Assembly: GCA_965649265.1 (NCBI GenBank)
Contig: CBFGKC010000002.1
Coordinates: 107,100-171,099 of the forward strand
From: a candidate division WOR-3 bacterium
GTDB lineage: Bacteria; Hydrothermota; Tepidihabitantia; B3-TA06
DNA: 64,000 bases
Direction: 5' to 3'
Shown here: positions 1 through 64,000 of the stretch, one piece after another
How positions within the stretch are numbered: the first letter of the stretch is position 1
Layout of the letters: each line of letters begins with the position of its first letter
Notes under the pieces: generated by a model
Seen by the model: the letters and a program-made list of their open reading frames with translations, nothing else
What the model was told of the DNA's origin: nothing
Database searches by the model: none
Program-made: the position numbers and the translations under genes

Positions 1-152
1 GGCGCTGGGCGCAAGCTTCACTTCCGCCATCCACATCTATTTTCTAAGGTGGAGCGCCGGGGGCGCTGGGCAGAACCCTTCGGCTTCTGCCGTATCGTTA
101 TTACCAATCAACGGTGAGCGCCGGAGGCGCATGGGCAGAATAGGATTCTGCC
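1..152. repeat. Degenerate direct-repeat array (~62-bp period) of hairpin-forming units; runs off the window edge
   Basis: Core GGCGC(A)TGGGC at 1, 62 and 126. Units 2 and 3 are preceded by GAGCGCCGG and contain GGCAGAA..TTCTGCC stems; ~20-nt AT-rich unique linkers separate the units. Confidence 0.6.
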
Positions 153-230
153 GAGGAAGGTACTGAAGAAAGCTGCACCATCTAATGCCCCCTGACTAAT
201 AACCGGTTTTCAGAGTCCAGAAAACGTTTC

Positions 231-277
231 TGAGGAGGGCGAGGGCTGAGGAGGGCTGAGGGGGGCTGAGGGGGGCT
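231..277. repeat. (TGAGGRGGGC)n tandem repeat abutting the ALDH stop codon
   Basis: 4-5 copies of a 10-bp unit read directly; the same family occurs at 17629 and 34983. Confidence 0.85.
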
Positions 278-1655
278 AGGATATGTCGAAGAGATAGAGC
301 TTCTCCTCGGTCATCTCGCGCACGGCGAAGGAGGGCCCCTCCCTGCCGAGACCTGAGTCCTTCATTCCGCCGTAAGGCATGAGGTCCGCGCGGAAAGTCG
401 GCAGCTCGTTAATGAGCACCCCGCCCGCATCGATGGAGTCGGCGGCGCGGAAGGCTTTCTTGATGTCGTTCGTGAAACAAGCCGCCTGCAGGCCGTAATC
501 GGTGGCGTTCACGCGCGCGATTGCATCCTCGAGATCGTCCACGGGGTTGACGACCACCAGCGGTGCAAACGCCTCTTCCCTTATCAATTTCTGATCCTCC
601 GAGACATTTACGAGAATCCAGGGCCCCAGGACATTGCCTTCGCGTTGACCTTCGAGGATGACCTGCGCTCCCGATTTTCTTGCCTCGGCAATCCACGAGA
701 GGGCGCGGTCTACTTCTTTGGATTCGATCATGGGACCGAGGTCAGTGTCCTCGTTCATCGGGTCGCCTGTCTTGATTTTTGAGACCTCGGAGAGAAGAGT
801 ATCGAGGAACTCTTTATAGATTTTTTTCTCGACGTAGACCCTCTGCGTGGAGATGCACACCTGACCGGCAAGCGTGTAGCCTCCTGTCTTGATCTTCTTC
901 GCGGCTTTTTTGACGTCGGCGTCCGAAAGAAGTATGACGGCGGAGTTGGAACCCAGTTCGAACGCGAGCTTCTTGATACCTGCGGATTTCGAGATCTCGT
1001 GGCCGACCGCCCTGGAGCCGGTGAACGTGATCATTCTCGGGATGGACGAGGCCGTGAGGGTCTTACCGACGGAGGAACCTGGTCCGATGACAACCTGCAG
1101 CGCCCCTGGAGGGATTCCTGATTCGATGAGCGTCTCGGCAAGCTTTATTCCGGAGAAGGGCGTCGCGGACGCGGGCTTGAAGATAACCGGGCACCCGGCT
1201 GCAATGGCCGGCCCGAGCTTGTGGGCGGCCAGGTTCAGGGGAAAGTTGAAAGGCGTAATCGCCGCTACCACCCCGCACGGCACGCGGCGGAAGAACCCGC
1301 GCTTCCGGGGATGCCCTGCGGCGGAGAAGGGAACCTCCCGGCCTGCGAGCGTCAAGGCCTCGGCTGCGGAGAGTCTGAGGGTACTTACGCATCGCGAGAC
1401 CTCAGTCCTCGCTTCCCTTACGGTCTTGCCGACTTCAAGGACGAGGGTGCGCGCGAAATCCTCGGACTGGCCCGAGATCGTCTCTGCCGCCCTCGTGAGG
1501 ATTCCGGCCCTTTGCTCCTGGCTCATCTCCCGCATCGAGGGGAAGGAGTCGCGGGCCTGCTCGAGTTTACGCGCGGCGGAGGATTCAGTATCCTCCTCTA
1601 TTTCACCGACGAGGGACGAGTCGTAGGGATTCGTAACCTTCAACTTTCGAGTCAA
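276..1655 (-). CDS. NAD(P)-dependent aldehyde dehydrogenase
   Basis: Motifs ITPFNFP, FTGS, ELGSN, GQVCIS (catalytic Cys), EAFAP and PYGGMKDSG. GGAGG precedes a TTG start; promoter TTGACA-17-TATAAT at 1680-1708. Confidence 0.95.
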   Translation of the reverse strand: MTRKLKVTNPYDSSLVGEIEEDTESSAARKLEQARDSFPSMREMSQEQRAGILTRAAETISGQSEDFARTLVLEVGKTVREARTEVSRCVSTLRLSAAEALTLAGREVPFSAAGHPRKRGFFRRVPCGVVAAITPFNFPLNLAAHKLGPAIAAGCPVIFKPASATPFSGIKLAETLIESGIPPGALQVVIGPGSSVGKTLTASSIPRMITFTGSRAVGHEISKSAGIKKLAFELGSNSAVILLSDADVKKAAKKIKTGGYTLAGQVCISTQRVYVEKKIYKEFLDTLLSEVSKIKTGDPMNEDTDLGPMIESKEVDRALSWIAEARKSGAQVILEGQREGNVLGPWILVNVSEDQKLIREEAFAPLVVVNPVDDLEDAIARVNATDYGLQAACFTNDIKKAFRAADSIDAGGVLINELPTFRADLMPYGGMKDSGLGREGPSFAVREMTEEKLYLFDIS

Positions 1656-1773
1656 GATTCCTCCTTGAGTATCGCTTCGATTATAGCTTCCTCACCACCT
1701 CGTGTCAATTGCCGTTGCATGGGACGGATGGAAAAAGTATAATAGTTTCCGAATCAACAACGAAAGGATTGAA

Positions 1774-2103
1774 ATGGTAACCATTGGACTGCTTCTCGTC
1801 TCCAACATTTTTATGACTCTAGCGTGGTACGGACACCTGAAGTTCAAAAGCGCGCCGCTGTGGATAGCCATACTCGCGAGCTGGGGCATAGCGTTCGTCG
1901 AGTACTGCTTCCAGGTTCCCGCCAACCGCATCGGCCACGGCCAGTTCACGGCCGCGCAGTTAAAGACTATCCAGGAGGTCATCACGCTCGTGGTGTTCTC
2001 GGTGTTCTCCGTGGTCTACCTCAAGGAGGAACTGAAATGGAACTACTTAGTCGGGTTTCTGATGATCGCGGGCGCGGTATTCTTCGTGTTCAAGAAGTGG
2101 TAA
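1774..2103 (+). CDS. DMT-family small membrane protein (DUF486/DMT_6)
   Basis: SNIFMTLAWYGHLK, EYCFQVPANRIG and QLKTIQEVITL signatures; start moved to ATG 1774. Confidence 0.9.
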   Translation: MVTIGLLLVSNIFMTLAWYGHLKFKSAPLWIAILASWGIAFVEYCFQVPANRIGHGQFTAAQLKTIQEVITLVVFSVFSVVYLKEELKWNYLVGFLMIAGAVFFVFKKW

Positions 2104-2169
2104 CTCTTTTGCAGGGAGACGGGTTGCCGCCGATTGACAACCGCCTCCCGGTGTCCTAGAATTCTTGCG

Positions 2170-2586
2170 ATGGAGCACTCGATGCAGGAACTTAAAACCA
2201 GCGACCCGCAATTCTTCGAAAAGGCTATTCCCTATTACAAGGACAAGGAGCCTTTCGTTATAGTGGACGATGCTGGGTGGGGACTGACTAAACTGGACGT
2301 TGCATCTGCCATAGCCCTTATCGCGGCCGCGCGCGCGAAGGGGGGGACCCCCATAAAAAGGATAGTGACCGTTCTCGGAAGTATGGGTGTTGCCGGCATG
2401 GGACTCGTGTTGATCCTGATAGCGGTGTTTGACCCTGAGCCGACGAGCAAGCTTGCCGTTCTCCTTGTGGGCGGGACCATACTCGTGGTGGGAGGGGGGC
2501 TGACCATCCTCTGGGCGCTTGGCGCGCCCTGGAAGGTGAAGATTTCCAAGGACTCCTTCGAGATCCACCCCGGCGAAAAGAACTGA
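2170..2586 (+). CDS. Hypothetical membrane protein (2 TM helices, DPEPTSKL loop), probably leaderless
   Basis: Hydrophobic hairpin; TTGACA(2134)-17-TAGAAT ends 7 nt before ATG 2170. Confidence 0.7.
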   Translation: MEHSMQELKTSDPQFFEKAIPYYKDKEPFVIVDDAGWGLTKLDVASAIALIAAARAKGGTPIKRIVTVLGSMGVAGMGLVLILIAVFDPEPTSKLAVLLVGGTILVVGGGLTILWALGAPWKVKISKDSFEIHPGEKN

Positions 2587-2709
2587 TCCCCATGTAGTCT
2601 TCCTTTGATGCGTGGAGAGAACCAAACACGCATATCTCTTTGAATTAGTGATTCTCAAGTATAAACACTCCGTTGCAGTCACCAGGACAAATTCCGATAC
2701 TGGCAGAAC

Positions 2710-2865
2710 GGGGTCCCCAAAAGAACGGCCTCCGTTCTTTTAAGGGTAAAAAAGAATGCCCTGTATTCGTTTGGGGCTTAAATGGGGTCCCCGGAAGAAT
2801 GGCTTACATTCTTCTGGGGTTAAAGGGCGGGGTCCCAAAAAGAACGGCCTTCGTTCTTTTGGGGA
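2710..2865 (+). repeat. Cluster of REP-like GGGGTCCC-hairpin-GGGG palindromes (3 good copies, 1 degenerate)
   Basis: For example GGGGTCCCCAAAAGAACGG-cct-CCGTTCTTTT and GGGGTCCCCGGAAGAATG-gctta-CATTCTTCTGGGG. Confidence 0.8.
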
Positions 2866-2943
2866 AATTTTTAAGGGGCCTGCGCTTGCGCGCGGGCCCC
2901 TAGGGAGGAGGTTAAAATGAGACTTGGTGTCTCTAGGAATCTC

Positions 2944-3366
2944 TTATTTCTTCCCGTGCTTCTCTATTTCAGTCTTGAGCCACGCTGCCGCCGAATCGCC
3001 GTGCATGAGCGCCTCGATTTGCGAAGGGTCAGCCGGTTTCATCGTGTAAATCCAGCCCTTGCCGTAGGGATCGGTGTTGATGAGCGTGGGGTCGTCCTCA
3101 AGCTCGGAGTTGACCTCGGCGACCGAACCGGATATCGGTGCGTAGATCTTACCCATCCACTTGCCGGTCTCGAACGAGCCGATGACCTGATCGGCCTCTG
3201 CGTCGGAGTCGGTCTCGGGAAGCTCGATGAACGAGAGCTCACCCGCGAGCTTCTGGCTGAAATCGTTAATGCCGACACGCACGATATCGCCTTCCTTCTT
3301 TACCCACATGTGTTCCTTGTGGTAGTAAAGCTCGTCAGGAAGGTTGTAGCCTTCGACATTTGCCAT
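2944..3366 (-). CDS. gcvH: Lipoyl-carrier protein, GcvH/LbpA family
   Basis: ELYYHKEHMWV, VGINDF, lipoyl-Lys motif ETGKWMG and LINTDPYGKGW; no gcvT/gcvP nearby. Confidence 0.9.
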   Translation of the reverse strand: MANVEGYNLPDELYYHKEHMWVKKEGDIVRVGINDFSQKLAGELSFIELPETDSDAEADQVIGSFETGKWMGKIYAPISGSVAEVNSELEDDPTLINTDPYGKGWIYTMKPADPSQIEALMHGDSAAAWLKTEIEKHGKK

Positions 3367-3375
3367 CTTTCCTCC

Positions 3376-3669
3376 TTAGGTGATGATTCGTTTGAATTCC
3401 GCGACAAGCTCGGCGAGCTTGTCGTAATCAATTGTTTTTTCCTGCGCCGCATCGAGCCCGCGGGCCTCAAGGTCTTCTTTGAGATAATATACTCGGACGC
3501 CCGACTTCTCGAGGTCGGAAATCTTTGCCGCGAGCGGCTGGGGACCTCGAACGGCGAGCACCCCGTCCTGAATGAAGCAAAGGCCGTCACCGGACGCTGC
3601 AAGCTTTAATACGAGTTCCCACGAACCGCGCTCGAAGGGCGAACGTGTAACGAGATAGAGTGTACCCAT
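3376..3669 (-). CDS. dsrH: Sulfur relay protein DsrH/TusB
   Basis: SPF, FIQDGV, YYLKEDLEARG and IDY motifs; third gene of the DsrEFH triplet. Confidence 0.9.
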   Translation of the reverse strand: MGTLYLVTRSPFERGSWELVLKLAASGDGLCFIQDGVLAVRGPQPLAAKISDLEKSGVRVYYLKEDLEARGLDAAQEKTIDYDKLAELVAEFKRIIT

Positions 3670-3677
3670 AAAACCGC

Positions 3678-4034
3678 CTAAGTAAAGCTTATGACGTGAT
3701 CGACCGAGGCGATAAGGGACGCGAGCGCCCGGTCGTCAAGGGTTTCAGCCGCGATGCAGTTTTCTGGAGTGATGGAGCGAGCGTCCAGGGAGGGGGTGTG
3801 CAGGTAGAGCTTTGCGCCGAAATCGGCGAGTTGGGAATACGCTTCTGACAACTTGTGCATACCGAGAGCCTCGGGGTTCTGATTTTTCAGGGCGACGAGC
3901 ACGCCGTCATCTGCAAGCACGGCATGGGTCTCTACACCCATTCCGGCGAGCCCGATGATTGCGCGAAATCCCTCGCCTGCAGTGGCCATGCCGTAGGGCG
4001 AGGTGCGGATAAGAACTATCACTTTCTTGGCCAT
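3678..4034 (-). CDS. dsrF: Sulfur relay protein DsrF/TusC-like
   Basis: RTSPYG, EGFR, DDGV and SLDARS motifs; lies between dsrE and dsrH. Confidence 0.85.
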   Translation of the reverse strand: MAKKVIVLIRTSPYGMATAGEGFRAIIGLAGMGVETHAVLADDGVLVALKNQNPEALGMHKLSEAYSQLADFGAKLYLHTPSLDARSITPENCIAAETLDDRALASLIASVDHVISFT

Positions 4035-4035
4035 G

Positions 4036-4386
4036 CTAGAACCCGAAAGCGAGGAAGCGGTCGCACTCCCCGATGTAGTTTACTAAAACGGCCATGCCGC
4101 CGAGCTTTGCGCCCTCGACTATATCGTCCTTCTTGAGGCCACGGAAAGAAGCGCATGTTCCGCATCCCTTCACGTCCGCGCCGAGCGTTGCAAGCTCGGT
4201 CATCATCTCGGCAAGGTTGCGTTCTTGCGGCGATTTTATGTTCTTGTTGAGTGCTATGAGCCCGTCCTCATAGAGGAACAGCTTGACGCCGTTGCCCTTT
4301 GAGAGGAGCTTTTTGGCGAGGTGGTACACCGTGTCTATGTTCTGTGATGTATAGGGACCGGTGCGCAGGAGAAATCCTACAGTCAT
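4036..4386 (-). CDS. dsrE: Sulfur relay protein DsrE/TusD-like
   Basis: TGPY, FLYEDG and CGTCASFRG (active-site Cys region, here CxxC). Confidence 0.88.
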   Translation of the reverse strand: MTVGFLLRTGPYTSQNIDTVYHLAKKLLSKGNGVKLFLYEDGLIALNKNIKSPQERNLAEMMTELATLGADVKGCGTCASFRGLKKDDIVEGAKLGGMAVLVNYIGECDRFLAFGF

Positions 4387-4392
4387 AGGGTT

Positions 4393-4806
4393 CTAGCCGA
4401 TGAAGAGGCTTACCGACGCCTCGGCTGCCATCTTGAGGAACTGGGCCGCGCCGACCACCTTGATGCCGTCAAGAAGGTCCTCTTTCTTGAAACCGAAGAG
4501 CTGGAGCGTGGTGTTGCAGGCGTAGAGATTGACGCCCGAATCCTGGGCCATCTTGAGGAGCTCAGGCCAGGTGGCGATGCCTAATTTCTTCATTTTGGAG
4601 TTCATCATGCCGGTGCCGACGCTCATGGCGCCGCGGAGTTTGGGTGAAAAACCCTTCTTGAGGGCGTTGAGTCCCCAGAAGGTAAAAAACATGTGCGCCT
4701 CCATGCCCGATGCCGCAGCCGTCGTTGCCAGCATCATGGCCGCCATCGTTTTTTCGAGTACCTGCTCGCTAACCACCATTGCCAGGGAATTCTTCTTTTC
4801 AAGCAT
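4393..4806 (-). CDS. DsrE2/DrsE_2-family sulfur carrier (peroxiredoxin-like)
   Basis: MFFTFWGL, LYACNTT, GFKKEDL, VGAAQFL and SLFI motifs. Confidence 0.88.
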   Translation of the reverse strand: MLEKKNSLAMVVSEQVLEKTMAAMMLATTAAASGMEAHMFFTFWGLNALKKGFSPKLRGAMSVGTGMMNSKMKKLGIATWPELLKMAQDSGVNLYACNTTLQLFGFKKEDLLDGIKVVGAAQFLKMAAEASVSLFIG

Positions 4807-4926
4807 TTTTGCTCCTTTGGAGGATTAAAAGTCCTCCTTTTTTAACGAAGCCACGCCGCCCGGTTTCTCTGTAACCCTTTGTTTCGGGTGTAACGGGCGT
4901 TACGGGACCCGGGGGTGTGTTACGGG

Positions 4927-5160
4927 TTACGCCTTGCGGCGGATGTAAAACTTGAGGGTCGAACCCTCTTCTTCCATGCCCAGAAACTCGTTTCCCGTCT
5001 GCTCGCACCAGGCCGGAACGTCCTCGCGGGCACCCTCGTCGTCGGCGAGCAACTCGAGAACCTGTCCTACCTGGACTTCCTTTATCTTCTGGGCCGTCTT
5101 AAGGATAGGCATGGGACAAAGAAGCCCACGCGCGTCAAATGATAAGTCTTTTTCCATCAT
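4927..5160 (-). CDS. tusA: Sulfurtransferase TusA/SirA
   Basis: DARGLLCPMP (CPxP) and EDVPAWC; AAGGAG precedes ATG 5160/5157. Confidence 0.93.
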   Translation of the reverse strand: MMEKDLSFDARGLLCPMPILKTAQKIKEVQVGQVLELLADDEGAREDVPAWCEQTGNEFLGMEEEGSTLKFYIRRKA

Positions 5161-5178
5161 CTTCTCCTTAAATATCAC

Positions 5179-5535
5179 TTAAACCGGTTCTTTGAGAGGG
5201 AGGTACTCGTCGAGCGCCTCGACGAGATAACCTATGTACTCGAAGACCGGTCCACCACCCATCGCCAGAGCCACGTTCGCGGCATCAAGAATCTCTTCTC
5301 GCGTACATCCGACGCTTACGCATATCTGTGTGTGGAGCCTTATGCACGGCCTGCAGTGCTGGACGAGAACGATTGCAAGCTGCATGAGTTCCTTGTACTT
5401 TGTGGGAATGGCGCTTTCTTCCTTGGTTTTGCGCCAGAACTGCATGAAGGCGCCGGCGGCCTCTCCCCCCTCCCTGCGAAAACGCGCCTGCGCTTTTGAT
5501 ATTGCCTTCTGTTCGGATTCGTTATTAGAGTTCAT
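5179..5535 (-). CDS. Carboxymuconolactone decarboxylase/AhpD-like protein
   Basis: KYKEL, CRPCIRLH (CxxC), TREEI and MGGGP motifs. Confidence 0.88.
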   Translation of the reverse strand: MNSNNESEQKAISKAQARFRREGGEAAGAFMQFWRKTKEESAIPTKYKELMQLAIVLVQHCRPCIRLHTQICVSVGCTREEILDAANVALAMGGGPVFEYIGYLVEALDEYLPLKEPV

Positions 5536-5659
5536 TTACAACTCTCGTGAATTAGTGGAATATCGACTAAAACAGATACTTTTTTCCCCTTTGCAGGAAC
5601 CCCGAAAAGAAAACGGGGTCTCCGAGGGGATACTTTGTATTCCCTTGGGGTATAAGAGG

Positions 5660-5812
5660 TTACGATTGCTGCTCCTCTTCCGCTTTGGCGCGTAGGATTG
5701 AACGCAGGTTATCGAGAGCGGATAAAAGCTCTTCATCAAAAATATCGGACGCAATCTTGGAGGCGTCGTACAGCTTGCCGTCCACCTGAAAGCTCATCAT
5801 CTCCGGTATCAT
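5660..5812 (-). CDS. Small acidic hypothetical protein (~50 aa)
   Basis: Lies within the operon; AAGGGG upstream of ATG 5812; helical acidic sequence. Confidence 0.5.
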   Translation of the reverse strand: MIPEMMSFQVDGKLYDASKIASDIFDEELLSALDNLRSILRAKAEEEQQS

Positions 5813-5879
5813 CTGTGCGCCCCTTATCCCGTTGCTTACCAGGAATATGGCATGTCCGAGAGGGATCTCCTCGTCGAAC

Positions 5880-6785
5880 TCAGCCTGCGGCAGGTTTTTC
5901 ACTTGTAACTCCGATCCTTGCAAGGATCTCTTTTGGTTTAATGCGGTTTATGGAAAACCCCAGCTCGTCGGGCGTGTAGCCGAGCGCGAGTCCCAAAAGC
6001 TGAGGGTAGTAGATAGCGGGCAGGTTGAACTCCTGCTCCATCTCTTTTTCGATTTTTTTCTGGTTCTGCTCATACATCACGTTGCAGAAAGGGCATATGA
6101 GTGCCATCGCCTCGGAACCGGTAGATTTGATGCTTGCGAGCTTGCGGCCAGCCATCGCGTATGCTATATCGACGCGAATTCCGAGTATTCCTCCTCCGCA
6201 GCAAAGCTCGCGCTCGGAGTAAGGAATACTTTTTGCACCCGTCGCGTTAATTAAATCATCGTAGACGTGCGGGTTCTCGGGGTCATCGAAATTCTCGAAA
6301 GCCTCCGAAGGCTTGAAGAAATGGCATCCGGGATGGGCGGCAATGGCAGTGGACTCGAGGTCGACCTTTATTTCACTCTTGATGCGGTCAATACCCACAT
6401 CCTCGTAAAGCACGCGAGCAAAATGACGTACGTTGACGGTTCCCTTGTATTCCAACCCCTCGGCCTTGAGAATTTTGTTGACTTCCGCGAGCTTTTCAGG
6501 CGAGTGCTTGAGCTGGTGATTGGCCTCGACTTGTGTGCCCGTGCAGGCGGTACAGAGGGTGGTCATATCAAGACCTTCTTTCTCCGCGAGCGCGAGATTG
6601 CGTGCGGCCATAACGAGTGCGGACTGCTGGCTGACGGACTTTATGGGAAATCCGCAGCAGGTAAAAGAGGGAATATCGACCAGCTCGATGCCGAAGTGTT
6701 TGGCAACGACTCGCGCGGAAATCTCGTAGTTCTGGGCACGTACAGGTACGGTACAGCCGAGATAGAGCGCCAGTTTTTTAGCCAT
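5880..6785 (-). CDS. hdrB: Heterodisulfide reductase subunit B
   Basis: Two intact CCG domains: YLGC..TCCG..CTAC and HPGC..LCCG..CPFC. Start MAKK at 6785 overlaps the hdrC stop. Confidence 0.95.
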   Translation of the reverse strand: MAKKLALYLGCTVPVRAQNYEISARVVAKHFGIELVDIPSFTCCGFPIKSVSQQSALVMAARNLALAEKEGLDMTTLCTACTGTQVEANHQLKHSPEKLAEVNKILKAEGLEYKGTVNVRHFARVLYEDVGIDRIKSEIKVDLESTAIAAHPGCHFFKPSEAFENFDDPENPHVYDDLINATGAKSIPYSERELCCGGGILGIRVDIAYAMAGRKLASIKSTGSEAMALICPFCNVMYEQNQKKIEKEMEQEFNLPAIYYPQLLGLALGYTPDELGFSINRIKPKEILARIGVTSEKPAAG

Positions 6786-7386
6786 TTGCACCCTCCTTCT
6801 CCTTTTTCCCATCGCTCGAGTATTCGTGGAGCCCAGTTGCCTGAAAGATTGCCTTGATTGGCTCGGGCGATTCTGTAAGTTCCGGAAGTCCAGCCTTTAC
6901 ACGTTTTTTGTTGGTGAAATCGTCGGCCTCGTAAAGCCTTCCGTGTCCCTGAATCAGGTCTATCTGGGCGGTGAACGCGGGATGAATGTAGCCGTTCTTT
7001 ACGGCGAGATTTTTTAAAGCGTTCATCATCTCCGTGATGCGGACGTCCTGCGGGCAGCGCTCGTGGCAGGAATAGCAGGTTGAGCAAAGCCATACAAACT
7101 CGGACTTGAGCACCTGCTCTTTCATGCCCAGGAGCGCCATGTGTATTATTCTGCGCGGGTTAAAGCTGTCGTCAGTTGCGCGAACAGGGCACGAGGCCGT
7201 GCAGGTTCCGCACGCAAAACAGCGGGTAATGAACTCGCCCGAGGGCTCGGCTAAAATCTCGTACTTGAAATTCGGATCAAGCTCTTCAAAACGCACGACC
7301 TTAGGTTCTTCGGACTTTGTGACCTCGTCAATCGCTTGCTCGGTTTGATTGGATTGTTCCGAATTGTCTTTTACTTCTTCTTCCAA
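6778..7386 (-). CDS. hdrC: Heterodisulfide reductase subunit C
   Basis: CFACGTCTASCP and WLCSTCYSCHERCP; GGAGG then TTG start at 7386. Confidence 0.93.
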   Translation of the reverse strand: MEEEVKDNSEQSNQTEQAIDEVTKSEEPKVVRFEELDPNFKYEILAEPSGEFITRCFACGTCTASCPVRATDDSFNPRRIIHMALLGMKEQVLKSEFVWLCSTCYSCHERCPQDVRITEMMNALKNLAVKNGYIHPAFTAQIDLIQGHGRLYEADDFTNKKRVKAGLPELTESPEPIKAIFQATGLHEYSSDGKKEKEGANG

Positions 7387-7477
7387 AATTCCTCCAGCAC
7401 GGCAATACGCTTGCGACAATTGCCGCAATTACACCGCATACGCAACCAGGATCTAACCGACAAAGACCTTTTTCTCA

Positions 7478-8356
7478 TCAAAACTCCTGTGGCAGTCCCT
7501 CGAGCTCGGCGAGCGCGAATACTGGACCGTCCTTGCAAACGTAGTAGGGACCAATATTACAGCGGCCGCACTTGCCTATACCGCATTTCATCCGCCGCTC
7601 GAGCGAGGTGTAAATCCGGTCATTGCCGAAGCCGAGTTTCGTGACCACAGGCAGGGTGTAACGGATCATGGCTGGCGGCCCGCACATAATAAGCAGCGCG
7701 TTATCGGGACTTGGAGCAATCTTTTCCGTAACGGTCGGTACAAATCCAACGAGGCCTTCCCAGCCGTTCGCTTCGGTATCGACAGTAAGATAAATTGAAA
7801 AATCGTCGCGTTTTCCACATTCCTCGAGTTCGGATTTGTATAAAAGCATACCGGGCGTGCGCGCGCCGTAGATTACGGTAACATCCTTGAAATCGGACCG
7901 GTGCCCGTCTATAAGGTACCTTATTACTGATCTTAGGGTCGTAAACGCGAAGCCGCCGGAAACGATTACAAGATTGGAACCCTTGAAATTTTCTAAAGGA
8001 TACCAGTTTCCGAGTGGCCCCCGCATGCCTATCGGGTCGCCCACTTCGAGCTGATGCATCGTATTAGTTACCAACCCTGCGCGATTTACAGTGAAGCGCA
8101 CATAGTCTTGCTCGGTCGGCGAGGAGGCGATGCCGAAGGGCGATTCGCCTTTGCCGAGTACCGACACCTCGCAAAACTGGCCGGGCAGGAAGCTGAAAGC
8201 CTCCTTATCCTCCTTATTGACGAACTCAAGGTCAAACGTCTTGAGCATTCCGTCTTCGGACTCTACGCGTATGTCGCGTATTTTCATAGGCATAGGAAGA
8301 TAGGGGTTTTCTCCCTTATAGTATAACTTCTCGCCCAGGGCACTAGATTTCTCCAT
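7478..8356 (-). CDS. FAD/NAD(P)-binding 2Fe-2S oxidoreductase (FlxA/AsrB/hydrogenase-gamma type)
   Basis: FLPGQF, RGPLGN, YGART, CGPPAM and SLERRMKCGIGKCGRC..VCKDGPVF. Confidence 0.92.
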   Translation of the reverse strand: MEKSSALGEKLYYKGENPYLPMPMKIRDIRVESEDGMLKTFDLEFVNKEDKEAFSFLPGQFCEVSVLGKGESPFGIASSPTEQDYVRFTVNRAGLVTNTMHQLEVGDPIGMRGPLGNWYPLENFKGSNLVIVSGGFAFTTLRSVIRYLIDGHRSDFKDVTVIYGARTPGMLLYKSELEECGKRDDFSIYLTVDTEANGWEGLVGFVPTVTEKIAPSPDNALLIMCGPPAMIRYTLPVVTKLGFGNDRIYTSLERRMKCGIGKCGRCNIGPYYVCKDGPVFALAELEGLPQEF

Positions 8357-8364
8357 TAGCCGAT

Positions 8365-8392
8365 ATTATAGGAAGATATACGTCAATGTCAA
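8365..8392 (-). promoter_or_regulatory. Sigma70-type promoter of the flxA-hdr-sulfur relay operon (near-leaderless)
   Basis: TTGACA-16-TATAAT ending 8 nt before ATG 8356; no SD. Confidence 0.8.
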
Positions 8393-8652
8393 TCTGTAAA
8401 CCCCAGAAGAATACTCAGCATTTTTTCGGAAATCCCGTGAAGTCCGGTTTAACCCGACGCGTCAAAAATGTGGATAACTAAGTGGGACAAAAGTGGGACA
8501 AAAAATTGGCAAAAAACAGGGGTAAATCGCATGTAAATTGCACATGTTAGTCAGTTAGAGGTCGAAAACCTGAACGGACGATTTTTGGGCAAAAAGGGGG
8601 GATTTTAACCCGATTTCGAGGATTCGGGCGATTGCCCCCTTCGTTCGCCCTT

Positions 8653-8843
8653 GAGATTCTCACGGACGCTGCGCGTCCTCAGAATGACAGCCTTAAAACA
8701 AACATGTCACCCTGAGGACTGACAACCGCAGGTTGGAAGGACGTGAGGGTCTCATTAGTTTGAGAGTTTTCCTTTTTTCCCGGGGATTGCTCCGTAAGCG
8801 TCGCCCTTCGGACTTTCGCTCGCTTTAGCGGCCTCAGAATGAC
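8653..8843. repeat. Palindromic repeat family GATT(C/G)C..hairpin..CTCAGAATGAC (2 copies plus inverted TGTCACCCTGAG)
   Basis: Copies at 8653-8689 and 8784-8843, inverted end at 8705-8718; related copy at 22976-23012. Confidence 0.65.
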
Positions 8844-8865
8844 GTTGTAAGTGTTAGGGGAGAGA

Positions 8866-8931
8866 TTATACGTCAAGCGTCTTCTGCTTGTCCTTGTCTT
8901 TGTTGATCTTTTCCGCCTTCTTGAAGCTCAT
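8866..8931 (-). pseudogene. Orphan second copy of the methyltransferase C-terminal tail
   Basis: Translates as MSFKKAEKINKDKDKQKTLDV*, paralogous to ITFKKAEKIVSDKKKQTNLDV* at 9142-9207. Confidence 0.8.
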
Positions 8932-8935
8932 CCAT

Positions 8936-9129
8936 CATCTCCCCCTCGACGGGGGAGAACAAAAGTGGGGGCGAGGTTTATCTTACCCCTCACCCTACCC
9001 TCTCCCGAAGGGCGAGGTAGCCTCCAGAGGAGGCATGGGCCCAACGCTCGCGTTCGGCAAACAATCTTCGATATCACCTTCTCCCTTTGGGACGAAGAGC
9101 CCTCGGGGTTGAAGGGATGGGGATGAGGG
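8936..9129. repeat. CCCTCACCC../CTCCC..GGGAG palindromic repeat cluster
   Basis: CTCCCCCTCGACGGGGGAG, CCCTCACCCTACCCTCTCCCGAAGGGCGAGG, CTTCTCCCTTTGGGA and GGGATGGGGATGAGGG. Confidence 0.6.
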
Positions 9130-9141
9130 AGATGTGGATTC

Positions 9142-9381
9142 CTATACGTCAAGATTCGTCTGCTTTTTTTTGTCAGAGACGATCTTTTCCGCCTTCTTGA
9201 ATGTGATATCGTCCGGCGCAACCTGGGGCAGTTCCAGCCGCTCGGTATGGTTGAGGAGCCCTTCGACCGTTAAGACCTGGACTTTAGGGTAATCCTTGTT
9301 CATTATCTGGGAGTGGAAAAAACTTGCTGACGCTGCTTCCGACTTAATCTCCGAGCGGTCGGTCGGCGGGTAGAGGAGATT
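9142..9381 (-). pseudogene. C-terminal fragment of a DNA methyltransferase-Mrr-type endonuclease fusion
   Basis: Open frame LYPPT..EIKSEAASASFFHS..KDYPKVQVLTVEGLL..ITFKKAEK..LDV*, recognisable as the C-terminus of N4/N6-MTase/Mrr_cat fusions. Confidence 0.8.
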
Positions 9382-9396
9382 CGTAGGGGGCGACCT

Positions 9397-9948
9397 TTAG
9401 GTCGGCCCGCCCCCCTCACGGGCAGGCCGACGTTGCATCTCCGATGTCGCTTTCGCGTCAGAACGATTCGAATATGAGTCTGTAAGGGATTCCCTGGGAC
9501 CGGAGAAGGGATATTCTTCGATGGTCCTAGATAGATTTCTGCGTACGGGGTTCGCCCAGATGTATCGTGCTACTTTTTCGATGTCTTCATCCTTCCTTAA
9601 GACATGGTCATAATAACCCCTCTGCCAAAGAGACCTTCTGTATACCTTTCTGAATCGATATGATGAGATTTGCTTGAAGGACTTCATAGTTTTGACTAAA
9701 TCACTCTTTTCCTCGCCTGCAAGGAGAAGATGAAGATGATCGGACATGAAGCAGTAAGCCAAAATGCGGAATTGCTCTCTTGAGCAAACCGGGAATAAGG
9801 ATTCTAAGACCATTTTAACCACTCGCCCATTTCTGAAAATCGGAGAGTCGTTATACGTACAGATAGTTATGGAATAAGCGTATTGACCTTTGTAGTAGAA
9901 GCAGCGAAGTCGAGAAGTTGGTTTTCGTTTAGGGAGTTCCTGTTCCAT
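9397..9948 (-). CDS. REP-associated tyrosine transposase (RAYT, IS200-like HUH/Y1)
   Basis: YSITICT, AYCFMSDHLH (HUH), LWQRGYYDH, YIWANP (catalytic Tyr) and YPFS. Confidence 0.93.
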   Translation of the reverse strand: MEQELPKRKPTSRLRCFYYKGQYAYSITICTYNDSPIFRNGRVVKMVLESLFPVCSREQFRILAYCFMSDHLHLLLAGEEKSDLVKTMKSFKQISSYRFRKVYRRSLWQRGYYDHVLRKDEDIEKVARYIWANPVRRNLSRTIEEYPFSGPRESLTDSYSNRSDAKATSEMQRRPAREGGGPT

Positions 9949-10043
9949 TCAAACATTTTCAGGCCGACCTGTCGCGCAGAGCGCAACCGAAGTTTGCGAA
10001 TGTCGGCCATGCATTTTCTTCGGGCCGACCTGAAGGTCGGCCC

Positions 10044-10601
10044 CTACGGGTTCTCCCACTTTAGAGCGTATTGTTTTACTTCGCCCGTCTCAGTGAGTTG
10101 GATATAGATGTTATGCAGATCAACATATACTGTGTCTATGGCTGTTCTGCACGTTAGGCGCAAGGAAGTATCTGGTTTTAGGTAAAATGGTGACTTTAAA
10201 AGCGTATCACCTGAAGGGTCTACCCACCCTTGATCCCATTGAGTTTTTTTCCCACTGTACAACATCAAAAAGACATCGCTTATTCCGACAGGTTTCTTGC
10301 CTTTATTCGTTATCGTGATAAGAGGGATTTTTTCAGATGAAATTAACTCGAATGTACCAACTAGTGACTTTATTCCTAGTGCTTTTCCTTCTTCAGTTAT
10401 TACGACCGAGGAAGTCTGAGGTGTGGATTTTTTTTCTTCTAATCGAACTATTAGTTTTACTTCCTCGTTTTTCTTTTCAGCATTGCATGTGTGAATATCT
10501 GCTACTAACCAAGCTATAATTGCACTAAGCAGGATGGGGATTATATAAGTCTTTACGTATATCCAGAAACTTTTGCTATGTTCCTTCCGAGATTTAGGCA
10601 T
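10044..10601 (-). CDS. AT-rich cargo gene: hypothetical protein with an N-terminal TM anchor
   Basis: 185-aa ORF exactly filling the space between two REPs; its TAG stop lies in the REP GTAG. Confidence 0.75.
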   Translation of the reverse strand: MPKSRKEHSKSFWIYVKTYIIPILLSAIIAWLVADIHTCNAEKKNEEVKLIVRLEEKKSTPQTSSVVITEEGKALGIKSLVGTFELISSEKIPLITITNKGKKPVGISDVFLMLYSGKKTQWDQGWVDPSGDTLLKSPFYLKPDTSLRLTCRTAIDTVYVDLHNIYIQLTETGEVKQYALKWENP

Positions 10602-10642
10602 TATTATGGGTCGATCAGGCCGACCTGAAGGTCGGCCCCTAC

Positions 10643-10753
10643 GGAGTTGAACGGCGGGTCGAGGTAGATGAGGTCAACGGATTCATCCGGAATCTTGTTT
10701 CACAAAACGTCAAGGTTGTCGCCGAAATAAAGCTGGTTGCGCCAGTCACCCAT
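10643..10753 (-). pseudogene. N-terminal fragment of a beta-class N4/N6 DNA methyltransferase
   Basis: MGDWRNQLYFGDNLDVL*NKIPDESVDLIYLDPPFNS contains the DPPF motif IV, has an internal TGA at 10700-10702 and is truncated at the REP. Promoter TTGACA-16-TATTAT at 10759-10786. Confidence 0.9.
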
Positions 10754-10935
10754 AGGTGATAATATCGAGTGATGTTAGGATGTCAACCCGTACCCGTAAC
10801 ACACCCGTAACTTCTTCCTTAACACACCCATCCCTCCTTTTGGGGAGGGCAAAAGACTCGAATCAGGGTAAACGCGGCTCAGGCTTGACATTTTCATATT
10901 CCGGTTCATACTTTAGTATCAAGAAAGGAGGTACC

Positions 10936-11919
10936 TTGAGGTTTTTGGTTCTATCCGCTCTCACCCTCGCGGCATTCTTCACCGCACAGGCGGGAGAGCT
11001 TAACATTGTGGAGATAAAACGGCCGCTGGACGTTGAAGAGGCAGGCCAGTACTTCAGCCCTAAATGTATCATTGAGAATGCCGGACAGAGCACCGAGATC
11101 GCGCTCGTCACGTGCCGGATCATTGACCGCCGGGACATGAGCCAGGTTTATTACGACGCGATGTCTTCGTACCCTCTCGATCCGGGTGCGACGACTATTG
11201 AGTTCGATGAGTTCGTGCCCGAAGGCGGGGGGAAGTACAACGCGAAGTTCACGGTCCAGTCCCAGTTTTCGGCCGACAGCAGGGAGAAGAACTTCTCCGC
11301 ATCGGGCTACGATATTACGCCCGTGGAACTGATATCACCTTCTGAATGGCCCATAAGCGTTTTCGATCCTGCGGCGCGATTCGAAGAAAGGGCTGGTGAG
11401 AAGATGGACTTCGCCTGGCTAAACTGCAAAATAGAGCTCATGAATGCTCTGGGTTCTCCTCTAAGCACCATATATGAAGACTCCATTAACCATACCTTTG
11501 AGCCCTATGAGGTATACACGGCGGTATTCCCTGAGGCCCAAATTCCATACCTATCGATAAAAATCACCTTCTGGGCACAAACCCAATCTCGCATGAACAT
11601 CAGTAATCCTCCGCTCGTAGTCTACTTCTCCGGGGTCGCGGAAGAGAGCGGCCCCGAATCGAATGCGGAACCGAGTCTGGTCACATCTCTAGACGGAAAC
11701 AAGGCAAGCATCCGCTTCACGCTGGCAAAGGAAGGGGAGGTCTCGCTGGATATCTACGACGTCAGCGGCAAGCGAGTGGCCGATGTTGTGGACGCGAGGC
11801 TCGGCGCAGGCGAGCATGAGGCGGCGTGGAATATCGAGGACGTTTCGAGAGGAGTCTACTTCGTAAGGCTTGCGACAGGGGAAACCGTTAAGGTCTCGAA
11901 GCTCGTTATCGGGTACTAA
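10936..11919 (+). CDS. Secreted protein with T9SS/FlgD-type C-terminal domain
   Basis: AAGGAGG then TTG 10936; signal peptide; C-terminus IYDVSGKRV..GVYFVRL..KLVI. Confidence 0.8.
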   Translation: MRFLVLSALTLAAFFTAQAGELNIVEIKRPLDVEEAGQYFSPKCIIENAGQSTEIALVTCRIIDRRDMSQVYYDAMSSYPLDPGATTIEFDEFVPEGGGKYNAKFTVQSQFSADSREKNFSASGYDITPVELISPSEWPISVFDPAARFEERAGEKMDFAWLNCKIELMNALGSPLSTIYEDSINHTFEPYEVYTAVFPEAQIPYLSIKITFWAQTQSRMNISNPPLVVYFSGVAEESGPESNAEPSLVTSLDGNKASIRFTLAKEGEVSLDIYDVSGKRVADVVDARLGAGEHEAAWNIEDVSRGVYFVRLATGETVKVSKLVIGY

Positions 11920-11941
11920 GAGAAAATTACCGACTCAAGGA

Positions 11942-11973
11942 AAGGGCTGCAGCGGCAGCCCTTCAATCTTTTT
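11942..11973 (+). terminator. Rho-independent terminator (probably bidirectional)
   Basis: AAGGGCTGC-agcg-GCAGCCCTT followed by a T-rich tract, between convergent genes. Confidence 0.7.
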
Positions 11974-12000
11974 CAGCCCGGACGATTCACGGGCGCAGCT

Positions 12001-13341
12001 TCACCCGACGTCTAATCTGGTCTTGATCCAGGGCAGAAGTCCCGAGCCCAGGTTCAACCGTTCGGTGGAGATCTCCTCGACGTTCTTTAAGAGTTCGAGC
12101 GCGTTGCCGCGAATGGCCCAGGTTCCGGGCTCGGTCGTGGCGACAATCTTGCCGTTCTCGATAACGTAGCTCACGTACGCGGTGTTGGCGAACGCACCCG
12201 TCACCCTGTCGGCGGTGTGGAGACCGAGGAGGTACTTGAGCAGAATTCCCTTCTTTACCGAGCGGATCATTTCAGGAAGTTTTGACGACCCCGGCTCCAT
12301 GACGAGCGAGCGCAGCGACGGGCGCACGGGAGCTTCGTTTGATTCCTCGGAAAGAACAGGCCTGCGCATTCCGGAGCCGGTGGACGAGGCGTTGTCGAGC
12401 ACGGCGGTCTCGGCGTCGTAGAGGAAGTTCGTGAAGACGCCCTTTTCGAACAGCGGTATGCGGCGTGAGGGGGTCCCCTCGTCGTCGGTGGGGGATGAGG
12501 AACCAAGCTCAGGGTGTGTGGCGTCGTCCGCGATGGTGACCGCAGGGGAGGCGAGCGTCTGACCCGCGCGGTACTTCGAGAGCGCCTGGAGCTTGCTTGT
12601 GGCGTAGATTTGCTCGGCGACAAGCGTGCCGAACAGCCCCTGCAGGCACATGGGGTGAAGGATCACGTCTACCGTCTGTCCCTTGACTCCGATGTCGGAA
12701 GGCTTCATTGATTTTCGAGGAAGCGATTTAGCCAGACGCGCTCCGAGGGACTCCACGTCTGCGACTTTGGGGAGTTTGATGGACGTTATGAAATCGAAAT
12801 CCCTGGAGTCCAGGTCGACGTTCACGTTGAATGCGGTCTGGTGGTTGTACGCAGGCTCGCTCGAGCGGGTGGTAAATATCCAGCTTGAGCCCGAGTACAC
12901 CGAGCCGCTGGCGTTAAGGCGCTCGAACCTTCCCTTGCCCTCGTCCCATGTACGCTTTACCATGTTTGAAAGGAGCCGCTCGAGCGCCCTGGGATTACCG
13001 ACCAGAGTAAGAAGCTCCGTATCTGCAGTGTTGCGCGTGAGGCCCGCGGGAATCACCACGAATCCCTTGAGAGCGGTGGGCACCAGATTGGAAAGCGCGG
13101 ACTCGATCACTCTTTCAATGGTTTGCGGGTCGAAGACGGTCGTCGAGGCGTAGGTCAGCTTGCCTTTCTTGATGAGCCTCAGGCCGAGCGAGGCGACCCC
13201 GACTTCGGAAGAAAGCGTCAGGTCGCGCTGCTCAATTTTGAATGATGTGGTGTCACTCACGTTAAGAATGATTTCGAAATCGTCTACCTTGAACTTCGAT
13301 GCGGCGGTCCGGATGTTTTTTATGATTTTATCGAACATCAC
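12001..13341 (-). CDS. pmbA: PmbA/TldE family metalloprotease subunit
   Basis: DDEGTP, LFEKGV..FLYD, STGSG and VTGAF; lacks HExxxH; coupled to tldD. Confidence 0.85.
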   Translation of the reverse strand: MMFDKIIKNIRTAASKFKVDDFEIILNVSDTTSFKIEQRDLTLSSEVGVASLGLRLIKKGKLTYASTTVFDPQTIERVIESALSNLVPTALKGFVVIPAGLTRNTADTELLTLVGNPRALERLLSNMVKRTWDEGKGRFERLNASGSVYSGSSWIFTTRSSEPAYNHQTAFNVNVDLDSRDFDFITSIKLPKVADVESLGARLAKSLPRKSMKPSDIGVKGQTVDVILHPMCLQGLFGTLVAEQIYATSKLQALSKYRAGQTLASPAVTIADDATHPELGSSSPTDDEGTPSRRIPLFEKGVFTNFLYDAETAVLDNASSTGSGMRRPVLSEESNEAPVRPSLRSLVMEPGSSKLPEMIRSVKKGILLKYLLGLHTADRVTGAFANTAYVSYVIENGKIVATTEPGTWAIRGNALELLKNVEEISTERLNLGSGLLPWIKTRLDVG

Positions 13342-14867
13342 GCACCTCCTTGAACCGCAAGCTGAATATATTCATTGATCTTTACACGAGTCCAGAGGGG
13401 GCCTCCGTCGCCTACAGGGCGGTGCTGGCCGTACTTGCCGCAGAAGCCAACGTCGTCGATTCGAATTTCGCCCGCGCAGGCGTCGATGTAACGAAGCGCG
13501 AACATGCTCTTTCCGGAGAAGTTCGCGGGGTTGACCGTTTTCGTGATCTTTCCTTTCTCGACGAGGTAACCCACCTGGATGGAGGAGGACATGCCGTCTT
13601 TCGAGACCGCGCCGCCGAGCGTGCCCTCGAGAATGATGCCGTAAGAGATGTCCTTGAGGAGTTCCTTGAGGTTCTTGCGAACGATTTCAGGATCCGCGGG
13701 AACCATGTACGTGTTGGACATGCGGCATATCTGCGCGTCGCCTAGCTGGGAAAACGCGCCGCCGTTAGGCTTCTTTTTGAAGTACGCCGCTGTCTCGCGG
13801 TTGTGGATGAAATCCTTGACCTTTCCCTTGATTGCAAGCATCTTGGGAAGCATTTCCACTCCTTCATCGTCTATCAGCTCGGTGCCGTAGCCCCTGTGCA
13901 TATCGGGCTTGCCGGTTTTAGGGTTGACGAGCGGGCCGTCGATGATGTGCACGGTGGGAGCCGCGACCACCCCCCGGGGGTTGCCCTTGGCGTCCGCGAC
14001 GCCCGACGTGCCGGCCTTGATGCCGTCTGCCTCGAAGTTGTGGCCGAGCGCCTCGTGAATGAACACCCCGAGCGTATTGAAGTCGAGGATAAAATGATCC
14101 ATCCTCGCGACATCCTCGGCTGAAAGCGTTACCGCATTGAGCAGATCCACGGCTTTTTGCATCCAGCTTTTTATTTCTGCCGATGCCCGGGCGTTGAGCT
14201 TGCAGCCGGTCTTGGTAATATCCAGGAGCGTCTCAAGTCCCTTGATGTCGGCTATCCTGACCCTTGTCTGGGTTGATTTGCCCTGCTTGTCGCGGAGCTT
14301 GGTATGAACCTGCAGGAACGTGCGCGGCATGCGCTGGTGCTTGCGTACACCTCTTGAATCGGCTATCAGCTTCTCCTCGTTCTGGGCGTAAAACCAGACC
14401 TCGGGGTTTATCCTGACGCCCGCGGGCGAGTGTTTTTTCTCAAAGGATGAGGCTATTGCGCGGACGCCCGAGAAAACGGCGCCGACGACCTTTTTGGGAT
14501 CGGATTTTGCGAGGTCGAATTTCGGTTTTATGGCGTAATCCTTGCGACCCGGATTAGGTATGGCGGCCAGCCTGGCCGGCACCCTGGGCTTGCGTGCAGT
14601 TCGCCACAGTCCCCTGGCGCGCTCGACGGCTGCAAGAAGAACGTCCTCTTCCAGTCCTCCGACCTTGAGAGAAACTTTCTTTCCGTCCTTGAGAAAGCGC
14701 ATCTGCACGCGGGCTTTAACGCTCAAGGGGGTGATGAACGTCTGCGAGCCTATGATCTTAGCCTCGGTTTTCTCAACCCGTTCGTAAAGGATATCGGAAT
14801 AATCGAAGAATTTTTTCGCCTGAGCGAAAGTTTTCTTGATCGCTTGCTCAACGGTTTTATGTTCCAT
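13338..14867 (-). CDS. tldD: TldD family metalloprotease
   Basis: FIHEALGHNFEAD, DDEGV, RMSNTY and GFCGKYGQ..PVGDGGP; leaderless start at 14867 (TTGACA-16-TATCAT-5nt-ATG). Confidence 0.9.
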   Translation of the reverse strand: MEHKTVEQAIKKTFAQAKKFFDYSDILYERVEKTEAKIIGSQTFITPLSVKARVQMRFLKDGKKVSLKVGGLEEDVLLAAVERARGLWRTARKPRVPARLAAIPNPGRKDYAIKPKFDLAKSDPKKVVGAVFSGVRAIASSFEKKHSPAGVRINPEVWFYAQNEEKLIADSRGVRKHQRMPRTFLQVHTKLRDKQGKSTQTRVRIADIKGLETLLDITKTGCKLNARASAEIKSWMQKAVDLLNAVTLSAEDVARMDHFILDFNTLGVFIHEALGHNFEADGIKAGTSGVADAKGNPRGVVAAPTVHIIDGPLVNPKTGKPDMHRGYGTELIDDEGVEMLPKMLAIKGKVKDFIHNRETAAYFKKKPNGGAFSQLGDAQICRMSNTYMVPADPEIVRKNLKELLKDISYGIILEGTLGGAVSKDGMSSSIQVGYLVEKGKITKTVNPANFSGKSMFALRYIDACAGEIRIDDVGFCGKYGQHRPVGDGGPLWTRVKINEYIQLAVQGGA

Positions 14868-14963
14868 GGAAAATGATAGGCTCCGTGATTGAATTGTCAA
14901 CAAAAAACAGAAACATGCAAGGGCGACATGCAAGTCGCCAAACTTTACACGTTCGACGCCGGG

Positions 14964-15515
14964 TCAGAAAGAGTACTTTAAGGCAATACCAAGGCCGGGC
15001 GAGATGAACCTTGTCGGCGTTGGCTCCGTGGTATAGTACAGATCGTAGTAATAGTAGATAGCCGGCATGGTGTAATACCCGAACTGAACCTCGGGGGCAA
15101 CGGATATACCGGTACCTTCAGCGAATTCAAGAAGGAGGAAATCGACGCCGAAAAGGGCGGCTGCAGAGACCCCCTGCTGTATAATGGTACTGTCGATGTA
15201 GGTTGTATCATTCCAGATCCCGTAGGTGTCCTTTAGCTGCCATCCGCCTGCGGCCGCACCCACGTAAAAACGAATCCTCCTGTCCATGTTGAAGTACTTG
15301 AGGAGCTTGAGTTCCGCGCCAAAATGATATGAGGAGTCGGACGTATTCATTGTTGCGCTGGCAACGATCTCTGCACCCAGACCGCTCTGTGTCAAAAGCC
15401 GGTAGGAGAACCCTTGTTCGACGAAGTCGGCGGAGAGTCCTATAGCCTGCGACGCGGCCAGGGATGAGAAAAGGCCGGCAAGGCCGACGAGCAATGCGAT
15501 CTTCAACCTGCGCAT
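14964..15515 (-). CDS. Outer-membrane beta-barrel-like protein
   Basis: Signal peptide, amphipathic beta strands, terminal aromatic residue (LKYSF). Confidence 0.7.
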   Translation of the reverse strand: MRRLKIALLVGLAGLFSSLAASQAIGLSADFVEQGFSYRLLTQSGLGAEIVASATMNTSDSSYHFGAELKLLKYFNMDRRIRFYVGAAAGGWQLKDTYGIWNDTTYIDSTIIQQGVSAAALFGVDFLLLEFAEGTGISVAPEVQFGYYTMPAIYYYYDLYYTTEPTPTRFISPGLGIALKYSF

Positions 15516-15523
15516 CTCTTCTC

Positions 15524-16156
15524 CTACCAGCCGAAAACCAGGCCCAAGCCGAAATCGGGAAGTATTACGCTCTGGCCGTCACGGGTATATTCTTGTATTC
15601 TCTGAACAGGATCTCCGTCGCCCGTGTCCTCGTACCACATATCGTAAGAATAGTCGTAGAAATCGAAGTACTCGAGACCCATATCGAAATCGAAACGCAA
15701 TCCGTCAAGAGGCTTGAGCCATTCGATCTCGCCGCTCAGGAGCCTGAACGGGGCCACCGAAAGACCCACAAACCCCCTGCCGCCGAAATTAAGATCGAAA
15801 TCACGGGAAACGTACGGATATACGGGGTCATAGCTCGAATCCGACCTCGCATTCCGGTAGTACCCCCCGCCTATTCCGACGTAGGGGGATATCCAGCGGT
15901 CGGCTGCAAACATGAGGCCTGTTCTCAGCCCGACGTTGAAGAATCCGTTATCGCCGAAGCTGCTGAAATAGTATGATCCGAATGCGTTCGGGGCAATAAA
16001 GAGTTCGGTGTTCTCCATTACCGGAAACGACAGGCGCAACTCGATGCCGCTAGTGAGCTGATCTAATCTTCCGCCGACGGCAAAACCCGCGGCTCCCGCA
16101 AAAGCGGGTATCATTGCGATACAAGTTATTAGTGTCAAAGCTATCTTTTTCTGCAC
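15524..16156 (-). CDS. Outer-membrane beta-barrel-like protein
   Basis: Signal peptide, SPYVGIGGGY strand, terminal LVFGW; GGAGG plus GTG start. Confidence 0.72.
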   Translation of the reverse strand: MQKKIALTLITCIAMIPAFAGAAGFAVGGRLDQLTSGIELRLSFPVMENTELFIAPNAFGSYYFSSFGDNGFFNVGLRTGLMFAADRWISPYVGIGGGYYRNARSDSSYDPVYPYVSRDFDLNFGGRGFVGLSVAPFRLLSGEIEWLKPLDGLRFDFDMGLEYFDFYDYSYDMWYEDTGDGDPVQRIQEYTRDGQSVILPDFGLGLVFGW

Positions 16157-16379
16157 TCCGCCTCCTAGGTGGTATTTTATGTGTTAAGGATAGAGAAGTT
16201 ACATAGTTTGTCAATAGCCGCGGCCGCTAGAGGGGGATATATTGATAGTTTTATAGCGGCTGTTACCGTTGTCACTAACTAATCTCGACTGAAACTGAAT
16301 TGAGGAACAGCAAGAGGATAGGACTTATCACCTGGAGTGAAGACGAACTGCATTGGTAGCCGGGGGTATAAGGAGTAGG

Positions 16380-16729
16380 GGTGTTACTGGGTGGTGGGGG
16401 TGTGTTACGGGTGTGTTACGTCCATTAGAAAGGCCGAAGGACTATTAGGATATGAAGGTGCCCTATGGGTATTTCCTTGTAAAACAAGCTGCTTATGGAA
16501 ACGCCCTATGAGATATAGCCATATCTCAAGGGTCAGACCCTACCCCGAATGGGGACGGGTGTGTTGCGGGTGTTACGGGTGTTACGGGTTGCACGATTTT
16601 AACGGCACTCAGAGAAACGGATAAATCTCAATGTGCGGGTCCAGTTCCAGCAGGGCGGGAGGGAGGTGGAGGGGTGTGTTACGGGGTGTTACGGGGGTCC
16701 CCGAAAGAACTCCCTGAGTTCTTTTGGGG
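16380..16729. repeat. Intergenic cluster of (GT)GTTACGGG tandem repeats and one GGGGTCCCC hairpin
   Basis: Runs at 16380-16420, 16555-16590 and 16672-16698; hairpin at 16694-16729. Confidence 0.75.
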
Positions 16730-16779
16730 TATTTAAGATAGGGTTCCCACAGAAATGTCATACATTTCTGCGGGATTGC

Positions 16780-17499
16780 TTAGAATCTGAATCCGGAGTG
16801 CAGCCCGAACTCGGGATAGAAGCCGAGGTCGTTGGAATTTTTCTGAAAAAGAAAGTTCCAGTCGAACCCCATGCCTGCGAGCCAGGAGAAGCCCTTGACC
16901 TTGACGATGGCGACGTCGAGACCGAGGTTGAGACGGATGCCCATGCGATGTTCGGTAAAGTAGCGGAAAGCGAAGGCCTTGTCGTTGTAGAGCCTTTCGA
17001 TATCTTCAAGGCTCAACTTGCTCAAGTAATCCTCGAGCATGTTCTGGGTGAGTACGGGGATGAACCAGTTGTCGGTCATCTGGAGACCCAGGGGAAAGAG
17101 CACCCTGTCCTCGGCAGCGGAAAGGGTTTTCTGGATTCCCCAGGCAAACTGAGTGTGGATGTATGGGATCTCCTGGGTCCCTGCCATGCTGTCGGGGAGC
17201 CCGGGGATGTAGAGATAATGAAGGCTGTCCACAAAACCCGAGGCAAGGTAGTTCTTGTAATGCAGGGCAAGGTCGAGTGCGATTCCGATCGAGCGCTCGT
17301 CCTCGAGCGAGATGCCCATCTTGAAGAAACCGGGAGGGGGGATTGCGGGACGATTTGCTACGACGTGTACATGGGTGTTAGGATTGACATAAACCTCGGT
17401 ATCGGCAGGAAAACCGTAAAGCCCGGCGCTCCAGCCGGCGTCGAGCCCGAAGTGCCAGGGCGAGGTAACGAGCGTTAAGGACAGCAGCAGAACATTCAT
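16780..17499 (-). CDS. Hypothetical outer-membrane beta-barrel-like protein
   Basis: Signal-like N-terminus and terminal SGFRF; own promoter TTGACA-16-TATAGT. Confidence 0.68.
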   Translation of the reverse strand: MNVLLLSLTLVTSPWHFGLDAGWSAGLYGFPADTEVYVNPNTHVHVVANRPAIPPPGFFKMGISLEDERSIGIALDLALHYKNYLASGFVDSLHYLYIPGLPDSMAGTQEIPYIHTQFAWGIQKTLSAAEDRVLFPLGLQMTDNWFIPVLTQNMLEDYLSKLSLEDIERLYNDKAFAFRYFTEHRMGIRLNLGLDVAIVKVKGFSWLAGMGFDWNFLFQKNSNDLGFYPEFGLHSGFRF

Positions 17500-17628
17500 C
17501 TTTCTCTCCCTTGATTATTCGAAAAGACTATACACCTCAGGTTCAGGTTGTCAAGAGAGGAGGACTGAGGAGGTGATCGAGTACACGAACATAGTGGAAC
17601 ATTTAGGTTGATGGGAATTAAGTATAAT

Positions 17629-17673
17629 GGGGGAGGAGGGGCTGAGGAGGGCTGAGGGGGGCTGAGGAGGGTC
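17629..17673. repeat. (TGAGGRGGGC)n tandem repeat abutting a stop codon
   Basis: About 4 copies; same unit as 231-277. Confidence 0.8.
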
Positions 17674-18109
17674 AGTGCAGCAGCGCTTTTACGCCGATGA
17701 TCCCCGCCGCGAGAGCGGCGGTGAGAGCCGCCGACCAGAGCAAAATACCTGCCGCCATCCAAACGAAGAGCCTCAAAGGTTTTGCGCCCAGCGCAATCCC
17801 TATGGCCGTGCCCAGCGGGAAACCGAGAAGGAGGGGGGAGAGAAGACCCAGACCCGGTGGTCCGTACCGCTCCAAAATTCTGCGGACTCTTGCCGCGCGC
17901 CTGCCCTCGGGCCTGGTTGCGCGGCGCGCCATAATCCTGCGCCTGACCCTGTCTCCTAAAAAAACTATAATGAGCACGGGCGTGGTTGCGCCTGCCGCGG
18001 ATAGAGCACCGACGAGAATGGGGTGGAGTTTGAGTACGAATCCCATGAGAACCGCAACCCAGAGATCAAGCGCCCCGAGCCCGAAAACGGTGAGAAGTTT
18101 AAGAAACAT
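17672..18109 (-). CDS. Small multidrug export-type membrane protein
   Basis: Hydrophobic helices with ERYGPPGLGLLSPLLLG. Confidence 0.75.
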   Translation of the reverse strand: MFLKLLTVFGLGALDLWVAVLMGFVLKLHPILVGALSAAGATTPVLIIVFLGDRVRRRIMARRATRPEGRRAARVRRILERYGPPGLGLLSPLLLGFPLGTAIGIALGAKPLRLFVWMAAGILLWSAALTAALAAGIIGVKALLH

Positions 18110-18183
18110 GTGGATTCAAAGATACTGAGAGAGGGAAGGAAGTCAACTCTGGGAAAAAGGCGAGGAGAATTTTACTTCCGTAT

Positions 18184-18843
18184 CTATCTTCCGAAACACC
18201 GTTTCATTCTGCGGTACAATCTTTTGGCGACGTAAACCGGTGACACTTTTCCGCGGGTTTTAAAGATACGTTGAGAGAATGACGGTTCGAAATCACCGAT
18301 TACCCCGAAACATGCAAACCAGCCGTCGATGCGTATTATCTTTTTCAAATCGATGAACCTGTAATAGCGATTGCTTACTTCCTGCTCTGAAAGGAACTTC
18401 CTTACGTGAGAGGGATCATCGAACATCGGAACACTGAACGCAATAGATGCACCTTTTTTAAGTTTTCTTATCACACCGATATCGTCTTTTATGTGCTCCA
18501 GCACTTCCAGTGCCACGATCACGTTGTAATCCTTTTCGAAGGACCCCGGGGCGGTAGCATCGCCGATTTCAAAGGACTGGTTTACGTTCTTCCTGGCGAT
18601 CTCGATCGCCTCCCTGCTGAAATCGAACCCTGTATACTCCCTGTAACCCTCTTCGAAAAGGTAGTGGGCAAACTGACCGCTCCCGCAGCCTATTTCGAGA
18701 ATCTGCGGATTTGGAACTTTCTTTATGAATTGAAGAATCTGTGTCCAGAGGACGTAGTAAGGCGATTCTTTGAAATGGAGATTATATATATCCGAACTGG
18801 CGAACATCTTATCATAATAATCCGAACCTTGAACCTTTCCCAT
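18184..18843 (-). CDS. Class I SAM-dependent methyltransferase
   Basis: ILEIGCGSG, GFDFS and EVLEHI motifs. Confidence 0.88.
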   Translation of the reverse strand: MGKVQGSDYYDKMFASSDIYNLHFKESPYYVLWTQILQFIKKVPNPQILEIGCGSGQFAHYLFEEGYREYTGFDFSREAIEIARKNVNQSFEIGDATAPGSFEKDYNVIVALEVLEHIKDDIGVIRKLKKGASIAFSVPMFDDPSHVRKFLSEQEVSNRYYRFIDLKKIIRIDGWFACFGVIGDFEPSFSQRIFKTRGKVSPVYVAKRLYRRMKRCFGR

Positions 18844-18992
18844 AGAATTACATTAACCACCTTTTGAAAGAAGTCAACACCTTTTATGGCTTAATGCCCT
18901 AATTTACTGCAAGTTGCGAAAGGAGACCTGCCTGGATCGTTTTTTTGCAGGGGTCTTTCTACCTTAAGTCGGTAAAGTTGATACTACTCTGG

Positions 18993-19018
18993 AAAGGCCA
19001 GCCTTTTGGCTGGCCTTC
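18993..19018 (-). terminator. Terminator after nfnB
   Basis: AAGGCCAGCC-tttt-GGCTGGCCTT perfect stem. Confidence 0.7.
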
Positions 19019-19066
19019 AAATTTCTTACCTGCGATCTTTTCGGCGTCAGCCGAAAAGGAGCATTA

Positions 19067-20467
19067 CTACCACGTGCCAGTGGTCAGATACTCATGCATG
19101 GAGCGGGCGGCCTTGCGTCCTGCGCCCATGGCAAGAATCACGGTCGCGGCACCCGTCACGATGTCGCCGCCGGCCCACACAGCCTTCTTGGTGGTCTTGC
19201 CGGTCTCTGTATCGGCAACGATGTAGCCCCACTTGTTGGTCTCTAGCCCGGGAGTGGTGCCGGGAACCAGCGGGTTCGCGCCGTTGCCTATCGCGACCAC
19301 GACGGTATCCACGTCCATCTTGTACTCGGAACCTTCCACGGGGACGGGACGACGCCGGCCGGATGCGTCGGGCTCGCCGAGTTCCATCTTGAGAAGTTCG
19401 ACCTGACGAACGCGGCCCGCGTCATCACCGATGTAGCGGACTGGGTTGACGAGGAACTGGAAGATGACCCCCTCCTCCTCCGCGTTCTCGACCTCCTCGG
19501 CGCGCGCGGGAAGCTCCTGGCGCGAGCGGCGGTAGATTATGTAGGCTTCCTTCGCGCCCATGCGCAGCGAGGAACGCACTGCGTCCATTGCAACGTTTCC
19601 GCCGCCGACGACCACGACGCGGTCGCCCACACGGATAGGAGTGTCGTACTCTGGGAAAAGGTAGGCCTTCATGAGGTTGATGCGGGTGAGGTACTCGTTG
19701 GCCGAGTAAACGCCCGCAAGGTTCTCGCCGGGGATGTTCATGAACCAGGGAAGTCCTGCGCCGAGTCCGAGATAGACGGCCTCATATCCCTGAGAGAAGA
19801 GCTCGTCCACCGTGGCGGTGCGTCCGGCGACAAAGTCGGAGACTATCTCGACGTCAATTTTCGAGAGAAGATCGCACTCGCGCGCTACGATGGACTTGGG
19901 AAGACGGAACTCGGGGATGCCGTAAACGAGCACGCCGCCAGGCTTGTGAAGGGCCTCGAAGAGCGTGACCTTGTGGCCGAGCTTGGCGAGGTCCGCGGCG
20001 ACGGTGAGGCCTCCCGGTCCGGAGCCTACCACGGCGACCTTGTGTCCTGTGGCAGCGGCGACCGGTGGAACGCTCGTTTTACCCTGTTTAATCTCCCAGT
20101 CGGCCACGAAGCGCTCGAGGCGACCTATGGCGACGGGTTCGAATTTCTTTCCGAGCACGCAGAGCTTTTCGCACTGCTCCTCCTGGGGGCACACGCGGCC
20201 GCATACGCCGGGCAAAAGGTTGGTTTCCCGGATCTTCGCGAGCGCTTGCTCGAAATTTCCTTCCTTTACGAACTTGATGAATGCGGGAATGTCTATTTCG
20301 ACCGGGCAGCCCTGCACGCAGAAGGGTTTCTTGCATGCGATGCAGCGTTCGGCCTCGAGCTTGGCAAGTTCGGGCGTGTAGCCGAGCGCGACTTCGTTAA
20401 AATTCTTGCGGCGCTCCTCGGGCTTCTGCTTCGGGATATCCTGGCGCGGGATGTTCGCGTTAGCCAT
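19067..20467 (-). CDS. nfnB: NADH-dependent reduced ferredoxin:NADP oxidoreductase large subunit (NfnB/SudA, GltD-like)
   Basis: RCIACKKPFCVQGCP, CGRVCPQEEQC, GSGPGG, YGIPEFRLP, GGGNVAMD and GGDIVTGAATVILAMG; true start MANA at 20467. Confidence 0.92.
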   Translation of the reverse strand: MANANIPRQDIPKQKPEERRKNFNEVALGYTPELAKLEAERCIACKKPFCVQGCPVEIDIPAFIKFVKEGNFEQALAKIRETNLLPGVCGRVCPQEEQCEKLCVLGKKFEPVAIGRLERFVADWEIKQGKTSVPPVAAATGHKVAVVGSGPGGLTVAADLAKLGHKVTLFEALHKPGGVLVYGIPEFRLPKSIVARECDLLSKIDVEIVSDFVAGRTATVDELFSQGYEAVYLGLGAGLPWFMNIPGENLAGVYSANEYLTRINLMKAYLFPEYDTPIRVGDRVVVVGGGNVAMDAVRSSLRMGAKEAYIIYRRSRQELPARAEEVENAEEEGVIFQFLVNPVRYIGDDAGRVRQVELLKMELGEPDASGRRRPVPVEGSEYKMDVDTVVVAIGNGANPLVPGTTPGLETNKWGYIVADTETGKTTKKAVWAGGDIVTGAATVILAMGAGRKAARSMHEYLTTGTW

Positions 20468-21314
20468 TTTGACCTCCCAGCCCTCCAACCGCTGCCTGGT
20501 AGCGGTCGAAGGAGATTTTCTCCTCGGCCTTGAAGGCGGCCAGACGTTTGAGCATGAGATCGAAGTTGACCTGGTGTCCGTCGAATTCGGGGCCGTGCAC
20601 GCAGGCGTAACGGGTTTCTCCACCGACTTCGACACGGCAGACGCCGCACATGCCGGTCGCGTCAATCATGATGGCGTTGAGCGACACGAGTGTCTTTACC
20701 CCGTAGTGCTTTGTGAGATCGCAGACTACCTTCATCATTATGGCGGGGCCGACGGCGATTATCTCGGCAATCTTGCGGCCCTTGTCCAGATGCTCCTTGA
20801 GTTCGGTAGTGACGAACCCCTCGCGTCCGTAGGTTCCGTCGTCGGTCGTGATGTAGACCTCATCGCAGAAGGAACGGAACTCCTCCTCAAGGATGACGAT
20901 ATCCTTGGAGCGGTAGCCCAGGATCGCCACCACCTTGTTGCCGGCCTCTCTGTGCTTGCGCGCTATGGGCAGAACCTCCGCCGCGCCCACGCCGCCCGCG
21001 ACCACGAAGACGTCGCCTTCCAGTTTGTGTATGGGGGTGGGCAGTCCCAGGGGACCCACGACGTCGGCGATCTCATCGCCGGCGTTGAGTTTGCCCATCT
21101 CGAAGGTGGTCTTGCCGAGCTCCTGCACGTAGACGGTTATGGTGCCTTTCTCGGGGTCCGAATCGGCTATGGTTATGGGAATGCGTTCGCCCTTCTCGTG
21201 AAGGCGAAACACGACGAACTGGCCCGGCTCGCGCTTTTTCGCGATGAGGGGGGCTTCGATAACGAAGCGGTTAACAACAGGGTTTACTCTTTCACGCTCA
21301 ACTATACGGAACAT
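20460..21314 (-). CDS. nfnA: NfnA/SudB FAD/NAD-binding 2Fe-2S subunit
   Basis: PGQFV, GERIPITIAD, GPLG and DATGMCGVCRV..CVHGPEF; promoter TTGACA-16-TATAAT at 21340-21367. Confidence 0.93.
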   Translation of the reverse strand: MFRIVERERVNPVVNRFVIEAPLIAKKREPGQFVVFRLHEKGERIPITIADSDPEKGTITVYVQELGKTTFEMGKLNAGDEIADVVGPLGLPTPIHKLEGDVFVVAGGVGAAEVLPIARKHREAGNKVVAILGYRSKDIVILEEEFRSFCDEVYITTDDGTYGREGFVTTELKEHLDKGRKIAEIIAVGPAIMMKVVCDLTKHYGVKTLVSLNAIMIDATGMCGVCRVEVGGETRYACVHGPEFDGHQVNFDLMLKRLAAFKAEEKISFDRYQAAVGGLGGQNG

Positions 21315-21481
21315 AGGCCTCCTTAGCTCAAAGTTTTGGATTATATTTGAGAGGAGGGGTGTGTCAATGAGTATTTTGCCCCATGAAAATTTTCCGGAGT
21401 TTTAGTGGGCCCTCTTCCCCGGACTGATATAAAGAAAGCCGACCTCAAGCATAAAGTTAAGGTCGGCTCTTTGAAAATCGT

Positions 21482-22846
21482 TTAAAAGTCGATAGCTACG
21501 ATTCCGGAAGCGGCGTTCTGAGTACCTACAACAATCTCAGGAAGGTTGTCGCCATCTATGTCACCTACCGCAGGGGAGGAATAAATGGCCGCACCCAAAT
21601 AATAGGTAAGAGTGTAAAGAATCTTATATTGAGAAGATGAGAAAAGTCTTCCTCCCATTAGGACGTAGACGTTGCCGTCGTAAGAACCGATAGCTACATC
21701 GGGGTAACCATTCCCGTCGAAATCGGCTATCGCGGGAGAGGAAATTACGTCATTCCCAGTGGGAAATGTCCATAACGTGCTGGAATAGCCGTTACCATCT
21801 ATCGCATAAACCGTGTTATCGTAAGAACCTACGACTACATCAAGATAAGTGTCCTGATTCAAATCTGCAATGGCGGGCGTGGTGTATACTATCTGGCCGG
21901 TATTGAAAGACGTTAAGAATGAACCATCGCTTCCGTTAAGGAAATAAACTTTGCCGTCGTCACAACCGACAACCACTTCAAATGTACCTGGCCCGTTCAA
22001 GTTCAGGTCCGCAAGCGCCGGCGCTGACCGCACCGGTTTTGGATTCGTCGGGTCCAACGTTCTAGTCCATAGAAGGTAACCATTAGCATCCAGACAATAG
22101 ACCTTTCCACCCAGGTTTCCAAACACAATCTCCAGGCCTGCTGAATAGGGAACCACATCTCCTACAGCCGCAGACATTCCCAACGCTGAACCCGTGGGAT
22201 AGGGCCAGGGGGAAGGCAAGGAACTACCAGTAGCCGCATCTATTAAATGCAGCTTACCGTCATGTGAACCGACAACGACTTCCATTTTTCCAGTTAGATC
22301 TTGATCGATATTCGCGAGTTTGGGCGAAGACCAAACCTCATTACTGGTGGTATAAGGCCAGCCTGATAAGGGACTGCCGGTAGCTGCATTGAAGCCATAA
22401 ACTTTATTGTCGCCGCAACCAATGAACAATCCTATTACACCGGGATTTACTTTACATACCACGGGAGAAGACACCAGGTAGCCGTTTGGAAATTTTAGAG
22501 GGTTAGGAGGCCAAGTAGAAACAATCTTAAAAATACCAGGCGGATCGTATGTCAGCGCGTATAACCTGCCACCCTGGTTCGGCTTGGTGCCAATCCTTGT
22601 TCCAAAGAATATCTCGCACGCGTTGTCAGTGTCAACGTCGTAAAGAGCTGGAGATGACATCACTAAACCGTCGGTTGCATATGCTGCGGGTTGCTTGAGA
22701 GGACCACTCATTGGACTCACTCCCGTGTTTTGTTGATCGGCGTGAAACATAGGCCAGTTTTGTGCAGAACCTTGTACCCCCAGAAACGCCAAAAGAAGCG
22801 CGCAAAATGGGATACAGCGGGTTTTTAGGAATAGTTTTAGAGGCAT
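21482..22846 (-). CDS. Secreted beta-propeller protein (PQQ/FG-GAP-like repeats)
   Basis: Signal peptide, WPMFH, repeated SSPA(I/V)xDxDGDxxxEVVVG units. Confidence 0.85.
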   Translation of the reverse strand: MPLKLFLKTRCIPFCALLLAFLGVQGSAQNWPMFHADQQNTGVSPMSGPLKQPAAYATDGLVMSSPALYDVDTDNACEIFFGTRIGTKPNQGGRLYALTYDPPGIFKIVSTWPPNPLKFPNGYLVSSPVVCKVNPGVIGLFIGCGDNKVYGFNAATGSPLSGWPYTTSNEVWSSPKLANIDQDLTGKMEVVVGSHDGKLHLIDAATGSSLPSPWPYPTGSALGMSAAVGDVVPYSAGLEIVFGNLGGKVYCLDANGYLLWTRTLDPTNPKPVRSAPALADLNLNGPGTFEVVVGCDDGKVYFLNGSDGSFLTSFNTGQIVYTTPAIADLNQDTYLDVVVGSYDNTVYAIDGNGYSSTLWTFPTGNDVISSPAIADFDGNGYPDVAIGSYDGNVYVLMGGRLFSSSQYKILYTLTYYLGAAIYSSPAVGDIDGDNLPEIVVGTQNAASGIVAIDF

Positions 22847-23083
22847 TATGCCCTCCTGGTTTTAGTTTGACTAATTAATTGTAAAAAAAGAATCATTAAC
22901 GTCAAGCCTTATTCTGTTAGAAGAAACTGCCCCCCTCTCCCTCTCTTGTTTAGCGGCACATTCACTTCGTGAATAGATTGCTTCGATTGCACGGTGCAAT
23001 CTCGCAAAGACATAACAATGACGTTGGAGGGCTGAGGGGGGCAGTTTACTTGACGGCAAGGCTATCGTCATATAGAATACATC

Positions 23084-24076
23084 ATGAGAGTTGGAATCAT
23101 CGGTGCAACAGGCCTCGTGGGCCGCACGACGTTGAGGATTCTGGAGGAGCGCGCGTTTCCCGTTTCGGAGCTTACCTTATTCGCATCTGAACGAAGCGAG
23201 GGCGAGAAGATAGAATTCAAGGGCAAGGAGTATGAGGTACGGGCGATCCACGACAACTGGGATTTGACCGCGGACGTATTCTTTGCCTCGGTTTCGGACG
23301 ATCAGACGAGGCCGATTCTCGAGGGTTACAAGGGCGAGGCGTGGGTTATTGACAAGTCCAAGGTGTTCAGGATGGACCCTGAGGTCCCCCTGGTGGTGCC
23401 GGAGGTAAACGCGGACGCTTTGAAGGATGCCGGGAGGAGGATAGTGGCGAACCCGAACTGCACGACGATACCGTTCGTCATGGCGATTGCGGCCGTCAGA
23501 AAAGTGGCGAATCCCGCAAGGACGGTGGTTACGAGCCTTCAGTCGGTCTCAGGCGCAGGCAAGGACGCGCTCGGAGAGTTGAGATTACAGCGGGAGTACG
23601 CGGCGACAGGCGATGAGATTCCCCAGGATGCGAGAAAAGTCTTTCCGAAGACGATTGCCGCGAACGTGGTGCCCCAGATAGGCTCGTTTGCGGAATCGGG
23701 CGAGACGGGCGAGGAGGCGAAGCTGAGGGAGGAGAGCCGCAAGATTCTGTCGGACTACATGTTGAGGATTTACGGAACTTGCGTGAGAGTACCTGTGGAG
23801 GTGGGACATTCGTTATCGGTGACGTGCGAGTTCGAGGAGGAGGTGGAGATTGGCGCGATAAGGGATTCTTTTGCTGGTTTTCCGGGAATGAAGATGGACG
23901 AGGGTAATGAGTACATTACACCCATCGAAGCAGCCGGCAAGGATGAGGTTTTTTGCTCCAGATTGAGATATGATGTTGAAGACAGGAGGGTTATACATTT
24001 CTGGCTGGTTTCGGACAATTTGAGGAAGGGCGCGGCCCTGAACGCGATTCAGATTGCGGAAAGATTGCTTTCTTGA
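23084..24076 (+). CDS. asd: Aspartate-semialdehyde dehydrogenase
   Basis: GATGLVG, PLVVPEVN, ANPNCTT, QSVSGAG, CVRVPV and DNLRKGAALNA; leaderless promoter at 23050-23078. Confidence 0.96.
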   Translation: MRVGIIGATGLVGRTTLRILEERAFPVSELTLFASERSEGEKIEFKGKEYEVRAIHDNWDLTADVFFASVSDDQTRPILEGYKGEAWVIDKSKVFRMDPEVPLVVPEVNADALKDAGRRIVANPNCTTIPFVMAIAAVRKVANPARTVVTSLQSVSGAGKDALGELRLQREYAATGDEIPQDARKVFPKTIAANVVPQIGSFAESGETGEEAKLREESRKILSDYMLRIYGTCVRVPVEVGHSLSVTCEFEEEVEIGAIRDSFAGFPGMKMDEGNEYITPIEAAGKDEVFCSRLRYDVEDRRVIHFWLVSDNLRKGAALNAIQIAERLLS

Positions 24077-24589
24077 ATACTTAACTGGAGATTTGCTAAC
24101 GGAGGGGTTTATGACGAACGGTTTACCTTTCCACAAGATATTTTTTGAAAAGACTTACGTGGCGGCAAGAACGCAATCACGATCGAACTACATGGAATAA
24201 ATATGTTAATCGCCCTTTACAATATCGAGTTCATTCCGGCACTACGGATATCAATCGGGATATTTAAGCAATTTCGACAATTTAAATTGTTAATAAATCG
24301 TATCTATATGTGAATTGCTTTGCAATATATATTAATTTGAATATTAGAAAGCACTAAACAACTCCAACAGAGTTGCATTTTTAATACTTACGGATATAAT
24401 TATATTATAAGCACATTAATATCTCAAAGGTACTACAGATTCAAGAATTTACTATTTATACGCATCAGCGATATTTGAATGCATTGTTTTGACTAATGAA
24501 TTATCCAGTTGTACGCTTAAAGATATTAAAACACGTCAATTTCACTTCTTACCTCTTGACAACATTTTACAACTACGTATACTTTTTCC

Positions 24590-25519
24590 ATGCTCAGGCG
24601 TGTCAATTTACTTATAGATTATGGCTCCCAAGATAAGGTGGTTCGCCTCTCTCTTGCGCCCTGGTTATTGTGGGTGATAGTACCCGCCTTCGTTCTGTTC
24701 ATCGGAAGCGCAATATACTCAATTATTTCTCGCGCAAAAATCGAAGTTGACAGGCAGGCGCTGGTTCAACTGCGCAAGGAAAACAAACTTCTCGAAAGGC
24801 AGTACGAAAATCTCAAGACCCAGATTGATTCGCTCAACACAACCCTTGCATTCATCGGCCGCCACGACCTGGAACTCCGCGTTCAATCTAACATGGACGT
24901 ACTCCCTGAGGACGCGCGCAAGCTTGGTGTGGGCGGTCAGAGCAAGGAAGGTCCTCAACTCGAGGGACTGAGCGAAATGCACAGCGCGAAATACCGCAGC
25001 GTTTCCGAAATATCGGGCGCCGTTGACGAACTCCTGCGCAAGGCTAAATACCAGAGGGAAAGCTTTGAAAACATTGAGGTCAAACTCAAGGATGACGCGT
25101 TTCTGCGCGATCACACGCCTTCGATACTGCCGACCAACGGCTGGCAGTGCTCGGGCTTCGGGTACCGCATAGATCCCTTCACTGGAATGGTGCGTGAGCA
25201 CAAGGGAGTCGATATTTCTAACGCCGCAGGAACCCCAATCGTCTCGCCCGCGAACGGCGTGGTGTGCTACACAGGGGTAAAGTCCGGATACGGGCTTTGC
25301 GTTGAGATTGATCACGGCAACCAGATATCCTCTTTCTTCGGCCACCTTTCGGGGATCTACGTAAAGAACGGGCAGCAGGTAACGAGGGGTGAAGTTGTCG
25401 CAGCAATGGGAGCCACCGGACGCACGACCGGTACGCATCTGCATTACGAGGTTCACGTAGCCGGCAGGCCGGTCAACCCGTTGAATTACGTTATTGATTC
25501 CGAACACATCACCGATTGA
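24590..25519 (+). CDS. M23 family metallopeptidase with N-terminal TM and coiled coil
   Basis: HKGVD and TGTHLHYEV motifs; leaderless (TTGACA-16-TATACT-6nt-ATG). Confidence 0.92.
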   Translation: MLRRVNLLIDYGSQDKVVRLSLAPWLLWVIVPAFVLFIGSAIYSIISRAKIEVDRQALVQLRKENKLLERQYENLKTQIDSLNTTLAFIGRHDLELRVQSNMDVLPEDARKLGVGGQSKEGPQLEGLSEMHSAKYRSVSEISGAVDELLRKAKYQRESFENIEVKLKDDAFLRDHTPSILPTNGWQCSGFGYRIDPFTGMVREHKGVDISNAAGTPIVSPANGVVCYTGVKSGYGLCVEIDHGNQISSFFGHLSGIYVKNGQQVTRGEVVAAMGATGRTTGTHLHYEVHVAGRPVNPLNYVIDSEHITD

Positions 25520-25564
25520 CGCGGTGCTCCGTAAGAATTCCAAATATCCAGAGGAGAAAGACGC

Positions 25565-26215
25565 GTGAACGAGAGAAAAGCTGCGGAAAAATTTGATAAA
25601 CGAACGTCTTCCGCTACCGGCGCAACAAGGGAACCTCGAAAAAAGTCTCTGCCCGATGATTCCGGCAATGCCGCGCCTCAACGCAAATGGGCTCCACTCA
25701 GCCAATGGATCATTGCGGTAGCGGTCGGAGCCGGAATAATCCTGATTGACCAGATCTCGAAATTGATCGTGGTAAAGAGTATCCCCATCTATTCGTGGAT
25801 CACGCTGATAAACCCCTTCCTCAAGTTGACATATGCTCAGAACGACGTCGGTATCTTCAGCCTCTCGTTCGGCCCAAGCTTTCTCTACATCATCCTCCCT
25901 CTATTTGCAGTGGGCTTTGTCATTTACCTTCTTCTGAGACCTCAACCCCGCTTCGTTATCGTACTTCTGGGAATGATACTGGGCGGCGGGTTAGGAAATT
26001 TCATAGACAGGGTACGCCTGGGTTACGTCGTGGACTGGATAAGCATGGGGCTGCGCAACTGGCGCTGGGCAACCTTCAACATTGCCGATTCGTCGGTTGT
26101 CGTCGCCGTTATCCTTTTGTTGATAGTGGAGCTTTTCTTCTCAAAGACAAAATCCCCATCAGTAACACCTTCAAAAGAATCCCTTGAAGACAAAGACAAC
26201 AGGTTAAAGAAGTGA
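25565..26215 (+). CDS. lspA: Lipoprotein signal peptidase II, paralogue 1
   Basis: DQISK, GGLGNFIDR, VVDWI and FNIAD. Confidence 0.92.
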   Translation: MNERKAAEKFDKRTSSATGATREPRKKSLPDDSGNAAPQRKWAPLSQWIIAVAVGAGIILIDQISKLIVVKSIPIYSWITLINPFLKLTYAQNDVGIFSLSFGPSFLYIILPLFAVGFVIYLLLRPQPRFVIVLLGMILGGGLGNFIDRVRLGYVVDWISMGLRNWRWATFNIADSSVVVAVILLLIVELFFSKTKSPSVTPSKESLEDKDNRLKK

Positions 26216-26874
26216 AAAGAAAATCATCCGACGCAACAAATGGAAAAAACGATGCCGCGATTTCGTCCGGGCGCTCCGTGACTGAAAAGGTTAAAGAAGC
26301 ACCATCCGGCAAGACACCCCCTCCCCCTCCCGATCATCAGGAAAATACACAACCGGCAAAGCGGCGCTGGGCTTCGTTGAGTCAATGGCTCATCGCCCTT
26401 GTCGCAGCCCTGGCCGTGATCGTTATTGACCAGATTTCCAAACTCATTGTCACAAATAACATCCCCTTGAACTCGACCGTCACCCTGATCCCCGACGTGC
26501 TGAACCTGACCTTTGTCCGCAACTTCCACGGGATCTTCAGCCTTAATTACGGGCCGAGGTTCATGTACATACTGCTCCCCCTTCTTGCCCTCTGCTTCGT
26601 CGTGTTTTTGATAGCAAAGCCCCAAACACGCTTCATGACCGTGCTCCTCGGGATTATCCTGGGTGGAGGCCTCGGAAACAATCTCATAGACAGACCCAGG
26701 CTCGGTTACGTCGTGGACTGGATAAGCATGGGGTTCAAAAATTGGCGCTGGGCCACTTATAACCTGGCCGATCTGTCCGTCATCATATCGGTGATACTTT
26801 TGCTGATTCTTGAGTTCTTCTTCTCAAGGGAAAAAACTTCTCACGCGCAAGAAAAAACCGAAATAACCCCATAA
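26212..26874 (+). CDS. lspA: Lipoprotein signal peptidase II, paralogue 2
   Basis: DQISK, GGLGNNLIDR, VVDWI and YNLAD. Confidence 0.9.
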   Translation: MKRKSSDATNGKNDAAISSGRSVTEKVKEAPSGKTPPPPPDHQENTQPAKRRWASLSQWLIALVAALAVIVIDQISKLIVTNNIPLNSTVTLIPDVLNLTFVRNFHGIFSLNYGPRFMYILLPLLALCFVVFLIAKPQTRFMTVLLGIILGGGLGNNLIDRPRLGYVVDWISMGFKNWRWATYNLADLSVIISVILLLILEFFFSREKTSHAQEKTEITP

Positions 26875-26902
26875 TCCCCAGCCGACAACGCGGTAACAAA
26901 AG

Positions 26903-26931
26903 AAAGGCCGCTTGCGCGGCCCTTCAATTTT
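26903..26931. terminator. Bidirectional terminator
   Basis: GGCCGC-ttgc-GCGGCC with A-tract and T-tract flanks, between convergent genes. Confidence 0.65.
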
Positions 26932-26947
26932 GTTGACGTTGAATTCT

Positions 26948-29554
26948 CTAATTCGTTACGATGACCTTCGCTTTGAAACTCTCACTGCCGGATACAACGT
27001 TCACGAAGTATACGCCTGCGGCAAGACCGCGCGGTATCGACGGCAGCTCATTTGCTCCCTGAGCAAAGCTTTCGCGCAGAGCCATCACTCGCCTGCCGCC
27101 CGCGTCGTAGAGTGCAACCAAAACCTCGGCGTTTTGTGAAAGCGTAATGGTTCCGAGACTCAAGCCCCGGCGGCTAAATGAGGGAATGCTGACAAAACGA
27201 GCCGGCTCAGGACGTACCCGCTCGTCTATACCTACAAGGTCACTCTCAAGCGAGAAAAACCCGTCGAAGCCGTTACCGATGTAAATATACTCTCCTACAG
27301 CAACCCCTTCGGTGGAACCGTACTTTATGGGTTTAAACTGCCCCAGCAACTCTGCGGATGAAGAGCCGGTGATTTTGTATATAAAAAGTCCGTCCTGCTT
27401 GGCGGCAACATAAATTCTGTCGGACGCGACCTTCAAATCGACGACGCTGCCGGGAGTGATAACCTGGGAATTGCCCGATGACATATCTATCAACTCAAAC
27501 CCCTTGGAGCCCTCGGCGACAACGAGCGTGGAGTTTATTTTTGACAAAACGCCGGCAGAACCCTTCGTGGCTATGCTTTTTTCATACTGAGGCGAACCGG
27601 GCGATGAAAGGTTGTAAACCCGAATCCCTTTGGTTCCGGCGGAAACGTAAAGCTCGTCGCCGATTACGTTGAGGGCAACAACGGTGCTTTCGGGCAGGCT
27701 GATCTCCTCAAGGAGCTGGTTATTGTCCCTGCGCATCGCCCTGAGAGGCATACCGGTATTACCGAGATACAGATAACCGGAATAGGCGGCAATAGCCTTG
27801 TACTGCGATGCCAGCTTAACCGTCGCCTTCAGGAGCGGCTCGCAAGGATTCGATATGTCGTAGAAAGAGAGAGAATCCTTCCCCAGGAGGTAAAGCGAGT
27901 TGCCGTCAACCGCAATGCTTTCAACCGTGTGTGGCAAAAGTGCGGCACGGGGGAAGAGATAATCGTCGTGCAGTTCAATTACCCGGACGCCCTTGGAACC
28001 CTGGACCACGTAAGCCGCATTGTCCCGGACAAAGGTACGACCCATCGGGAACCCCTGCGCAATAACATGGCCCTTCGGCGTAAAGTGAGCGACCTGGGGA
28101 AATTCGTACGGCCCCAGTTTGCCAGGCGTGGCATCGGCTGCAACAAGCGTGCCGTTTGAATAGGCTTCAATATTAAGACGTTTACCCGTGAACTCCTGGG
28201 TCATATCCAAAAGAAAATACTTTTGTCCGCCTTTAACCGTTCCGAGGGCTACCCATGGTTTCTTCCCGTTCAATTCGCTCGACCAGATTTTAACTTCCGA
28301 GACGTTTCCGGCCTCCTGCCAGACTAACGGGTATTTCATCGGACTGAAGTAAAGATTGGTCGTGTTGAAACTTTCAAGACGCAAATTGTAATCTACCTTG
28401 CCGCCCGGGATAAGAGGATATACGTTGGAATAAGAACCCGAAGTCTGGTAGACCCAGCTGTGTTCCGCCTTGTCCCATGTGTTGTGAATGACAACAAAGG
28501 AGTCGTTGGATTCCGTGATATCGTAGCCCACCGCGCAAATCGAGTGGTATATTCTTTCTCCCTGGTACAAATAACTTCCAACTGACCAGTGAACGGGCCG
28601 TCCGGCGTCTATTTCCTGTATTACCGCGGCGTAATTGCCCGAATTGTCACTGGAAATGGTCGAACCCAAAAAGGAATACCCGTGCAGGCTGTTTGTCACG
28701 TAAAGGTTGCCCGGTGTTATGCTGAACGTGCCTGTTCCACCCTCTATCATCGAATCGGTGTGCATTCCGTCGGCAAGCTCCCTGTGAGCGTTGGTGAGAT
28801 CGATGTCGGTCTCTTTCTCGACATTGTCCCAGCGGTCGAAATAGTAATCTACAAGGAGAGGATAACCCCTGCGGTCCCAGTAGTCCAGTATCATGGAGGA
28901 AGCCGTGGGTGAACACCCGTAACTCCACAACGCGTAAGGGACATCGCTAATCTTGTTGGATTTCGAGGCTAGAAAGAAACCGCCCCCAGAGACGCCCTGC
29001 CATGCGTGATTGGCCGATGATGATTCAAGGCAGGCTTCTGCGAAACCAGGGCTCGTGAGCGTGGAAAGATCATACTCCACGAGTTCACGCGAATGAAGGA
29101 ACTTTTTGCCCACGCTGGTCGTAACCTCGAACCACTCGTCAAGCGGTGCAAGGTATACGTAACCCGTTATCCGCGGCGCAAGACCCGGCCAGAGTTCAAG
29201 GGCCTTCTTCTCTGCCCTTGAGCGATTCGCTATCCAGGCCGGAAGAGCGTTGGATATCTCTACGACCGGGTTTTGCGTGTATCTTGCGGCGGTGATCACC
29301 GTTGCATAGCGATCCACGCCCCATGTTGAGTCGCTGGAATCGTAGTCTCTTGAAGGATCAAGCGAGACATCCCCTAGCTTGTAGACGTAAGCTCTCGCGT
29401 TTGGGATACCATCCCGATCGGAAAATGATTCTTCATTCGAAAATTCCGCGTCCTGATAGCGGTATAAAACGACCTCATCGGCAAGTGATCTGGTCACCGA
29501 TGGCTCCACGAAACCGGACGCGCTAATGACAAGAACTGCAAAAGCTATCAACAT
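26948..29554 (-). CDS. Secreted papain-like (C39/C10-like) cysteine peptidase with LVIVD-type propeller and T9SS-type C-terminal domain
   Basis: YGCSPTA, EIDAGRPV, HSICAVGY and HNTW; YVSAGTKGIRVYNLS repeats; C-terminus LYDAGGR..GVYFV. Confidence 0.8.
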   Translation of the reverse strand: MLIAFAVLVISASGFVEPSVTRSLADEVVLYRYQDAEFSNEESFSDRDGIPNARAYVYKLGDVSLDPSRDYDSSDSTWGVDRYATVITAARYTQNPVVEISNALPAWIANRSRAEKKALELWPGLAPRITGYVYLAPLDEWFEVTTSVGKKFLHSRELVEYDLSTLTSPGFAEACLESSSANHAWQGVSGGGFFLASKSNKISDVPYALWSYGCSPTASSMILDYWDRRGYPLLVDYYFDRWDNVEKETDIDLTNAHRELADGMHTDSMIEGGTGTFSITPGNLYVTNSLHGYSFLGSTISSDNSGNYAAVIQEIDAGRPVHWSVGSYLYQGERIYHSICAVGYDITESNDSFVVIHNTWDKAEHSWVYQTSGSYSNVYPLIPGGKVDYNLRLESFNTTNLYFSPMKYPLVWQEAGNVSEVKIWSSELNGKKPWVALGTVKGGQKYFLLDMTQEFTGKRLNIEAYSNGTLVAADATPGKLGPYEFPQVAHFTPKGHVIAQGFPMGRTFVRDNAAYVVQGSKGVRVIELHDDYLFPRAALLPHTVESIAVDGNSLYLLGKDSLSFYDISNPCEPLLKATVKLASQYKAIAAYSGYLYLGNTGMPLRAMRRDNNQLLEEISLPESTVVALNVIGDELYVSAGTKGIRVYNLSSPGSPQYEKSIATKGSAGVLSKINSTLVVAEGSKGFELIDMSSGNSQVITPGSVVDLKVASDRIYVAAKQDGLFIYKITGSSSAELLGQFKPIKYGSTEGVAVGEYIYIGNGFDGFFSLESDLVGIDERVRPEPARFVSIPSFSRRGLSLGTITLSQNAEVLVALYDAGGRRVMALRESFAQGANELPSIPRGLAAGVYFVNVVSGSESFKAKVIVTN

Positions 29555-29780
29555 TCCTCCTTGAAATGGAGTGTTAATTTTACCAATCAGTATAGCTTAA
29601 GAAGCCGCCGTGTCAACTTCCAGTAGTTGTCACCACGTATATCTACTCCAAAAAGAGTCATATATTAAGGACCGGGCGACTAAAGGAAAGGTGCCCTCAC
29701 CGAAATACTTGGAAAGTCTTCCCGTTTGGCTATTTACTAACCGAACCTTGACGAACCACTTTTTGTTCCTATAGTAAATT

Positions 29781-29868
29781 GCAACCAAAATTTTCGCCTT
29801 TGTGCGAAGCTTTATTCATACCTCCCTCCTTTTTAATAAGGAAGGCCGCCTTGCGAGGCGGCCTTTTA
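29781..29868 (+). ncRNA. Candidate sRNA with an anti-Shine-Dalgarno tract
   Basis: Promoter TTGACG-16-TATAGT (29748-29775), 5' hairpin TTCGC..GCGAA, CATACCTCCCTCCTTTTT, terminator AAGGCCGCC-ttgcga-GGCGGCCTTTT. Confidence 0.5.
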
Positions 29869-29894
29869 ATTTCAAAGGGACTGGTTGGGAACGT

Positions 29895-30518
29895 TCAGCC
29901 TTCGAACAAACCCTTCACGTCCGGATTCACACGCTCCTGGGCGGTGGCTTCGAACGATTCGCGGGGCTTGAACCCGAACATGGGCGCAAACATGGACGCG
30001 GGAAAAACGGCTATCGCCGTGTTATAATCCTTTACGCTCTTGTTGTACTCCATGCGCGCGTAATTGATGCGGTTCTCGGTGCCCTCGAGCTGCGCCTGCA
30101 GCTGAAGGAAGTTCTCGTTGGACTTGAGTTCCGGGTAAGCCTCGACGACCGCCATGAGCCGTGAGAGCGCCTGGTTAAGATCGCCGTTGGCTCTTGAAAC
30201 CTCTTCGACACCGCGTGCGTTGTCAAGACCTGCGCGGGCGCGGGTGACGTCGGTAAGCACGGTTTGCTCCTGCTTGGCGTAGGCCTTGACTGTAGCAACG
30301 AGATTGGGAATAAGATCGCTTCGGCGAGTCAGCTGCGTCTCGATGTTGGCCCACTTCTCGTCTGCATCCTTGCTGAGCCGAACCATCTTGTTGTAAGAAC
30401 TGCAAAGGCCGCCTCCCAGAAAGATGACCAGGAGTACGACTACTATTCCAATTATCCAGCCGGCGCGGCTTTTTCTCACCGGTGCGCCCTGGATTTCGGG
30501 ATTGACTGGTGCGTTCAT
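29895..30518 (-). CDS. lemA: LemA family protein
   Basis: SYN, RRSDLIPNLV, EAYPELKSNENF, LEGTENRI and AVFP. Confidence 0.95.
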   Translation of the reverse strand: MNAPVNPEIQGAPVRKSRAGWIIGIVVVLLVIFLGGGLCSSYNKMVRLSKDADEKWANIETQLTRRSDLIPNLVATVKAYAKQEQTVLTDVTRARAGLDNARGVEEVSRANGDLNQALSRLMAVVEAYPELKSNENFLQLQAQLEGTENRINYARMEYNKSVKDYNTAIAVFPASMFAPMFGFKPRESFEATAQERVNPDVKGLFEG

Positions 30519-30676
30519 TTATTTCTCCTTCAGGTTAATTTGTTCTATTATACTCAACTTCAGTCCGAAACCATACACCGTCCATCCCTCTTCGACGATT
30601 TAAAATATAGATGTCTTTTCCTGAATCTCAGTTTCCATGACAGTTGACTCAGACGGCTTCATAAACCAGACAAAAG

Positions 30677-31474
30677 CTACCATTTGCCTCCCCCTCCACC
30701 TCCGGAAAAACTGCCGCCGCCGAACCCTCCTCCCCCTCCGCTGCTGTGGGAACTCGACGACCACGAGGACGACGAACTCGAACTCGATGAGCTTGATGAC
30801 GACCAGTAGCTCGAGCTTGAGGAGCCGGATGACGAACCCTTGGGTTTAGAGAAGATTATAAAGACGATGATAAGAACCCAGAAGCCGACGAAGATAATCC
30901 AGAAGAGGTTCTTCTCGAACCAGCCCTCGTTCTGGCGGATGTGCGGCGCTCCCTTTGTCGCCGAGAGCTTGACGTCGAATTCTTTTTGTATTGATACGGC
31001 GTATGCCTGAAGCGCCTTGTAGATGCCGTCGCCGTAGCGCTCGTTCTTGAAGTTGGGAACGAGAACTTGCCGGTATATCTTGTCGATCTGGGCATCCGGA
31101 AGGTAACCTTCCATGCCGGATCCGGTGGCCGTAAAGACCTCGCGGTCACCGATCGCCACGACCATGAGGAGCCCGTTGTCCTCCGACGCCTGACCCACAC
31201 CCCAGCGGTTGCCGACCTCGGTCGCGTACATGGAGACAGGTTGACCGCCCGTCGAATTGATGACGAGCACGGCCATCTGAGCCGTGGTCTTTTGTTCGAC
31301 CTCCAGACACAAGGAGTTGATGCGCTCGATATCGGAGGAGGAGAGCGTACCTGTCTCGTCCACAATAAAGACTCCCGGACTCGGCTTGGCCGGATAGTCA
31401 GTTGCCGACGCAGTGACCGGGGCAAGCAAAAGGAATGTAACCGACAAGACCCACCTGAGATTTGATATCCTCAT
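30677..31474 (-). CDS. TPM-domain membrane protein (YgcG-like) with Ser/Gly-rich tail
   Basis: WGVGQASEDNGLLMVVA, TGSGMEG, one TM, GGGSFSGGGGGGKW. Confidence 0.9.
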   Translation of the reverse strand: MRISNLRWVLSVTFLLLAPVTASATDYPAKPSPGVFIVDETGTLSSSDIERINSLCLEVEQKTTAQMAVLVINSTGGQPVSMYATEVGNRWGVGQASEDNGLLMVVAIGDREVFTATGSGMEGYLPDAQIDKIYRQVLVPNFKNERYGDGIYKALQAYAVSIQKEFDVKLSATKGAPHIRQNEGWFEKNLFWIIFVGFWVLIIVFIIFSKPKGSSSGSSSSSYWSSSSSSSSSSSSSWSSSSHSSGGGGGFGGGSFSGGGGGGKW

Positions 31475-31589
31475 TTAAACCTCTCTGATTTCAATTGATA
31501 CTCATTGTAACTTATCTCCATTCGAAATGGACTGGACAAGCCTAAACGTCCTTCATTCGAATCTTTTGAGCAGCACCAGCACACAATCA

Positions 31590-32411
31590 CTACCAACCTC
31601 CGCCTCCTCCTCCCCCGGAGAAACCACCGCCGCCGAACGAACCGCCCGAGAAGCCCCCTCCACCTGAGGAGGAACTTGACGAACCGAAAGTGGTCCAGAA
31701 CCACCCTTTTGCCCCTCTCTTCTTGCCGCGTCTGGCTATGATGCTCATAACGTTCAAACCGATGAAGAGGGCGACGAATATCCAGGCCCATAACGGAATC
31801 TCCGCCCATATGCCCTTGCGGACAAGGGGTGCACCGCGAGTGCTTTCGAGCCTGGTGGAGTAGTACTTGCCTATTTCTTTAGCATATGCCTGAAGAGCCT
31901 TGTAGATTCCCTCTCCGTATTCGGTCTTTCTGAAGTAAGGGACCAGCACCTGGCGGTATATCTGGTTGACGACCGCATCCGGTATTATGCCCTCCATTCC
32001 CGAACCAGTCGCCGTGAAAACCTGCCTGTCGTCTATGGCCACGACCATGAGGAGCCCGTTGTCCTCGGACGCCTGACCCACTCCCCAGCGGTTGCCGAGT
32101 TCTGTTGCATAAAGGGATGTCTCGACGCCCTCGGTAGTGGAGGTGACCAGCACCGCCATCTCCGCGCCGGTCTTCTCTTCGACTTCGGTACACAGGGAGT
32201 TGACGCGTTCAATATCGGACGTGGAGAGAACGCCTGCATCGTCGCGAACGTATTCGCCGGGAGGCGGGGCCGAAGGGTAGTCGACCGCACCAAGAACAAC
32301 AGGAATGGTGAAGTAAAGGAGAGGGATTAAACCCCGGATCGCACTTAACCCTCTGATCGCAAGGACGCTAGATTGGTTACGCGGTGGGAGGGCGGCAACA
32401 GCGGCGCTCAT
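31590..32411 (-). CDS. TPM-domain membrane protein, paralogue (start uncertain)
   Basis: Same TPM motifs, TM and Gly-rich tail ending in W. Confidence 0.88.
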   Translation of the reverse strand: MSAAVAALPPRNQSSVLAIRGLSAIRGLIPLLYFTIPVVLGAVDYPSAPPPGEYVRDDAGVLSTSDIERVNSLCTEVEEKTGAEMAVLVTSTTEGVETSLYATELGNRWGVGQASEDNGLLMVVAIDDRQVFTATGSGMEGIIPDAVVNQIYRQVLVPYFRKTEYGEGIYKALQAYAKEIGKYYSTRLESTRGAPLVRKGIWAEIPLWAWIFVALFIGLNVMSIIARRGKKRGAKGWFWTTFGSSSSSSGGGGFSGGSFGGGGFSGGGGGGGW

Positions 32412-32420
32412 CTATTCCAA

Positions 32421-33083
32421 TCAGTCATCCCAGCGGTTGCGGTGATGATGGTGGTGTTGGTGATCGTGATCCCACAAATCGTTCCACCACATGAAGAAGG
32501 AAAAAAGGCAGGCAGCCTGCATGCATGCTGTGCAGGCCGCGTCATCACCTTCCGATATCTCCTGGCCTTCGATGTTCTTGTCCACACTTTCGTTCTCGAC
32601 TTCAACCGTGGATTTGCCCTCTATTTCTTGCGCGTAGACCCGCAGACCCCACATGATTCCGCGGCCATACTTTTCTTCCCTGAAATTCGGAAGAAGTATA
32701 TCGCGTCTCACCCGGTCTATGGTAGATTCTTTGAGGATTGCTTTAACCTCGCTGCCGGATGACGTAGCAATCTTGTGATCCTGCTTCGCGACGACGAGCA
32801 ATAGATTCTTCGAACCGGCCGAGTCAACTGACCAGGACTGCCTGACCTGTTCTGCATATTCGTCGATATTATCGTCTCCTGTTGATTCCAGGGTAAGCAC
32901 CTGCATTCTTACGGCCTTGGATTGTTCGAGTTCCGAGCAGATTGACGCTATCTCCTGCTGGTAGGCCGGGCTTATTATGCCGGCCTGATCGACGATATAT
33001 CCACCGGAAGACGGAGCCCCGGGATAGTCCGCCGCCATAAGCGCCAACGGGACGAAAATGGAAAGTAAAAACATTCTTTTCAT
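32421..33083 (-). CDS. Divergent TPM-domain protein with Cys/His-rich tail
   Basis: DYP..IVDQAGII TPM start; tail ACTACMQAACL..HDHQHHHHHR. Confidence 0.82.
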   Translation of the reverse strand: MKRMFLLSIFVPLALMAADYPGAPSSGGYIVDQAGIISPAYQQEIASICSELEQSKAVRMQVLTLESTGDDNIDEYAEQVRQSWSVDSAGSKNLLLVVAKQDHKIATSSGSEVKAILKESTIDRVRRDILLPNFREEKYGRGIMWGLRVYAQEIEGKSTVEVENESVDKNIEGQEISEGDDAACTACMQAACLFSFFMWWNDLWDHDHQHHHHHRNRWDD

Positions 33084-33235
33084 AAATATCCTCCTTACAT
33101 CAAGGAAGACGAAAACTCAAACACGTTTGTTACCATAACCTTTAAGCTTCTACCCCGGTCTCATCATCACCAATCGACTTCATCCAATCACAGGCTTTGG
33201 TCCAAGGCATCCGGCACTCACAAAAAAGCGCACGG

Positions 33236-34003
33236 CTACCAGCCGCCGCCACCACCGCCGCCGGAAAATCCGCCGCCGCCGAATCCACCACCCGAGAAGC
33301 CGCCGCCGCCGGACGAGAACCCGCCGCCTGAAGAGCCGCCCGAGGTCCAGAAACCGCCACCTCTTCCACCCTTCATGATGGACCGCAGGATGCCGAAGAG
33401 GAAAAACAGCCCCGGGAAGAGGATGAAGAGGCAGATGGGAAAACATCCCAGGCCGCCGCCCTTTGAACTCGAGGTGTTCTCGCTGATCTGCGGCGCGTCC
33501 TTTGCGCCCTCGAGCGTTACCCCGTACTCTTTCTCGATATCTTTCGAGTAGAGCTGCAGCGCTTCGTATATGCCCTTGCCGTAATCGGAGTTGCGGAAGT
33601 TGGGAACTATTACTCCCCTGTACACCTGATTGATGCGGGCGTCGGTGAGGTAGCCTTCCATGCCCGAACCTGTGGCCGTGAACACCTTGCGGTCGTCTAT
33701 CGCCACGACCATCACGAGACCGTTGTCCTTGGATTTCTGACCCACTCCCCAGCGGTTGCCGACATTGGTCGCGTACATGGAGATATCCTCGTCGTCTGTA
33801 GTGCGGATGACGAGCACGGCCATCTCCGCCGTGGTCACTCGCTCGACTTCGCGGCAGAGCGCGTTGATGCGGTCGATGTCCGATGAGGAAAGAACACCGG
33901 CCTGATCGACGATGTAGTTGTCAGGGGGAGGGGGGGCGGGGTAATCGGCCGCGGTAAGCGGCAAAACGAGCGCAAGTATCAACAAACAGCAAAACTTCTT
34001 CAT
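33236..34003 (-). CDS. TPM-domain membrane protein, paralogue
   Basis: WGVGQKSKDNGLVMVVA, TM and Gly-rich tail ending in W. Confidence 0.9.
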   Translation of the reverse strand: MKKFCCLLILALVLPLTAADYPAPPPPDNYIVDQAGVLSSSDIDRINALCREVERVTTAEMAVLVIRTTDDEDISMYATNVGNRWGVGQKSKDNGLVMVVAIDDRKVFTATGSGMEGYLTDARINQVYRGVIVPNFRNSDYGKGIYEALQLYSKDIEKEYGVTLEGAKDAPQISENTSSSKGGGLGCFPICLFILFPGLFFLFGILRSIMKGGRGGGFWTSGGSSGGGFSSGGGGFSGGGFGGGGFSGGGGGGGW

Positions 34004-34024
34004 GATAGCTCGAACCCGGCTCTC

Positions 34025-34882
34025 TTATCTGGCTTTCTTGCCTGAAGTCTTGGCTTTCTTGACCTTGATGACGGGGCGAACCGTTTTCTTTTTTGGTTGA
34101 GTCTTCGGAGTCGCCGCCGGTTTCTTCGAGGAACCCTTCGCCATCCCGTCAACATGGATTGCGAGCTTTTCTATCTCGGCAAGGTAGGAAAAGAAAAAGG
34201 CATCCATTTCATTACGAGTCATCCTCGGCGCAAGATGCTTTATCTCAAGCGCCTTGTGAAACGGAGCCTTGTTGAACCCGTAAACATCCGACGCCTGGTC
34301 AATGACTTCCGCCTTCAGGGCAGCCGCCTTTGAACCGGAGAGCCGGACGAGACCGCGCAGGACGGAAACGAGTCCGGTGATGGAGGAGGCGATTAGATTC
34401 ATCATGGGCACCCTGCGGTCAGCAATCTCGAGGTATGACTGGCGCAGATTGATGAGGGAGCCCTTGAGCTTCTCTTCGCATTCGAGCCGCAGGTTCTCGC
34501 GGCTTATATCGAGTCTCACGAACGGGTCTTCACCTATCACGACCTTGTGAAAATCGCTCATGTCGAGAAACTCCAGAGGGAACACATCGGACGATGTATG
34601 CATGTGCTCGTGCGTCAGGAATAAAGGCGCCACGATGCCCTTGCGGGTCCAGCGGCTTACGTAATGCTGGACGTTCTGCAGTACGTTGAAATCGAGCTTC
34701 TCGACGACGACGAGAAGATTCACGTTGGAGCGCTTGGGATTGTAATCCCGGACAACGGCGGAGCCGTAGATGACTATCGAATTGAGATTCGAACCTAAAA
34801 GTGTGCGCAGACCTTCGAGATACGGAAATATCTTCTTGACGAGGGTTTCAGGAAGCCCGGTCAAATCAATATTATTAGTCAC
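34025..34882 (-). CDS. Pol-beta-fold nucleotidyltransferase-like protein (degenerate active site) with Lys-rich tail
   Basis: IVIYGSAV.RDY..KRSNVNLLVV, SSDVFPLEF and LRLECE; AGGAGG plus GTG 34882; promoter TTGACA-16-TATCTT. Confidence 0.8.
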   Translation of the reverse strand: MTNNIDLTGLPETLVKKIFPYLEGLRTLLGSNLNSIVIYGSAVVRDYNPKRSNVNLLVVVEKLDFNVLQNVQHYVSRWTRKGIVAPLFLTHEHMHTSSDVFPLEFLDMSDFHKVVIGEDPFVRLDISRENLRLECEEKLKGSLINLRQSYLEIADRRVPMMNLIASSITGLVSVLRGLVRLSGSKAAALKAEVIDQASDVYGFNKAPFHKALEIKHLAPRMTRNEMDAFFFSYLAEIEKLAIHVDGMAKGSSKKPAATPKTQPKKKTVRPVIKVKKAKTSGKKAR

Positions 34883-34982
34883 GTAATTCCTCCTGAGTTT
34901 TATTCTGAAGATACCAAGGATTTTGCGTTTGTCAACATCCAATGCACAAGGGAAAGCTGCCGGCAGATACGGTCGGATTCTC

Positions 34983-35026
34983 TAGGAGGGCCTGAGGAGG
35001 GCCTGAGGAGGGCTTGAGGAGGGCTT
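34983..35026. repeat. (TGAGGAGGGCY)4 tandem repeat abutting a stop codon
   Basis: Four 11-bp units; variant of the 231/17629 family. Confidence 0.85.
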
Positions 35027-35401
35027 TTAAGGCGAAGTGCTCTTCGGCGCACCGCCGAGGGAGAGCATGACTATGCCGAGGACCACCACCGCCCCGCCTA
35101 TCCACTGCAGGGGGGTGACGGGCTCCTTGAATATGAACTTCGAGATCACGAGCTGCACCAACACGAGGCCGAGGCCGTAGTTTATGGCATAGGCGACGTA
35201 AACGGGCACGAAGCGCAGGAGAATGACGTAGAGTATCATGGCCACGGTGCCGACCGCTCCTCCGCCGAGGAACCAGATAACTGCCCATTTGAGGTTCTGG
35301 GCGTTGGAGGCCTGTTTAAAGCCTATCTGACCGGCGGCGTGTATGACGACGACTAGCGCGGCAAGTATCACCGTCCATATAATTTTCCCTGTATGAACCA
35401 T
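35027..35401 (-). CDS. SMR/EamA-type 4-TM small transporter
   Basis: PVYVAYAI and FKEPVT..QWIG; leaderless promoter at 35409-35436. Confidence 0.8.
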   Translation of the reverse strand: MVHTGKIIWTVILAALVVVIHAAGQIGFKQASNAQNLKWAVIWFLGGGAVGTVAMILYVILLRFVPVYVAYAINYGLGLVLVQLVISKFIFKEPVTPLQWIGGAVVVLGIVMLSLGGAPKSTSP

Positions 35402-35569
35402 CGCTTGGAGTTTACCCAGCGAAATTGAGTTGTCAACTTTCCGCCGGTAGTACTTGAAGAGTAAAACCTCTAAGAAAATCCTGGTTTTGGTGAATCGTTT
35501 GCGACACTTGACAAGCCGACTCTCACGGCTAAACTGTAGCGAGAGAAGGATTAAGAAAGGAGGTATATC

Positions 35570-36970
35570 GTGTTTTTCTTAAGTCTTATCCTTACAATGG
35601 TAGCTTCAGAGTTCCCGATAGCGACGGGCGCCGGCGACCAGCTTTACCCTGACGTATGCTGGGACGGCTCCAAGTTCTGGGTCGTGTGGGCCGAGAATCA
35701 GGGTGATTCAGGAAAGGTATTCGCAGCTAAAGTGGACGAGGCTGGCAGCGTTGATGAACCTTTCCTCGTGTGTTCTCCGGGTAAAGGAATCTCTGACCCT
35801 TCCCTGGCTTGTTCGCCGGATACCCTGCTCCTGACTTATACAAGGCAAGTTCCTGATTCAATATCAGTAAATGAGGACTATCTCTGCTATGCCCTTTTAA
35901 ACTCCTCTGGTGAACCTTACCAAGGTTCTGATGGAATTATCTATAATTTCGCCGCCGGACCTATAATTCCCATCCGGTGCAAGGAACACTTTGCTTTACT
36001 GTACACATACGGCTATCCAGCTGAGATCGAATACCCGACATGGGGAAAAGTTTCGCTGTTGGATGGCAATACACCCAAAGAAATACTGGACGTGCCACAA
36101 TACGCAGGTCAATTTTGCTTTATCGATAACGGCATTTGGAATGGGGAAAGACTTTTTTGCGCTACTTCTCACGGATGTATTTGGCTTGATGACACACTTG
36201 AGCAGGATCCACATCAGGAAGGGTATTTCTTTCCAAGAAGTACCGATCTTTACGGACAACACGCCGCGTTAGCTTCGGCAAACGCTGGAATAGGAATGAT
36301 ATATCATGGATTTAATAACCCTTGGTTTGACCTCCTAGATAGCCAAGGAAATCTGGTCAACACTGAACCGCTTTACCTTGATTCTAACGAAGCTTATTAT
36401 AATTTGAGCCTCGCTTACGGAAACGGCCATTTTACAGCCGTCTATGACGGACGATATCCTAAATTATACACCATCAGGGGAATTGAAATTGATACTTCCA
36501 TCAGTTTAGTTCACGAAGGATTTCTTTTCGGCGGACCGAGTGAGGAAAGGTATCCCGACATCTGCTTCGGCAAGGAGCATTTCCTTTTAGTCTGGTGCGA
36601 CAATCGTTCGGGCAATTGGGACATTTACGGAAGGATTCTGGATTCGCTGTCGTACTCGGGTATCGAGGAGCCGCCCTCCTCCCCACCCTCCTCACCATCC
36701 CCCCTCCCCAAGGATGTTCGGACGATTGAGGTTGACAAGACGTGCTTCACGGATAGGCTTGGCATCAGACTGTTGAACGGCTCTGGCGAGGAAGGTATTG
36801 TCACTATTCGCGACGCAGTGGGAAGGATGGTGAAGACGCTTGAGACTCAAGACAGCGAAGCGGTTTGGGAAGGCCGCGGCCAGGACGGAACCGCGCTCAA
36901 CAAAGGAGTCTACTTTGTGTCGCTCGAGCGAGGTACGGGGGTAAGACCGGTGAAAGTGGTAAAATTGTAG
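35570..36970 (+). CDS. Secreted protein with FlgD/T9SS-type C-terminal domain
   Basis: AAGGAGG plus GTG; YPDVCWDG/YPDICFG repeats; Pro/Ser linker; IRDAVGRMVKTL..VWEG..GVYFV. Confidence 0.8.
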   Translation: MFFLSLILTMVASEFPIATGAGDQLYPDVCWDGSKFWVVWAENQGDSGKVFAAKVDEAGSVDEPFLVCSPGKGISDPSLACSPDTLLLTYTRQVPDSISVNEDYLCYALLNSSGEPYQGSDGIIYNFAAGPIIPIRCKEHFALLYTYGYPAEIEYPTWGKVSLLDGNTPKEILDVPQYAGQFCFIDNGIWNGERLFCATSHGCIWLDDTLEQDPHQEGYFFPRSTDLYGQHAALASANAGIGMIYHGFNNPWFDLLDSQGNLVNTEPLYLDSNEAYYNLSLAYGNGHFTAVYDGRYPKLYTIRGIEIDTSISLVHEGFLFGGPSEERYPDICFGKEHFLLVWCDNRSGNWDIYGRILDSLSYSGIEEPPSSPPSSPSPLPKDVRTIEVDKTCFTDRLGIRLLNGSGEEGIVTIRDAVGRMVKTLETQDSEAVWEGRGQDGTALNKGVYFVSLERGTGVRPVKVVKL

Positions 36971-37111
36971 CTTTAAGGCTGCTCTGGCGATGTTTTTTTA
37001 GAGGTGTATTCTAGGAGCGTTCTAAATTGGAGTGAATAAGGGTTTTTGCACTTGACAAACTTTTATCTCGCTCTATAATTCGTGCATATGCGCAAATCAA
37101 AGGAGGTGCAG

Positions 37112-37396
37112 ATGCACAAGCGACTCCTGACACTTGGGTTTCTGGTAGTCGTTGGTTTCGGTCTGCTCGCCGGATGCGGAGCATCCAAAGCCTTGATTGC
37201 TCAGATGGAAGCTGCCTGCCAGGCCGCGGATGACGCGGAAGCCAGGCTTGCAAATCTCGAGACTCAGCTTAAGGCTCTTCAATCCGACAAGACAGCAAAA
37301 GAAACACGCGTCCAGGAACTCGAACAACAAATCTCCGAGCTTGAGAACGCCAAGCCCTCGCGCGGTGGTGGCTCAACATCGGGAACTTCTAAGTAG
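37112..37396 (+). CDS. Small coiled-coil lipoprotein ending in Lys
   Basis: AAGGAGG plus ATG 37112; lipobox LAGC; heptad pattern; promoter TTGACA-16-TATAAT at 37052-37079. Confidence 0.85.
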   Translation: MHKRLLTLGFLVVVGFGLLAGCGASKALIAQMEAACQAADDAEARLANLETQLKALQSDKTAKETRVQELEQQISELENAKPSRGGGSTSGTSK

Positions 37397-37404
37397 GAGG
37401 ATCA

Positions 37405-37992
37405 ATGGCTAAAAAATTCTTCCTTCTACTGGCCGTATGCCTCGTCGCTTTCAGCGGCGCGGTTTACGCTAAAAAGATATCGAAAAAGGACGCGGAAGCT
37501 CAGCTTGCCGCCTGCAACACCCGCAAGTCGACTGCAGAAGAAGGCATCAATGGCATGGAGCCCAAGATCAACACCCTCAAAGGTGAAGTATCTGCGCTCG
37601 ATACCAAGATTGCCGAACTTGAAGCCAGGCTTGCCGAACTTCAGAAGCAGCCCAAATACTGGGGCCGTTACACCGTAAAGTCGGGCGACTATCTTTACAA
37701 GATAGCCGATGATCCGTTCGTTTACCACGACGGATCAAAGTGGCCTCTGATATATGAAGCCAACAACGACATAATCAAAGACCCCAACTTGATCTATCCT
37801 GGCTGGGTACTTTTCATCCCCGGTCTCAACGAATGGAAGGTCATATCTGGCGACTGCCTCTGGAAGATAGCAAATTCTGTAGCAGTCTACGGAGATGCAG
37901 CCAAGTGGCCTCAGATTTACGAAGCCAACAAGGATCAAATCAAGGATCCTGACCTGATCTATCCTAATCAGGTTTTCAACATTCCGCGTTAA
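37405..37992 (+). CDS. Secreted coiled-coil protein with two LysM domains
   Basis: YTVKSGDYLYKIA..IYEAN..DPNLIYPG, present twice. Confidence 0.92.
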   Translation: MAKKFFLLLAVCLVAFSGAVYAKKISKKDAEAQLAACNTRKSTAEEGINGMEPKINTLKGEVSALDTKIAELEARLAELQKQPKYWGRYTVKSGDYLYKIADDPFVYHDGSKWPLIYEANNDIIKDPNLIYPGWVLFIPGLNEWKVISGDCLWKIANSVAVYGDAAKWPQIYEANKDQIKDPDLIYPNQVFNIPR

Positions 37993-38008
37993 TCGCGAGA
38001 TAATTCTT

Positions 38009-38042
38009 GAGGGGAAGACCCCAGGGTCTTCCCCTCTTATTC
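38009..38042 (+). terminator. Terminator
   Basis: GAGGGGAAGACC-ccag-GGTCTTCCCCTC followed by TTATT. Confidence 0.75.
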
Positions 38043-38058
38043 TGCACAGATAATTTCC

Positions 38059-38997
38059 ATGGCAAGACGAATAGTGAAAATAAAAGATGTGGATCCAGTA
38101 CTCTTATCCGGCGTGGGAGAGGAGAACTTCCGCATACTCAGGCAGAATTTCGACGCCCAGATCATCGCTCGCGGTAACAAGCTGACCCTTGAGGGTCCGG
38201 ATGAGGAGGTGGATAAGGTCGCGGAACTGATTGAGCGTCTTTCCGGGATAATACGTTCCGGTAGACTCGTTAACCCTGAAATTGTCATAGCCGAAGTCGA
38301 AGGAGCAAGGGGGATAAGAAAACACAAGGAAATGGAGGAAGGAGTTATTTATACACCGAGGAAGATAATCAGGCCGCAATCGGAACATCAGGAAAAATAC
38401 ATAAAGAGCATTGAGGAACACCCGGTTACCTTCGGCATAGGCCCTGCCGGCACGGGAAAGACCTATCTGGCCGTCGCAAAAGCGGTTGAGGCCCTGGCCA
38501 ACGACCGGATAGACCGCATCATACTTACCAGACCGGCGGTAGAGGCAGGGGAGTCCCTGGGATTTCTGCCTGGCGATTTGAAGGAGAAGGTGGATCCATA
38601 TTTGCGGCCTCTCTATGACGCGCTTTCGGACATGGTTCCGGTGGAAAGAATGCGTCGATTCCTGGATAACCAGGTCATCGAGATAGCCCCTTTGGCTTTT
38701 ATGAGGGGGAGAACCCTTTCCGATTCTTTCATAATCCTTGACGAAGCGCAAAACACCACGCCTACCCAAATGAAGATGTTTTTGACCAGGCTCGGCTGGA
38801 ACTCCCATGCCATCATTACTGGTGACGTTACGCAGATCGACCTGGCTCATTCCAGGGAATCGGGGCTTCTGGACGCCTTAAACGTTTTGACCGACGTAAA
38901 AGGCGTCAGCTTCGTTCACTTCGACGCGACCGACGTGGTAAGACCCCCACTGGTCTCGGCGATAATCATCGCATATGAGAAGAAAAACGTTAAATAG
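38059..38997 (+). CDS. phoH: PhoH-like ATPase
   Basis: GPAGTGKT, RPAVEAGE.LGFLPG, MRGRT and DEAQN. Confidence 0.95.
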   Translation: MARRIVKIKDVDPVLLSGVGEENFRILRQNFDAQIIARGNKLTLEGPDEEVDKVAELIERLSGIIRSGRLVNPEIVIAEVEGARGIRKHKEMEEGVIYTPRKIIRPQSEHQEKYIKSIEEHPVTFGIGPAGTGKTYLAVAKAVEALANDRIDRIILTRPAVEAGESLGFLPGDLKEKVDPYLRPLYDALSDMVPVERMRRFLDNQVIEIAPLAFMRGRTLSDSFIILDEAQNTTPTQMKMFLTRLGWNSHAIITGDVTQIDLAHSRESGLLDALNVLTDVKGVSFVHFDATDVVRPPLVSAIIIAYEKKNVK

Positions 38998-41107
38998 GCT
39001 CGCCGTTGCCGCCTGTTTTGTTCTGGTTGTTGCGGCATTGAATCTCGGACCGCTGCTCTCTCCTCCGGAGAAGTACGAATACTCGCTCGGAGAGAAAGCC
39101 GAGAAATCCCTTTACGCACCAATATCCTTCAAGCTACTGAAGGACAAGGAAAAATTACAGATGGAGCAGGACAGCGCAGCCGCCCTTGTCCTGCCTGTTC
39201 TCCTGCTCGACGAGGATGTCGAGAGGAAAGTGATTAAGAATCTCCATAATCTGAGATTCCCGGATTCCGTGCCTGCAGAGTTCTCTTCCCAGACTCGCGA
39301 GATTCTGGTAACTTCAGGCAGAGACGTTGTACTTGCCGCCGCAGACAGCCTTTTTACGAATACCCTAGCTCAGGGTTACTTCTTTCAGAAAGACGATCCC
39401 GATTACTCTAATACAAGAAAGGTGATCATAAGAATGGGTAAGAAGGATCAGGAGGTAGAGGAGTATCTTTCAACCGTGCTCGGCCCTGCCGATATAGACA
39501 CACTGACCACAAATTCGGCACGCCGGGCCTTTCCCGCAGACCCGGCCAAAAGGGAGGCGTTAACGGAGATAACACTCAGAATTCTCGTTCCGAATCTTGT
39601 CTCGGACGAAAAAGAGACAGAAACTCGCAAACAGGCCGCACGCGCGAAGATAAGCACGTACGAAGGATTCGTGGAAAGGGGTGAGCTGATTCTCGAGGAG
39701 AATTCAAAGGTCGATGAAGGTGTTTTAAAGAAAATAGAAGCGTTGAATGCCGCGATAGAAGGCGATTGGAGATTAAGGCTTGAACTCCTGTTTCGCCAGA
39801 ACCTCTTCGCGATAATCGTCATATTTCTGTTCGGGGGCTCGATGTATATACTTCGAAGGGACCCGCCTGTAAGAGACGTCTTTTTTATCACCATACTTCT
39901 TGTTACAGGAATACTTGCAAACTTCGCGCTCCGACGCTTTTCGGTATGGTGGTTCATGCCGGCAGGATTCATCGCTCTTTCCGCCGCACTTTTCCTTTCG
40001 CCGCTCGAGGGAATATTGCTCGCGAGTACGACTTCCCTTCTCTTTTATCTGCCGTGGCAGACGGAACCGGAATATCTCCTTTACGCCTTGCTTTCCGGAT
40101 TCGGCGCCCTTCTTGGATACCGATACATGAGACGCAGAATTGGTTTCGCCGTTATGTTCTCCTTCACTCTCGTCGCCGGTATCGTAGCAAGAGGTGGTTT
40201 TCTTCTGGCCAAATCAACCATCACTATGCATGAATTATACACCCTTGGGGCATCAGTTGGAATAAATGCCTTTCTCAATCTCCTCTTCTTCGTTATCGCC
40301 TTCTTTCTCGCGGAAAGGGTATTTGGTTACACCTCTCCCCTGACTCTCAACGAACTGGCTAACCTGAACCGGAATCTTTTCAAGGAATTCTCAATGCGTG
40401 CCGCAGGTTCATACCACCACAGCATTGTAGTAGGAAACCTGGCCGAGAGTGCAGCCCGCATCATCGGAGCCAATCCTTCACTTGCCTTGACCGGCGGTTA
40501 CTATCACGATATCGGCAAGATGGCAAAACCTCAGTATTTTATCGAAAACCAGCTGGACACAAGCAACCCGCATGATACCCTGAAACCCAGAATTTCCGCA
40601 TTGATCCTTACGAGCCACGTCAAGGAAGGACTGGCTATTGCCGAAAAGAACCACCTCCCCCGTCAAGTCAAGGAGATTATTCGCGAGCACCACGGAACGA
40701 CCCGGATGGAATCCTTCTACAAGAAGCATCTGGAGAATCCGGGTGATAACGATGTCCCCGAATCCGATTTCCGTTATCAAGGCCCCAAGCCCCAGAGGAA
40801 AGAAGCGGCGCTTGTTATGCTGGCTGACTCCGTGGAGGCCGCGGTGCGTTCCCGGGGCTTTGCGGACAGGGAAGAGCTTGAGAAACTGGTCAAAGAGATA
40901 ATTGACCATAAGGTCTCCGACGGTCAGCTTGACGAATGCGCTTTTACGACCGCAGACATTCAAAAAGTCAGGAGGTTATTTACCATAAAACTCCTGGGGA
41001 TCTTCCACCCCAGAATTCAATATGAAAAGAAAAATAACTATCAAATCACCGAAAAGGATACAAAAAAACGCCCTCCGCGATCTAATCCAAAGAGTACTCC
41101 AGGCTGA
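38975..41107 (+). CDS. pgpH: 7TM-HD (HDIG) phosphohydrolase, PgpH-like c-di-AMP phosphodiesterase
   Basis: Extracellular domain plus multiple TMs, then SYHHS, YYHDIGK, EHHGT and LADSVEAA; conserved phoH-HD-ybeY context. Confidence 0.88.
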   Translation: MRRKTLNRLAVAACFVLVVAALNLGPLLSPPEKYEYSLGEKAEKSLYAPISFKLLKDKEKLQMEQDSAAALVLPVLLLDEDVERKVIKNLHNLRFPDSVPAEFSSQTREILVTSGRDVVLAAADSLFTNTLAQGYFFQKDDPDYSNTRKVIIRMGKKDQEVEEYLSTVLGPADIDTLTTNSARRAFPADPAKREALTEITLRILVPNLVSDEKETETRKQAARAKISTYEGFVERGELILEENSKVDEGVLKKIEALNAAIEGDWRLRLELLFRQNLFAIIVIFLFGGSMYILRRDPPVRDVFFITILLVTGILANFALRRFSVWWFMPAGFIALSAALFLSPLEGILLASTTSLLFYLPWQTEPEYLLYALLSGFGALLGYRYMRRRIGFAVMFSFTLVAGIVARGGFLLAKSTITMHELYTLGASVGINAFLNLLFFVIAFFLAERVFGYTSPLTLNELANLNRNLFKEFSMRAAGSYHHSIVVGNLAESAARIIGANPSLALTGGYYHDIGKMAKPQYFIENQLDTSNPHDTLKPRISALILTSHVKEGLAIAEKNHLPRQVKEIIREHHGTTRMESFYKKHLENPGDNDVPESDFRYQGPKPQRKEAALVMLADSVEAAVRSRGFADREELEKLVKEIIDHKVSDGQLDECAFTTADIQKVRRLFTIKLLGIFHPRIQYEKKNNYQITEKDTKKRPPRSNPKSTPG

Positions 41108-41396
41108 AAAGAATCCCAAAGGATTGAATCTTGTGCTCGCGGATGATGATCTACTCTCGCAACTCAACGAGCGTTTCAAGGGACGCAATGGTCCTACAGA
41201 CGTGCTTTCTTTCCCGTTTGACGAGGAAGATTTCCTTGGAGAGATATACGTTTCACTTGACCGGGCAAAGGAGCAAGCCCTGCAATACAATGCAACCGAG
41301 GAAGAAGAAGTACAAAGACTCGTCCTGCACGGCCTCCTTCATCTTTTGGGGTACAACCACAGGCAGATGCCGGCGCGCCTGAAAAGATATCTGTGA
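41022..41396 (+). CDS. ybeY: rRNA maturation endoribonuclease YbeY
   Basis: PTDVLSF, LGEIY and HGLLHLLGYNH. Confidence 0.95.
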   Translation: MKRKITIKSPKRIQKNALRDLIQRVLQAEKNPKGLNLVLADDDLLSQLNERFKGRNGPTDVLSFPFDEEDFLGEIYVSLDRAKEQALQYNATEEEEVQRLVLHGLLHLLGYNHRQMPARLKRYL

Positions 41397-42643
41397 TCAC
41401 TGCATATATCATAACAATAGCCGTCCTGCTTGCGGCAAGCGCTTTCTTTTCGAGTTCTGAGACGGCGTACTTCTCGCTCTCACCATTAAGAAGCGCCAAG
41501 CTCGGCGAAGCCGTAATCGTACGCAAACTGCTGAGATCACGCGACAGGTTGCTCGCAACGCTGCTTTCCGGCAATCTCATCGTCAATTTCGCGGCGACCT
41601 CCCTCTGGACGACGCTCCTGGTTTTAATCTCCGCACGACTTGGATGGAACGAGGCATCTCTGCTTTCCATCGGAGCCGCAGCAATGGTTCTTATACTCCT
41701 CATTGTGGGTGAAATTACCCCCAAACTCACGGCAATAAGAGTCCCCATGTTTTTCGTGAAACTTAACGCTCCATTGCTTTTGTTTTTTACATGGATTTTC
41801 TTTCCATTAACCTGGGCACTCGGCTGGCTTTCGGAAATCCTGTTTAGAAGGCGGCGCAAGGAACGCCCTTTTCCGACGGACGAGGAAGTGAAAACCATGA
41901 TAGAAATGGCCGTGAGATACGGTATCCTCCGTCCGCAGGAGGAGAGGATTATGGAAAATCTCGTCGATCTCGGTGAACGAATCGTGAGTGAGGTGATGAC
42001 CCCCAGAGTAGGCATGAAGGCGCTGCCGCTTGATACTACGCGTTCCGAGGCACTTTCCTTTGCGCGAAAGACCCTGAAATCACGTTATCCCGTCTACGAC
42101 AAAACCCAGGATAGAATAGTGGGAGTCGTTTACACGAAGGACATTCTCACCTGCCCGGAAAGAACGCGCCTGAAGAAACTCCTTCGCGAACCAATATTCG
42201 TCCCGGAAACGAAAACCCTTTCCTCGATGCTTGAAGAGCTCAGGCGCTCCGATCAGCACATAGCCATCGTCGTAGACGAATTCGGCGGCACTGCAGGTCT
42301 CGTTACACTCGAGGACATTCTGGAGGCAATTTTCGGCGAGATAGTCGACGAGTACGATTCGAGTCACCCGTTCAAAAAGATATCCGAACGAATCTATGTT
42401 GTAGACGGGGATATCGACATTGCGACATTGAACCATTTGTTCGACGACGCTTTCCAGGAGGCGGAGGAGGATTTTTCGAGATTATCCGAACTGATTACGG
42501 ACGAACTGGAACACATACCCAAGGCAGGAGAAACCATTGAATACAAGGGTACCAGGATCACCGTGCGAAAGGTGCGAAGACAGAGGATCGAAAAAGTCGT
42601 TGTCGAGCTTCTGCCTGCCGAGTCCCCGGAGGAGAACAGATGA
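41393..42643 (+). CDS. CNNM/hemolysin-family protein (DUF21-CBS-CorC)
   Basis: FFSSSETA, GEITPK, EVMTPR and VVDEFGGTAGLVTLEDILE. Confidence 0.92.
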   Translation: MITAYIITIAVLLAASAFFSSSETAYFSLSPLRSAKLGEAVIVRKLLRSRDRLLATLLSGNLIVNFAATSLWTTLLVLISARLGWNEASLLSIGAAAMVLILLIVGEITPKLTAIRVPMFFVKLNAPLLLFFTWIFFPLTWALGWLSEILFRRRRKERPFPTDEEVKTMIEMAVRYGILRPQEERIMENLVDLGERIVSEVMTPRVGMKALPLDTTRSEALSFARKTLKSRYPVYDKTQDRIVGVVYTKDILTCPERTRLKKLLREPIFVPETKTLSSMLEELRRSDQHIAIVVDEFGGTAGLVTLEDILEAIFGEIVDEYDSSHPFKKISERIYVVDGDIDIATLNHLFDDAFQEAEEDFSRLSELITDELEHIPKAGETIEYKGTRITVRKVRRQRIEKVVVELLPAESPEENR

Positions 42644-43563
42644 TGCTTCTTCTGGGACTTTTGTTCATCCTGATTCAAGGTTTCTTCGCCGGCGCCGAGA
42701 CCGCTTACGTGGTCGCCAACCCGGTAAGGGTCGCGCACTTTACGCGCAACTCTAAAAGACAGGAGCATGCGCTCGACCTCCTGCGTAACACCGAACTCGT
42801 GCTTGTACTGACTCTTATAGGAACAAACATCTCGACCGTGCTCTCGAGCTTCTTTCTTACGAGTTATTTTCTGGATACGTATGGAACGTCAGGAACCCTC
42901 ATAGCCATAATCTCTGGATCCTTGTGCGGCCTCATCTTCGGTGACTACATCCCCAAAAGCTTCGCCCGGATTACCGCCGAAAGATTCGTTGCGGCCACAG
43001 TAGGATTCTTCAGTCCTGCCTCGACGCTCCTCAAGCCGTTCGGCCGTTTGTTCCGCAAGCCCCAGCCGAGGGAACGGGGAATCGATCGCCTCTCAATTTC
43101 CAGGCCCGAGATGCTTACGGCCATAAAACTCGGGGAAAAAATCGGAAGCATCGAGGAGAAAACATCCCCCCGGGTAGCCAATCTCTTCTCGGCTTTCGAC
43201 ACGCCCCTTTCGGACGTCATGACTCCGTGGGACAGGGTGATCAAAATACCTGCGGGATCGAGGAGGAAAAGGATACTGGATATCGTAAGCGAGGAGGGCT
43301 TTACTCGCTATCCTGTAATAGACCGGGATTCCGGCAAAATTCTCGGAATTTTAAGGACAAAGGACCTCCTTGAACCGAGGATACGTCTTTACCCGGCTTT
43401 CTTCACCAACCCCGGCATACGCATCACGGAGCTTTTGCGCACCATGCAGTCGAAACACGAACACATGGCCATCGTTCTTGACCTAGACGATAACCCCATA
43501 GGCATAGTGACGTTCGAGGATTTATTAGAAGAATTCGTCGGTGAGATACGCAGCGAGGAATAA
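42640..43563 (+). CDS. CNNM-domain protein (DUF21-CBS, no CorC domain)
   Basis: FFAGAETA, LIGTN, GDYIPK and GIVTFEDLLEE. Confidence 0.88.
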   Translation: MMLLLGLLFILIQGFFAGAETAYVVANPVRVAHFTRNSKRQEHALDLLRNTELVLVLTLIGTNISTVLSSFFLTSYFLDTYGTSGTLIAIISGSLCGLIFGDYIPKSFARITAERFVAATVGFFSPASTLLKPFGRLFRKPQPRERGIDRLSISRPEMLTAIKLGEKIGSIEEKTSPRVANLFSAFDTPLSDVMTPWDRVIKIPAGSRRKRILDIVSEEGFTRYPVIDRDSGKILGILRTKDLLEPRIRLYPAFFTNPGIRITELLRTMQSKHEHMAIVLDLDDNPIGIVTFEDLLEEFVGEIRSEE

Positions 43564-43640
43564 CTCCCGCCCCACTCCCGAACACATCAAATGGCAGGCG
43601 AGTACACTTGACAGGCTTTAATTTGCAACTAAAATAGATA

Positions 43641-43858
43641 TGGTAATACATAATGGGTCGGTTATCTGTCAGAATACTTCACGAAAGAATGTATGAGAAT
43701 TCGGGTCGGATCGGTTAGAGCGAGTGAAGATGGTAGTGTTTCGGCATATGAATTAGGGTCGAAGTTCCAGTCCATTTCTGGAACGTAACGCTTCCACGAA
43801 GAAGCGCGGTCGGATGGCTGGGAGTTCCGGATTCCTCCTCCACGGGACTCCCAGCTAC
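43641..43858 (+). ncRNA. Candidate structured RNA (or a pair of micro-ORFs)
   Basis: Promoter TTGACA-16-TAAAAT (43608-43635), three consecutive hairpins, no ORF longer than ~31 aa; the next gene has its own promoter. Confidence 0.35.
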
Positions 43859-43940
43859 GTTTGACATGGGGAGTTCAGCCTTGACCGGTCATCTTTTCCT
43901 TCTAAAATAAGTTCGTTGTCACAAATCAAAGGAGTGTAGT

Positions 43941-44306
43941 ATGCCGGGAAAAAAGCTTGTTATAATAGCAACACACGGGCCCGAGGACCCCGAGCGTGCA
44001 ACAATACCTTTCGTAATGGCCACCGCCGCCCAGGCTTCGGGGATAGAAGTAGTAATGGCCTTTCAGTCCAACGCGGTAATGCTTGCTAAAAAGGACTGCC
44101 TCAAGCACGTTTTTGCCGCTGGATTTCCTCCTCTGGAGGAACTCGTGAATGCTTATCTAGAAGCAGGCGGAAAAATGCTTTTGTGTGGCCCATGTATCAA
44201 CTCCCGCAAACTGGAAAAGGAGGATTTCATCCCCGGAGCCGTAATCGTAAACGCGGCCACGCTCGTTAACGAGGTCATGAACTCCCAGCAGAGCCTTAGG
44301 TATTGA
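43941..44306 (+). CDS. Stand-alone DsrE-family protein
   Basis: THGPEDPERATIPF and LLCGPCINSR; promoter TTGACC-16-TAAAAT. Confidence 0.88.
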   Translation: MPGKKLVIIATHGPEDPERATIPFVMATAAQASGIEVVMAFQSNAVMLAKKDCLKHVFAAGFPPLEELVNAYLEAGGKMLLCGPCINSRKLEKEDFIPGAVIVNAATLVNEVMNSQQSLRY

Positions 44307-44449
44307 GCAAGGAGTAATGGGAAAGTGGCGAGGGCACCCGGGGTTCCATCGGAGGGCTTCGTCTTAATAGGAAATGCAAGGGGAGTGTTGCTGGAGGGCT
44401 GGAGGGGAAGGTGACCTTGACTTCTCCGGCAGCCTCTATAGATTGAGGT

Positions 44450-44518
44450 ATGCGCGAAGTCAAAACGACCCGCGGAGTTACTTCGAGTCTTCCGAGAAAC
44501 AATGAAGATAATCGATAA
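44450..44518 (+). CDS. Leaderless 22-aa upstream ORF coupled to the radical SAM gene
   Basis: TTGACT-16-TAGATT-5nt-ATG; MREVKTTRGVTSSLPRNNEDNR*; TAATG overlap with the next start. Confidence 0.4.
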   Translation: MREVKTTRGVTSSLPRNNEDNR

Positions 44519-45630
44519 TGAAAGACGTTGAAGTCAAGTTATATACGACAAAGAAGATACTGAACGAGCACAAGCGCGCGGACGAGGGGTGGTTCTGGGT
44601 GCGCTACTCGGCCTATCCCTACAAGGGCTGCTCGAACGGCTGCCGCTACTGTTACGAGTGGGACGAAAAATACGCACCCATGAAGGATTACACCCTCATG
44701 GATAAGGTGGTGATGGTGAAGGAGAACGCGGTCGAACGTCTCAAGAAAGAGCTGCCGCGTAAACAGAAGGACGTGGTGTGCGTGGGTGACTGGCAGCCCG
44801 TTGAGGCGAAGTACGGGCTCTCGCGGAAGATGCTCGAGATAGTATACCAGTTGAAATTCCCCTTGATGATCATAGAACGCGCGCCGCTACTGACGAAAGA
44901 TCTGGATATCCTCAAGGATATTTCTTGTCAGACCGATGCTTATGTCGGATATTCGATTGTGGCGACAAGGGATGACGCGACAAGGCTGCACTTCGAACCC
45001 AGGGGTCCCTCGGTCAAAGGCAGGTTCAGCGCGATGAAAAGGATTGCGGAGGCGGGCGTGATGATCGGAACCCTGGCCATGCCTATCCTGCCCTATATCT
45101 TCGATTCGGACGAGGAGTTGAGGCTTCTTGTCCGGATGACCCGCGATGCGGGTGGCGGCTTTGTTCTGTTCGGAGGATTGACCCTGTGGGGAACATGCAA
45201 GAACGTCTACAACGAAGCTCTGGAATCGTATAACCCCGATCTTATCACCGCGACCGAGAAGTGGGATCGGGACAAGGCAGCCAAAACCCAGTGGGTTCGC
45301 AGGTGTCATCTCACGATTGCGGAGGAGTGCGAACGCGTGGGTATCAAGCATTTTATCAAAAGACCTGTTTCTTTTTATCCCAAAGACTTGAGGCGCAACA
45401 AGGAGATTGCCGGCATGCTGTTCGTAAAGGCAAGGGACATCCAGATGCTGGGGGAGTCCGATTACAGGTCAATGGCCTACACCAGGGTGGGCAGAACCGT
45501 TGACGGGCTCCTCCTGGATATCGGTTCGATTTACCGTGAACAGGGCAGACGAGGACTTACGGCACTCGACGGCGTCGGCGAGAAAATAGCGGACGAGATC
45601 GAGACGTTGCTCGGGAAGAGCGGACAGTGA
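44518..45630 (+). CDS. Radical SAM protein (spore photoproduct lyase-like) with C-terminal helix-hairpin-helix domain
   Basis: PYKGCSNGCRYCY, DWQPVE, FEPR and MPILP; C-terminus LDGVGEKIADEI. Confidence 0.88.
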   Translation: MKDVEVKLYTTKKILNEHKRADEGWFWVRYSAYPYKGCSNGCRYCYEWDEKYAPMKDYTLMDKVVMVKENAVERLKKELPRKQKDVVCVGDWQPVEAKYGLSRKMLEIVYQLKFPLMIIERAPLLTKDLDILKDISCQTDAYVGYSIVATRDDATRLHFEPRGPSVKGRFSAMKRIAEAGVMIGTLAMPILPYIFDSDEELRLLVRMTRDAGGGFVLFGGLTLWGTCKNVYNEALESYNPDLITATEKWDRDKAAKTQWVRRCHLTIAEECERVGIKHFIKRPVSFYPKDLRRNKEIAGMLFVKARDIQMLGESDYRSMAYTRVGRTVDGLLLDIGSIYREQGRRGLTALDGVGEKIADEIETLLGKSGQ

Positions 45631-46193
45631 ACAGGTTGATACTTGCAACGCTTGCCGTTCTCGGCTGCGGGAAGATGCCCCCCAATCCGCTGGACGAGAC
45701 GTTCTTTCCTGCAGGGGCAGGCTACGAGTGGGTGTACGAGCGCGAGAGCTACGTGTGGGATGACATGGCAAGCAGCAAGAGTGTTGATACCTTCAGCATC
45801 AAGGTCGTTTCCAAAACGACGAAAGACGGACTCACAATCTTCAAACTGAAGGGCGGGTCTTTCGAGGATGTGGGAGAGGAAATTGCCATCGCCGGGAACT
45901 ATGTGGCCGTTTTTGAAGGGATGGATACGATACCGCTCGTACCGCCTGAAGACTTCAAAGCGAAAGAATCATTCCCGGGGTACGGGGTCGTTTACAGGGG
46001 GGATACCCTGACGCTCAACTACGACGTGGGCGGCGGGTACGTTCTAATGCTTTACTCGACCGAAAGAATCAAGGGCGTTGGCGTCATCCGCCAGACAGCC
46101 GAAATAAGGGAACCGCCGCATTACGAGGGCCACGTTGACCGCCTCCTCTGCTTCATCAAGGGCCGGGATACATTATGGAAAACCACCCCATGA
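45627..46193 (+). CDS. Hypothetical lipoprotein
   Basis: Lipobox VLGC; FFPAGAGYEWVY and IKGVGVI. Confidence 0.78.
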   Translation: MNRLILATLAVLGCGKMPPNPLDETFFPAGAGYEWVYERESYVWDDMASSKSVDTFSIKVVSKTTKDGLTIFKLKGGSFEDVGEEIAIAGNYVAVFEGMDTIPLVPPEDFKAKESFPGYGVVYRGDTLTLNYDVGGGYVLMLYSTERIKGVGVIRQTAEIREPPHYEGHVDRLLCFIKGRDTLWKTTP

Positions 46194-46406
46194 ACCTGTT
46201 TCGCGTGTCCAAGGAGAACCCGAGTACGAAGGGAATACACCAACTGAAGCAAAAATTTGCACAAAATGATAAGGGAGGAGGACCCCCTCTCTACTCGTCG
46301 TGCATTAAGATGCGTAGCTGCGATTCTTGAGATCATGAAGGATGGCATTGGATTTGCTTAGTAATAGATTGTAGGGAGATTATCAAAGGCCTTGAAAGGA
46401 GGGGCT

Positions 46407-47936
46407 TTGAAGAAGGTTGTTTTATTGTTAGGGATGGCGGGATTGGTCATAAGCTGCCAGGTGGAGTATCCTGAGCTCGTAAAATTAATCTCACCTGCGG
46501 ATGGAGCCATATTTGATACCGTTATACCTGAATTTACGTGGCATTCTGATCCTGTGGCTTCAGACTACATAATAAGAATTCTTGATGAAACAGGAACTGG
46601 GATTCTTGAGGACTCGCTTAAGGATACCACGTTCACGATACCTGATACTATATTCAATCAAATCGCTGATGGAATCTATAAATGGATGGTCGCACCACTG
46701 CCAGCAATGGATGAACTTCTGTGGAGTGACAGCCGGACTTTTATACTTGACAAGGAAGGATATCAGACACCTATGCTAATTATCCCGGAAGATGGCGATA
46801 CTTTTTATATCACTCCACCTAAATTTGTCTGGCATTCCAGTATCGGTGCAAACTCCTATGTTGTCCGCATCGTGAAGGGTGCTTTCTTTACCGGCGAAGT
46901 CATCGTCGAGGATACGCTAGAGGACACAACTTATACCTTGCCTCAGGAAGATTTCGAGATAGCGCTTAACTCCGACTATGTTTGGTCGGTTGCCCCTCTC
47001 TCCCCCCAGGGCGGATTGACCTGGAGGGAGTTCTGGGAATTTACTTTGAACAAACCCATGCCTTCCGGGCCCGAGCAAATTTCTCCTACGGAAGGAACCG
47101 AGTTCACAGATGCACCGCCCTCATTTGTATGGCATTCAGATGCCTTAGCCAAAGCTTATATCTTCTTATTACACGGAGAGAACCTCCCGTATGGGGACAC
47201 AATAGTTGTGGATACCCTTGAGGATACCACCTATGCTCTTTCGCGTGACATATTCGAAGTTTCGTATAACGGAACGTATAAGTGGTCTGTCGCATCCGTT
47301 GCCAACACAAATCAGTCTTTTTGGAGTATGCAACGTTCGCTTACTTTCAACCAACCGCAAGTTCAATTTGATCTCGACACAACTTATTTCCCCTTCGGCC
47401 TCGGGTATGAGTGGGTTTATGAAGAGCATGGAGAAGGCATCAACGGGTATGGGAGTGCTAGTTGGCTCGATACTATAACTATCCGAGTTGTTGATTCTTC
47501 GTTTGCTTTTAACGGCTGGAGTTTTAATTTACAGTGCCTGAGTCAAAATGGTCTTGGCTCTCCTAAGTTCTTTGATGTTGGCAACCCGGCAAGATTAGTA
47601 AAGACCTCGGTTATAATCCTCGGCAACAAAAAAATCGATGTTATTCCCATATCCATGAAAGAAGTCAATCCAATTCCAGATGGTTATGAAAAATACGAAA
47701 TTAGTTACACTCTCGATACCCTGCAAATCACAACTTCTTCATCCGTTTGGCATGAAGATGACCCTCACGGTTGGGGTTACGACAAGGCTACTACAATTGC
47801 ACGCGTAAGAGAAATAGGTACCGTGAAGCAGGTGGACTATTACTGGTATGGCTATTATAACTGGAATGGTTATTCCATCTCCCATAGATTGATTCAATTC
47901 AGCAAAAACGGTACATTAGTTTGGCAAAGGAAGTAA
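46407..47936 (+). CDS. Lipoprotein with three Ig/FN3-like repeats and a C-terminal domain paralogous to 45627
   Basis: AAGGAGG plus TTG; VISC; three (P.DG..F...P.F.WHS...DT.Y...Y.W.VA) repeats; YFPFGLGYEWVY. Confidence 0.8.
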   Translation: MKKVVLLLGMAGLVISCQVEYPELVKLISPADGAIFDTVIPEFTWHSDPVASDYIIRILDETGTGILEDSLKDTTFTIPDTIFNQIADGIYKWMVAPLPAMDELLWSDSRTFILDKEGYQTPMLIIPEDGDTFYITPPKFVWHSSIGANSYVVRIVKGAFFTGEVIVEDTLEDTTYTLPQEDFEIALNSDYVWSVAPLSPQGGLTWREFWEFTLNKPMPSGPEQISPTEGTEFTDAPPSFVWHSDALAKAYIFLLHGENLPYGDTIVVDTLEDTTYALSRDIFEVSYNGTYKWSVASVANTNQSFWSMQRSLTFNQPQVQFDLDTTYFPFGLGYEWVYEEHGEGINGYGSASWLDTITIRVVDSSFAFNGWSFNLQCLSQNGLGSPKFFDVGNPARLVKTSVIILGNKKIDVIPISMKEVNPIPDGYEKYEISYTLDTLQITTSSSVWHEDDPHGWGYDKATTIARVREIGTVKQVDYYWYGYYNWNGYSISHRLIQFSKNGTLVWQRK

Positions 47937-49303
47937 TGATGAGAAGGATTCTCATCCAAGCAATCTCTCCTCTCTTTTGTGCCTTTCTTTCGTGTATACA
48001 ACCCCAGGAACAAGGAGCTATAGCGGTTTCATCTATCCCACCTGGAGCAATTGTCTATCTGGACGATAGCCTTACAGGTATGAAAACTAATTGCGTTCTT
48101 ACGAACGTCCAGTCCGGCGAACATAAAATCAAATTAAGCATACCTGGCCTACCCGAATGGTCAACTATAGTTGACGTCAAAGCAGGGGACACCTGCGAGA
48201 TTAATACTTCCTTTATAGTAGAAACCGGAAAAATAAAGTGGACATTTTCAGTCAGTACCGGCTACTATATCAAAACTTCACCCTCAATTGGGCAAGACGG
48301 CACTATTTACTACAGCGGGCAATACGAGGTCATAGCCTTGAACCCGGATGGGACTCTGAAATGGAAAAAAAACTCAGATGAGAGATCATGCGGTCCAATG
48401 GTAATTTCCGAAAATGAATCCATCTATTATGCATGCTTCGTCAATGATTATTATCGGATTGCTGCATTGAATTCAGATGGCAATAAAATATGGGAATTCT
48501 TTCCTGATAGCGGCTTTGGCGGCTCCGTATCACCTGCTTTAGACAGAGATGGATGCATTTATTTCTCGGCGGGAAATTGCCTTTATGCCTTGAACCCGGA
48601 AGGAAAATTGAAATGGAAATTTGAAATAGCAAGCAACGGCACCCCTACCATAGGTGATGACGGAACCATTTATGTTGGAGGAGATAGATATCTTTATGCC
48701 TTCAAGCCGGATGGAACATTGAAGTGGGTTCATGAGCCTGGAAGCACACCGGTAATTGGATCTGATAGGACTCTTTACTTCGGTTTCGGAAAGCACCTAT
48801 ACGCAACTTCTCAAAATGGAACAACAAAATGTTTCTCCAAAGAACTGCCAGGTGATGTCTGCGGTATATCGATTGGCTCTGAAGGCAAGATATACGCCGG
48901 GATCGTCGATTGGAAAGATCTGGAAGAACAACCTGAGGCATGGTCATATTCATTTTCACCTTCAGGAGAGATACTCCAAACCTTTGGTAACTCTTGGTGC
49001 GAAATGATGTCAACCCCGACAATAGGCAGAGATGGTTCGATTTATTTTACAGTCTGCCAAAAAAATTCCGAAGGTTATTATTCCAGCTATCTTTATTCTT
49101 ACGGTAGTGATGGATGCCTCCAATGGAAGCTTGAAGGACCTTCCGAGTACTCCTCTCCTTCAATCGCCGAGGACGGCACACTTTTTGTAACTGGTAATAA
49201 TGTGATATACGCCATTCAGACCTCCTCCTTCGGACTCGCCCCATCCTCCTGGCCGAAGTATGGCCACGACAACCAGAACACCGGCAGGGCTGGAGGACCA
49301 TGA
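47936..49303 (+). CDS. PEGA plus PQQ-like beta-propeller lipoprotein
   Basis: FLSC lipobox; VSSIPPGAIVYLD (PEGA); repeated P.IG.DGTIY..LYALNPDG.LKW; WPKYGHDNQNTG. Confidence 0.85.
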   Translation: MMRRILIQAISPLFCAFLSCIQPQEQGAIAVSSIPPGAIVYLDDSLTGMKTNCVLTNVQSGEHKIKLSIPGLPEWSTIVDVKAGDTCEINTSFIVETGKIKWTFSVSTGYYIKTSPSIGQDGTIYYSGQYEVIALNPDGTLKWKKNSDERSCGPMVISENESIYYACFVNDYYRIAALNSDGNKIWEFFPDSGFGGSVSPALDRDGCIYFSAGNCLYALNPEGKLKWKFEIASNGTPTIGDDGTIYVGGDRYLYAFKPDGTLKWVHEPGSTPVIGSDRTLYFGFGKHLYATSQNGTTKCFSKELPGDVCGISIGSEGKIYAGIVDWKDLEEQPEAWSYSFSPSGEILQTFGNSWCEMMSTPTIGRDGSIYFTVCQKNSEGYYSSYLYSYGSDGCLQWKLEGPSEYSSPSIAEDGTLFVTGNNVIYAIQTSSFGLAPSSWPKYGHDNQNTGRAGGP

Positions 49304-49358
49304 CATAAATCCCCATGAACCTGCTCAGCATCTTTACGGAGACCCTGGATATGCAAAT

Positions 49359-49838
49359 CTAAGCACTAAGGTGTTTTTTTATAATATCTTCGACGTGTTC
49401 AAGCGTAGCCTGGACGGGTGGGGTTAGTGACGCGTTGAACTCAAGGCTGGCCGCCTGGACGCCCAGGAGTTCGATGGTTAAGCATGGATGCTCGACACGA
49501 GTCATCTTGACCCAGAAGGAGAGGGGCACCCCGTGCGTGGAGATGGTGCGGATGGGTAAAGAGAGAATTTCATCGGCGGAGAAGAAGCGGAGCTCGCCCG
49601 GCACCCCCTCCCAGTCGCACACGTCGATGAGAAGTATACGGCCGGGTTTTTCCTTCTCGACGAGTCCGAGCGCGTTCTCCGGGACCTCTCCCCCATCAAC
49701 AAGAGTCCAGTGGGAAGGGATGGTGGAAGATTCCAGAAAACGGTCAATTGCCAGCGGCCCAAATGCGTCATCACCTCTGAGTCGATTACCAACACCTATA
49801 ATGAGAATCTTAGGAGTACCGGAGCCGGACTCAGCCAA
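49359..49838 (-). CDS. Hydrogenase maturation protease (HycI/HyaD family)
   Basis: IIGVGNRLRGDDAFG, DGGEVPEN, LLID and STHG; start trimmed to TTG 49838. Confidence 0.88.
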   Translation of the reverse strand: MAESGSGTPKILIIGVGNRLRGDDAFGPLAIDRFLESSTIPSHWTLVDGGEVPENALGLVEKEKPGRILLIDVCDWEGVPGELRFFSADEILSLPIRTISTHGVPLSFWVKMTRVEHPCLTIELLGVQAASLEFNASLTPPVQATLEHVEDIIKKHLSA

Positions 49839-51093
49839 CGCCTGTGAACTCGTCAAGGATTCCGGCAAGCTTTTCAGCCAGCCTTCTACGTTCGAACCGA
49901 GCAATGAGGTCAGCTCTGGGATCGTAAGGAAAAACGCCGTCAAGAAGAAGTTTCAGCCCACGCAAGACACCGTCAACATCTCCCTCTCTTGCAACACACC
50001 CCGTGCACGTCTCGCGAACAAGCAAGGCTGTTTCATGCTCTGGACTTACGGTGGCAAGTATGGGGACACCGGAGCCTATGTATTCGTATGTTTTCGCCGG
50101 GACGATCAGATCGGAATATTCGGAATGGTAGGGAAGCCACGCAAGGTCTGAACGCTCAAGCCGCCTCATGGTCTCTTTGTGCGGGAGATGGCCTAGACGT
50201 TCGATAAAATTAGAGACCCCGCTGCGCCTGATTCGCTCTTCTTCGACCGAGCTTATCTCACCCATTATCTGAACCTTAAGTTTTGCGGGCGTAATGCCTT
50301 CTTCGTCTCTCAACCTTCGTATGGCCGCATAAAGGGTCGTTCCACGGTTGATGTGATCGAGTCCGAGGATACCCGTGTATGCAATTATCAAAGGTCCTCT
50401 TTTTCGACCTTGGGAATCCTTTTTTCGCAGAGAAAAATCCGCGGAATCAAACCCGTTGGGAATGTAGTTGATGCGAGGAGCCATCTCGGGATAACGATTC
50501 AGGAGGTCTCTCGAATGCGCCCTCGTGGCGGCAATGACGGCATCCGCATATTCGAGTATGGTTTTTTCATTCCTCTTATTAAGCGCTCTCTTCCAGCGTG
50601 ATTTGTCGTGCTGGGGATGACGTACCCACGGATCACGCATATCAATTATCAATGGCAATCCGGTAACTCTTTTTAAGAGCCGTCCGGTAAAGAAATTGCT
50701 CCACGGAGGAGCCGTCACGAATATCGCATCCGCTTTCAGAGATAGCTTGTAAGCCTGGCGAAACGCCGGACCTACGTACCCGCTTTGTGTATCGGGCCAT
50801 GAAAACCTCTGCGCTATCCAGCGAAGCGGGCTGTCTATTCTCGGTTTCAAGGGTCCGGCAAGCTTCTCGCGGAAACGAAAACTGTCGAATCCGGCAACCC
50901 TGTAAAGGGAAATATCCTTGACTTCCTCAAGCATTTCGGAATCGGCCATATAAAAAGCGGAAGGCTGCGGCGCGATGACATGAGGTTTCCATCCGAAATC
51001 AGGCAGATACTTGCAAAACTTTGATACACGCTGAACACCCACGCCACCCAGAGGAGGAAAATAGTATGTAATTACAAGAAGATTCTTAGCCAC
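49831..51093 (-). CDS. Glycosyltransferase family 4
   Basis: ITYYFPPLGGVGVQR, DMRDPW, IPNGFD and PAKTYEY. Confidence 0.92.
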   Translation of the reverse strand: MAKNLLVITYYFPPLGGVGVQRVSKFCKYLPDFGWKPHVIAPQPSAFYMADSEMLEEVKDISLYRVAGFDSFRFREKLAGPLKPRIDSPLRWIAQRFSWPDTQSGYVGPAFRQAYKLSLKADAIFVTAPPWSNFFTGRLLKRVTGLPLIIDMRDPWVRHPQHDKSRWKRALNKRNEKTILEYADAVIAATRAHSRDLLNRYPEMAPRINYIPNGFDSADFSLRKKDSQGRKRGPLIIAYTGILGLDHINRGTTLYAAIRRLRDEEGITPAKLKVQIMGEISSVEEERIRRSGVSNFIERLGHLPHKETMRRLERSDLAWLPYHSEYSDLIVPAKTYEYIGSGVPILATVSPEHETALLVRETCTGCVAREGDVDGVLRGLKLLLDGVFPYDPRADLIARFERRRLAEKLAGILDEFTGVG

Positions 51094-52078
51094 TTATCTT
51101 CTTCATGAGTTTTTCAGCGTCTTTGACGATATCGGAGTACCCCAGGTCGCGGCGAATCTTGTCCTTGTTGTTGATGACATCCCACAGATAGCTTTTTGCC
51201 TTTGCCTTGTCGCCGAGCGCCGAGTAAACCTCGGCAAGACGAAGCTTGCATTGGTAGATGTTCGTGTAACACTTGGGCTGGTACCAGAAGATATCCCCGA
51301 GGAGCTTCTCGTAGAGAGCTTTGGCCTCCTCCCACATGCCGAGATCGATATAGAGTTCGCCCAGACCCCATCTGAAGGTGCGGGATTTTGGGTGCTCGGC
51401 AACAAGCTCCTTGCTTATCTCTAGCGCCTCCTTCGGCCTTCCCTCCTCCTTGAAGATAAAGGTCAGCGCCTGACCTGCCGATGCCTTGAAATATGTCCCC
51501 TTGTCATAGACGAGGCGGATCTCGTGAACCCCTTTCTCGACACTGGTCGAGCCCTTTGTTCCCGGAAGATAGCGATCGACCCGGCCGGAAAAGTAATCGT
51601 ATGCGCCCTTCGCGAGATAGGCGTCGTAGAGCGTGGAGTCGAGTTCCACAGCCTTTAGCAAGGGATTGAGCGCGCTCGTCCCCGAAGAGAACGCTGCCAG
51701 GTACTGCCTCTTCCAGCCCGAGCGAACCATGCGGAAGACCTGAACCGAACCGATAAAGAGGAGGTCTCGTGCATTCTCGCCGTTGGCCTCGATGCCGGCC
51801 CTTGCCGCCTTCTCGGCTGCGGACATCTGCTTGTCAAAGTACCACTCGAGTGAGTCGGTTACGAAATCGGACATGTAGATGAAAGTGAGCGCGCCGTCGA
51901 GGAAGTAGGGCGCAGGGTCGTCCGGGCAGAGCCGTTTCGCCTCGGCGTAAGCCTTGCGAGCGGTCTCGTAATCCTCTATGTGGGATGCCTCGATCCCCTT
52001 GGTTAAGAGCGCCTCCGCCTCCGGCGTGAGCGCGGAAAGGAGGGGGAGGAGGGTGAGAAAGGCGGATAGATTACACAT
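51086..52078 (-). CDS. Secreted tetratricopeptide-repeat protein
   Basis: Signal peptide; TPR-like helices (AVELDSTLYDAYLAKGAY, LGELY..AKALYE). Confidence 0.8.
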   Translation of the reverse strand: MCNLSAFLTLLPLLSALTPEAEALLTKGIEASHIEDYETARKAYAEAKRLCPDDPAPYFLDGALTFIYMSDFVTDSLEWYFDKQMSAAEKAARAGIEANGENARDLLFIGSVQVFRMVRSGWKRQYLAAFSSGTSALNPLLKAVELDSTLYDAYLAKGAYDYFSGRVDRYLPGTKGSTSVEKGVHEIRLVYDKGTYFKASAGQALTFIFKEEGRPKEALEISKELVAEHPKSRTFRWGLGELYIDLGMWEEAKALYEKLLGDIFWYQPKCYTNIYQCKLRLAEVYSALGDKAKAKSYLWDVINNKDKIRRDLGYSDIVKDAEKLMKKISG

Positions 52079-52103
52079 CAGTATCTAAAGACGAAAGCTG
52101 GAC

Positions 52104-52478
52104 TTAAATGGTTGCAATTGCCGCAATCTCGACCAGCGCACCCTTTGGTAGTCCGGCTGACTGGACGGTGAGCCGGGCGGGGTATGGTGCCGTGAAGAAT
52201 GTCGCGTATATTTCGTTGACCTTTGGGAAGTCTACAAGCGAGGCGAGATGGATATCACATCTCACGATATCGTCCATGGTTGCCCCGGCTTCGTCAAGGA
52301 TAGCCTTGAGATTGGACATGACCTGCCTTGCCTGGGCCTCGACTCCTTCGAGGAGCTTATCTTGCTTGGGGTCAATGCCCAGCTGACCGGCGACGAAAAT
52401 GAGGTTTGCCACCTGCACGGCCTGGCTGTACGGACCTATTGGCAGGGGCGCGTTGTCGGTTCTAATCTCTTTTTTCAT
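52104..52478 (-). CDS. ridA: RidA/YjgF enamine deaminase
   Basis: APLPIGPYSQAV, AGQL, VNEIY, PAR and LPKGALVEI. Confidence 0.93.
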   Translation of the reverse strand: MKKEIRTDNAPLPIGPYSQAVQVANLIFVAGQLGIDPKQDKLLEGVEAQARQVMSNLKAILDEAGATMDDIVRCDIHLASLVDFPKVNEIYATFFTAPYPARLTVQSAGLPKGALVEIAAIATI

Positions 52479-52654
52479 AAATACTTCCTTTCAAATATTT
52501 GATCCTTCACAAGGAGTCCCATGCTTGGAAAGACACGGGCACTCGCATAGTCTAAGGCATAACCCCGGACCTGTCAACCCTTGATGTTGACAAATGTTTC
52601 AAACGAGTTAGTGTTTTAACCTTAAGGGAACGAATCAACAAATTGGAGGTAAGT

Positions 52655-53794
52655 ATGTTTTTATATAACTTGGTTTCATTCTTTTTGTCGGTAGTGGTAA
52701 GCTTGAGCCCTGGGTATTCATCCAAAGACCAGGCTAATAAACTGCTAACCCACGTTTCCCTGGATGTCAAAGCCGCCACTCCGCTATTCTCCGAAACTAC
52801 AACTATTAATGATTCAGGTTTTGTCTGGTTCTTTATTAATTGGGGACGGAACTTATATATAAGTCGTATCAGCCCCAGGGGTGAAATACTTTTGAATAAG
52901 CTCCTCATAGCTCAGATCAATGAGGAATATCCCGAATTGTGGCTTAATGGTCCGATGGCGTGCGACCGCTGGGGCAACGTGTACTGCGGTTACTTCCCCA
53001 GAACGCGCGACAATCATACCTGCCCTCTGCATCTTATTCGCGTGACCCCTGGTGGCCAGGTAAAGGACTACTATCCTTGGCCTGACATTCGTGTTTACAA
53101 CTATATGGAGGTTCTTCCCGGCGATACCTTGTTAGTTGCAGGATTCAGCAGCGATTTCAGCAAGATCAAGGTATATAAAGGCTTACTCGATGAGGAAGGC
53201 ATTATCCCGGTTTTCGAGAAAGACTTCAAGTCAGGGTACAGCTCATTGAACGAAGTGGTATACAGTAAAGCTATGCCGCAAAGCAACACCATGCTTGACT
53301 GGGGCAGAAACTGGGGGCTATACATCATTAGCGACTCTGATTATAACACACCTGTACTTTCTGAGACTTTTAGAATTCAGAGGCTCAACCTGAATCTGGA
53401 CACCGACCATTCTTACGAAGATCTTGGCCTTTATGATTGGAACAAATATACCTGGAGAATTTTCCATAAAACGTGGATTGGAAATGTTACTATCACTCCC
53501 TACAAGAACGGTGGTTACGTGCTCTGTTTGGTTGAACCAATGGATGCTTCGACTACATATATGATTAGATTGGACAGCACCGGTGTGCCCATAGATCCAA
53601 AGACCCTGAGTGACGGAGGCATAAGAAAGCCCATTGCCTTTGACAAACTCCCGGCGTCAGCCAAACCCTACGTGGGTTTCGGGTGGTGGGAAAGCCATCT
53701 TGAAAGGACGAAAAGGGATTCAGCGCACGTTACGTTCTGGGGCGTGGATAGCGAAGGAAACATCTACAACTACCGGAAACTCCAAAAGCTGTAG
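52655..53794 (+). CDS. Hypothetical secreted protein
   Basis: GGAGG plus ATG 52655; hydrophobic N-terminus; own promoter TTGACA-16-TAGTGT; AT-richer than its neighbours. Confidence 0.72.
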   Translation: MFLYNLVSFFLSVVVSLSPGYSSKDQANKLLTHVSLDVKAATPLFSETTTINDSGFVWFFINWGRNLYISRISPRGEILLNKLLIAQINEEYPELWLNGPMACDRWGNVYCGYFPRTRDNHTCPLHLIRVTPGGQVKDYYPWPDIRVYNYMEVLPGDTLLVAGFSSDFSKIKVYKGLLDEEGIIPVFEKDFKSGYSSLNEVVYSKAMPQSNTMLDWGRNWGLYIISDSDYNTPVLSETFRIQRLNLNLDTDHSYEDLGLYDWNKYTWRIFHKTWIGNVTITPYKNGGYVLCLVEPMDASTTYMIRLDSTGVPIDPKTLSDGGIRKPIAFDKLPASAKPYVGFGWWESHLERTKRDSAHVTFWGVDSEGNIYNYRKLQKL

Positions 53795-53837
53795 GGAGAG
53801 GTCCCCCCAAAAGCTACGGGGTAGCTTTTGGGGGCAT

Positions 53838-54011
53838 AAAAGCAGGAGGCGCCTGGTTAGCCAAGCGCCCCATGGTGATTTCCTCCTCCCATCATCTCCT
53901 TTACCTTTCCTCACCCGGTAACACATCGCCCTTTTCAACCTTCTTCAGTGCCCCTAGCACCAAAGAAGCTCTCACCTCCTCCCTTTCTTCCATCTCCCTC
54001 TATGGTGGCAC
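53838..54011 (-). ncRNA. Candidate sigma54-dependent GGA-rich sRNA
   Basis: Nine GGA motifs in a purine-rich tract, followed by the hairpin GGGGCGCTTGG-ctaa-CCAGGCGCCTCC and TGCTTTT. Confidence 0.45.
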
Positions 54012-54021
54012 TTAACTAGTA

Positions 54022-54037
54022 AGCAAGAACCATGCCA
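54022..54037 (-). promoter_or_regulatory. Sigma54 (-24/-12) promoter
   Basis: TGGCATGGTTCTTGCT matches TGGCAY-N5-TTGCW with correct spacing; AT-rich upstream region. Confidence 0.65.
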
Positions 54038-54271
54038 ACTATCGTCCAAAATACGCTTAAGGGACGCTTGCAAATCAAGCCTTTGCGGAGGGGGGAGGAG
54101 GCGGGTCAAAATGATATCATTTTTTTTAACTATGTGTATCAAGGAAATTATACTTTTTGGTAAATGCACTGAACCATCTGGCCGCCGTCAGAAAATACCG
54201 GATAGTGCCACAGGTTATTTTCGATAAGTATGTAAATTCAAAGAAATTGTTAAGCAATTTCTTTGAATTTA

Positions 54272-54311
54272 GGGTCCCCATTAAAATCGCAACGCGATTT
54301 TAATGGGTTTT
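54272..54311. repeat. GGGTCCCC-family hairpin after ptb (may act as terminator)
   Basis: CCCATTAAAATCGC-aac-GCGATTTTAATGGG. Confidence 0.7.
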
Positions 54312-54312
54312 C

Positions 54313-55203
54313 TTAACTTGCTACCGCACCCAGCGCGATTGAGTAGAGCTTGGTCTTGGCGTCGTCCGCGCGTGAGAGCATGAGCACGGGTTTCGAGGCA
54401 CCCGCGACTATTCCACACGCGTTCGCACCGCCCAGGTAGATGAGCCCCTTGGCGAACATATTTCCGGTCGCGATGTCGGGAACGATGAGGACATCTGCTG
54501 CGCCCGCGACCTTGCTCTTGACACCTTTAATCTTGACCGCTTCTTCGGAGACTGCAAGATCGAGCGCGAGAGGACCGTCTACCAGCGCACCCTTTATCTG
54601 ACCTCGCGCGGCCATCTGGGTTATTTCGGCCCATTCTACGGTCTCGGCCATCTTGGGATTCACGACCTCCACGGCGGCCATGAGCGCGACCTTGGGTTCG
54701 GCGATGCCGAGGGACTGCGCGACCGCGACCGCGTTGCAGATGATGTCCAGCTTGGTCGCGAGATCGGGACAGATGTTCATGCCGCCGTCGGATACGAGCA
54801 GCAGACGCCCCAGGTTCGCGGGTTCAACGATGGCGATGTGGGATAGCACCCTGCCCGTGCGTAACCCGCGCTCCTTATCGAGCACGGCTCCGAGAAATTT
54901 TGAAGTCTCGAGGTGCCCTTTCAGAAGGAAGTCGCCGTTAGTGCGGACTTCGTTGACGGCCACGAGTGCCGCCTCTTCGTCGGGGCAGTCGACGACTTCG
55001 AACCCGTCGAGCGCGACCCCTACCTCTGCGGCGGCCTTTTTAATCTTATCCTTCGGCCCGCAAAGTATGCCCTTAGCAATGCCTTCCTTTTGGGCTTCGG
55101 CAAGTGCCTCGAGAGTGACAGGGTCGGCGGCCGCGGCGACAACCGATCGCCGCGGCCCCAAATCACGTGCCTTTTTCTTGAGTTCCTTAAGCGACTTGAT
55201 CAT
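54313..55203 (-). CDS. ptb: Phosphate butyryltransferase/acyltransferase
   Basis: LLKGHLET, GLRTGRVLSH, DGGMNI, DGPLALDLA, VPDIATGN and SRAD. Confidence 0.9.
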   Translation of the reverse strand: MIKSLKELKKKARDLGPRRSVVAAAADPVTLEALAEAQKEGIAKGILCGPKDKIKKAAAEVGVALDGFEVVDCPDEEAALVAVNEVRTNGDFLLKGHLETSKFLGAVLDKERGLRTGRVLSHIAIVEPANLGRLLLVSDGGMNICPDLATKLDIICNAVAVAQSLGIAEPKVALMAAVEVVNPKMAETVEWAEITQMAARGQIKGALVDGPLALDLAVSEEAVKIKGVKSKVAGAADVLIVPDIATGNMFAKGLIYLGGANACGIVAGASKPVLMLSRADDAKTKLYSIALGAVAS

Positions 55204-55211
55204 CGAGCCTC

Positions 55212-58200
55212 CTAGATATTGTAGGCTTTTCTCAAGCTGTCGCGGAACTGAATGAGCCCCGGCTCATTCGGATTCTGCCTGACGATGTCGTCAAGAATGC
55301 CGATTGCCTTGCGCGGGTCCTTGAGGTAATCGAGATAGAGACGGAAGGAAATTTCGTGCCCGGGGAAGCGCCTGTTCCATGCATCAAGAAGCTCAAGCGC
55401 CTTTGTAGTGTCACGCATGGTTTCTGTGTAGAAGAGGAAAAGGCTGAGGAAAGGCTGGTAGTTCTCTCGCGTGGCTGAGGCATAGGCCTTTTTAAGTTCC
55501 TGCTCGGCGCGCAGCGTATCGCCCCTGCGAAGGAATCCCAATCCCTGCCTGATGTAGAAATCAGGACCCAGCCAGTTTTTTGCCTCGAGTTCCACGCGGT
55601 ACGTTTCGGCGTCCTGAACTTCTCCAGCCTGGCTCGCAAACATGTAGAGATTCAAAAGGAAAACCCTGCGAACCTCAGGTTCAACATCAAACTGGGCTAC
55701 CGGTTTAACGAATTCGTAGGCCTTTTTGGGGTCACCTTTCATGGCTAACTGTTCGCCTATCTCCTGCATGGCCACGCCGTAATTAATGAACAGTCCTTTT
55801 GCCTGCTCGTCCCTGCGAACCTTGGGATCCATGATAGAGCGCATCTTGAACTCTTTAGTGAAAAGCTCTACGGAACGGTTAAGGTCAATCGCGGGACGAC
55901 CGAGCATGGAATCCTCGGGAGGAGACTTACGGAATCTGTACGCAAGGCCTTCCTGGATCAGATAGGGGCCGAACTCCTGCACACGACTGGGAGAAACCGT
56001 AGTTGAGAAATAGACGGGCATGACGGTCTCCTTGTAGTCCTTGAGCACGTTGTCAATGAACATCTTCGTAGGCAGCAAGTAATCGCGAGGTATTTTCGTA
56101 GCGAAACCGGATACCGAAACCTTCTCAGAGTCGGCATAGACTTTGCCGGCGTTGGTCGCGATCATATCCCTTATCATGAGATCGGCAAGCATGATAACCT
56201 GTGAACGTCCGAGAATCACGTAAGCGGGAAGATTGTCTATCTCTCCGGAGCCGTAATTCACGACTATCGAAGCCTGGCCGTTCTGTCCCGCGGAAGGAGG
56301 GATATCCAGAGTCAGGACACCAGTCAGTGTATCCACCAGACCAATCCTGCGGCGGGATGCATCAATAAGGCGTCCATGCTTGTCGGCCTTTACCTTCTGA
56401 CCGTTGTAGGTAAACTCGAGGGTTCCCGACTTGATCGTGGGATGGGCAAGCTTGCCTGTCCAAGAGTTTGAACCCTGTGAACTCGTAAGCGTTACCCGCT
56501 CGTTTTTCGATTCGTACGCAAAGGATATGGGAGCGCCCTTGCGCGCAAGGTGCTCGATGTACCAGGGCGTATTAAGCAGTGAGAGGTTTGCGTTGATGAC
56601 TCCGTGCTTATACGGGCGCTTGCCGTTCTCGTATGCGGTGGATGGAACCTCCTGCACGAACCAGAGAGGAAACGTATCGTTATCGCCGTTCGTGAATATG
56701 ACCGAAGGCTCCTTGCATGAGGCAAGGAGGTTGAATCCGTATTCGAGCGGAATCCAGTCGCCTTGCCTTGTGAGCATGGGGAAGTTTATGAGCCCGGCTA
56801 CAAGCGCAACGCCTGCCACGACACCGCCGGTCGATCCCCCCGCGATCCGGAAGACCTTCTTGCGTTTAATTGCCTGCCTGAGAGAAGCAATAATCTCAAA
56901 CAGGCCGAAGCCCGTAAAAAGACCCCAGAAGGCGTAACTGAAAGTGTAAAAGTAATCGCGTTCTCTAACCTCCTGGGGCAGATTCGTGAATCCCTTGGGC
57001 AGGGGCCCGGAGTGCGGAAAGCGCATGTTCAAATAAATGACGAGCGCGGCGGATGAGATAAGGAAAGTGGTCAATAGAAACCAGAAGAGTTTGCGGTCCC
57101 TTTTGGCAAGCGAGTATAGACCCAGCACACCGAGTACTGTGGGTACCGACGCTATAAGTACACGAAGGATGACGGTAAATACAGGCTTTTCAGCAAGATC
57201 GCGAAGGCCCCACTGCCAGAAGAAGTATTTGAAATACATAACGAACTGCCAGAATATGCCGGCAATGGCACCGAGTCCTGTCGGTCGCCCCGTATCGGGA
57301 TCGATGACGGTCTTTCGCGGCCAGAGCTGGTTCTCGACCGTCGCCCTGCCGTACTGTTCACGATGCAGCACCGAGAGGAACCGTTTAAGGTCAACGGGAT
57401 CAACCATGTTTATGGACGGGTTCGAGTGGGCGCGAACCATCAGATAGAACTGAACAGAAAATCCGATAACGATAAGTATCGCCCCTATCGCAAAGAAAGT
57501 CATGTCGACCTTGTACTCTTTGCCGGCGTAGAAGAACGCGGCAAGGAGAATGGCCACACCAAAAAGAATGACAGGCCAAGGAAGTCTTAATGCCGCGAAA
57601 ACGATCAGCAAGGCATACGCACCAAGGAATATCCACGCAGGAGTGAAACCTCTTCTGGAGGAGCTTCTCTGGGTAAAGAAGTAGATCACGAAAAGGGCAA
57701 CGACCGCAAGTTGAGGCCAGCCAGGTTCAAAAAGCATGAAAGCCAGGCCGAGCACGCCGAGGAAGAACGTAGGCAGTAGGCGATGATTGACTACCAACAC
57801 AAACGGAATCACGGCAAAAAGCATCATGACCGGCGTAAGGTGAATGCCGGCCGCGAGAATGACCATGTAGAGCACGAGAAGCATGAGTGCGTTAGCACGG
57901 CCGTTTTGACCCAGGACCCCTGACTTTAAAGGTGCCCCAGGTGTATTTGACGACGACAATGCATGATCGGCTGCAAAAGCCTCCTGTGGTTGTATACGTT
58001 CACGCCATAGCACCGCGAGATAAACCACAGTGAAGCCGATGCATGTCGAAATGGAATAAAGTTCGGCTTCAAGTGAGTTGTCCCAGGTTGAGAAACCAAA
58101 GGTTATAAAAAGTCCGCCGACAACACCGGCGACGGTTGGAATCCATTTCTCGGTTTCTTCCGTTTTGAAGGACTTGAATCCACGCACAACCCGGCTCGTA

Positions 58201-58481
58201 AGGATGACGGCCAGAGCCGCGGCGAGCGCTCCGGTAAGAATGCTTATGAAGTTGATTCTGAAAGCTATTTCACGCGCGAACGGTATCATCGCAAAAATGC
58301 GCCCGATCATTACGTATAAGGGTGTACCCGGCGGGTGCGGCACTCCCAGGATGTGGGAGCAGGCGATGAACTCTCCGCAATCCCAGAAGGCTACCGTGGG
58401 TGAAGCGGTGACCAAATAGAGTACGAATGCAATAACAAAGACTATACCGGCTGCAAGCCAGTCTATCCGGTGTTGTTTCAT
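55212..58481 (-). CDS. DUF2723/TMEM260-like GT-C glycosyltransferase with C-terminal TPR-like region
   Basis: FWDCGEF, VPHPPG.PLY, EAELY, EVRERDYFY, FTNGDNDTFPLWFVQEV and NLSLLNTPWY. Confidence 0.9.
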   Translation of the reverse strand: MKQHRIDWLAAGIVFVIAFVLYLVTASPTVAFWDCGEFIACSHILGVPHPPGTPLYVMIGRIFAMIPFAREIAFRINFISILTGALAAALAVILTSRVVRGFKSFKTEETEKWIPTVAGVVGGLFITFGFSTWDNSLEAELYSISTCIGFTVVYLAVLWRERIQPQEAFAADHALSSSNTPGAPLKSGVLGQNGRANALMLLVLYMVILAAGIHLTPVMMLFAVIPFVLVVNHRLLPTFFLGVLGLAFMLFEPGWPQLAVVALFVIYFFTQRSSSRRGFTPAWIFLGAYALLIVFAALRLPWPVILFGVAILLAAFFYAGKEYKVDMTFFAIGAILIVIGFSVQFYLMVRAHSNPSINMVDPVDLKRFLSVLHREQYGRATVENQLWPRKTVIDPDTGRPTGLGAIAGIFWQFVMYFKYFFWQWGLRDLAEKPVFTVILRVLIASVPTVLGVLGLYSLAKRDRKLFWFLLTTFLISSAALVIYLNMRFPHSGPLPKGFTNLPQEVRERDYFYTFSYAFWGLFTGFGLFEIIASLRQAIKRKKVFRIAGGSTGGVVAGVALVAGLINFPMLTRQGDWIPLEYGFNLLASCKEPSVIFTNGDNDTFPLWFVQEVPSTAYENGKRPYKHGVINANLSLLNTPWYIEHLARKGAPISFAYESKNERVTLTSSQGSNSWTGKLAHPTIKSGTLEFTYNGQKVKADKHGRLIDASRRRIGLVDTLTGVLTLDIPPSAGQNGQASIVVNYGSGEIDNLPAYVILGRSQVIMLADLMIRDMIATNAGKVYADSEKVSVSGFATKIPRDYLLPTKMFIDNVLKDYKETVMPVYFSTTVSPSRVQEFGPYLIQEGLAYRFRKSPPEDSMLGRPAIDLNRSVELFTKEFKMRSIMDPKVRRDEQAKGLFINYGVAMQEIGEQLAMKGDPKKAYEFVKPVAQFDVEPEVRRVFLLNLYMFASQAGEVQDAETYRVELEAKNWLGPDFYIRQGLGFLRRGDTLRAEQELKKAYASATRENYQPFLSLFLFYTETMRDTTKALELLDAWNRRFPGHEISFRLYLDYLKDPRKAIGILDDIVRQNPNEPGLIQFRDSLRKAYNI

Positions 58482-59236
58482 TTCTCCTCCTTGGAGTAGA
58501 TCTTTTCAAGGTAGGTCGTAAGTTCTTTAATTTCGAGGTTCGTGTAGAGCTTTCCTTCAAGGCCTACACTTACCCCACCTGTTTCCTCACTTACTACTAT
58601 TGAGACGGCGTCTGAGGCTGAACAGATACCCAAACCTGCCCTGTGACGCATCCCGTAGTAATCTTCCACCCACGGCTCGTCGCTTACGGGAAGAATGCAA
58701 GCCGCGGCTACCACCTTTTCCCCCCTTATGATGCAGGCTCCGTCGTGAAGCGGAGAGGGGGGGGTAAAGATGGAAACGATGAGCGCGGCCGAGACCCGCG
58801 CATCAATTTTAGTACCAGTATTCGTGTACTCCCCGAGATCGATGTCGCGCTCGAAAACTATAAGCGCGCCCATCTTGCGCTTGCGCATCTCCTCAACCGC
58901 CTTCATAATCTCGGACACGGCCACCTGGCTCTCCGAGCGCACGAGGAAACGCAATAGCCTGTAGCGGCCCATTCGTGCGAGAGCGTTTCTTATCTCGGGT
59001 TGAAACAGTATCACGAACGCGATTATCCATATCGCCATGAGGGAGTTGAGAATCAGCGCGAGAGCGACCAGATTGAGCGTCCTTGCGACGAGCGTGAACA
59101 CGAAGATGAAAACCAGACCGATGAGTATCTGGAGCGCCCGCGTTCCCTTGATGAATCTCAGAAAGAGGTAGATGATTATGGCGACGACTGCAATGTCGAC
59201 GAAATCGAGAATCCCTGGACGAAGGACGTCCGTCAC
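58478..59236 (-). CDS. cdaA: Diadenylate cyclase CdaA/DacA
   Basis: Three TMs, FQPEIR, PLHDGA, GMRHRA and VSEETG. Confidence 0.95.
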   Translation of the reverse strand: MTDVLRPGILDFVDIAVVAIIIYLFLRFIKGTRALQILIGLVFIFVFTLVARTLNLVALALILNSLMAIWIIAFVILFQPEIRNALARMGRYRLLRFLVRSESQVAVSEIMKAVEEMRKRKMGALIVFERDIDLGEYTNTGTKIDARVSAALIVSIFTPPSPLHDGACIIRGEKVVAAACILPVSDEPWVEDYYGMRHRAGLGICSASDAVSIVVSEETGGVSVGLEGKLYTNLEIKELTTYLEKIYSKEEK

Positions 59237-60429
59237 CCCCCGGCCCCCTTGAGAATGAGCGAGCAGGCGTCAAGCGCTCTCCTCGTTTCCTTGACGTCGT
59301 GCACTCTGAGAATATGCGCACCCGAAAGGAAAGCAAGCACGGACGCTCCGAGCGATGCCTCGAGCCGCTCACCCACGTCGAGCCCGAGAAGCTTGCCGAG
59401 GAAGGATTTGCGCGACGCGCCTACGAGGAGCGGGCGGCCGAAGGCCTTGAGTTCGGAGAGCCTGCGGAGCGCGGCTGAGTTGTCCGAAACTCGTTTGCCG
59501 AATCCTATTCCCGGGTCGATAATGATACTTTTTAGACCAGGGTTCTTAAGATCGATTTCTGCGAGCTTAGTTGTGAAAAATTCGTAAAGCTCGGCGTTGA
59601 AATCGTCGTAATGCGGAGCGATCTGCATGGTTTCCGGCTCACCCTTGGAATGCATGAGCACATATGCGACCTTGAACTCCTCCGCGAGGGACCAGAGTTC
59701 CTGCACCTTTCCACCCGAAATGTCGTTAATTATGGACGCTCCCACTGAAAGACCGGCGCTCGCGACATCAGGTGATGTCGTATCAAGGGACCAGATGTAT
59801 TTCTTTTTCTCAAGGTGATTGAAAACAGGCTTGAGCCTTTCGAGTTGCTCGGTAGCAGGACAGGGACGCGCACCCGGTCTCGTGGACTCGGCGCCTATGT
59901 CGAGGATGTCAGCGCCCTCACCAAGCATGGTGTCGATTCTCGCCTTCGCGGCGTCGGGTTCGAGATAGAGCCCGCCGTCGGAAAAGGAATCCGGCGTAAC
60001 GTTGAGCACGCCCATAATCAGAGGGTGGTCAAAGGAGAGCGTGCCCGAAGGCAGGTCAAGCGAGGAGACAGGGGCATCGAGATTGGCCAGAAGCTTAGCT
60101 ACACCCTTCTCGAACAAGGCAAGTCCGAAGGGCTGGCCGGACATCGCAAGCGAGGTTCGCCTCAGCTGACGCTTCGTTCCCATGAACAGGGCATCGGAGC
60201 GCTCGACCTTACCGGTGATCACGTCGCGGTGAACGGCGACGTCTGCGCCGTTTGAGAGCGCGGTCTGCTTGAGGATGTTGGCGGCCGGTGTTTTGAGATC
60301 CGTTATCTTCAAGAGGAAAGAGTCGAACTTATCGAGGAATATATCGATGCAGGACTCGTCAACCGAAAGGGTACGCAGTTCCCGCTCGAGCTCCGCCTTG
60401 TCCGCCGGCTTGAGAGGCCTAAGATTCAT
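59233..60429 (-). CDS. folP: Dihydropteroate synthase with N-terminal extension
   Basis: MGVLNVTPDSFSDGG, ESTRPG, DPGIGFGK, SRKSF and RVHDV; ATGA overlap with folE. Confidence 0.95.
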   Translation of the reverse strand: MNLRPLKPADKAELERELRTLSVDESCIDIFLDKFDSFLLKITDLKTPAANILKQTALSNGADVAVHRDVITGKVERSDALFMGTKRQLRRTSLAMSGQPFGLALFEKGVAKLLANLDAPVSSLDLPSGTLSFDHPLIMGVLNVTPDSFSDGGLYLEPDAAKARIDTMLGEGADILDIGAESTRPGARPCPATEQLERLKPVFNHLEKKKYIWSLDTTSPDVASAGLSVGASIINDISGGKVQELWSLAEEFKVAYVLMHSKGEPETMQIAPHYDDFNAELYEFFTTKLAEIDLKNPGLKSIIIDPGIGFGKRVSDNSAALRRLSELKAFGRPLLVGASRKSFLGKLLGLDVGERLEASLGASVLAFLSGAHILRVHDVKETRRALDACSLILKGAGG

Positions 60430-60992
60430 CAGAGCCCGAGCCCCTTCATGAGCGAGAGCGCCTCCGCTCTCGTCTCCGCTCGTCTGAAAGCGCCCCGCAT
60501 TGCCGAGGTGAGGGTCTTCGTTCCGGGTTTCTTGACCCCGCGCATGGTCACGCACAGATGTTCGGCTTCGATGACGACCATGACGCCGAGGGGATTGAGA
60601 ACCTCGTTGAAAATGTCGGCGGTCTCAGACGTAAGGCGCTCCTGGATCTGGGGTCGCTTGGTCAGGATGTCCACGAAGCGCACGATGTCGCCGAAACCGG
60701 TTATGCGGTTCTCCCTTGGGATATAGGCAAGGTGCACCTTTCCGAAGAAGGGAAGGAGGTGATGCTCGCAGACCGAGTAGAAGGGGATGTCCTTCACGAG
60801 AATCATCTCGTCCTGGTTGGGAGCGGTATAGGTTTTAAGAACTTCGCGAGGATCGAGACCGATTCCCGAGAAAATCTCGGGAACCATGCGGGCGACCGCC
60901 TGCGGGGTATCGTTAAGGCCCGGCCTTCCGGGGTCCTCCCCCAGGGCTTTAAGAAAATCACCGACCGCTTGCTCTATCTTCTTTGGGTCCAC
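60429..60992 (-). CDS. folE: GTP cyclohydrolase I
   Basis: [21 protein letters not shown] and AEHLC.TMRGV. Confidence 0.93.
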
Positions 60993-60993
60993 C

Positions 60994-62925
60994 TCAGGCC
61001 TTTCCGGGCTTGGCTTTCACTGTCTTACCTGCTGACGACGAGGGTTTTCTTGAAGAGACGGATGGCGATTTCGTTCCCAGAATTCTCGCTATGTCCTGTG
61101 CGTCCAGGGTTTCCTGCTTTATGAGTGTCTCGGCGAGGTTCTTGAGCTTGGCGAGATTGCGTTCGACTATGCCGAGCGCGCGCTTGTGCTGGGTCTCGAC
61201 TATGAGGCGAATCTCATCGTCGATGAGCTGCGCGGTCTTCTCGCTGTAGTTGCGCTGCACGCCCATCTCGCGGCCGAGGAATATCTCTGCCTCGATCCTG
61301 CCGAACGTGAGGGGCCCCAGCTTCGCGCTCATGCCCCACTCGCAAACCATCTTGCGGGCAAGAAGAGTTGCCTTCTCGAGATCGTTGGCGGCACCGGTGG
61401 AGAGGTCGCCGTATATCTTTTCCTCAGCCGCCCTGCCGCCAAGCATGAACGCTATCTGGTTCTCGCAAAATTCCTTGGGGTAGATCTTGCGCTCGTCGAT
61501 TGGCAGCGACTGCGTCACGCCCAGGGCCATGCCGCGCGGGATTATGGTGACCTTGTGAAGGGGATCCATTCCCGGAATCATGCTGGAGATGAGGGTGTGA
61601 CCGGCCTCGTGGAACGCGGTGCGGCGCTTCTCTTCGGGAGAGAGCAGAAGGCTGCGGCGCTCTGCACCCATGAGCACCTTGTCCTTGGCATCCTCAAAAT
61701 CCTGCGCGGTGACTTGCTCGCGGCTGCGCCTGGCTGCTAAAAGTGCCGCCTCGTTGACCATGTTCTCGAGATCGGCGCCGGTGAATCCCGGAGTCCCTCT
61801 CGCAAGAACGGAGAGGTCGACGTCTGAGGCAAGCGGTATCCTGCGAACCTTCACCTTGAGAATCTCCTCGCGGCCCAGAACGTCGGGCTGATCCAAAACG
61901 ACCTTGCGGTCGAACCTGCCGGGACGAAGGAGTGCGGGATCGAGTATATCCGGCCTGTTGGTGGCCGCCATGATGATGATGCCGTCCGCGCTCTGGAACC
62001 CGTCCATCTCGACTAGAAGCTGGTTCAACGTCTGCTCGCGCTCGTCGTGACCGCCGCCGAGACCGGCGCCGCGGTGGCGACCCACTGCGTCTATCTCGTC
62101 AATGAAGATGATGCAGGGCGCGTGGCGCTTGCCCTGATCGAAGAGATCGCGGACCCGGGAGGCACCCACGCCGACGAAGAGCTCGACGAAATCGGAACCG
62201 GAGATGGAGAGGAAGGGCACGCTTGCCTCGCCCGCGACCGCGCGCGCGAGAAGGGTCTTTCCCGTTCCCGGCGCCCCGACAAGCAGAACGCCCTTCGGGA
62301 TGCGTCCGCCCAGACGACTGAACTTGCGCGGCGAGCGAAGGAATTCTATCACTTCCTCGAGTTCCTCCTTGGCCTCCTTGACCCCTGCGACGTCGTCAAA
62401 GGTGACGTTGGGACGGGTCTCGGTACTAACCTTGACCCGCGACTTTCCGAACTGGAAGTTCCTCGAGGCGCCCACCTGCGACTGCCGCATTATCATGAAC
62501 CAGAAGACGAGTATAAGTACCCAGGGTACGATGGAAAGAAGGATGCTGAGCCACTGAACGCGGTTCTGCGCCCTTACCTCGACGCCTGCGGCCCTGAGGT
62601 CCTCTATGATCTTCGGGTCGTCGAAAGGAATGAGAACCTTGAAACGACCGGTCGTGACCGTGTCGCCGTTTACGTCGCGGACCTTTATTTTTCGCGAATC
62701 GGCGCGACCCGGATCGCCGAAGTAGCCGGTGATCTGCTTTTCACTAATCACGACGGTCTTTAGCTCCGCAAACATGTTTCTGAATTCCGAGTACGATATT
62801 TCGGGCGTCTGCGGACGCATGAAAAGAAGGTAATACCCTAGGGGTATTACTATGAGCAGTACGATCCAGATAAGTATCGTGCGTAAATTAACTGAACCCG
62901 CCTGCTGCGGCGGTTTATTCGCCAT
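60994..62925 (-). CDS. ftsH: ATP-dependent zinc metalloprotease FtsH
   Basis: [23 protein letters not shown] and HEAGH. Confidence 0.98.
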
Positions 62926-64000
62926 TTTCACCTCTCAAAAGAGTAATGATATTTGTATCTCGCGTCCCGGCTGTGACAGGGGCAGCGGCCGAGCGCATCA
63001 AACCTACAATCCACAACACATCCTCGTCCTCCTCCCCTGCACAGACTAGAGGCCATAACCTTCTCATCCCCCGGGGCACCTTGGCGTCGGTAAAGACCTT
63101 CTTTATCTTGCGCGGCCTAGAATGCCCGAAAGGTACAATCCTGTCACCCTCTCTCCAGGCTCTCACGACGTATGGCGGTTTTGCTAATCCCACATCAAGC
63201 GTAATCTCATCAGAGCCATAACTAATCCTGCCGCCCTCGAGCGTACGCAGGGAGAGCCGCCATCCCAGTTCTTCGATACAGACGCTTTCTCCCGAATGCA
63301 GCTTGAAAGGCTTCCAGCCCGGTCTTTCCTGTAAAGGCTCAAGCCTCAGGCGGTCGTAAGACCAAAGCAATCTCTCGGAATTTCCTCTTTGTATCTCACG
63401 AGTTCCCTTGGATGTTTCCAGAGGTACAAGTCGCCTGAGATCGCGTCCGCCTAACCACGGCACAAACCGTCGCAAAACGCGTAATTGAGTTGTAATATTA
63501 TATTGTGAAAGCTTTGAAGTGTCAAGTTCGAGCCCTTTGGAGCCGCGCACGATCACGTCCTCGTAAGCCTTTTCCGACGAGGCCCGGACGGATTCAGCTA
63601 TCCTGTCTCCGAGTTCGAGCGTTCTCGAAATGGTATCTTCGAGCGACGGGTTGAGCGCCTTCAACTCGGGAATAACACGGCGACGAACGTGGTTGCGGTC
63701 GTAGGACTCGTCGAGGTTGGAGGAGTCTTCCCTGAAGGTGAGCCTTTCCTTTTTGAGGTAAACGATAACCTCCTCCCTTGTGCACCGGATGAGCGGCCGG
63801 ATGAAGGCCCCCCTCCTTGCAGGAATACCCCACAGCATAGGTTCCGCCCTTCCGCGGACAAGGGATAAGAGGAGCCATTCGACGTTGTCGGAAGCGGTGT
63901 GGCCGAGCGCGGCCAGGTCGTAACGTTCTGACTCGAGGAGTCTCTCCAATCCGGAGTACCGCAGCTTGCGGCCGGCCATCTCGAATGAGATTCCCTCAGA
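62915..64000 (-). CDS. tilS: tRNA(Ile)-lysidine synthetase, 5'-truncated by the window
   Basis: RKLRY, LGHTASD..E, IRPL, EDSSN, RN..R and C-terminal WREGDRI..KIKKVF; upstream of ftsH. Confidence 0.92.
   Translation of the reverse strand, partial: SEGISFEMAGRKLRYSGLERLLESERYDLAALGHTASDNVEWLLLSLVRGRAEPMLWGIPARRGAFIRPLIRCTREEVIVYLKKERLTFREDSSNLDESYDRNHVRRRVIPELKALNPSLEDTISRTLELGDRIAESVRASSEKAYEDVIVRGSKGLELDTSKLSQYNITTQLRVLRRFVPWLGGRDLRRLVPLETSKGTREIQRGNSERLLWSYDRLRLEPLQERPGWKPFKLHSGESVCIEELGWRLSLRTLEGGRISYGSDEITLDVGLAKPPYVVRAWREGDRIVPFGHSRPRKIKKVFTDAKVPRGMRRLWPLVCAGEEDEDVLWIVGLMRSAAAPVTAGTRDTNIITLLRGENGE

Follow-up and report, generated by a model that had tools for sequence, protein, structure and literature searches.

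An operon that joins a probable part of a Flx-Hdr complex to a putative sulfur relay and a GcvH-like carrier in a WOR-3 bacterium

In an uncultured WOR-3 (Stahlbacteria) bacterium, whose genome is 96% complete, we find an operon that appears to combine the disulfide-reducing end of Flx-Hdr (FlxA, HdrC, and HdrB) with its own dithiol/disulfide carrier and a persulfide relay. The carrier is a paralog of the glycine cleavage H protein, which we call GcvHL. The results suggest that GcvHL is the long-sought partner of Hdr, and that bound sulfur is the sink for the electrons of this set. What we observe is the gene content, the conserved cysteines, the synteny, and the repeated occurrence of the carrier next to enzymes with CCG domains.

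An operon of eleven genes

The window that we analyzed is a stretch of 64,000 nucleotides, and the operon's eleven ORFs all lie on its minus strand, from 8356 to 2944, with spacings of -44 to +124 nt. The order is FlxA, HdrC, HdrB, an 87-residue protein (u87), an AhpD-like CxxC protein, TusA, DsrE2, DsrE, DsrF, DsrH, and GcvHL, as assigned with the Pfam and NCBIfam family models. A sequence-only reading of this DNA had described eleven co-oriented genes behind one promoter; the ORF list agrees, and there is a sigma-70-like site (TTGACA-16-TATAAT, 8365..8392, minus strand) that matches the consensus at 12/12 positions and ends 9 nt before the start codon of FlxA. The observation is confirmed. 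(The site is a pattern match only, and the region has 7 promoter-like sites, compared to 4.3 +/- 2.3 in shuffled sequences.) We found no terminator-like site on the minus strand downstream of the last gene.

The first three genes encode the redox proteins. The FlxA-like protein (7478..8356; 292 amino acids) is a flavoprotein that binds NAD(P)H and ends in a 2Fe-2S domain (NAD_binding_1, FAD_binding_6, and DHODB_Fe-S_bind), and its four cluster cysteines (C258, C263, C266, and C274) are kept in 14/14 relatives. Its NCBIfam matches are to sulfhydrogenase-gamma/AsrB-like families, all of them under the cutoff. It is 53-55% identical to FlxA from the flx-hdr clusters of Desulfocapsa. HdrC (6778..7428) is a ferredoxin-like subunit with two 4Fe-4S clusters, by Pfam and by TIGR03290 (119 bits, against a cutoff of 160); it has 216 amino acids as called, with an uncertain start, and all eight cluster cysteines are kept in 13/13 relatives. 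HdrB (5880..6812; 310 amino acids; TIGR03288, 272 bits) is the catalytic subunit. Its two CCG domains had been described as intact, and the alignment of 15 sequences bears this out: eight motif cysteines do not vary (C52, C87, C90, C163, C204, C205, C240, and C243), and two more, C20 and C53, are kept in at least 90%. In a tree, HdrB groups with the HdrB proteins of Mvh and Flx systems in a starred clade that leaves out both sHdrB1 and sHdrB2. By this placement, HdrB is canonical (methanogen-type) and not sHdr-type, as had been proposed.

Most of the relay proteins also keep their sulfur-binding or redox cysteines. These are C61, C64, and C72 of the AhpD-like protein (5179..5535; 118 amino acids; Pfam CMD, 2e-16) in 17/17 relatives, C21 and C58 of TusA (4927..5178; 83 amino acids with a CPxP cysteine; Pfam TusA, 7.7e-26) in 25/25, C97 of DsrE2 (4393..4806; 137 amino acids; Pfam DrsE_2, 3.4e-37) in 21/21, and the pair C75/C78 of the DsrE/TusD-like subunit (4036..4386; Pfam DsrE; TusD model at 40.6 bits, with a cutoff of 89) in 25/25. 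(The AhpD-like protein also matches "AhpD" in PDB:5dik, 1.9e-15, and DsrE2 is missing from the clusters of some relatives, such as L059 and L061.) The other two subunits have no conserved cysteine. C93 of the DsrF/TusC-like subunit (3678..4034; Pfam DsrE/TusC and NCBIfam) and C31 of the DsrH/TusB-like subunit (3376..3669; TIGR03011, 69.8 bits, above the cutoff of 49.2) are each present in just 9/25 relatives.

The protein u87 (5660..5923) has no match in Pfam or NCBIfam. Its 14 distinct homologs (49-100% identity) are confined to the family of the source bacterium, and its true start is probably near 5902, as relatives have a stop codon just upstream of residue 8. A stand-alone DsrE-family gene on the plus strand (43941..44306; Pfam DsrE) is 63% identical to an extra DsrE-like gene, which another cluster (L073) has between tusA and dsrE2, and the same extra gene is within the cluster in L149 and L191. 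The stand-alone gene is possibly part of the same system, judging from this similarity.

The GcvHL carrier and the second Flx-Hdr locus

GcvHL (2944..3366, minus strand; Pfam GCV_H) passes the NCBI cutoffs for GcvH, contains no cysteine, and belongs to a very acidic group (median charge -17). As had been noted, ETGKWMG surrounds the lipoyl lysine (residues 66-72, in the loop ETGKWMGK), and ETGKWxGK is invariant in 16/16 relatives from two phyla. GcvHL forms a separate clade outside the canonical GcvH proteins, with moderate support (84/77); a link to LbpA is weak (83/49). GcvHL resembles LbpA from Aquificota in the lysine loop E-[ST]-G-K-W-x-G and in being extended at both termini, but lacks the two cysteines of LbpA (PMC6067878). 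LipB and LipA are both encoded in the genome, so lipoylation of GcvHL is possible.

The claim that the carrier is not an ordinary H protein is upheld by its position in the tree and by a second gcvH. This gcvH lies within a gcvT-gcvH-gcvPA operon that is a short way beyond the window, some 8 kb from GcvHL, and because that operon has its own gcvH, GcvHL is spare. The absence of gcvT/P neighbors, which had been noted, is a weak argument: across the family, the gcv operon is 4-8 kb from GcvHL. In 7/14 fetched loci from Caldisericota, GcvHL adjoins gcvH-gcvPA-gcvPB and not Hdr. Therefore, GcvHL may yet have a link to glycine cleavage.

The lack of hdrA had been noted as well. This is correct for the window but not for the genome: a second locus (C11) encodes HdrA, MvhD/FlxD, FlxC, and FlxB, and lacks FlxA and HdrBC. 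This arrangement is kept in 4/4 relatives that we fetched, and each of the other FlxB-like genes in the genome adjoins its own FlxA-like gene. The two halves also co-occur. Among ten genomes of the family that we tested, seven have both the window-type HdrB and the C11-type FlxB, and three have neither. In two distant WOR-3 families (f30 and f34), the whole set is in a single operon (flxC-flxB-flxA-hdrA-hdrC-hdrB-ahpD-tusA-dsrE's-gcvHL). Given the second locus and the joint operon, the window's FlxA and HdrBC probably make up one half of a complete Flx-Hdr, and not a simple stand-alone reductase.

Genome-wide searches found no DsrC (PF04358), no NIR_SIR sulfite reductase, and no ComA, and thus no rival acceptor. 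The lack of dsrC and dsrAB had been noted for the window. Lpd and MnmA are present, and parts of a fumarate-type Hdr system are scattered on C4 and C7, with one GcvHL in all.

Neighbors of GcvHL in other genomes

The bacterium's own family, the two distant WOR-3 families, and metagenome contigs all keep this gene order. Hdr genes are joined to the relay in 8 of 20 fetched WOR-3 loci with a DsrE homolog (families f1, f30, and f34). Three genomes from the family (G101, G102, and G096) have no window-type HdrB but retain the genes for DsrEFH and GcvHL (and TusA, as shown for G102). Therefore, the relay and the carrier can work without this Hdr.

For the metagenomes, we took the best 80 of 442 loci by similarity, which biases the set towards kin, and sought CCG-domain genes within 8 kb of GcvHL in the 52 loci with at least 2.5 kb of sequence beside it. 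Such a gene is present in 32 of these 52 loci: 11 have the window-type Hdr arrangement, 12 have Hdr with a fumarate-reductase-like flavoprotein and fumarase, 7 have LarA with a FAD-oxidase-FeS-CCG fusion, and 2 have other types. (We estimate the chance of a CCG gene near GcvHL at about 2%, given 3 such genes per 2.7 Mb.) The remaining 20 loci have none within 8 kb, which counts against the association. Hdr is also present in 6/14 fetched GcvHL loci from Caldisericota, and one WOR-3 genome (G224) has hdrA-hdrC-hdrB-gcvHL, with no DsrE homolog found in that genome. Overall, the CCG-domain enzymes that recur beside GcvHL-type genes, across WOR-3, Caldisericota, and metagenomes, are of three kinds. 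This lends some weight to the earlier idea that a lipoyl group may replace DsrC.

What the operon might do

Our leading but tentative proposal is that the lipoyl carrier is maintained in its reduced form by Flx-Hdr and, with help from the AhpD-like protein, frees H2S from persulfides on TusA and DsrE. We infer every function and every reaction here, including its direction. Sulfane sulfur from S0 or polysulfide would form cysteine persulfides on TusA, DsrE2, and the DsrE subunit of DsrEFH. Dihydrolipoyl GcvHL would attack these persulfides, either directly or via the CxxC of the AhpD-like protein; H2S would leave and the lipoyl group would become a disulfide. The two non-cubane clusters of HdrB would then re-reduce the disulfide with electrons that pass from NAD(P)H to FlxA, HdrC, and HdrB. 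The rest of the complex at the second locus (HdrA, FlxD, FlxC, FlxB, and a NuoEF-like module) may add a link to ferredoxin. The net result would be a cytoplasmic sulfur reductase. The conserved cysteines of FlxA, HdrC, HdrB, the AhpD-like protein, TusA, DsrE2, and DsrE support this proposal, as do the conserved gene order, the CCG enzymes beside GcvHL, and the likeness of GcvHL to LbpA; the failure to find a YedE/YeeE sulfur importer in the genome counts against it. Also, the potential of lipoamide is low (-0.29 V, as quoted in PMC6067878), so a plain lipoyl disulfide would be ill suited as the high-potential acceptor when a full Flx-Hdr bifurcates electrons from NADH. Thus, either Flx-Hdr is non-bifurcating here or the form that it truly acts on is loaded with sulfur.

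GcvHL could instead be the universal "heterodisulfide" of CCG enzymes (Flx-Hdr, fumarate-linked Hdr, and the lactate dehydrogenase-CCG type), with TusA, DsrE, and the AhpD-like protein needed only to assemble the lipoyl cofactor, mend it, or strip persulfide from it. (The sequence-only reading had raised something similar, a sulfur supply for lipoate synthesis.) The carrier's link to CCG enzymes is wider than the relay (of the 52 long loci among the best 80 of 442, 32 have a CCG gene and 11 have the relay), the carrier in G224 has Hdr beside it and no DsrE homolog found, and the single GcvHL in our genome coexists with fumarate-type Hdr parts. In G023 (locus L069), the TusA-DsrEFH core is directly followed by a LplA-like ligase and NifU, and in L065 a cysteine desulfurase is near the cluster. 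We still consider this account unlikely. The ordinary LipB-LipA route is present, LipA is not known to require a persulfide relay, and the upkeep of a cofactor would hardly call for as many as five relay genes. Furthermore, one DsrE query found no homolog in 233 of 272 WOR-3 genomes; a GcvHL with 57% identity or more is present in 24 genomes, and 4 of these show no DsrE homolog. The same 233 genomes argue against a biosynthetic Tus-like relay, for tRNA 2-thiouridine or thio-cofactors, that is beside Hdr by chance or for redox upkeep: the phylum apparently needs no DsrE homolog for tRNA work. Although TusA and TusBCD-like proteins are present, the TusB model is above its cutoff, and MnmA is encoded elsewhere, the TusD and TusC models are far under their cutoffs, TusE/DsrC was not found in the genome, and different families keep the relay tied to Hdr, AhpD, and GcvHL. 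We regard such a role as highly improbable.

The pathway might also run in the oxidative direction, as in sHdr-LbpA systems: sulfane sulfur from the relay would be oxidized on Hdr and the lipoyl group, and electrons would pass to NAD(P)+ via FlxA, for example in sulfur disproportionation. The cast is the same as that given in PMC11094781 (Hdr-type proteins, a lipoyl protein with a GKW loop, TusA, and DsrE-family proteins), and in G227 a fragment of a TauE/SafE-type anion exporter follows the cluster. But HdrB is neither sHdrB1 nor sHdrB2, its closest relatives are in reductive Mvh or Flx contexts, GcvHL lacks LbpA's cysteines (PMC6067878), and no NIR_SIR protein was found in the genome. There is also just one HdrC and one HdrB, and neither of the gene orders described in PMC11094781 (shdrC1B1AHC2B2 or B3-etfAB-emo) is present. 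We doubt strongly that the oxidative direction is correct. We are just as skeptical of a defense against thiol stress or peroxide, modeled on lipoyl-dependent AhpD or Ohr/OsmC systems, in which the dihydrolipoyl carrier reduces the AhpD-like protein, FlxA-HdrCB is a NAD(P)H:lipoyl reductase, and the relay detoxifies reactive sulfane sulfur. The invariant CxxC of the AhpD-like protein (17/17 relatives), its adjacency to GcvHL in L196 and L218, and an OsmC fusion just upstream of the relay in L069 would fit. For Hyphomicrobium, a preprint (10.64898/2026.10.01.755906) proposes that OsmC receives its electrons from a GcvH-like protein. However, Pfam and NCBIfam identify no peroxiredoxin or Ohr gene in the operon, the genome already encodes Lpd, and an Hdr with non-cubane clusters would be an odd defense enzyme. 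Also, AhpD-like genes are found only in the relay-type loci (12 of the 80 best of 442) and not in the carrier's other contexts.

The earlier interpretation of the operon is, then, partly supported, and the proposed lipoyl-based sulfur reduction bears on the question of what bacterial Hdr proteins reduce and on the unexplained sulfur respiration of WOR-3. We propose that GcvHL has the role that DsrC has in sulfate reducers. In those organisms, Flx-Hdr and subunits of lactate dehydrogenase are postulated to be partners of DsrC (PMC6470260), and GcvHL adjoins the same kinds of enzymes.

Composition of the operon

The window lies in a 2.74-Mb genome that is 96% complete. Its operon has eleven co-oriented ORFs on the minus strand, running from 8356 down to 2944 with intergenic gaps of -44 to +124 nt, and Pfam and NCBIfam provided names for 10 of the 11. 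From the upstream end, these are a FlxA-type NAD/FAD/2Fe-2S protein (7478-8356); HdrC (6778-7428); HdrB (5880-6812), in which Pfam's CCG model (the cysteine-rich domain of HdrB-type enzymes) matched twice; a CMD/AhpD protein (5179-5535); TusA (4927-5178); the DrsE_2 protein DsrE2 (4393-4806); DsrE/TusD-like (4036-4386), DsrF/TusC-like (3678-4034), and DsrH/TusB-like (3376-3669) proteins; and a GCV_H protein (2944-3366), which we call GcvHL. (The TusD and TusC models scored below their cut-offs on the operon's proteins.) The ORF without a family, u87 (5660-5923, also on the minus strand), follows hdrB. Its true start is probably near 5902, and it has 14 distinct homologues in the window's family. 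By ORF and Pfam calls, the operon contains no second HdrC or HdrB, no hdrA, and no hyp (sHdrH) or etf gene.

A promoter-like site precedes flxA (TTGACA-16-TATAAT at 8392-8365, minus strand) and matches the consensus at 12 of 12 positions. Because the ORF calls, the domain names, and this site were all recovered, the sequence-only reading's description of eleven genes behind one promoter is correct. The -10 box stops just 9 nt ahead of the ATG of FlxA. This spacing would suit a leaderless transcript, or a FlxA start codon further downstream than the one called.

The putative functional residues of these proteins are conserved. The 2Fe-2S cysteines of FlxA are kept in 14 of 14 relatives, and all eight cysteines of HdrC in 13 of 13. 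In HdrB, both sets of CCG cysteines show little or no variation among 15 sequences, and the motifs predict that they bind non-cubane 4Fe-4S clusters. The AhpD-like protein keeps C61-x-x-C64 (17/17), TusA keeps C21 (25/25), DsrE2 keeps C97 (21/21), and DsrE keeps C75 and C78 (25/25). DsrF and DsrH have no conserved cysteine among the relatives. Three adjacent paralogous genes with a conserved cysteine in the DsrE/TusD subunit only is the pattern that defines DsrEFH/TusBCD. All 16 GcvHL sequences compared, which come from two phyla, have the same lipoyl loop, ETGKWxGK.

Several nearby genes deserve mention. An IS200-like Y1 transposase gene (9397-9948, minus strand) lies about 1 kb upstream of the promoter-like site. 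A SudAB/NfnAB-type pair (19067-21314, minus strand), which encodes a 284-aa DHODB_Fe-S_bind protein and a 532-aa Fer4_20/Pyr_redox_2 protein, is 11 kb from the operon; in WOR-3 papers, "sulfide dehydrogenase-like" enzymes of this kind are put forward for S0 reduction. A stand-alone DsrE-family gene (43941-44306, plus strand) is 63% identical to an extra dsrE-like gene that other lineages have inside their cluster. The radical SAM gene that comes after it (44518-45630, plus strand) belongs to the Rv2578c/PA0069 family, which rules out a LipS-type lipoyl synthase there. Aldehyde dehydrogenase is a repeated near neighbor of the relay (TusA/DsrE2/DsrEFH) in three WOR-3 genomes (window 276-1655, minus strand; L058 5326-6699; L063 2407-3957); its top NCBIfam names, lactaldehyde and sulfoacetaldehyde dehydrogenase, are both far below cut-off. 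Two signal peptidase II (Peptidase_A8) genes are in tandem at 25565-26874 (plus strand), and in a related genome (G227), a TauE/SafE-type transporter fragment comes after the cluster.

The Flx-Hdr subunits and the lipoyl carrier

A tree of 38 HdrB sequences places the HdrB of the window in a starred clade (99/97) with the operon HdrBs of two distant WOR-3 families (f30 and f34), Caldisericota HdrB, and HdrB from Mvh contexts. HdrB from Methanomethylophilaceae and from the Flx-Hdr of Desulfobacterota are next to this clade, and sHdrB1 and sHdrB2 form separate starred clades (each 100/100). The window's HdrB is just 27-28% identical to sHdrB2. Judged from its sequence, it is of the canonical type rather than sHdrB1 or sHdrB2. 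(A contig scan with HdrB as the query recovered nothing beyond close relatives and generic Hdr loci.)

The claim that hdrA is missing holds for the window but not for the genome, which has hdrA on contigs C11 and C4. The C11 locus (C11:18000-37000) contains nuoE/F-like genes, two hdrA, beta-propeller genes, mvhD/flxD, flxC, and flxB but lacks both flxA and hdrBC. Together, the window (flxA, hdrC, hdrB) and C11 (hdrA, mvhD/flxD, flxC, flxB) complete the FlxABCD-HdrABC set. The other FlxB-like genes of the genome, on C14 and C17, each adjoin a FlxA-like gene, so only the flxB of C11 and the flxA of the window are unpaired. A C11-type locus is conserved, again without flxA and hdrBC, in all four relatives fetched. 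We infer that the window and C11 loci encode one Flx-Hdr complex: the C11 FlxB orthologue and window-type HdrB occur together in seven of the 10 family genomes tested and are both missing from the other three, so all 10 agree; this is supportive only, because these kin are not independent. We reject a self-contained FlxA-HdrBC without HdrA as the whole story, given the conserved complementary locus on C11. C4 holds a second, complete hdrC-hdrB-hdrA-hdrA-mvhD set (C4:172000-191000), and its HdrB groups (starred, 100/100) with the GcvHL-linked HdrB of Caldisericota. Parts of a fumarate-type Hdr are scattered on C4 and C7, and the genome has only one GcvHL.

We then examined the carrier. About 8 kb from GcvHL, a little beyond the edge of the window, the genome has a canonical gcvT-gcvH-gcvPA operon, with gcvPB on a different contig. 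Since that operon carries its own H protein, which is 42% identical to GcvHL, GcvHL is a spare paralogue. The loop around the lipoyl lysine is EAVKAVS in the operonic GcvH (canonically, E-[SA]-V-K-A) and ETGKWMG in GcvHL, so GcvHL has neither of the marks of a GcvH, namely the canonical loop and being the only H protein, in a gcvT/gcvP operon. Nevertheless, GcvHL passes the curated GcvH models (NF002270, 138.3 bits with a cut-off of 117; TIGR00527, 122.5 bits with a cut-off of 115.85), so routine annotation would name it an ordinary GcvH and its link to CCG enzymes would be invisible.

As a reference for LbpA and sHdr, we extracted five Aquificota clusters, which have the published type I sHdr order and two LbpA genes each. 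Lys69 of GcvHL aligns with the lipoyl lysine of LbpA and GcvH, and GcvHL and LbpA have in common an E-[ST]-G-K-W-x-G loop and terminal extensions. LbpA is described as differing from GcvH by a pair of conserved cysteines, located near its N and C termini, with some archaeal LbpAs excepted (PMC6067878). The window's GcvHL has no cysteines, nor do most of its relatives, and the N-terminal NGC position of LbpA is a tyrosine in GcvHL. On this cysteine criterion, we rejected membership in LbpA. The median charge also differs (-17 for GcvHL versus -2.5 for LbpA). In a tree of 70 GcvH-family sequences, GcvHL from WOR-3 and Caldisericota form one group (32 rows, 84/77). LbpA, represented by 10 sequences, all from Aquificota, is a separate starred clade that joins GcvHL weakly (83/49), and canonical GcvH sequences lie outside both. 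In several Caldisericota genomes, GcvHL and the canonical gcvH have a third GcvH-like gene between them (L113 10179-10655 and relatives), whose 158-aa product is highly divergent, has three cysteines, and forms a long branch in the tree.

Gene contexts of the relay and the carrier

Of 272 species genomes from WOR-3, 39 have a homologue of DsrE, and every one of the 11 genomes in the window's family is among them. Among 20 of these loci that were fetched at length (with our own simple ORF calls), four from the window's family have the whole operon. In another four, from f30 and f34, the order is flxC-flxB-flxA-hdrA (918-950 aa)-hdrC-hdrB-ahpD-tusA followed by the dsrE genes, with gcvHL next in three of them; two loci (L073 and L075) have the full flx and hdr set in one operon. 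One member of the window's family (G102) retains only u87-tusA-dsrEFH-gcvHL. The other 11 have only the tusA-dsrE2-dsrEFH core in unrelated surroundings, some without dsrE2 or without a match to dsrH. From the gene order in these 20 loci, the ancestral operon probably combined a full Flx-Hdr with the relay, and in the window's family the hdrA-flxDCB part is now elsewhere. In another WOR-3 genome (G023; L069 6337-12145), the relay core has genes for lipoate ligation and Fe-S assembly beside it but no Hdr: the genes encode a TrmO-OsmC fusion, DsrE2, TusA, DsrE, DsrF, DsrH, an LplA-like ligase, DUF1858, and NifU.

GcvHL itself, at 57% identity or above, is found in 24 of the 272 WOR-3 genomes. 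One of these (G224), in whose genome no homologue of DsrE was found, has hdrA-hdrC-hdrB-gcvHL, and another (G108) has gcvHL-hdrA-mvhD-flxCBA. GcvHL is also found, at 47-58% identity, in 18 of 93 Caldisericota genomes, and no other match to the GcvH family there exceeds 42%. We fetched 14 Caldisericota loci: six have Hdr, in seven GcvHL is oriented divergently beside gcvH-gcvPA-gcvPB, and one is too short to tell. The six encode GcvHL with fumarase, an HdrA::MvhD fusion, HdrC, HdrB, an FeS protein, and a fumarate-reductase-like flavoprotein, and in most cases an LplA-like ligase.

When metagenomes were scanned with the GcvHL alignment, 442 relatives emerged, of which we kept the best 80. Among these 80, 52 have at least 2.5 kb beside GcvHL, and 32 of the 52 have a CCG-domain gene within 8 kb: 11 are of the window's Hdr type (nine with the relay), 12 are of the fumarate type, seven have LarA and an FAD-oxidase-FeS-CCG fusion, and two are other. 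Of these same 52 loci, 20 have no CCG gene and five have gcv genes. Given the contexts in Caldisericota, metagenomes, and WOR-3, the constant pairing is between the carrier and a CCG enzyme; one subset additionally has the relay and the AhpD-like protein.

Two of these contexts recur. The cluster fumarase - GcvHL - (LplA-like ligase) - HdrC - HdrB - HdrA::MvhD - FeS protein - fumarate-reductase-like flavoprotein is found in Caldisericota (L116-L120, L126) and in metagenomes (L157, L159, L162, L166-L168, L178, L184, L200, L217). This cluster resembles a lipoyl-linked equivalent of thiol:fumarate reductase, and in L118 it is beside genes of the methylmalonyl-CoA pathway. In the other, GcvHL is followed by a LarA-like gene (L160, L163, L175, L179, L185, and L208 from metagenomes; L229 from WOR-3 G106). 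In the metagenome loci, the next gene encodes an 829-aa FAD-oxidase-FeS-CCG fusion (D-lactate-dehydrogenase-like with an HdrD-like module).

A candidate sulfur reductase and its relation to known systems

What might this operon do? The most economical mechanism, which we propose tentatively, is that HdrB would reduce the lipoyl disulfide of GcvHL, with electrons from NAD(P)H via FlxA, and that dihydrolipoyl-GcvHL would remove the sulfane sulfur of TusA-, DsrE2-, and DsrE-bound persulfides and release it as H2S. The AhpD-like CxxC protein could be a go-between from dihydrolipoyl-GcvHL to the persulfides, and ferredoxin would perhaps be an electron source or sink via the subunits from C11. (Villarejo and Westley are said to have found in 1963 that dihydrolipoate accepts rhodanese-bound sulfur, with release of sulfide.) The mechanism fits a genome without DsrC: no DsrC/TusE was found in this 96%-complete genome (PF04358; the E. 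coli positive control matched). It also fits because GcvHL adjoins the same kinds of enzymes, Flx-Hdr and lactate dehydrogenase subunits, that are postulated partners of DsrC in sulfate reducers (PMC6470260), and because a cultured WOR-3 isolate is described as respiring S0 without known genes for S0 respiration (PMC12285271; PMC12542636). Several points count against it. The low potential of lipoamide is hard to reconcile with bifurcation; there is a gcv operon near GcvHL, and gcv genes are in half of the Caldisericota contexts; and three family genomes retain the relay and the carrier without window-type Hdr.

We also considered other readings. GcvHL could belong to a general lipoyl loop, with the relay in the service of cofactors, which we consider unlikely. 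MnmA, LipB, LipA, and Lpd are all present in the genome. A CoM-type heterodisulfide was also considered as the substrate of HdrB; no ComA was found in the genome, and there are CoM routes other than ComA. A role in Tus-like biosynthesis would suit the presence of TusA, TusBCD-like proteins, and MnmA, but with no TusE as acceptor it seems highly improbable. If the system instead ran in the oxidative direction, as in sHdr, it would resemble the clusters of sulfur oxidizers in its carrier and transferases; we give this reading little credence. Defense against thiol stress or peroxides, which the AhpD-like protein might suggest, is just as improbable given an operon without a peroxiredoxin partner.

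Reduction of a lipoyl carrier by Hdr could have wider meaning. To our knowledge, Hdrs occur widely among bacteria with no DsrC and no CoM/CoB synthesis of their own, and the identity of their substrate is a long-standing question. A distinct clade of lipoyl proteins, tied to three kinds of CCG enzymes in two phyla and many metagenome contigs, is a concrete candidate. GcvHL-type proteins may be the physiological dithiol/disulfide substrate (a "bacterial heterodisulfide") of canonical CCG enzymes, both HdrB of the Flx-Hdr and Mvh-Hdr types and HdrD-like fusions on lactate or fumarate enzymes, in non-methanogenic anaerobes without DsrC, and the WOR-3 carrier and TusA/DsrE relay may be the missing cytoplasmic sulfur reductase behind the unexplained S0 respiration; this broader proposal is possible but rather doubtful. 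For the first cultured WOR-3 bacterium, a previously unknown mechanism of sulfur reduction is reported (PMC12285271), and the window's version of the relay is a candidate for it.

Several known systems share parts of this operon. The thiol:fumarate reductase TfrAB and the HdrD-type lactate dehydrogenases are CCG enzymes that link the oxidation or reduction of an organic compound to a thiol/disulfide carrier. Relatives of GcvHL adjoin such enzymes in other lineages, but these contexts are absent from the window, where the carrier's partner is the sulfur relay. The AhpD of M. tuberculosis works with a lipoyl protein, and as in the lipoyl-dependent AhpD and Ohr/OsmC relays, the operon encodes a CMD/AhpD-family CxxC protein with a lipoyl protein, which suggests by analogy thiol-disulfide exchange between the two. 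Unlike in those relays, the proposed supply of reductant is Hdr, not Lpd, and the context is a sulfur relay. (A preprint, 10.64898/2026.10.01.755906, describes a GcvH-like protein with an OsmC redox relay.) As in the DsrEFH of sulfur oxidizers (type I), the type II DsrEFH of the YTD cluster (PMC13293266), and the TusBCD of E. coli, three DsrE/DsrF/DsrH-like genes are adjacent, here downstream of tusA. Unlike for those systems, searches of the genome found no DsrC/TusE acceptor, no NIR_SIR sulfite reductase or DsrAB, and no YedE/YeeE sulfur importer (PF04143); type II is defined by matches to type II HMMs along with adjoining yedE/yeeE (PMC13293266).

In sHdr-LbpA (Cao et al. 2018, PMC6067878; PMC11094781), Hdr-type CCG proteins, a dedicated lipoyl protein of the GcvH family, and TusA/DsrE-family transferases are likewise clustered. 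The published gene orders are shdrC1B1AHC2B2 (type I) and shdrC1B1AHB3-etfAB-emo (type II; PMC11094781, Tanabe et al. 2024). In contrast, the window's operon has one HdrC and one HdrB, which is canonical, no sHdrA or sHdrH, DsrEFH in place of DsrE3, and additionally FlxA and the AhpD-like protein. A further difference is that WOR-3 literature reports the host lineage to be fermentative. We rejected membership in sHdr on gene order and the HdrB tree; the Aquificota comparison clusters do show the type I order. A full-text literature search found no description of this cluster, and the sole mention that it found of GcvH as a possible partner of HdrB in anaerobes is a speculation for Culexarchaeia.

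The FlxA, at 53-55% identity to the FlxA of the flx-hdr of Desulfocapsa, and the canonical HdrCB are as in FlxABCD-HdrABC. Ramos et al. reportedly described this complex in 2015 from Desulfovibrio and other anaerobes, with DsrC as the proposed substrate. The window's genome has no DsrC, its operon has a lipoyl carrier, an AhpD-like protein, and a persulfide relay, and the genes for the complex are at two loci in the window's family. Overall, the cluster fails the defining features of sHdr and LbpA and is without the DsrC partner proposed for Flx-Hdr, and sHdr-LbpA and FlxABCD-HdrABC are the nearest described systems.

Follow-up and report, generated by a model that had tools for sequence, protein, structure and literature searches.

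Candidate REP-bounded gene cassettes and a variable slot beside the RAYT gene of a candidate division WOR-3 bacterium

Single-gene cassettes bounded by REPs look real in this bacterial family, and an integron-like mechanism run by a RAYT is plausible for them. The evidence starts from one locus in a 64,000-nucleotide stretch of contig CBFGKC010000002.1 (hereafter the window; its genome is G000), where the only REPtron of the genome, with its RAYT gene enclosed by inverted GTAG REPs, lies in a long-dead N6/N4-methylase-Mrr gene. As a joint explanation we tentatively favor, with a confidence that falls somewhat short of an even chance, a REP cassette slot, exchange between REPs, the RAYT as catalyst and the old methylase promoter as the source of expression. 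The genomes compared include metagenome-assembled ones, and the close inspection covered only about 8 relatives.

A REPtron in a dead methylase-Mrr gene

The minus-strand order originally predicted for the locus (promoter, methylase N-terminus, REP3, cargo, REP2, RAYT, inverted REP1, methylase tail) was recovered at the predicted positions. A promoter-like site (TTGACA-16-TATTAT, 10786..10759, minus strand, matching 11 of 12 consensus positions) ends 6 nt upstream of the ATG of a methylase stump, codons 1-37 (MGDWRNQLYFGDNLDVL*NKIPDESVDLIYLDPPFNS; 10753..10643, minus strand), which was delimited by translation and junction alignment and whose last residues, ..IYLDPPFNS, stand immediately 5' of the GTAG of REP3 (10642..10618, minus strand; a GTAG head and an 8-9 bp GC hairpin). 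The AT-rich cargo ORF of 185 aa follows (10601..10044, minus strand, GC 0.39), then REP2, which is the 5' REP of the RAYT unit (10047..10023, minus strand), and, between REP2 and the RAYT start, a long REP-like hairpin, GGCCGAC-N33-GTCGGCC (10008..9962, minus strand), seen in the DNA fold and having a homologous counterpart before the RAYT of G002:C17. The intact RAYT gene (183 aa; 9948..9397, minus strand) is closed by its inverted 3' REP, REP1 (9383..9407, plus strand, 2 mismatches), beyond which lies a methylase/Mrr C-terminal fragment (..LLYPPTDRSEIK..TNLDV*; 9381..9142, minus strand), recognized by similarity to an intact protein of the sister species.

The repeats behave as described in the original prediction: REP2 and REP3 are direct copies identical at 25/25 nt (29/30 nt with their flanks), and REP1 and REP2 form an inverted repeat of 28 nt with 93% complementarity. 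The REP 25-mer has 3 matches in the window and 0 in 100 shuffles. REP3 folds as DNA at -10 kcal/mol (z -2.9) and the region of REP2 and the long hairpin (9950-10055) at -25.4 kcal/mol (z -3.4). Scanning 8000-12100 against Rfam (E<=0.1) returned zero matches. Together with a plus-strand gene bearing a T9SS sorting tail (about 10936-11919), the methylase remnants, RAYT, REPs and cargo make up a 3.6-kb block with features on both strands (8380..12020); the syntenic contig of the sister species, G001:C65, matches only window positions 6000-8380 and 12020-14000, with ~535 bp in between. The block also holds a second, shorter methylase-tail remnant of 59 nt (residues about 483-503; 8867..8925, minus strand), 81% identical to 9143..9201 and taken as the scar of an earlier rearrangement. 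A second methylase tail similar to this remnant is also present downstream of the split copy in G003:C27.

The RAYT call of the original prediction proved sound by both family model and alignment to a known TnpAREP. The protein matches Pfam Y1_Tnp (3.4e-16) and NCBIfam NF047646 REP_Tyr_transpos (112.4 bits, cut-off 80), scores 39.2 bits against the IS200 model NF033573, below its cut-off of 55, and aligns to the TnpAREP of PDB 4ER8 (E 2.7e-7) through both its HUH and Tyr motifs, the HLH of ..SDHLHLLL.. lying over HMH and ..ARYIWANPV.. over ..DYIYINPV... By tblastn, G000 contains no second copy of either the RAYT or the cargo gene; another Y1 gene, 26% identical to the RAYT, is found on C5. The REPs that enclose the RAYT are dispersed through the genome, with one RAYT per REP family, and the RAYT is the only REP-specific enzyme gene seen, which speaks for the cassette explanation. 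A reading of relatives' RAYT matches that contain stops as pseudogenes proved mostly wrong, the ORFs in question ending about 20 codons before the extended tail of the G000 copy.

As the original prediction presumed, the two methylase pieces derive from one gene: both align to a 503-aa protein of the sister species (G001:C23; N6_N4_Mtase plus Mrr_cat; PF01555 4.6e-51, PF04471 5.6e-6), which also supplies an intact copy of the gene. The stump is 94.6% identical to residues 1-37 of this protein and the C-terminal fragment 87% identical to residues 426-503. In the window the reading frame is broken, with about 388 codons absent and a TGA at codon 18 (10702..10700), and because of this in-frame TGA the N-terminal fragment is a pseudogene stump. 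The same split was found in four other assemblies (G003:C27, G009:C41, G001:C87 and metagenome contig L092). Since it is common to several genera with an identical N-junction, the split is old, and not the recent insertion and deletion that had been proposed.

The N-junction coincides with a native GGCCGAC microhomology, the intact methylase itself carrying AGGCCGAC at the break. Furthermore, the middle of the gene has been replaced by REP-free DNA in G002:C77 (residues 4-39, 2.6 kb of other DNA, residues 392-503), with break points nearly those of the REP-split alleles, and in G001:C79 at other points. As these two replacements lack REPs and other cassettes lie between housekeeping genes, the suggested targeting of R-M loci is not supported. 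The methylase would rather be no target, its conserved ends acting as homology arms through which methylase copies can be exchanged for the complete split allele or for some other insert; a methylase-Mrr gene with a swappable middle is a separate and simpler point about the turnover of R-M genes. The mutated junction ..PPFID|GTAG, identical at two different loci (G003:C27 and L092), fits such whole-allele spread by homologous recombination.

These junctions bear on a further reading, in which the cassettes are the same and the enzyme is not the RAYT: the REPs would be short homologies or replication-stalling sites, the RAYT a bystander, and foreign genes would enter, leave or be exchanged there through host recombination, through template switching or, after DNA uptake, through homologous replacement. 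The placement of junctions at GGCCGAC/GGGC microhomologies, the native AGGCCGAC, the two REP-free replacements and the shared ..PPFID|GTAG all agree with it, as do the loss of the RAYT from G006:C40 by deletion between two GGCCGAC motifs and the half-REPs at junctions in G009:C41 and G003:C6. However, a REP of 25-30 nt is short for RecA-type recombination, the slot adjoins the RAYT in each genome examined, and the five copies of the C7_209 family described below are bordered at the outer GTAG/CTAC of complete REPs, which looks site-specific and unlike microhomology scatter. On balance, we consider that the RAYT being a bystander is somewhat unlikely.

The slot in front of the RAYT and its cargos

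Five loci holding both a methylase stump and a RAYT were compared, and the space between the two differs in each. The slot is empty in G003:C27 (stump, REP, RAYT) and holds the 185-aa ORF in G000, a 252-aa HNH_2 endonuclease gene in G009:C41, a 146-aa ORF in G001:C87 and a 232-aa ORF in L092, so that the alleles with no cargo or a different cargo, for which the original prediction had suggested a search, are represented by one empty slot and four different cargos. No similarity was found among the slot cargos, the comparison covering all pairs except G009/L092, and a proposal that the ORFs upstream of RAYTs are a conserved partner of the enzyme was dropped after five such ORFs proved to share no similarity. 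In both G000 and L092, two independent assemblies, one full REP separates the stump from the cargo and another, in direct orientation to it, separates the cargo from the RAYT, after which come the inverted REP and the tail. The L092 cargo is a full-length homolog of C11_239 of G000 (36% aa identity, E 1e-41). This gene lies elsewhere in G000, where it too follows a REP of its own orientation at a distance of about 10 nt. Two of the loci count against the cassette explanation, the left REP being only half present in G009 (GTAGGGGCCGAC) and missing from G001:C87, where the stump is longer.

Different cassettes at a fixed point beside a recombinase gene are an integron-like trait, and the variation of the slot across the five loci speaks for the cassette explanation. 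The space from the stump to the 5' REP of the RAYT would be the cassette slot; a cassette would enter by recombination at this REP, giving one REP on each side, and would leave by deletion between the two. The most economical catalyst would be the RAYT itself, acting in trans on single-stranded DNA to cleave REP hairpins and join them again. The anatomy of the locus and the variable slot are observed; we infer the crossover, the catalyst and the direction of events.

In a consensus scan of 8800-11000, TTGACA-16-TATTAT ranked first of 4 promoter-like sites, and alignment shows the same motif in relatives ahead of their methylase genes, both intact and split. Between this site and the cargo ORF the scan predicted zero promoter-like or terminator-like sites, and cargo and RAYT would be co-read from the old methylase promoter. 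The cargo starts 16 nt after REP3, and not 15 nt as first counted; these 16 nt contain neither GGAGG nor a promoter-like site, in line with the claim that the cargo has no SD or promoter of its own. It was also correctly predicted that the cargo takes its TAG stop from the GTAG of REP2, but this is no novelty, since the supply of TAG stops by GTAG REPs is described as common in the part of an earlier report drawn on here (PMC3733652).

The 185-aa cargo (cargoA) has a predicted N-terminal membrane helix and beta-sandwich and matches no Pfam, PADLOC or NCBIfam family. It is an orphan, for which a set of 5.8 billion proteins yielded just 2 further clusters, and its clusters in Atlas are unnamed or auto-named only. 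The C-terminal half is strongly conserved among the homologs, which end in ..W(E/D)-stop; the window copy extends through N-P to the REP TAG. Its AlphaFold model is weak (pLDDT 64.8), and Foldseek against PDB gave no match at E<=0.001, with generic beta-sandwich rows only. Modeling thus points to a membrane-anchored beta-sandwich protein and not a nuclease. The sole other genomic homolog found (in L091) has its own SD and its own stop codon and is free of REPs, which runs counter to the expected link of this cargo to REPs in relatives. The 185-aa ORF would be one of many AT-rich, horizontally acquired accessory genes that come, in this bacterial family, in the form of single-gene cassettes bounded by REPs.

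REPs and candidate single-gene cassettes across genomes

A search of G000 with the REP gave 16 matches at <=3 mismatches and 0 for the reversed control, and curation brought the set to 27 REPs. The genome search advised in the original prediction therefore describes a low-copy repeat, and one that tends to bracket single ORFs: three inverted, heads-outward pairs (C6 21762/22587, C7 105126/105878 and C7 151115/151648) box single orphan ORFs, which by increasing size have 146, 209 and 247 aa. The REPs are also associated with AT-rich DNA. The 300-bp flank has a GC below 0.40 at 12 of the 27 REPs, where about 7% would be expected (binomial 8e-8), and 13/27 lie <=120 bp from the edge of an AT-islet compared with 14/114 sites belonging to five further families of intergenic repeats (Fisher 1e-4). 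The association recurs for 7/14 REPs in G001. Against the cassette explanation, it is not seen in G003 of genus g3 (4/28 REPs, p 0.34), and only 10/252 AT-rich islets of G000 touch a REP.

The cassette pairs resemble REPINs in part. Inverted REP pairs do occur in G000, but the short non-coding spacer of a REPIN (tens of bp) is not that of the cassette pairs and is found only in the doublets at C14 36643/36708 and C19 30228/30324. Many near-identical copies are not seen either, each cargo being single-copy in G000, and this lack of any duplicated cassette within the genome counts against the cassette explanation as well; the closest within-genome pairs, in G006 (part of a five-way alignment with 70% mean column identity) and G001 (72%), are old. 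Other observations fit less simply. Many cassettes have inverted and not direct REPs, which simple one-strand excision from REP to REP does not predict, in the 2.3-kb mosaic island of G000 that contains C7_146 the indel borders relative to G001 do not fall at REPs, and three cargo families, named below, have homologs without REPs. The nearest thing to a cassette array that was seen is an ORF, REP, hicAB-like, REP, ORF series in G003:C42. A proposal that cargo start codons arose from a conserved GATAATG motif after the REP was set aside, the motif being too short and too variable.

The clearest evidence for mobility comes from the C7_209 family, with 5 copies in 4/61 genomes. Every copy follows one plan: a REP of the same orientation on the 5' side, then an SD and the ORF, and an inverted REP on the 3' side. 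DNA homology starts at GTAG and stops at or just past CTAC, and the copies lie in at least three contexts whose outer flanks are unrelated to one another. The REP-ORF-REP unit therefore recurs at different chromosomal sites with its homology ending at the REPs, as expected of the mobile unit originally predicted. The two copies in G006 are diverged and old, and mean column identity in the five-way alignment is 70%. Those of G000 and G003 have a long-form 5' REP.

It could be argued that the REPs came later, REPs or REPINs preferring to insert beside AT-rich DNA, which melts easily and is recently acquired, or into permissive intergenic hot spots, and never having moved genes. That 242/252 AT-rich islets are without a REP, that intergenic regions of G000 are mosaics of several repeat families, that the G001 ComM site carries a different, REP-free AT-rich gene and that three cargo families have homologs without REPs (cargoA in L091, cargoC in G019 and the C11_239 family in G002:C67) would all follow. 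Late insertion does not, however, account for the REP-SD-ORF-REP package that C7_209 keeps at different sites, long-form 5' REP included (G000, G003), or for other repeat families being four times rarer at islet edges. The 5' REP of the RAYT must moreover predate the four different cargos in front of it, and the C11 site has REPs or REP doublets without cargo in G006 and in G003 of g3. As the RlmN/permease site is likewise REP-marked in g1 and g3, comparison of the sequences suggests that REPs predate cargo at these shared sites, and we judge late arrival of the REPs to be improbable.

The C7_209 protein itself raises another reading, nuclease homing, in which selfish endonuclease cargos would cut REP/REPIN palindromes and be copied in by repair, with other cargos hitch-hiking or arriving otherwise. 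D116, E133 and K135 are invariant in 4 sequences (D..E-x-K), and the model (pLDDT 69.5, pTM 0.70) has BamHI as its best VIA-align match (Z 9.0, rmsd 3.9, 150/209 residues), with nearly all top rows being PD-(D/E)XK restriction enzymes. The best-documented mobile cassette thus has a BamHI-like model, the slot cargo of G009 is an HNH_2 endonuclease, and REP stems are palindromic, the usual kind of type II target. Yet a Z of 9 is only moderate, Foldseek found no match for the C7_209 model at E<=0.001, the 185-aa cargo does not appear to be a nuclease and most other cargos have no nuclease signature, so that homing seems very unlikely.

Relation to known systems and implications

The locus is most like the REPtrons and RAYT-REP(IN) systems described for E. 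coli (TnpAREP with REP/BIMEs) and Pseudomonas RAYTs, with which it shares a Y1 HUH gene that is present once and belongs to the REP_Tyr_transpos family, inverted GTAG hairpins and the dispersal of these hairpins in intergenic DNA, some as inverted doublets. Described REPINs are short, non-coding and present in tens to hundreds of copies, whereas here there are about 27 REPs, half of them at AT-rich gene edges, and inverted pairs enclose ORFs of 450-750 bp; a variable gene slot adjoining the RAYT is a further difference from described REPtrons. Our literature search found no paper describing gene-carrying REPINs, and the words "cargo" and "passenger" are absent from PMC6006769. PMC2884548, considered as a precedent for "flanked by REP", was set aside, the actual phrase being "flanked by repeats". 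For Pseudomonas, the section of PMC3390384 considered here describes a correspondence between REP deserts and DNA that is atypical.

The likeness to integrons lies in an insertion point that is fixed beside a recombinase gene and occupied, from genome to genome, by different single-gene cassettes lacking promoters, in cassettes trimmed tightly around the ORF and ending in a palindrome that folds and functions in single-stranded form, and in an upstream promoter, here a promoter-like site, facing the cassette. In contrast to integrons, the enzyme is a Y1 HUH nuclease and not an integrase-family tyrosine recombinase; no IntI-type recombinase was found in the block, where the RAYT is the only recombinase-like gene. 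The sites are perfect hairpins of 25-30 nt with a GTAG head, unlike attC. Moreover, one cassette occupies each slot in place of long arrays, and many cassettes carry inverted ends and lie at a distance from the RAYT gene.

HUH enzymes of IS200/IS605 elements act on hairpin-marked single-stranded ends and mobilize non-autonomous units (PATEs) in trans, and the HUH rolling-circle elements ISCR/IS91 capture neighboring genes. Here, in contrast, the RAYT falls below the IS200 cut-off and the unit of RAYT and cargo is single-copy, there is no Y2 rolling-circle enzyme as in ISCR/IS91, and the cassette ends, unlike those of either group, are REPs common to the host-wide REP population. In marine picocyanobacteria, TnpAREP genes adjoin small, highly variable procA genes, for which diversifying recombination by the transposase was proposed; in a later note the same authors state that they found no strong evidence either way on causality (Laurenceau et al., bioRxiv 10.1101/2020.03.09.984088). 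In the portion of that preprint considered, the RAYT belongs to a different subclass with many copies and fragments, the variable genes are of one family and not unrelated cargos, and REP-bounded cassettes are not described. IS elements have also been reported to use REPs as sites of insertion (Tobes and Pareja 2006, PMC1525189). As far as the consulted part of that report goes, REPs there are likewise landing sites for incoming mobile DNA, but what arrives there is an autonomous IS encoding its own transposase, whereas here it is a single accessory gene with no recognizable transposase.

RAYTs and REPINs are usually seen as a closed, vertically inherited and non-coding partnership. The strongest form of our proposal, that a "domesticated" RAYT runs a gene-cassette system with REPs as single-strand attachment sites, gene-carrying REPINs and an HUH-based, integron-like platform that is read from a captured methylase promoter, is doubtful at present. 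The system is directly testable, with a short defined REP, a small intact RAYT and both empty and filled alleles known. If true, gene-carrying REP units and a RAYT-adjacent slot would tie REP/RAYT systems concretely to gene flow and would represent a further route to cassette capture of the integron-like kind, one with an unrelated mechanism.

Anatomy of the split methylase locus

All parts of the minus-strand map in the original prediction were found as described (sequence 8000-12500 and ORF list). A promoter-like site (TTGACA-16-TATTAT, minus strand 10786..10759), which matches 11 of 12 consensus positions and is the best among four sites in 8800-11000, precedes a 37-codon methylase stump whose translation ends in ..IYLDPPFNS (10753..10643). 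This is followed by REP3, a 25-nt GTAG-headed hairpin (10642..10618), a cargo ORF of 185 aa (10601..10044, GC 0.39), REP2 (10047..10023), an intact 183-aa Y1 gene, the RAYT (9948..9397), the inverted REP1 with two mismatches (plus strand, 9383..9407), and the methylase tail, again recognized by translation (minus strand, 9381..9142). REP2 is a direct copy of REP3, with 25 of 25 nt the same (29 of 30 with flanks included). As claimed, the cargo lacks an SD and takes its TAG stop codon from REP2, and PMC3733652 already describes TAG stops donated by GTAG REPs; the gap from REP3 to the cargo, given as 15 nt, is actually 16 nt. Overlooked features include an in-frame TGA at stump codon 18; a long REP-like hairpin in the DNA fold between REP2 and the RAYT start (minus strand, 10008..9962), which is kept before the RAYT of a related genome (G002); a second, 59-nt methylase-tail remnant detected by repeat comparison (minus strand, 8867..8925); and a 3.6-kb block (window ~8380-12020), to which a gene with a T9SS sorting tail also belongs and which the sister species (G001) lacks on its syntenic contig, with ~535 bp there instead. 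Cargo and RAYT could plausibly be co-transcribed from the methylase promoter, and a scan between this promoter-like site and the RAYT revealed neither a second promoter-like nor a terminator-like site.

Tandem GTGTTACGGG(G) arrays lie upstream of the methylase promoter (window 10794-10839) and also adjoin several REP cassettes; they recur at G000:C7:150440-150520 and G000:C7:105900-105945 in the source genome (G000), with 18 sites genome-wide. A dispersed intergenic element, consisting of GGACAAAAG-type iterons beside a perfect, DnaA-box-like TTATCCACA motif, occurs in the window at ~8450-8500 (minus strand), at G000:C7:150190-150290 and at G000:C6:21240-21330, and the 20-mer iteron pattern has 55 genome-wide sites at <=3 mismatches.

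By every sequence criterion tested, the Y1 gene is a RAYT. It matches Pfam Y1_Tnp (3.4e-16) and NCBIfam REP_Tyr_transpos (112.4 bits, cut-off 80), the IS200 model staying below its own cut-off, and in its alignment with E. coli TnpAREP (4ER8) at E 2.7e-7 the HUH and tyrosine motifs coincide. The 2.74-Mb source genome holds one RAYT copy and, on contig C5, a 26%-identical Y1 gene. The two methylase fragments come from one gene, as predicted: both align to an intact 503-aa protein of the sister species (G001:C23, domains N6_N4_Mtase and Mrr_cat), the stump at residues 1-37 (94.6%) and the tail at 426-503 (87%), so that ~388 codons were replaced. Profile searches assigned the cargo to no Pfam or PADLOC family, and just two other clusters among 5.8 billion proteins matched it. 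The C-terminal half of its relatives is strongly conserved and ends in ..W(E/D)-stop; the window copy extends two codons beyond this end, into the REP TAG. A weak structural model (pLDDT 64.8) with an N-terminal helix and a beta-sandwich gave no fold match at E<=0.001.

Variation of the slot among relatives

About eight relatives were inspected closely; the genomes include metagenome assemblies, and many compared loci were chosen because they bear REPs. RAYT homologs were present in 32 of 61 related genomes searched, and the same methylase split in four other assemblies. G003:C27 reads stump, REP, RAYT and tail, with the cargo absent. G009:C41 has the stump, a half REP (GTAGGGGCCGAC), a 252-aa HNH_2 gene ending in ..NP+TAG, REP, RAYT, inverted REP and tail, and adjoins a cyclophilin gene; at this position, intact methylases stand in G003:C6 and G006:C18. 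G006:C40, with stump, a remnant of the RAYT 3' flank and tail, is read as a RAYT deletion, and G001:C87 has a longer stump (~85 codons), a 146-aa ORF reading through a REP and the first RAYT codons before the contig ends. A 210-kb metagenome contig (L092), one of the 80 loci retained out of 537 RAYT matches, repeats the window architecture with a different gene in the slot (stump, REP, 232-aa ORF, REP, RAYT, inverted REP, tail). From these gene orders, the slot is empty once and filled four times, and no similarity was detected among the slot genes compared, the G009/L092 pair lying outside the comparison. Intact (G001:C23), cargo-free (G003:C27) and different-cargo (G009, G001, L092) alleles were thus found, as the original prediction anticipated, and a full REP stands on both sides of the cargo in two independent assemblies (G000, L092). 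Directly upstream of RAYTs outside methylases (G006:C32, G002:C17) there is likewise an AT-rich ORF of the same direction.

Right behind its methylase tail, L092 has a further AT-rich 231-aa ORF (3926-4621), with a GTAG hairpin from another REP family after it, at 4618. At another locus, a 166-aa ORF (L093 1003-1503) has 69% identity to a REP-adjacent ORF of G003:C33.

The further proposal that the system targets R-M loci was not supported, because REP-free DNA also replaces the methylase middle and because the N-junction coincides with a AGGCCGAC native to the intact gene, these 7 nt also being the REP left arm. Two relatives carry such REP-free inserts: G002:C77 (L035 1920-4990) has another R-M-like gene set between residues 39 and 392, and G001:C79 (L029 1975-5189) has unrelated AT-rich DNA between break points at residues 113 and 294. 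The G002:C77 insert is likewise unrelated AT-rich DNA, including a PD-(D/E)XK-like ORF and a DPPY methylase fragment on the other strand. The methylase-Mrr gene is multi-copy, and its conserved ends resemble homology arms through which any insert, the RAYT module too, may replace copies, a reading that fits the mutated junction (..PPFID followed by GTAG) common to two different loci (G003:C27, L092).

REP-associated ORFs at other sites

The 25-mer REP has 16 matches at <=3 mismatches in the source genome (reversed control, 0). The curated set, after dropping opposite-strand readings of one palindrome and GTAG-hairpins with unrelated stems, comprises 27 REPs (22 short, 5 long with a nested hairpin). 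Their 300-bp flank has GC<0.40 in 12 of 27 cases versus ~7% expected (binomial 8e-8), and an AT-rich islet edge lies <=120 bp from 13 of 27, compared with 1.3 on random placement (maximum 6, 2000 trials) and with 14 of 114 sites of five other intergenic repeat families (Fisher 1e-4). Nor is the REP simply abundant without bracketing ORFs, which would have counted against the original prediction: three more heads-outward inverted pairs, oriented like the RAYT pair, each surround one AT-rich ORF (247, 209 and 146 aa), and five additional lone REPs adjoin AT-rich ORFs, two of which read on into the REP and terminate within its loop. The 11 REP-associated ORFs of this genome showed no mutual similarity, none reached a Pfam cut-off and none had a convincing PADLOC match. 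REP contact at just 10 of its 252 AT-rich islets argues against a general rule; the sister species also showed the REP/AT-rich enrichment (7/14), whereas G003 did not (4/28, p 0.34).

The 252 islets (>=350 bp, GC<0.41 in 200-bp windows) cover 148 kb, or 5.4% of a genome of 51% GC, and many are single orphan ORFs. Immediately after a ComM/YifB-like gene, a 277-aa GAF-like AT-rich ORF (G000:C13:19396-20229) starts in overlap with the stop and ends inside a REP; the same position in G001:C40 (L056 3123-4286) holds an unrelated-looking 387-aa AT-rich ORF without REP. This site is a replaceable tail position of an operon.

The clearest case for cassette movement is the family of C7_209, another REP-adjacent ORF of the source genome (G000:C7:105214-105843, L172 1501-2130; homologs in L173-L176). 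Five copies occur across 4 of 61 genomes, and the sister species has a decayed one in addition; all five share one package of same-orientation 5' REP (the long form in G000 and G003), SD, ORF and inverted 3' REP. Cassette borders are REP-precise: homology in the five-way alignment runs from ..CGTAGGGGCC to GGCCCCTACG, and the outer flanks represent at least three different contexts, the G000 and G008 copies sharing an RlmN/permease site and G003:C38, G006:C57 and G006:C65 lying elsewhere. Two copies thus sit within one genome (G006), one of which follows a second REP-headed ORF. The protein, with invariant D116/E133/K135 (D..ExK), resembles a solitary restriction-enzyme-like nuclease with no adjoining methylase; its model aligned best with BamHI, OkrAI and BstYI (Z 9.0-7.1; BamHI rmsd 3.9, 150/209 residues), and Foldseek returned nothing at E<=0.001. 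Homing by nuclease cargos is conceivable as a means of spread, given these D..ExK residues and BamHI-like model and the HNH_2 endonuclease in the G009 slot.

Slot genes also have relatives elsewhere. C11_239, a full-length homolog of the L092 slot gene (36%, E 1e-41), occupies another site in the source genome, again ~10 nt behind a same-orientation REP, and a paralog of the 146-aa G001 slot gene lies between inverted REPs on G001:C84. At the C11 site, G006 and G003 have just REP doublets or one REP, and the REPs there appear to predate the cargo. The intergenic G006 site (G006:C68, L062 986-1276) has two REPIN-like doublets with 17-nt spacers, and at G003:C42 (L040 1902-5180) REPs lie between three accessory modules, namely, a 280-aa AT-rich ORF, a hicA/hicB-like pair and a 277-aa AT-rich ORF.

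Other observations weigh against REP-driven movement. The original prediction did not expect relatives to hold the cargo among the same neighbours without REPs; in the sole other genomic homolog found (L091, titled as a Candidatus Stahlbacteria MAG), which carries its own SD and TAA stop within an AT-rich islet, the neighbours differ, but REPs are absent. REP-free as well are another cargo family (cargoC) in G019 and the C11_239 family in G002:C67. No recent cassette duplication was found, and C7_146, a further REP-adjacent ORF of G000, lies in an island that forms a repeat mosaic of 2.3 kb, with indel borders versus G001 away from REPs.

Possible routes of cassette movement and known systems

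A cassette would enter at the RAYT 5' REP through a REP x REP crossover, which would leave a REP on either side, the filled state of G000 and L092; loss by the same route would give an empty slot, as in G003. The most evident candidate for the enzyme is the RAYT, its catalysis being predicted and plausible, and PMC6006769 reports that TnpAREP cuts and rejoins REPs. A serious alternative is that cassettes are moved by host recombination at microhomologies of the hairpins.

The RAYT/slot unit of the window resembles an integron in layout but does not belong to that class, with no IntI and no attC in the block. The inverted-REP cassettes are similar to REPINs but have longer, coding spacers and fewer copies. 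REPs reportedly also serve as IS targets. The REP deserts of Pseudomonas fall on atypical DNA (PMC3390384), the opposite trend to the REPs near AT-rich DNA in G000. For picocyanobacteria, bioRxiv 10.1101/2020.03.09.984088 proposed that TnpAREP and small variable genes are associated, a proposal that its authors later hedged. In a literature search, with supplements and subscription-only papers outside its scope, neither gene-carrying REPINs nor a cassette slot next to a RAYT were found to be described. Taken together, the observation behind the original prediction stands and its interpretation is partly supported; all mechanisms considered together, REP-bounded single-gene cassettes are probably real in this bacterial family.

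Follow-up and report, generated by a model that had tools for sequence, protein, structure and literature searches.

Both sigma-54-driven small RNAs (sRNAs) and multi-site sponge RNAs are already known kinds of regulator. CsrB, CsrC, RsmY and RsmZ contain a variable number of GGA-containing, Shine-Dalgarno (SD)-like motifs that are largely unpaired or placed in loops, they end at an intrinsic terminator, and their motif copy number differs between relatives. The motif of such CsrA sponges is of the ANGGA-in-loop type, and the motif belonging to the distal face of Hfq is of the A-rich AANAANAA type. STAB-SD elements and polypurine 5' stabilisers precede Bacillus mRNAs and protect against RNase J. 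Three further systems are described, namely, I) CrcZ and CrcY of Pseudomonas, Hfq sponges driven by sigma-54 and CbrB (PMC4063720); II) the sigma-54-dependent sRNAs Qrr and GlmY/GlmZ (PMC10162802, PMC3045617), which are proteobacterial and act by Hfq-dependent pairing or as a RapZ decoy; and III) regulatory RNAs of Bacteroides, which lacks Hfq and CsrA and has RRM-1 proteins (PMC13370968). The single-RRM protein RbpB of Bacteroides bound a purine-rich probe (3x GUAGGAUA) and not a C/U-rich one (bioRxiv 10.1101/2021.04.27.441718), and its binding sites on sRNAs in vivo are single-stranded, with GibS and the multicopy FopS among the RNAs associated with it (PMC11697453).

The locus described here lies in a window of 64,000 nucleotides, i.e., the whole stretch of DNA that was analysed, from a host genome of 2.74 Mb (27 contigs, 96% complete). 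It shares the GGA-containing, SD-like motifs, their variable copy number, their largely unpaired state in predicted folds and the intrinsic terminator with the CsrB type, from which it differs by its sigma-54 promoter, by the lack of an Rfam match, by longer G-runs (AGAGGGAGG, AAGGAGGU) that are not of the ANGGA-in-loop type, and by a host family in which CsrA was found in none of the 11 genomes. Like CrcZ and CrcY, it has a sigma-54 promoter, an upstream site (here a candidate) and repeated, presumably single-stranded motifs for which sequestration is proposed; unlike them, its boxes are G-rich, it has no sequence homology to them, and Hfq was likewise found in none of the 11 genomes. With Qrr and GlmY/GlmZ it has in common an orphan -24/-12 promoter, a candidate site about 100 nt upstream and a short, terminator-ended RNA (here a predicted one) without a conserved ORF, whereas its sequence, its phylum and its likely partner differ. 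GibS and FopS are comparable as regulatory RNAs from a lineage that lacks Hfq and CsrA and has small single-RRM proteins; in contrast to FopS, the RNA is single-copy here, and its binding by an RRM protein is a proposal only. A 5'-proximal, SD-like purine tract that is complementary to the 16S rRNA and does not start a gene also recalls STAB-SD elements, but no gene follows here and RNase J was not found. As far as its sequence can tell, the locus is a new RNA family that joins both known kinds in a phylum without the usual partners.

Promoter and anatomy of the predicted RNA

The features of the locus, from its upstream to its downstream neighbour, are as follows.

54313-55203, minus strand: ptb/pta-like phosphate acetyl/butyryl transferase (PF01515, 1e-46), the upstream neighbour and the syntenic anchor in all loci
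54126..54158, minus strand: conserved upstream box AAAAAGTATAATTTCCTTGATACACATAGTTAA, a candidate enhancer (activator-binding) site about 90-120 nt before the -24 element
54037-54022, minus strand: sigma-54 promoter TGGCATGGTTCTTGCT, with the -24 GG at 54036-54035 and the -12 GC at 54024-54023
53838..54011, minus strand: predicted transcript of about 174 nt, its start placed from promoter geometry and its end from the terminator
53969..54001, minus strand: 5' purine box (AGAGGGAG...GGGAGGAGGTGAGAG), the best-conserved segment of the RNA
53938..53970, minus strand: internal hairpin from predicted folds, with a CUUCUU.../...AAGAAG stem and AGGGG in the loop
53874..53916, minus strand: 3' purine boxes, from predicted folds
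53838..53873, minus strand: AUG, then the terminator hairpin (53871-53846), then the U tract (53841-53838)
53803..53834, strand-neutral: second GC hairpin, read from the sequence, between the RNA and the convergent ORF
52643-53794, plus strand: convergent 383-aa ORF, from the ORF list
52577-52549, minus strand: sigma-70-type promoter of RidA, TTGACA-N17-TAGACT
52104-52478, minus strand: RidA (PF01042), the downstream neighbour on the same strand

The original prediction, made from the sequence alone, placed an orphan sigma-54 promoter at the position listed above, and a near-consensus -24/-12 element is indeed present there. For the strict pattern TGGCAY-N5-TTGCW, the window has two sites where 0.09 (sd 0.38) would be expected, and 1 of 100 shuffles reached two. 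Genome-wide, 29 strict sites were counted, several of which are shown with an AAGGAGG-type SD sequence and a start codon downstream. TGGCAC/T-N5-TTGCT is kept in every homologue of the locus. An intact rpoN was found in the genome (151 bits, 456-aa open frame), together with nine genes for enhancer-binding proteins, i.e., activators, each scoring above 200 bits and none of them within the window. The upstream DNA had also been described as AT-rich, and it is, given a GC content of 0.31 (54105-54270) or 0.41 (54038-54240) versus 0.526 for the whole window; inside this otherwise AT-rich DNA lies a C-rich tract of 20 nt at 54104-54085.

Each of the 15 distinct upstream sequences in the alignment contains the core of the upstream box, TGATAC-N4-RGWYAA, for which the host genome has this one site only. 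Genomes G002 and G005 have a variant box (GGTGAA, TGTAAA); a variant is the form in one genus of the family, g2. The position of the box matches where sigma-54 activator sites sit, and it is a candidate activator-binding site.

Transcription from this promoter, as well as the start and the end of the transcript, is inferred from promoter geometry and the terminator. A GGA-rich unit of about 170 nt had been predicted, and nine GGA motifs do lie between the expected start (around 54011) and the U tract. The 141-nt body of the RNA contains 40% G and 72.3% purine, and the latter value is reached by 0.022% of the 273,588 stretches of that size in the genome; nine or more GGA are reached by 0.26% of them. 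In the 5' to 3' direction, the RNA consists of a short AU-rich 5' end, the 5' purine box, further boxes (e.g., GGUGAGGAAGGG and GGAGGGAAGGGGAG), which vary in number and have U/A-rich linkers between them, and the terminator. The purine boxes are largely unpaired in predicted folds. As to whether the GGA motifs sit in loops, most are unpaired in these folds, and those in loops are limited to the internal hairpin and to one possible loop further downstream. There, pairing of GGTGA (53915-53911) with TCACC (53878-53874) is possible and would enclose the last box, GGGAGGAGGA, in the loop. This possible loop-closing helix of 4-6 bp (GGUGA/UCACC, or GGUA/UACC in the short forms, as read by eye) is weakly suggested by one correlated change, and genome G006 breaks the pattern.

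The predicted GC hairpin and U tract at the 3' end were recovered as a helix of 11 pairs, eight of them GC, with a loop of four nucleotides, followed by CTGCTTTTAT. A terminator scan returned two sites in the region versus a mean of 2.1 in shuffles, which is not significant alone, so that conservation carries the weight. Among 12 sequences, 96.2% of the cells of the helix are paired. Its 5' arm is invariant, its 3' arm varies solely by wobble-compatible steps, and double-sided covariation was absent among these 12 sequences; constraint on the 5' arm thus seems to extend beyond pairing to the sequence itself. The second GC hairpin, beyond the U tract, is likely a two-way terminator.

With respect to coding potential, only micro-ORFs had been expected, the longest one after the promoter being 30 aa. 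This 30-aa ORF (53993-53901) exists, but it is not the longest, since a 72-aa frame with a TTG start (53938-53720) also begins after the promoter and reads through both terminator hairpins. The 30-aa frame of the window is shifted into a different frame in the sister genome and is absent elsewhere, and no ORF is shared among the homologues. The sole start codon common to them is the AUG next to the terminator hairpin. Its frame (MGRL...) reaches the U tract without a stop in every homologue, and the later residues vary freely. In the comparison of nucleotide with codon conservation that had been proposed as a check, the promoter and the RNA turned out to be conserved at the nucleotide level and not at the codon level. 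A coding gene was ruled out on the ground that no ORF is conserved in the homologues. The locus probably encodes a non-coding RNA that is transcribed from a sigma-54 promoter of its own and ends at its own terminator.

Conservation and distribution in the family

The family consists of uncultured, Stahlbacteria-like (WOR-3) bacteria, and the host genome is most similar to records of Candidatus Stahlbacteria, with 80% identity for ptb. Of the 10 other family genomes, six gave a BLAST match to the region; 30 genomes from other families of the class gave none. Each of the six matches combines the TGGCAC-N5-TTGCT promoter with a purine-rich body and with the same arm of the terminator, and the 5' box AGAGGGAG is present in all of them but G004, which carries AGGAAAGG in its place. 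At the level of sequences, AGAGGGAG(G/A) is located 13-25 nt after TTGC in 12 of the 13 distinct sequences listed, and in G005 as well. With R1, a covariance model built on the 3' module, 8 of the 11 family genomes scored 60-77 bits, and no strong match was obtained outside the family in 132 genomes of the class. Three weak class-level matches to R1 and a second one in the host genome itself were rejected, as they are ordinary terminators after protein genes, without a sigma-54 promoter. In both genomes of genus g2, ptb is followed by the upstream box, promoter and 5' purine box, but the 3' end differs. In the remaining genome, G007, the contig stops at the stop codon of ptb, so the locus beyond is not covered. 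The promoter, the upstream box and the 5' box between ptb and the RidA operon are consequently counted in 10 of the 11 family genomes, from all four genera, and this recurrence in relatives is more than chance would give.

Beyond the family set, 8 of 32 pattern matches in a metagenome scan were true copies, the sigma-54 promoter being identified by pattern and the 5' box by eye. In species-representative genomes, the pattern of promoter plus 5' box had 91 matches, only two of which have the box and a purine body; both are Candidatus Stahlbacteria. A search pattern based on the terminator arm was discarded as too unspecific, with at least 120 matches in unrelated GC-rich genomes.

Measured from promoter to terminator, the homologues group at 105-112, 128, 134-138 and 200-208 nt, which corresponds to RNAs of about 80 to 180 nt, and the groups differ by whole purine modules gained or lost. 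Long and short forms were compared by anchored listings; MAFFT whole-unit alignments misaligned them. The internal hairpin occurs only in the long form of the window's genus, and all shorter homologues are without that stretch. A variable number of boxes with a conserved box sequence would fit the pattern of multi-site sponge RNAs.

The order TMEM260-like gene, ptb, RNA, optional convergent ORF, RidA, TPR protein and glycosyltransferase was found in 9 of 9 loci tested. Two hairpins follow ptb in the window (about 54310-54275, and 54268-54232). In the window, G001 and G008, the convergent gene stands between the RNA and RidA. A deletion scar, the alternative under which relatives would carry a full protein gene at this site, is contradicted by the relatives, none of which has a protein gene at the site of the RNA. 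In two genomes of neighbouring families, ptb directly abuts RidA, so that the RNA gene looks like an insertion between the two in the ancestor of the family. Rfam gave no family at the gathering score for the window, the CsrB, CsrC, Rsm and CrcZ families included, with nothing meaningful at E<=10, and no match at the gathering score for the loci of six relatives.

Shine-Dalgarno mimicry and the putative partner

The 3' end of the host 16S rRNA is GGAUCACCUCCUUUCU. A perfect 9-nt complement of this tail, AGGAGGUGA, lies at 53980-53972 within the 5' purine box; for comparison, a complementarity of at least 9 nt is present upstream of only 51 of 1914 long ORFs. The RNA body holds 19 five-mers complementary to the 16S tail of its own host, a number reached by 1 of 116,434 genome windows, and perfect matches of at least 7 nt (7-9 nt) were found in 12 of 14 distinct homologues. 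In 14 of the 14 sequences that have the 3' module, an AUG abutting the hairpin follows the purine tract after 5-9 nt. The organism itself uses SD sequences, with GGAGG upstream of 928 of 2985 crude ORF calls. From the 9-nt complement, the 19 five-mers and the AUG behind the purine tract it follows that the RNA is, by its letters, a string of strong ribosome-binding-site copies and the most SD-dense stretch of the genome.

The partners of the known sponges were searched for in the 11 family genomes. CsrA (PF02599) and Hfq (PF17209) were each matched in 0 of 11 at E<=0.01, while the control genomes matched (for CsrA, E. coli, B. subtilis and T. maritima). The proposal of an unannotated regulatory RNA of the CsrB or CrcZ class thus survives as a separately promoted, terminator-ended, purine-repeat non-coding RNA and falls as regards the named class: without CsrA and Hfq, it is not a sponge of the CsrB/Rsm or CrcZ type in the strict sense. 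RRM_1 genes are present in all 11 genomes, and the host has three of them in tandem, coding for single-RRM proteins with Gly/Arg-rich tails; KhpA is encoded as well. The occurrence of RRM genes is broad and not limited to genomes that have the RNA; their own leaders lack a purine box.

The best explanation, which is put forward tentatively and at somewhat below even chances, is an independently transcribed, family-specific regulatory RNA that acts as a decoy for a factor recognising SD sequences. An enhancer-binding protein, probably at the conserved box about 100 nt upstream, would activate the sigma-54 promoter, and a transcript without a conserved reading frame would end at the intrinsic terminator. 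Its working part would be the purine boxes, between two and about six in number and mostly unpaired, which reproduce the host's own SD sequence. Upon induction, these boxes would bind a factor that otherwise sits on the ribosome-binding regions of mRNAs, and translation would change. In a lineage without CsrA and Hfq, this factor would most likely be one of the small RRM-type RNA-binding proteins, and by analogy with Bacteroides RbpB such a protein is possibly the partner. The more specific statement that the RNA is a decoy for an SD-recognising protein is equally tentative or slightly more so, and the action in trans, the decoy action and the partner are all inferred. Several observations speak against this explanation. 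Conservation is highest in one box at the 5' terminus, a pattern seen more often in base-pairing seeds than in sponges, and homologues L007 and L008 have only 5-6 nt of 16S complementarity. The broad occurrence of RRM genes, the lack of double-sided covariation in the terminator helix, the location of all nine activator genes outside the window and the possible reading of the upstream box as a divergent sigma-70 promoter count against it as well.

Alternative readings of the locus

Among the alternatives, a classical base-pairing sRNA holds up best, although it is somewhat less likely than the decoy. The 5'-terminal purine box would then be the seed that pairs with a CU-rich target RNA; the targets could be anti-SD-like segments of mRNA leaders that mask the SD, in which case translation would be activated, or C-rich sRNAs. 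This fits with the 5' box AGAGGGAG(G/A), at about +3 to +25, being the most conserved segment across four genera, including g2, with the boxes being unpaired in the folds, and with the known sponge partners CsrA and Hfq not being encoded. The target searches argue against it. In a genome-wide scan for ungapped complementarity, no site stood out, the best non-self score being 44.5 next to a continuum of 37-43, and many of the top 40 sites are antisense to ORF calls or intergenic. Complements of the g3 seed with up to two mismatches were about as frequent in the 11 genomes as those of a backwards control, and neither of the two loci inspected was a plausible target: the one in G004 is an inverted repeat of C-rich and G-rich arms that lacks a promoter, and the one in G006 looks coding. 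These scans were crude, with no accessibility model and home-made gene calls, so the lack of a convincing target is weak evidence against base pairing. A variable number of boxes would also be unusual for seed-type sRNAs.

It is improbable, albeit worth weighing, that the RNA is directed at the ribosome itself. Here, the boxes would capture free 30S subunits by the anti-SD tail of their 16S rRNA, and thereby either titrate initiation-competent subunits or protect the RNA in the manner of a 5' SD-like stabiliser. The density of 16S-tail complements, the highest in the genome, the long perfect matches in most homologues, the AUG 5-9 nt after the purine tract and the use of SD sequences by the organism are all in line with this. 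However, ribosome titration would require a very high copy number, and a pyrimidine tail gives a good score with any purine-rich RNA. Regarding the stabiliser version, RNase J (TIGR00649) was not found in the host genome, where the best score was 20.3 bits versus a cut-off of 400; a STAB-SD stabiliser that acts against RNase J was rejected for this reason and for the lack of a gene before the terminator. An idea that would cover both kinds of partner, a long shot like the preceding one, is that of a sigma-54-induced ribosome-binding-site decoy, in which a non-coding RNA made of tandem SD copies of maximal strength and a dead-end AUG clamped by the hairpin would pair with the anti-SD tail of 30S subunits that are free (or be bound by an RRM protein that reads SD sequences) and retune initiation genome-wide.

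A cis-acting leader or attenuator of the RidA-TPR-glycosyltransferase operon, or a functionless remnant, is very improbable. The RNA does lie on the strand of RidA, with 300-700 nt of non-coding DNA between the two in loci L010, L013, L016 and L142. A TTGACA-N16/17-TAnAnT promoter is nevertheless located directly before RidA in these four loci (the L142 stretch being identical to that of L013) and in the window, and the convergent gene intervenes in the window, G001 and G008; RidA's own promoter and the intervening gene make a leader function unlikely. The terminator is also strong, with further hairpins after it, and a remnant is at odds with the conservation of promoter, upstream box and 5' box across four genera. 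A CsrB/RsmY- or CrcZ-type sponge of CsrA or Hfq, despite the sigma-54 promoter, the nine GGA, the terminator and the modular boxes, is close to untenable, barring a CsrA or Hfq too divergent for the Pfam models, in view of the lack of both proteins, of a best CsrC covariance alignment of 10.6 bits versus a gathering score of 61, and of boxes that are G-rich and not of the A-rich type, with no AANAANAA-type motif on reading the RNA body.

The tentatively preferred decoy for an SD-recognising protein would, with an RRM partner, extend the paradigm of Bacteroides RbpB to another phylum. A 30S partner would amount to a new regulatory principle, and a true ribosome-binding-site decoy to a post-transcriptional switch with global reach, for which no bacterial example is described, while an ordinary base-pairing sRNA would be a routine new RNA family. 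Among the Stahlbacteria papers listed, titles and abstracts concern genomics, metabolism, taxonomy and RNA polymerase, and in none of them RNA regulation. Among the papers listed on sigma54-dependent G-rich small RNAs, the known cases are proteobacterial (e.g., GlmY/GlmZ and Qrr), with nothing similar to this RNA, and among those listed on anti-SD-sequestering sRNAs there is no natural ribosome-decoy sRNA. The locus provides a concrete and conserved single-copy candidate sRNA gene whose promoter type is defined, whose anatomy is modular and which has a candidate enhancer box, and it poses the question of which partner a CsrB-looking, SD-mimicking RNA has in bacteria without CsrA and Hfq.

A few minor observations concern the surroundings of the locus. 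A link to the many (CTGAGGAGGG)n arrays of the genome was considered and dropped, with 36 pattern matches here versus 0-6 in relatives that have the RNA. On the plus strand, the upstream box contains TTAACT-17-TATACT, which resembles a sigma-70 promoter, and the box can be read as a divergent promoter of that type. Elsewhere in the genome, on contig C26, a look-alike of the box (TTATACTTTTAGATAAC) is located 77 nt before another sigma-54 promoter; the resemblance is suggestive only, and this promoter drives a 127-aa ORF with a hydrophobic N-terminus.

Sequences around the promoter of the RNA

Two features lie in the upstream region of the predicted purine-rich non-coding RNA, one on each strand (window coordinates):

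54085-54104, minus strand: 20-nt C-rich tract (CCGCCTCCTCCCCCCTCCGC)
54277-54307, plus strand: 14-pair hairpin, then TTTT

The C-rich tract lies 50-80 nt upstream of the RNA's sigma-54 promoter, on the same strand, and is complementary to the purine boxes (Shine-Dalgarno-like segments) of the RNA, with which it could pair given read-through from the upstream neighbour ptb. The sister genome and other relatives lack it. Read on the plus strand, the conserved box upstream of the promoter, itself a candidate activator site, resembles a sigma-70 promoter (TTAACT-17-TATACT, 54126-54154), with the 14-pair hairpin ~120 nt downstream of it. A divergent transcript of ~150 nt, facing the ptb stop, could arise from the box; the hairpins downstream of this promoter-like sequence show no conservation in relatives. 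Downstream of the RNA, between its terminator and RidA, two loci of genus g3 (L013 and L016) carry one type of GC hairpin in repeated, REP-like form (…GGGGACCCCG…).

Further sigma-54 promoters

46343-46358, plus strand: second strict sigma-54 promoter of the window (TGGCATTGGATTTGCT)
C4:137123 and C7:162136, elsewhere in the genome: sigma-54 promoters, one at each position, adjoining activator genes

Just downstream of the second strict promoter are a 514-aa ORF, for which no Pfam match was found, and a 460-aa PEGA/PQQ-like ORF. On contig C26, another sigma-54 promoter drives an ORF of 127 aa whose N-terminus is hydrophobic; an ORF of 510 aa comes next. Surface or secreted proteins may be under sigma-54 control in this organism. 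The leaders that follow the C4 and C7 promoters are near-identical to each other (…GCGAGCGGTTGAAGAGAA…) and may be paralogous sigma-54-driven leaders or additional small RNAs.

G-rich tandem arrays and RRM genes

Dozens of short tandem arrays with a G-rich unit of 9-11 nt (CTGAGGAGGG and variants) are dispersed over the genome, for example:

Window: 244-275, 17629-17671, 34990-35023
Elsewhere: C6:24463-24524, C9:26990-27097

A regex search returned 54 arrays, of which roughly three in four do not fall within an ORF call of at least 150 aa; arrays of period 10 contain TGA in every frame of the G strand. The array expansion is species-specific, since a stricter pattern gave 36 matches here versus only 0-6 in each of ten relatives. 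TTGACA-type promoters directly adjoin some arrays, and others are bordered by dispersed repeats that they share, with a GCAGAAT/ATTCTGC hairpin.

One further locus lies outside the window:

C3:12623-14369: three tandem paralogous single-RRM genes

These encode proteins of ~110-125 aa with Gly/Arg-rich tails, and a separate TTGACA/TATAAT promoter, with a short hairpin in the leader, precedes each gene.
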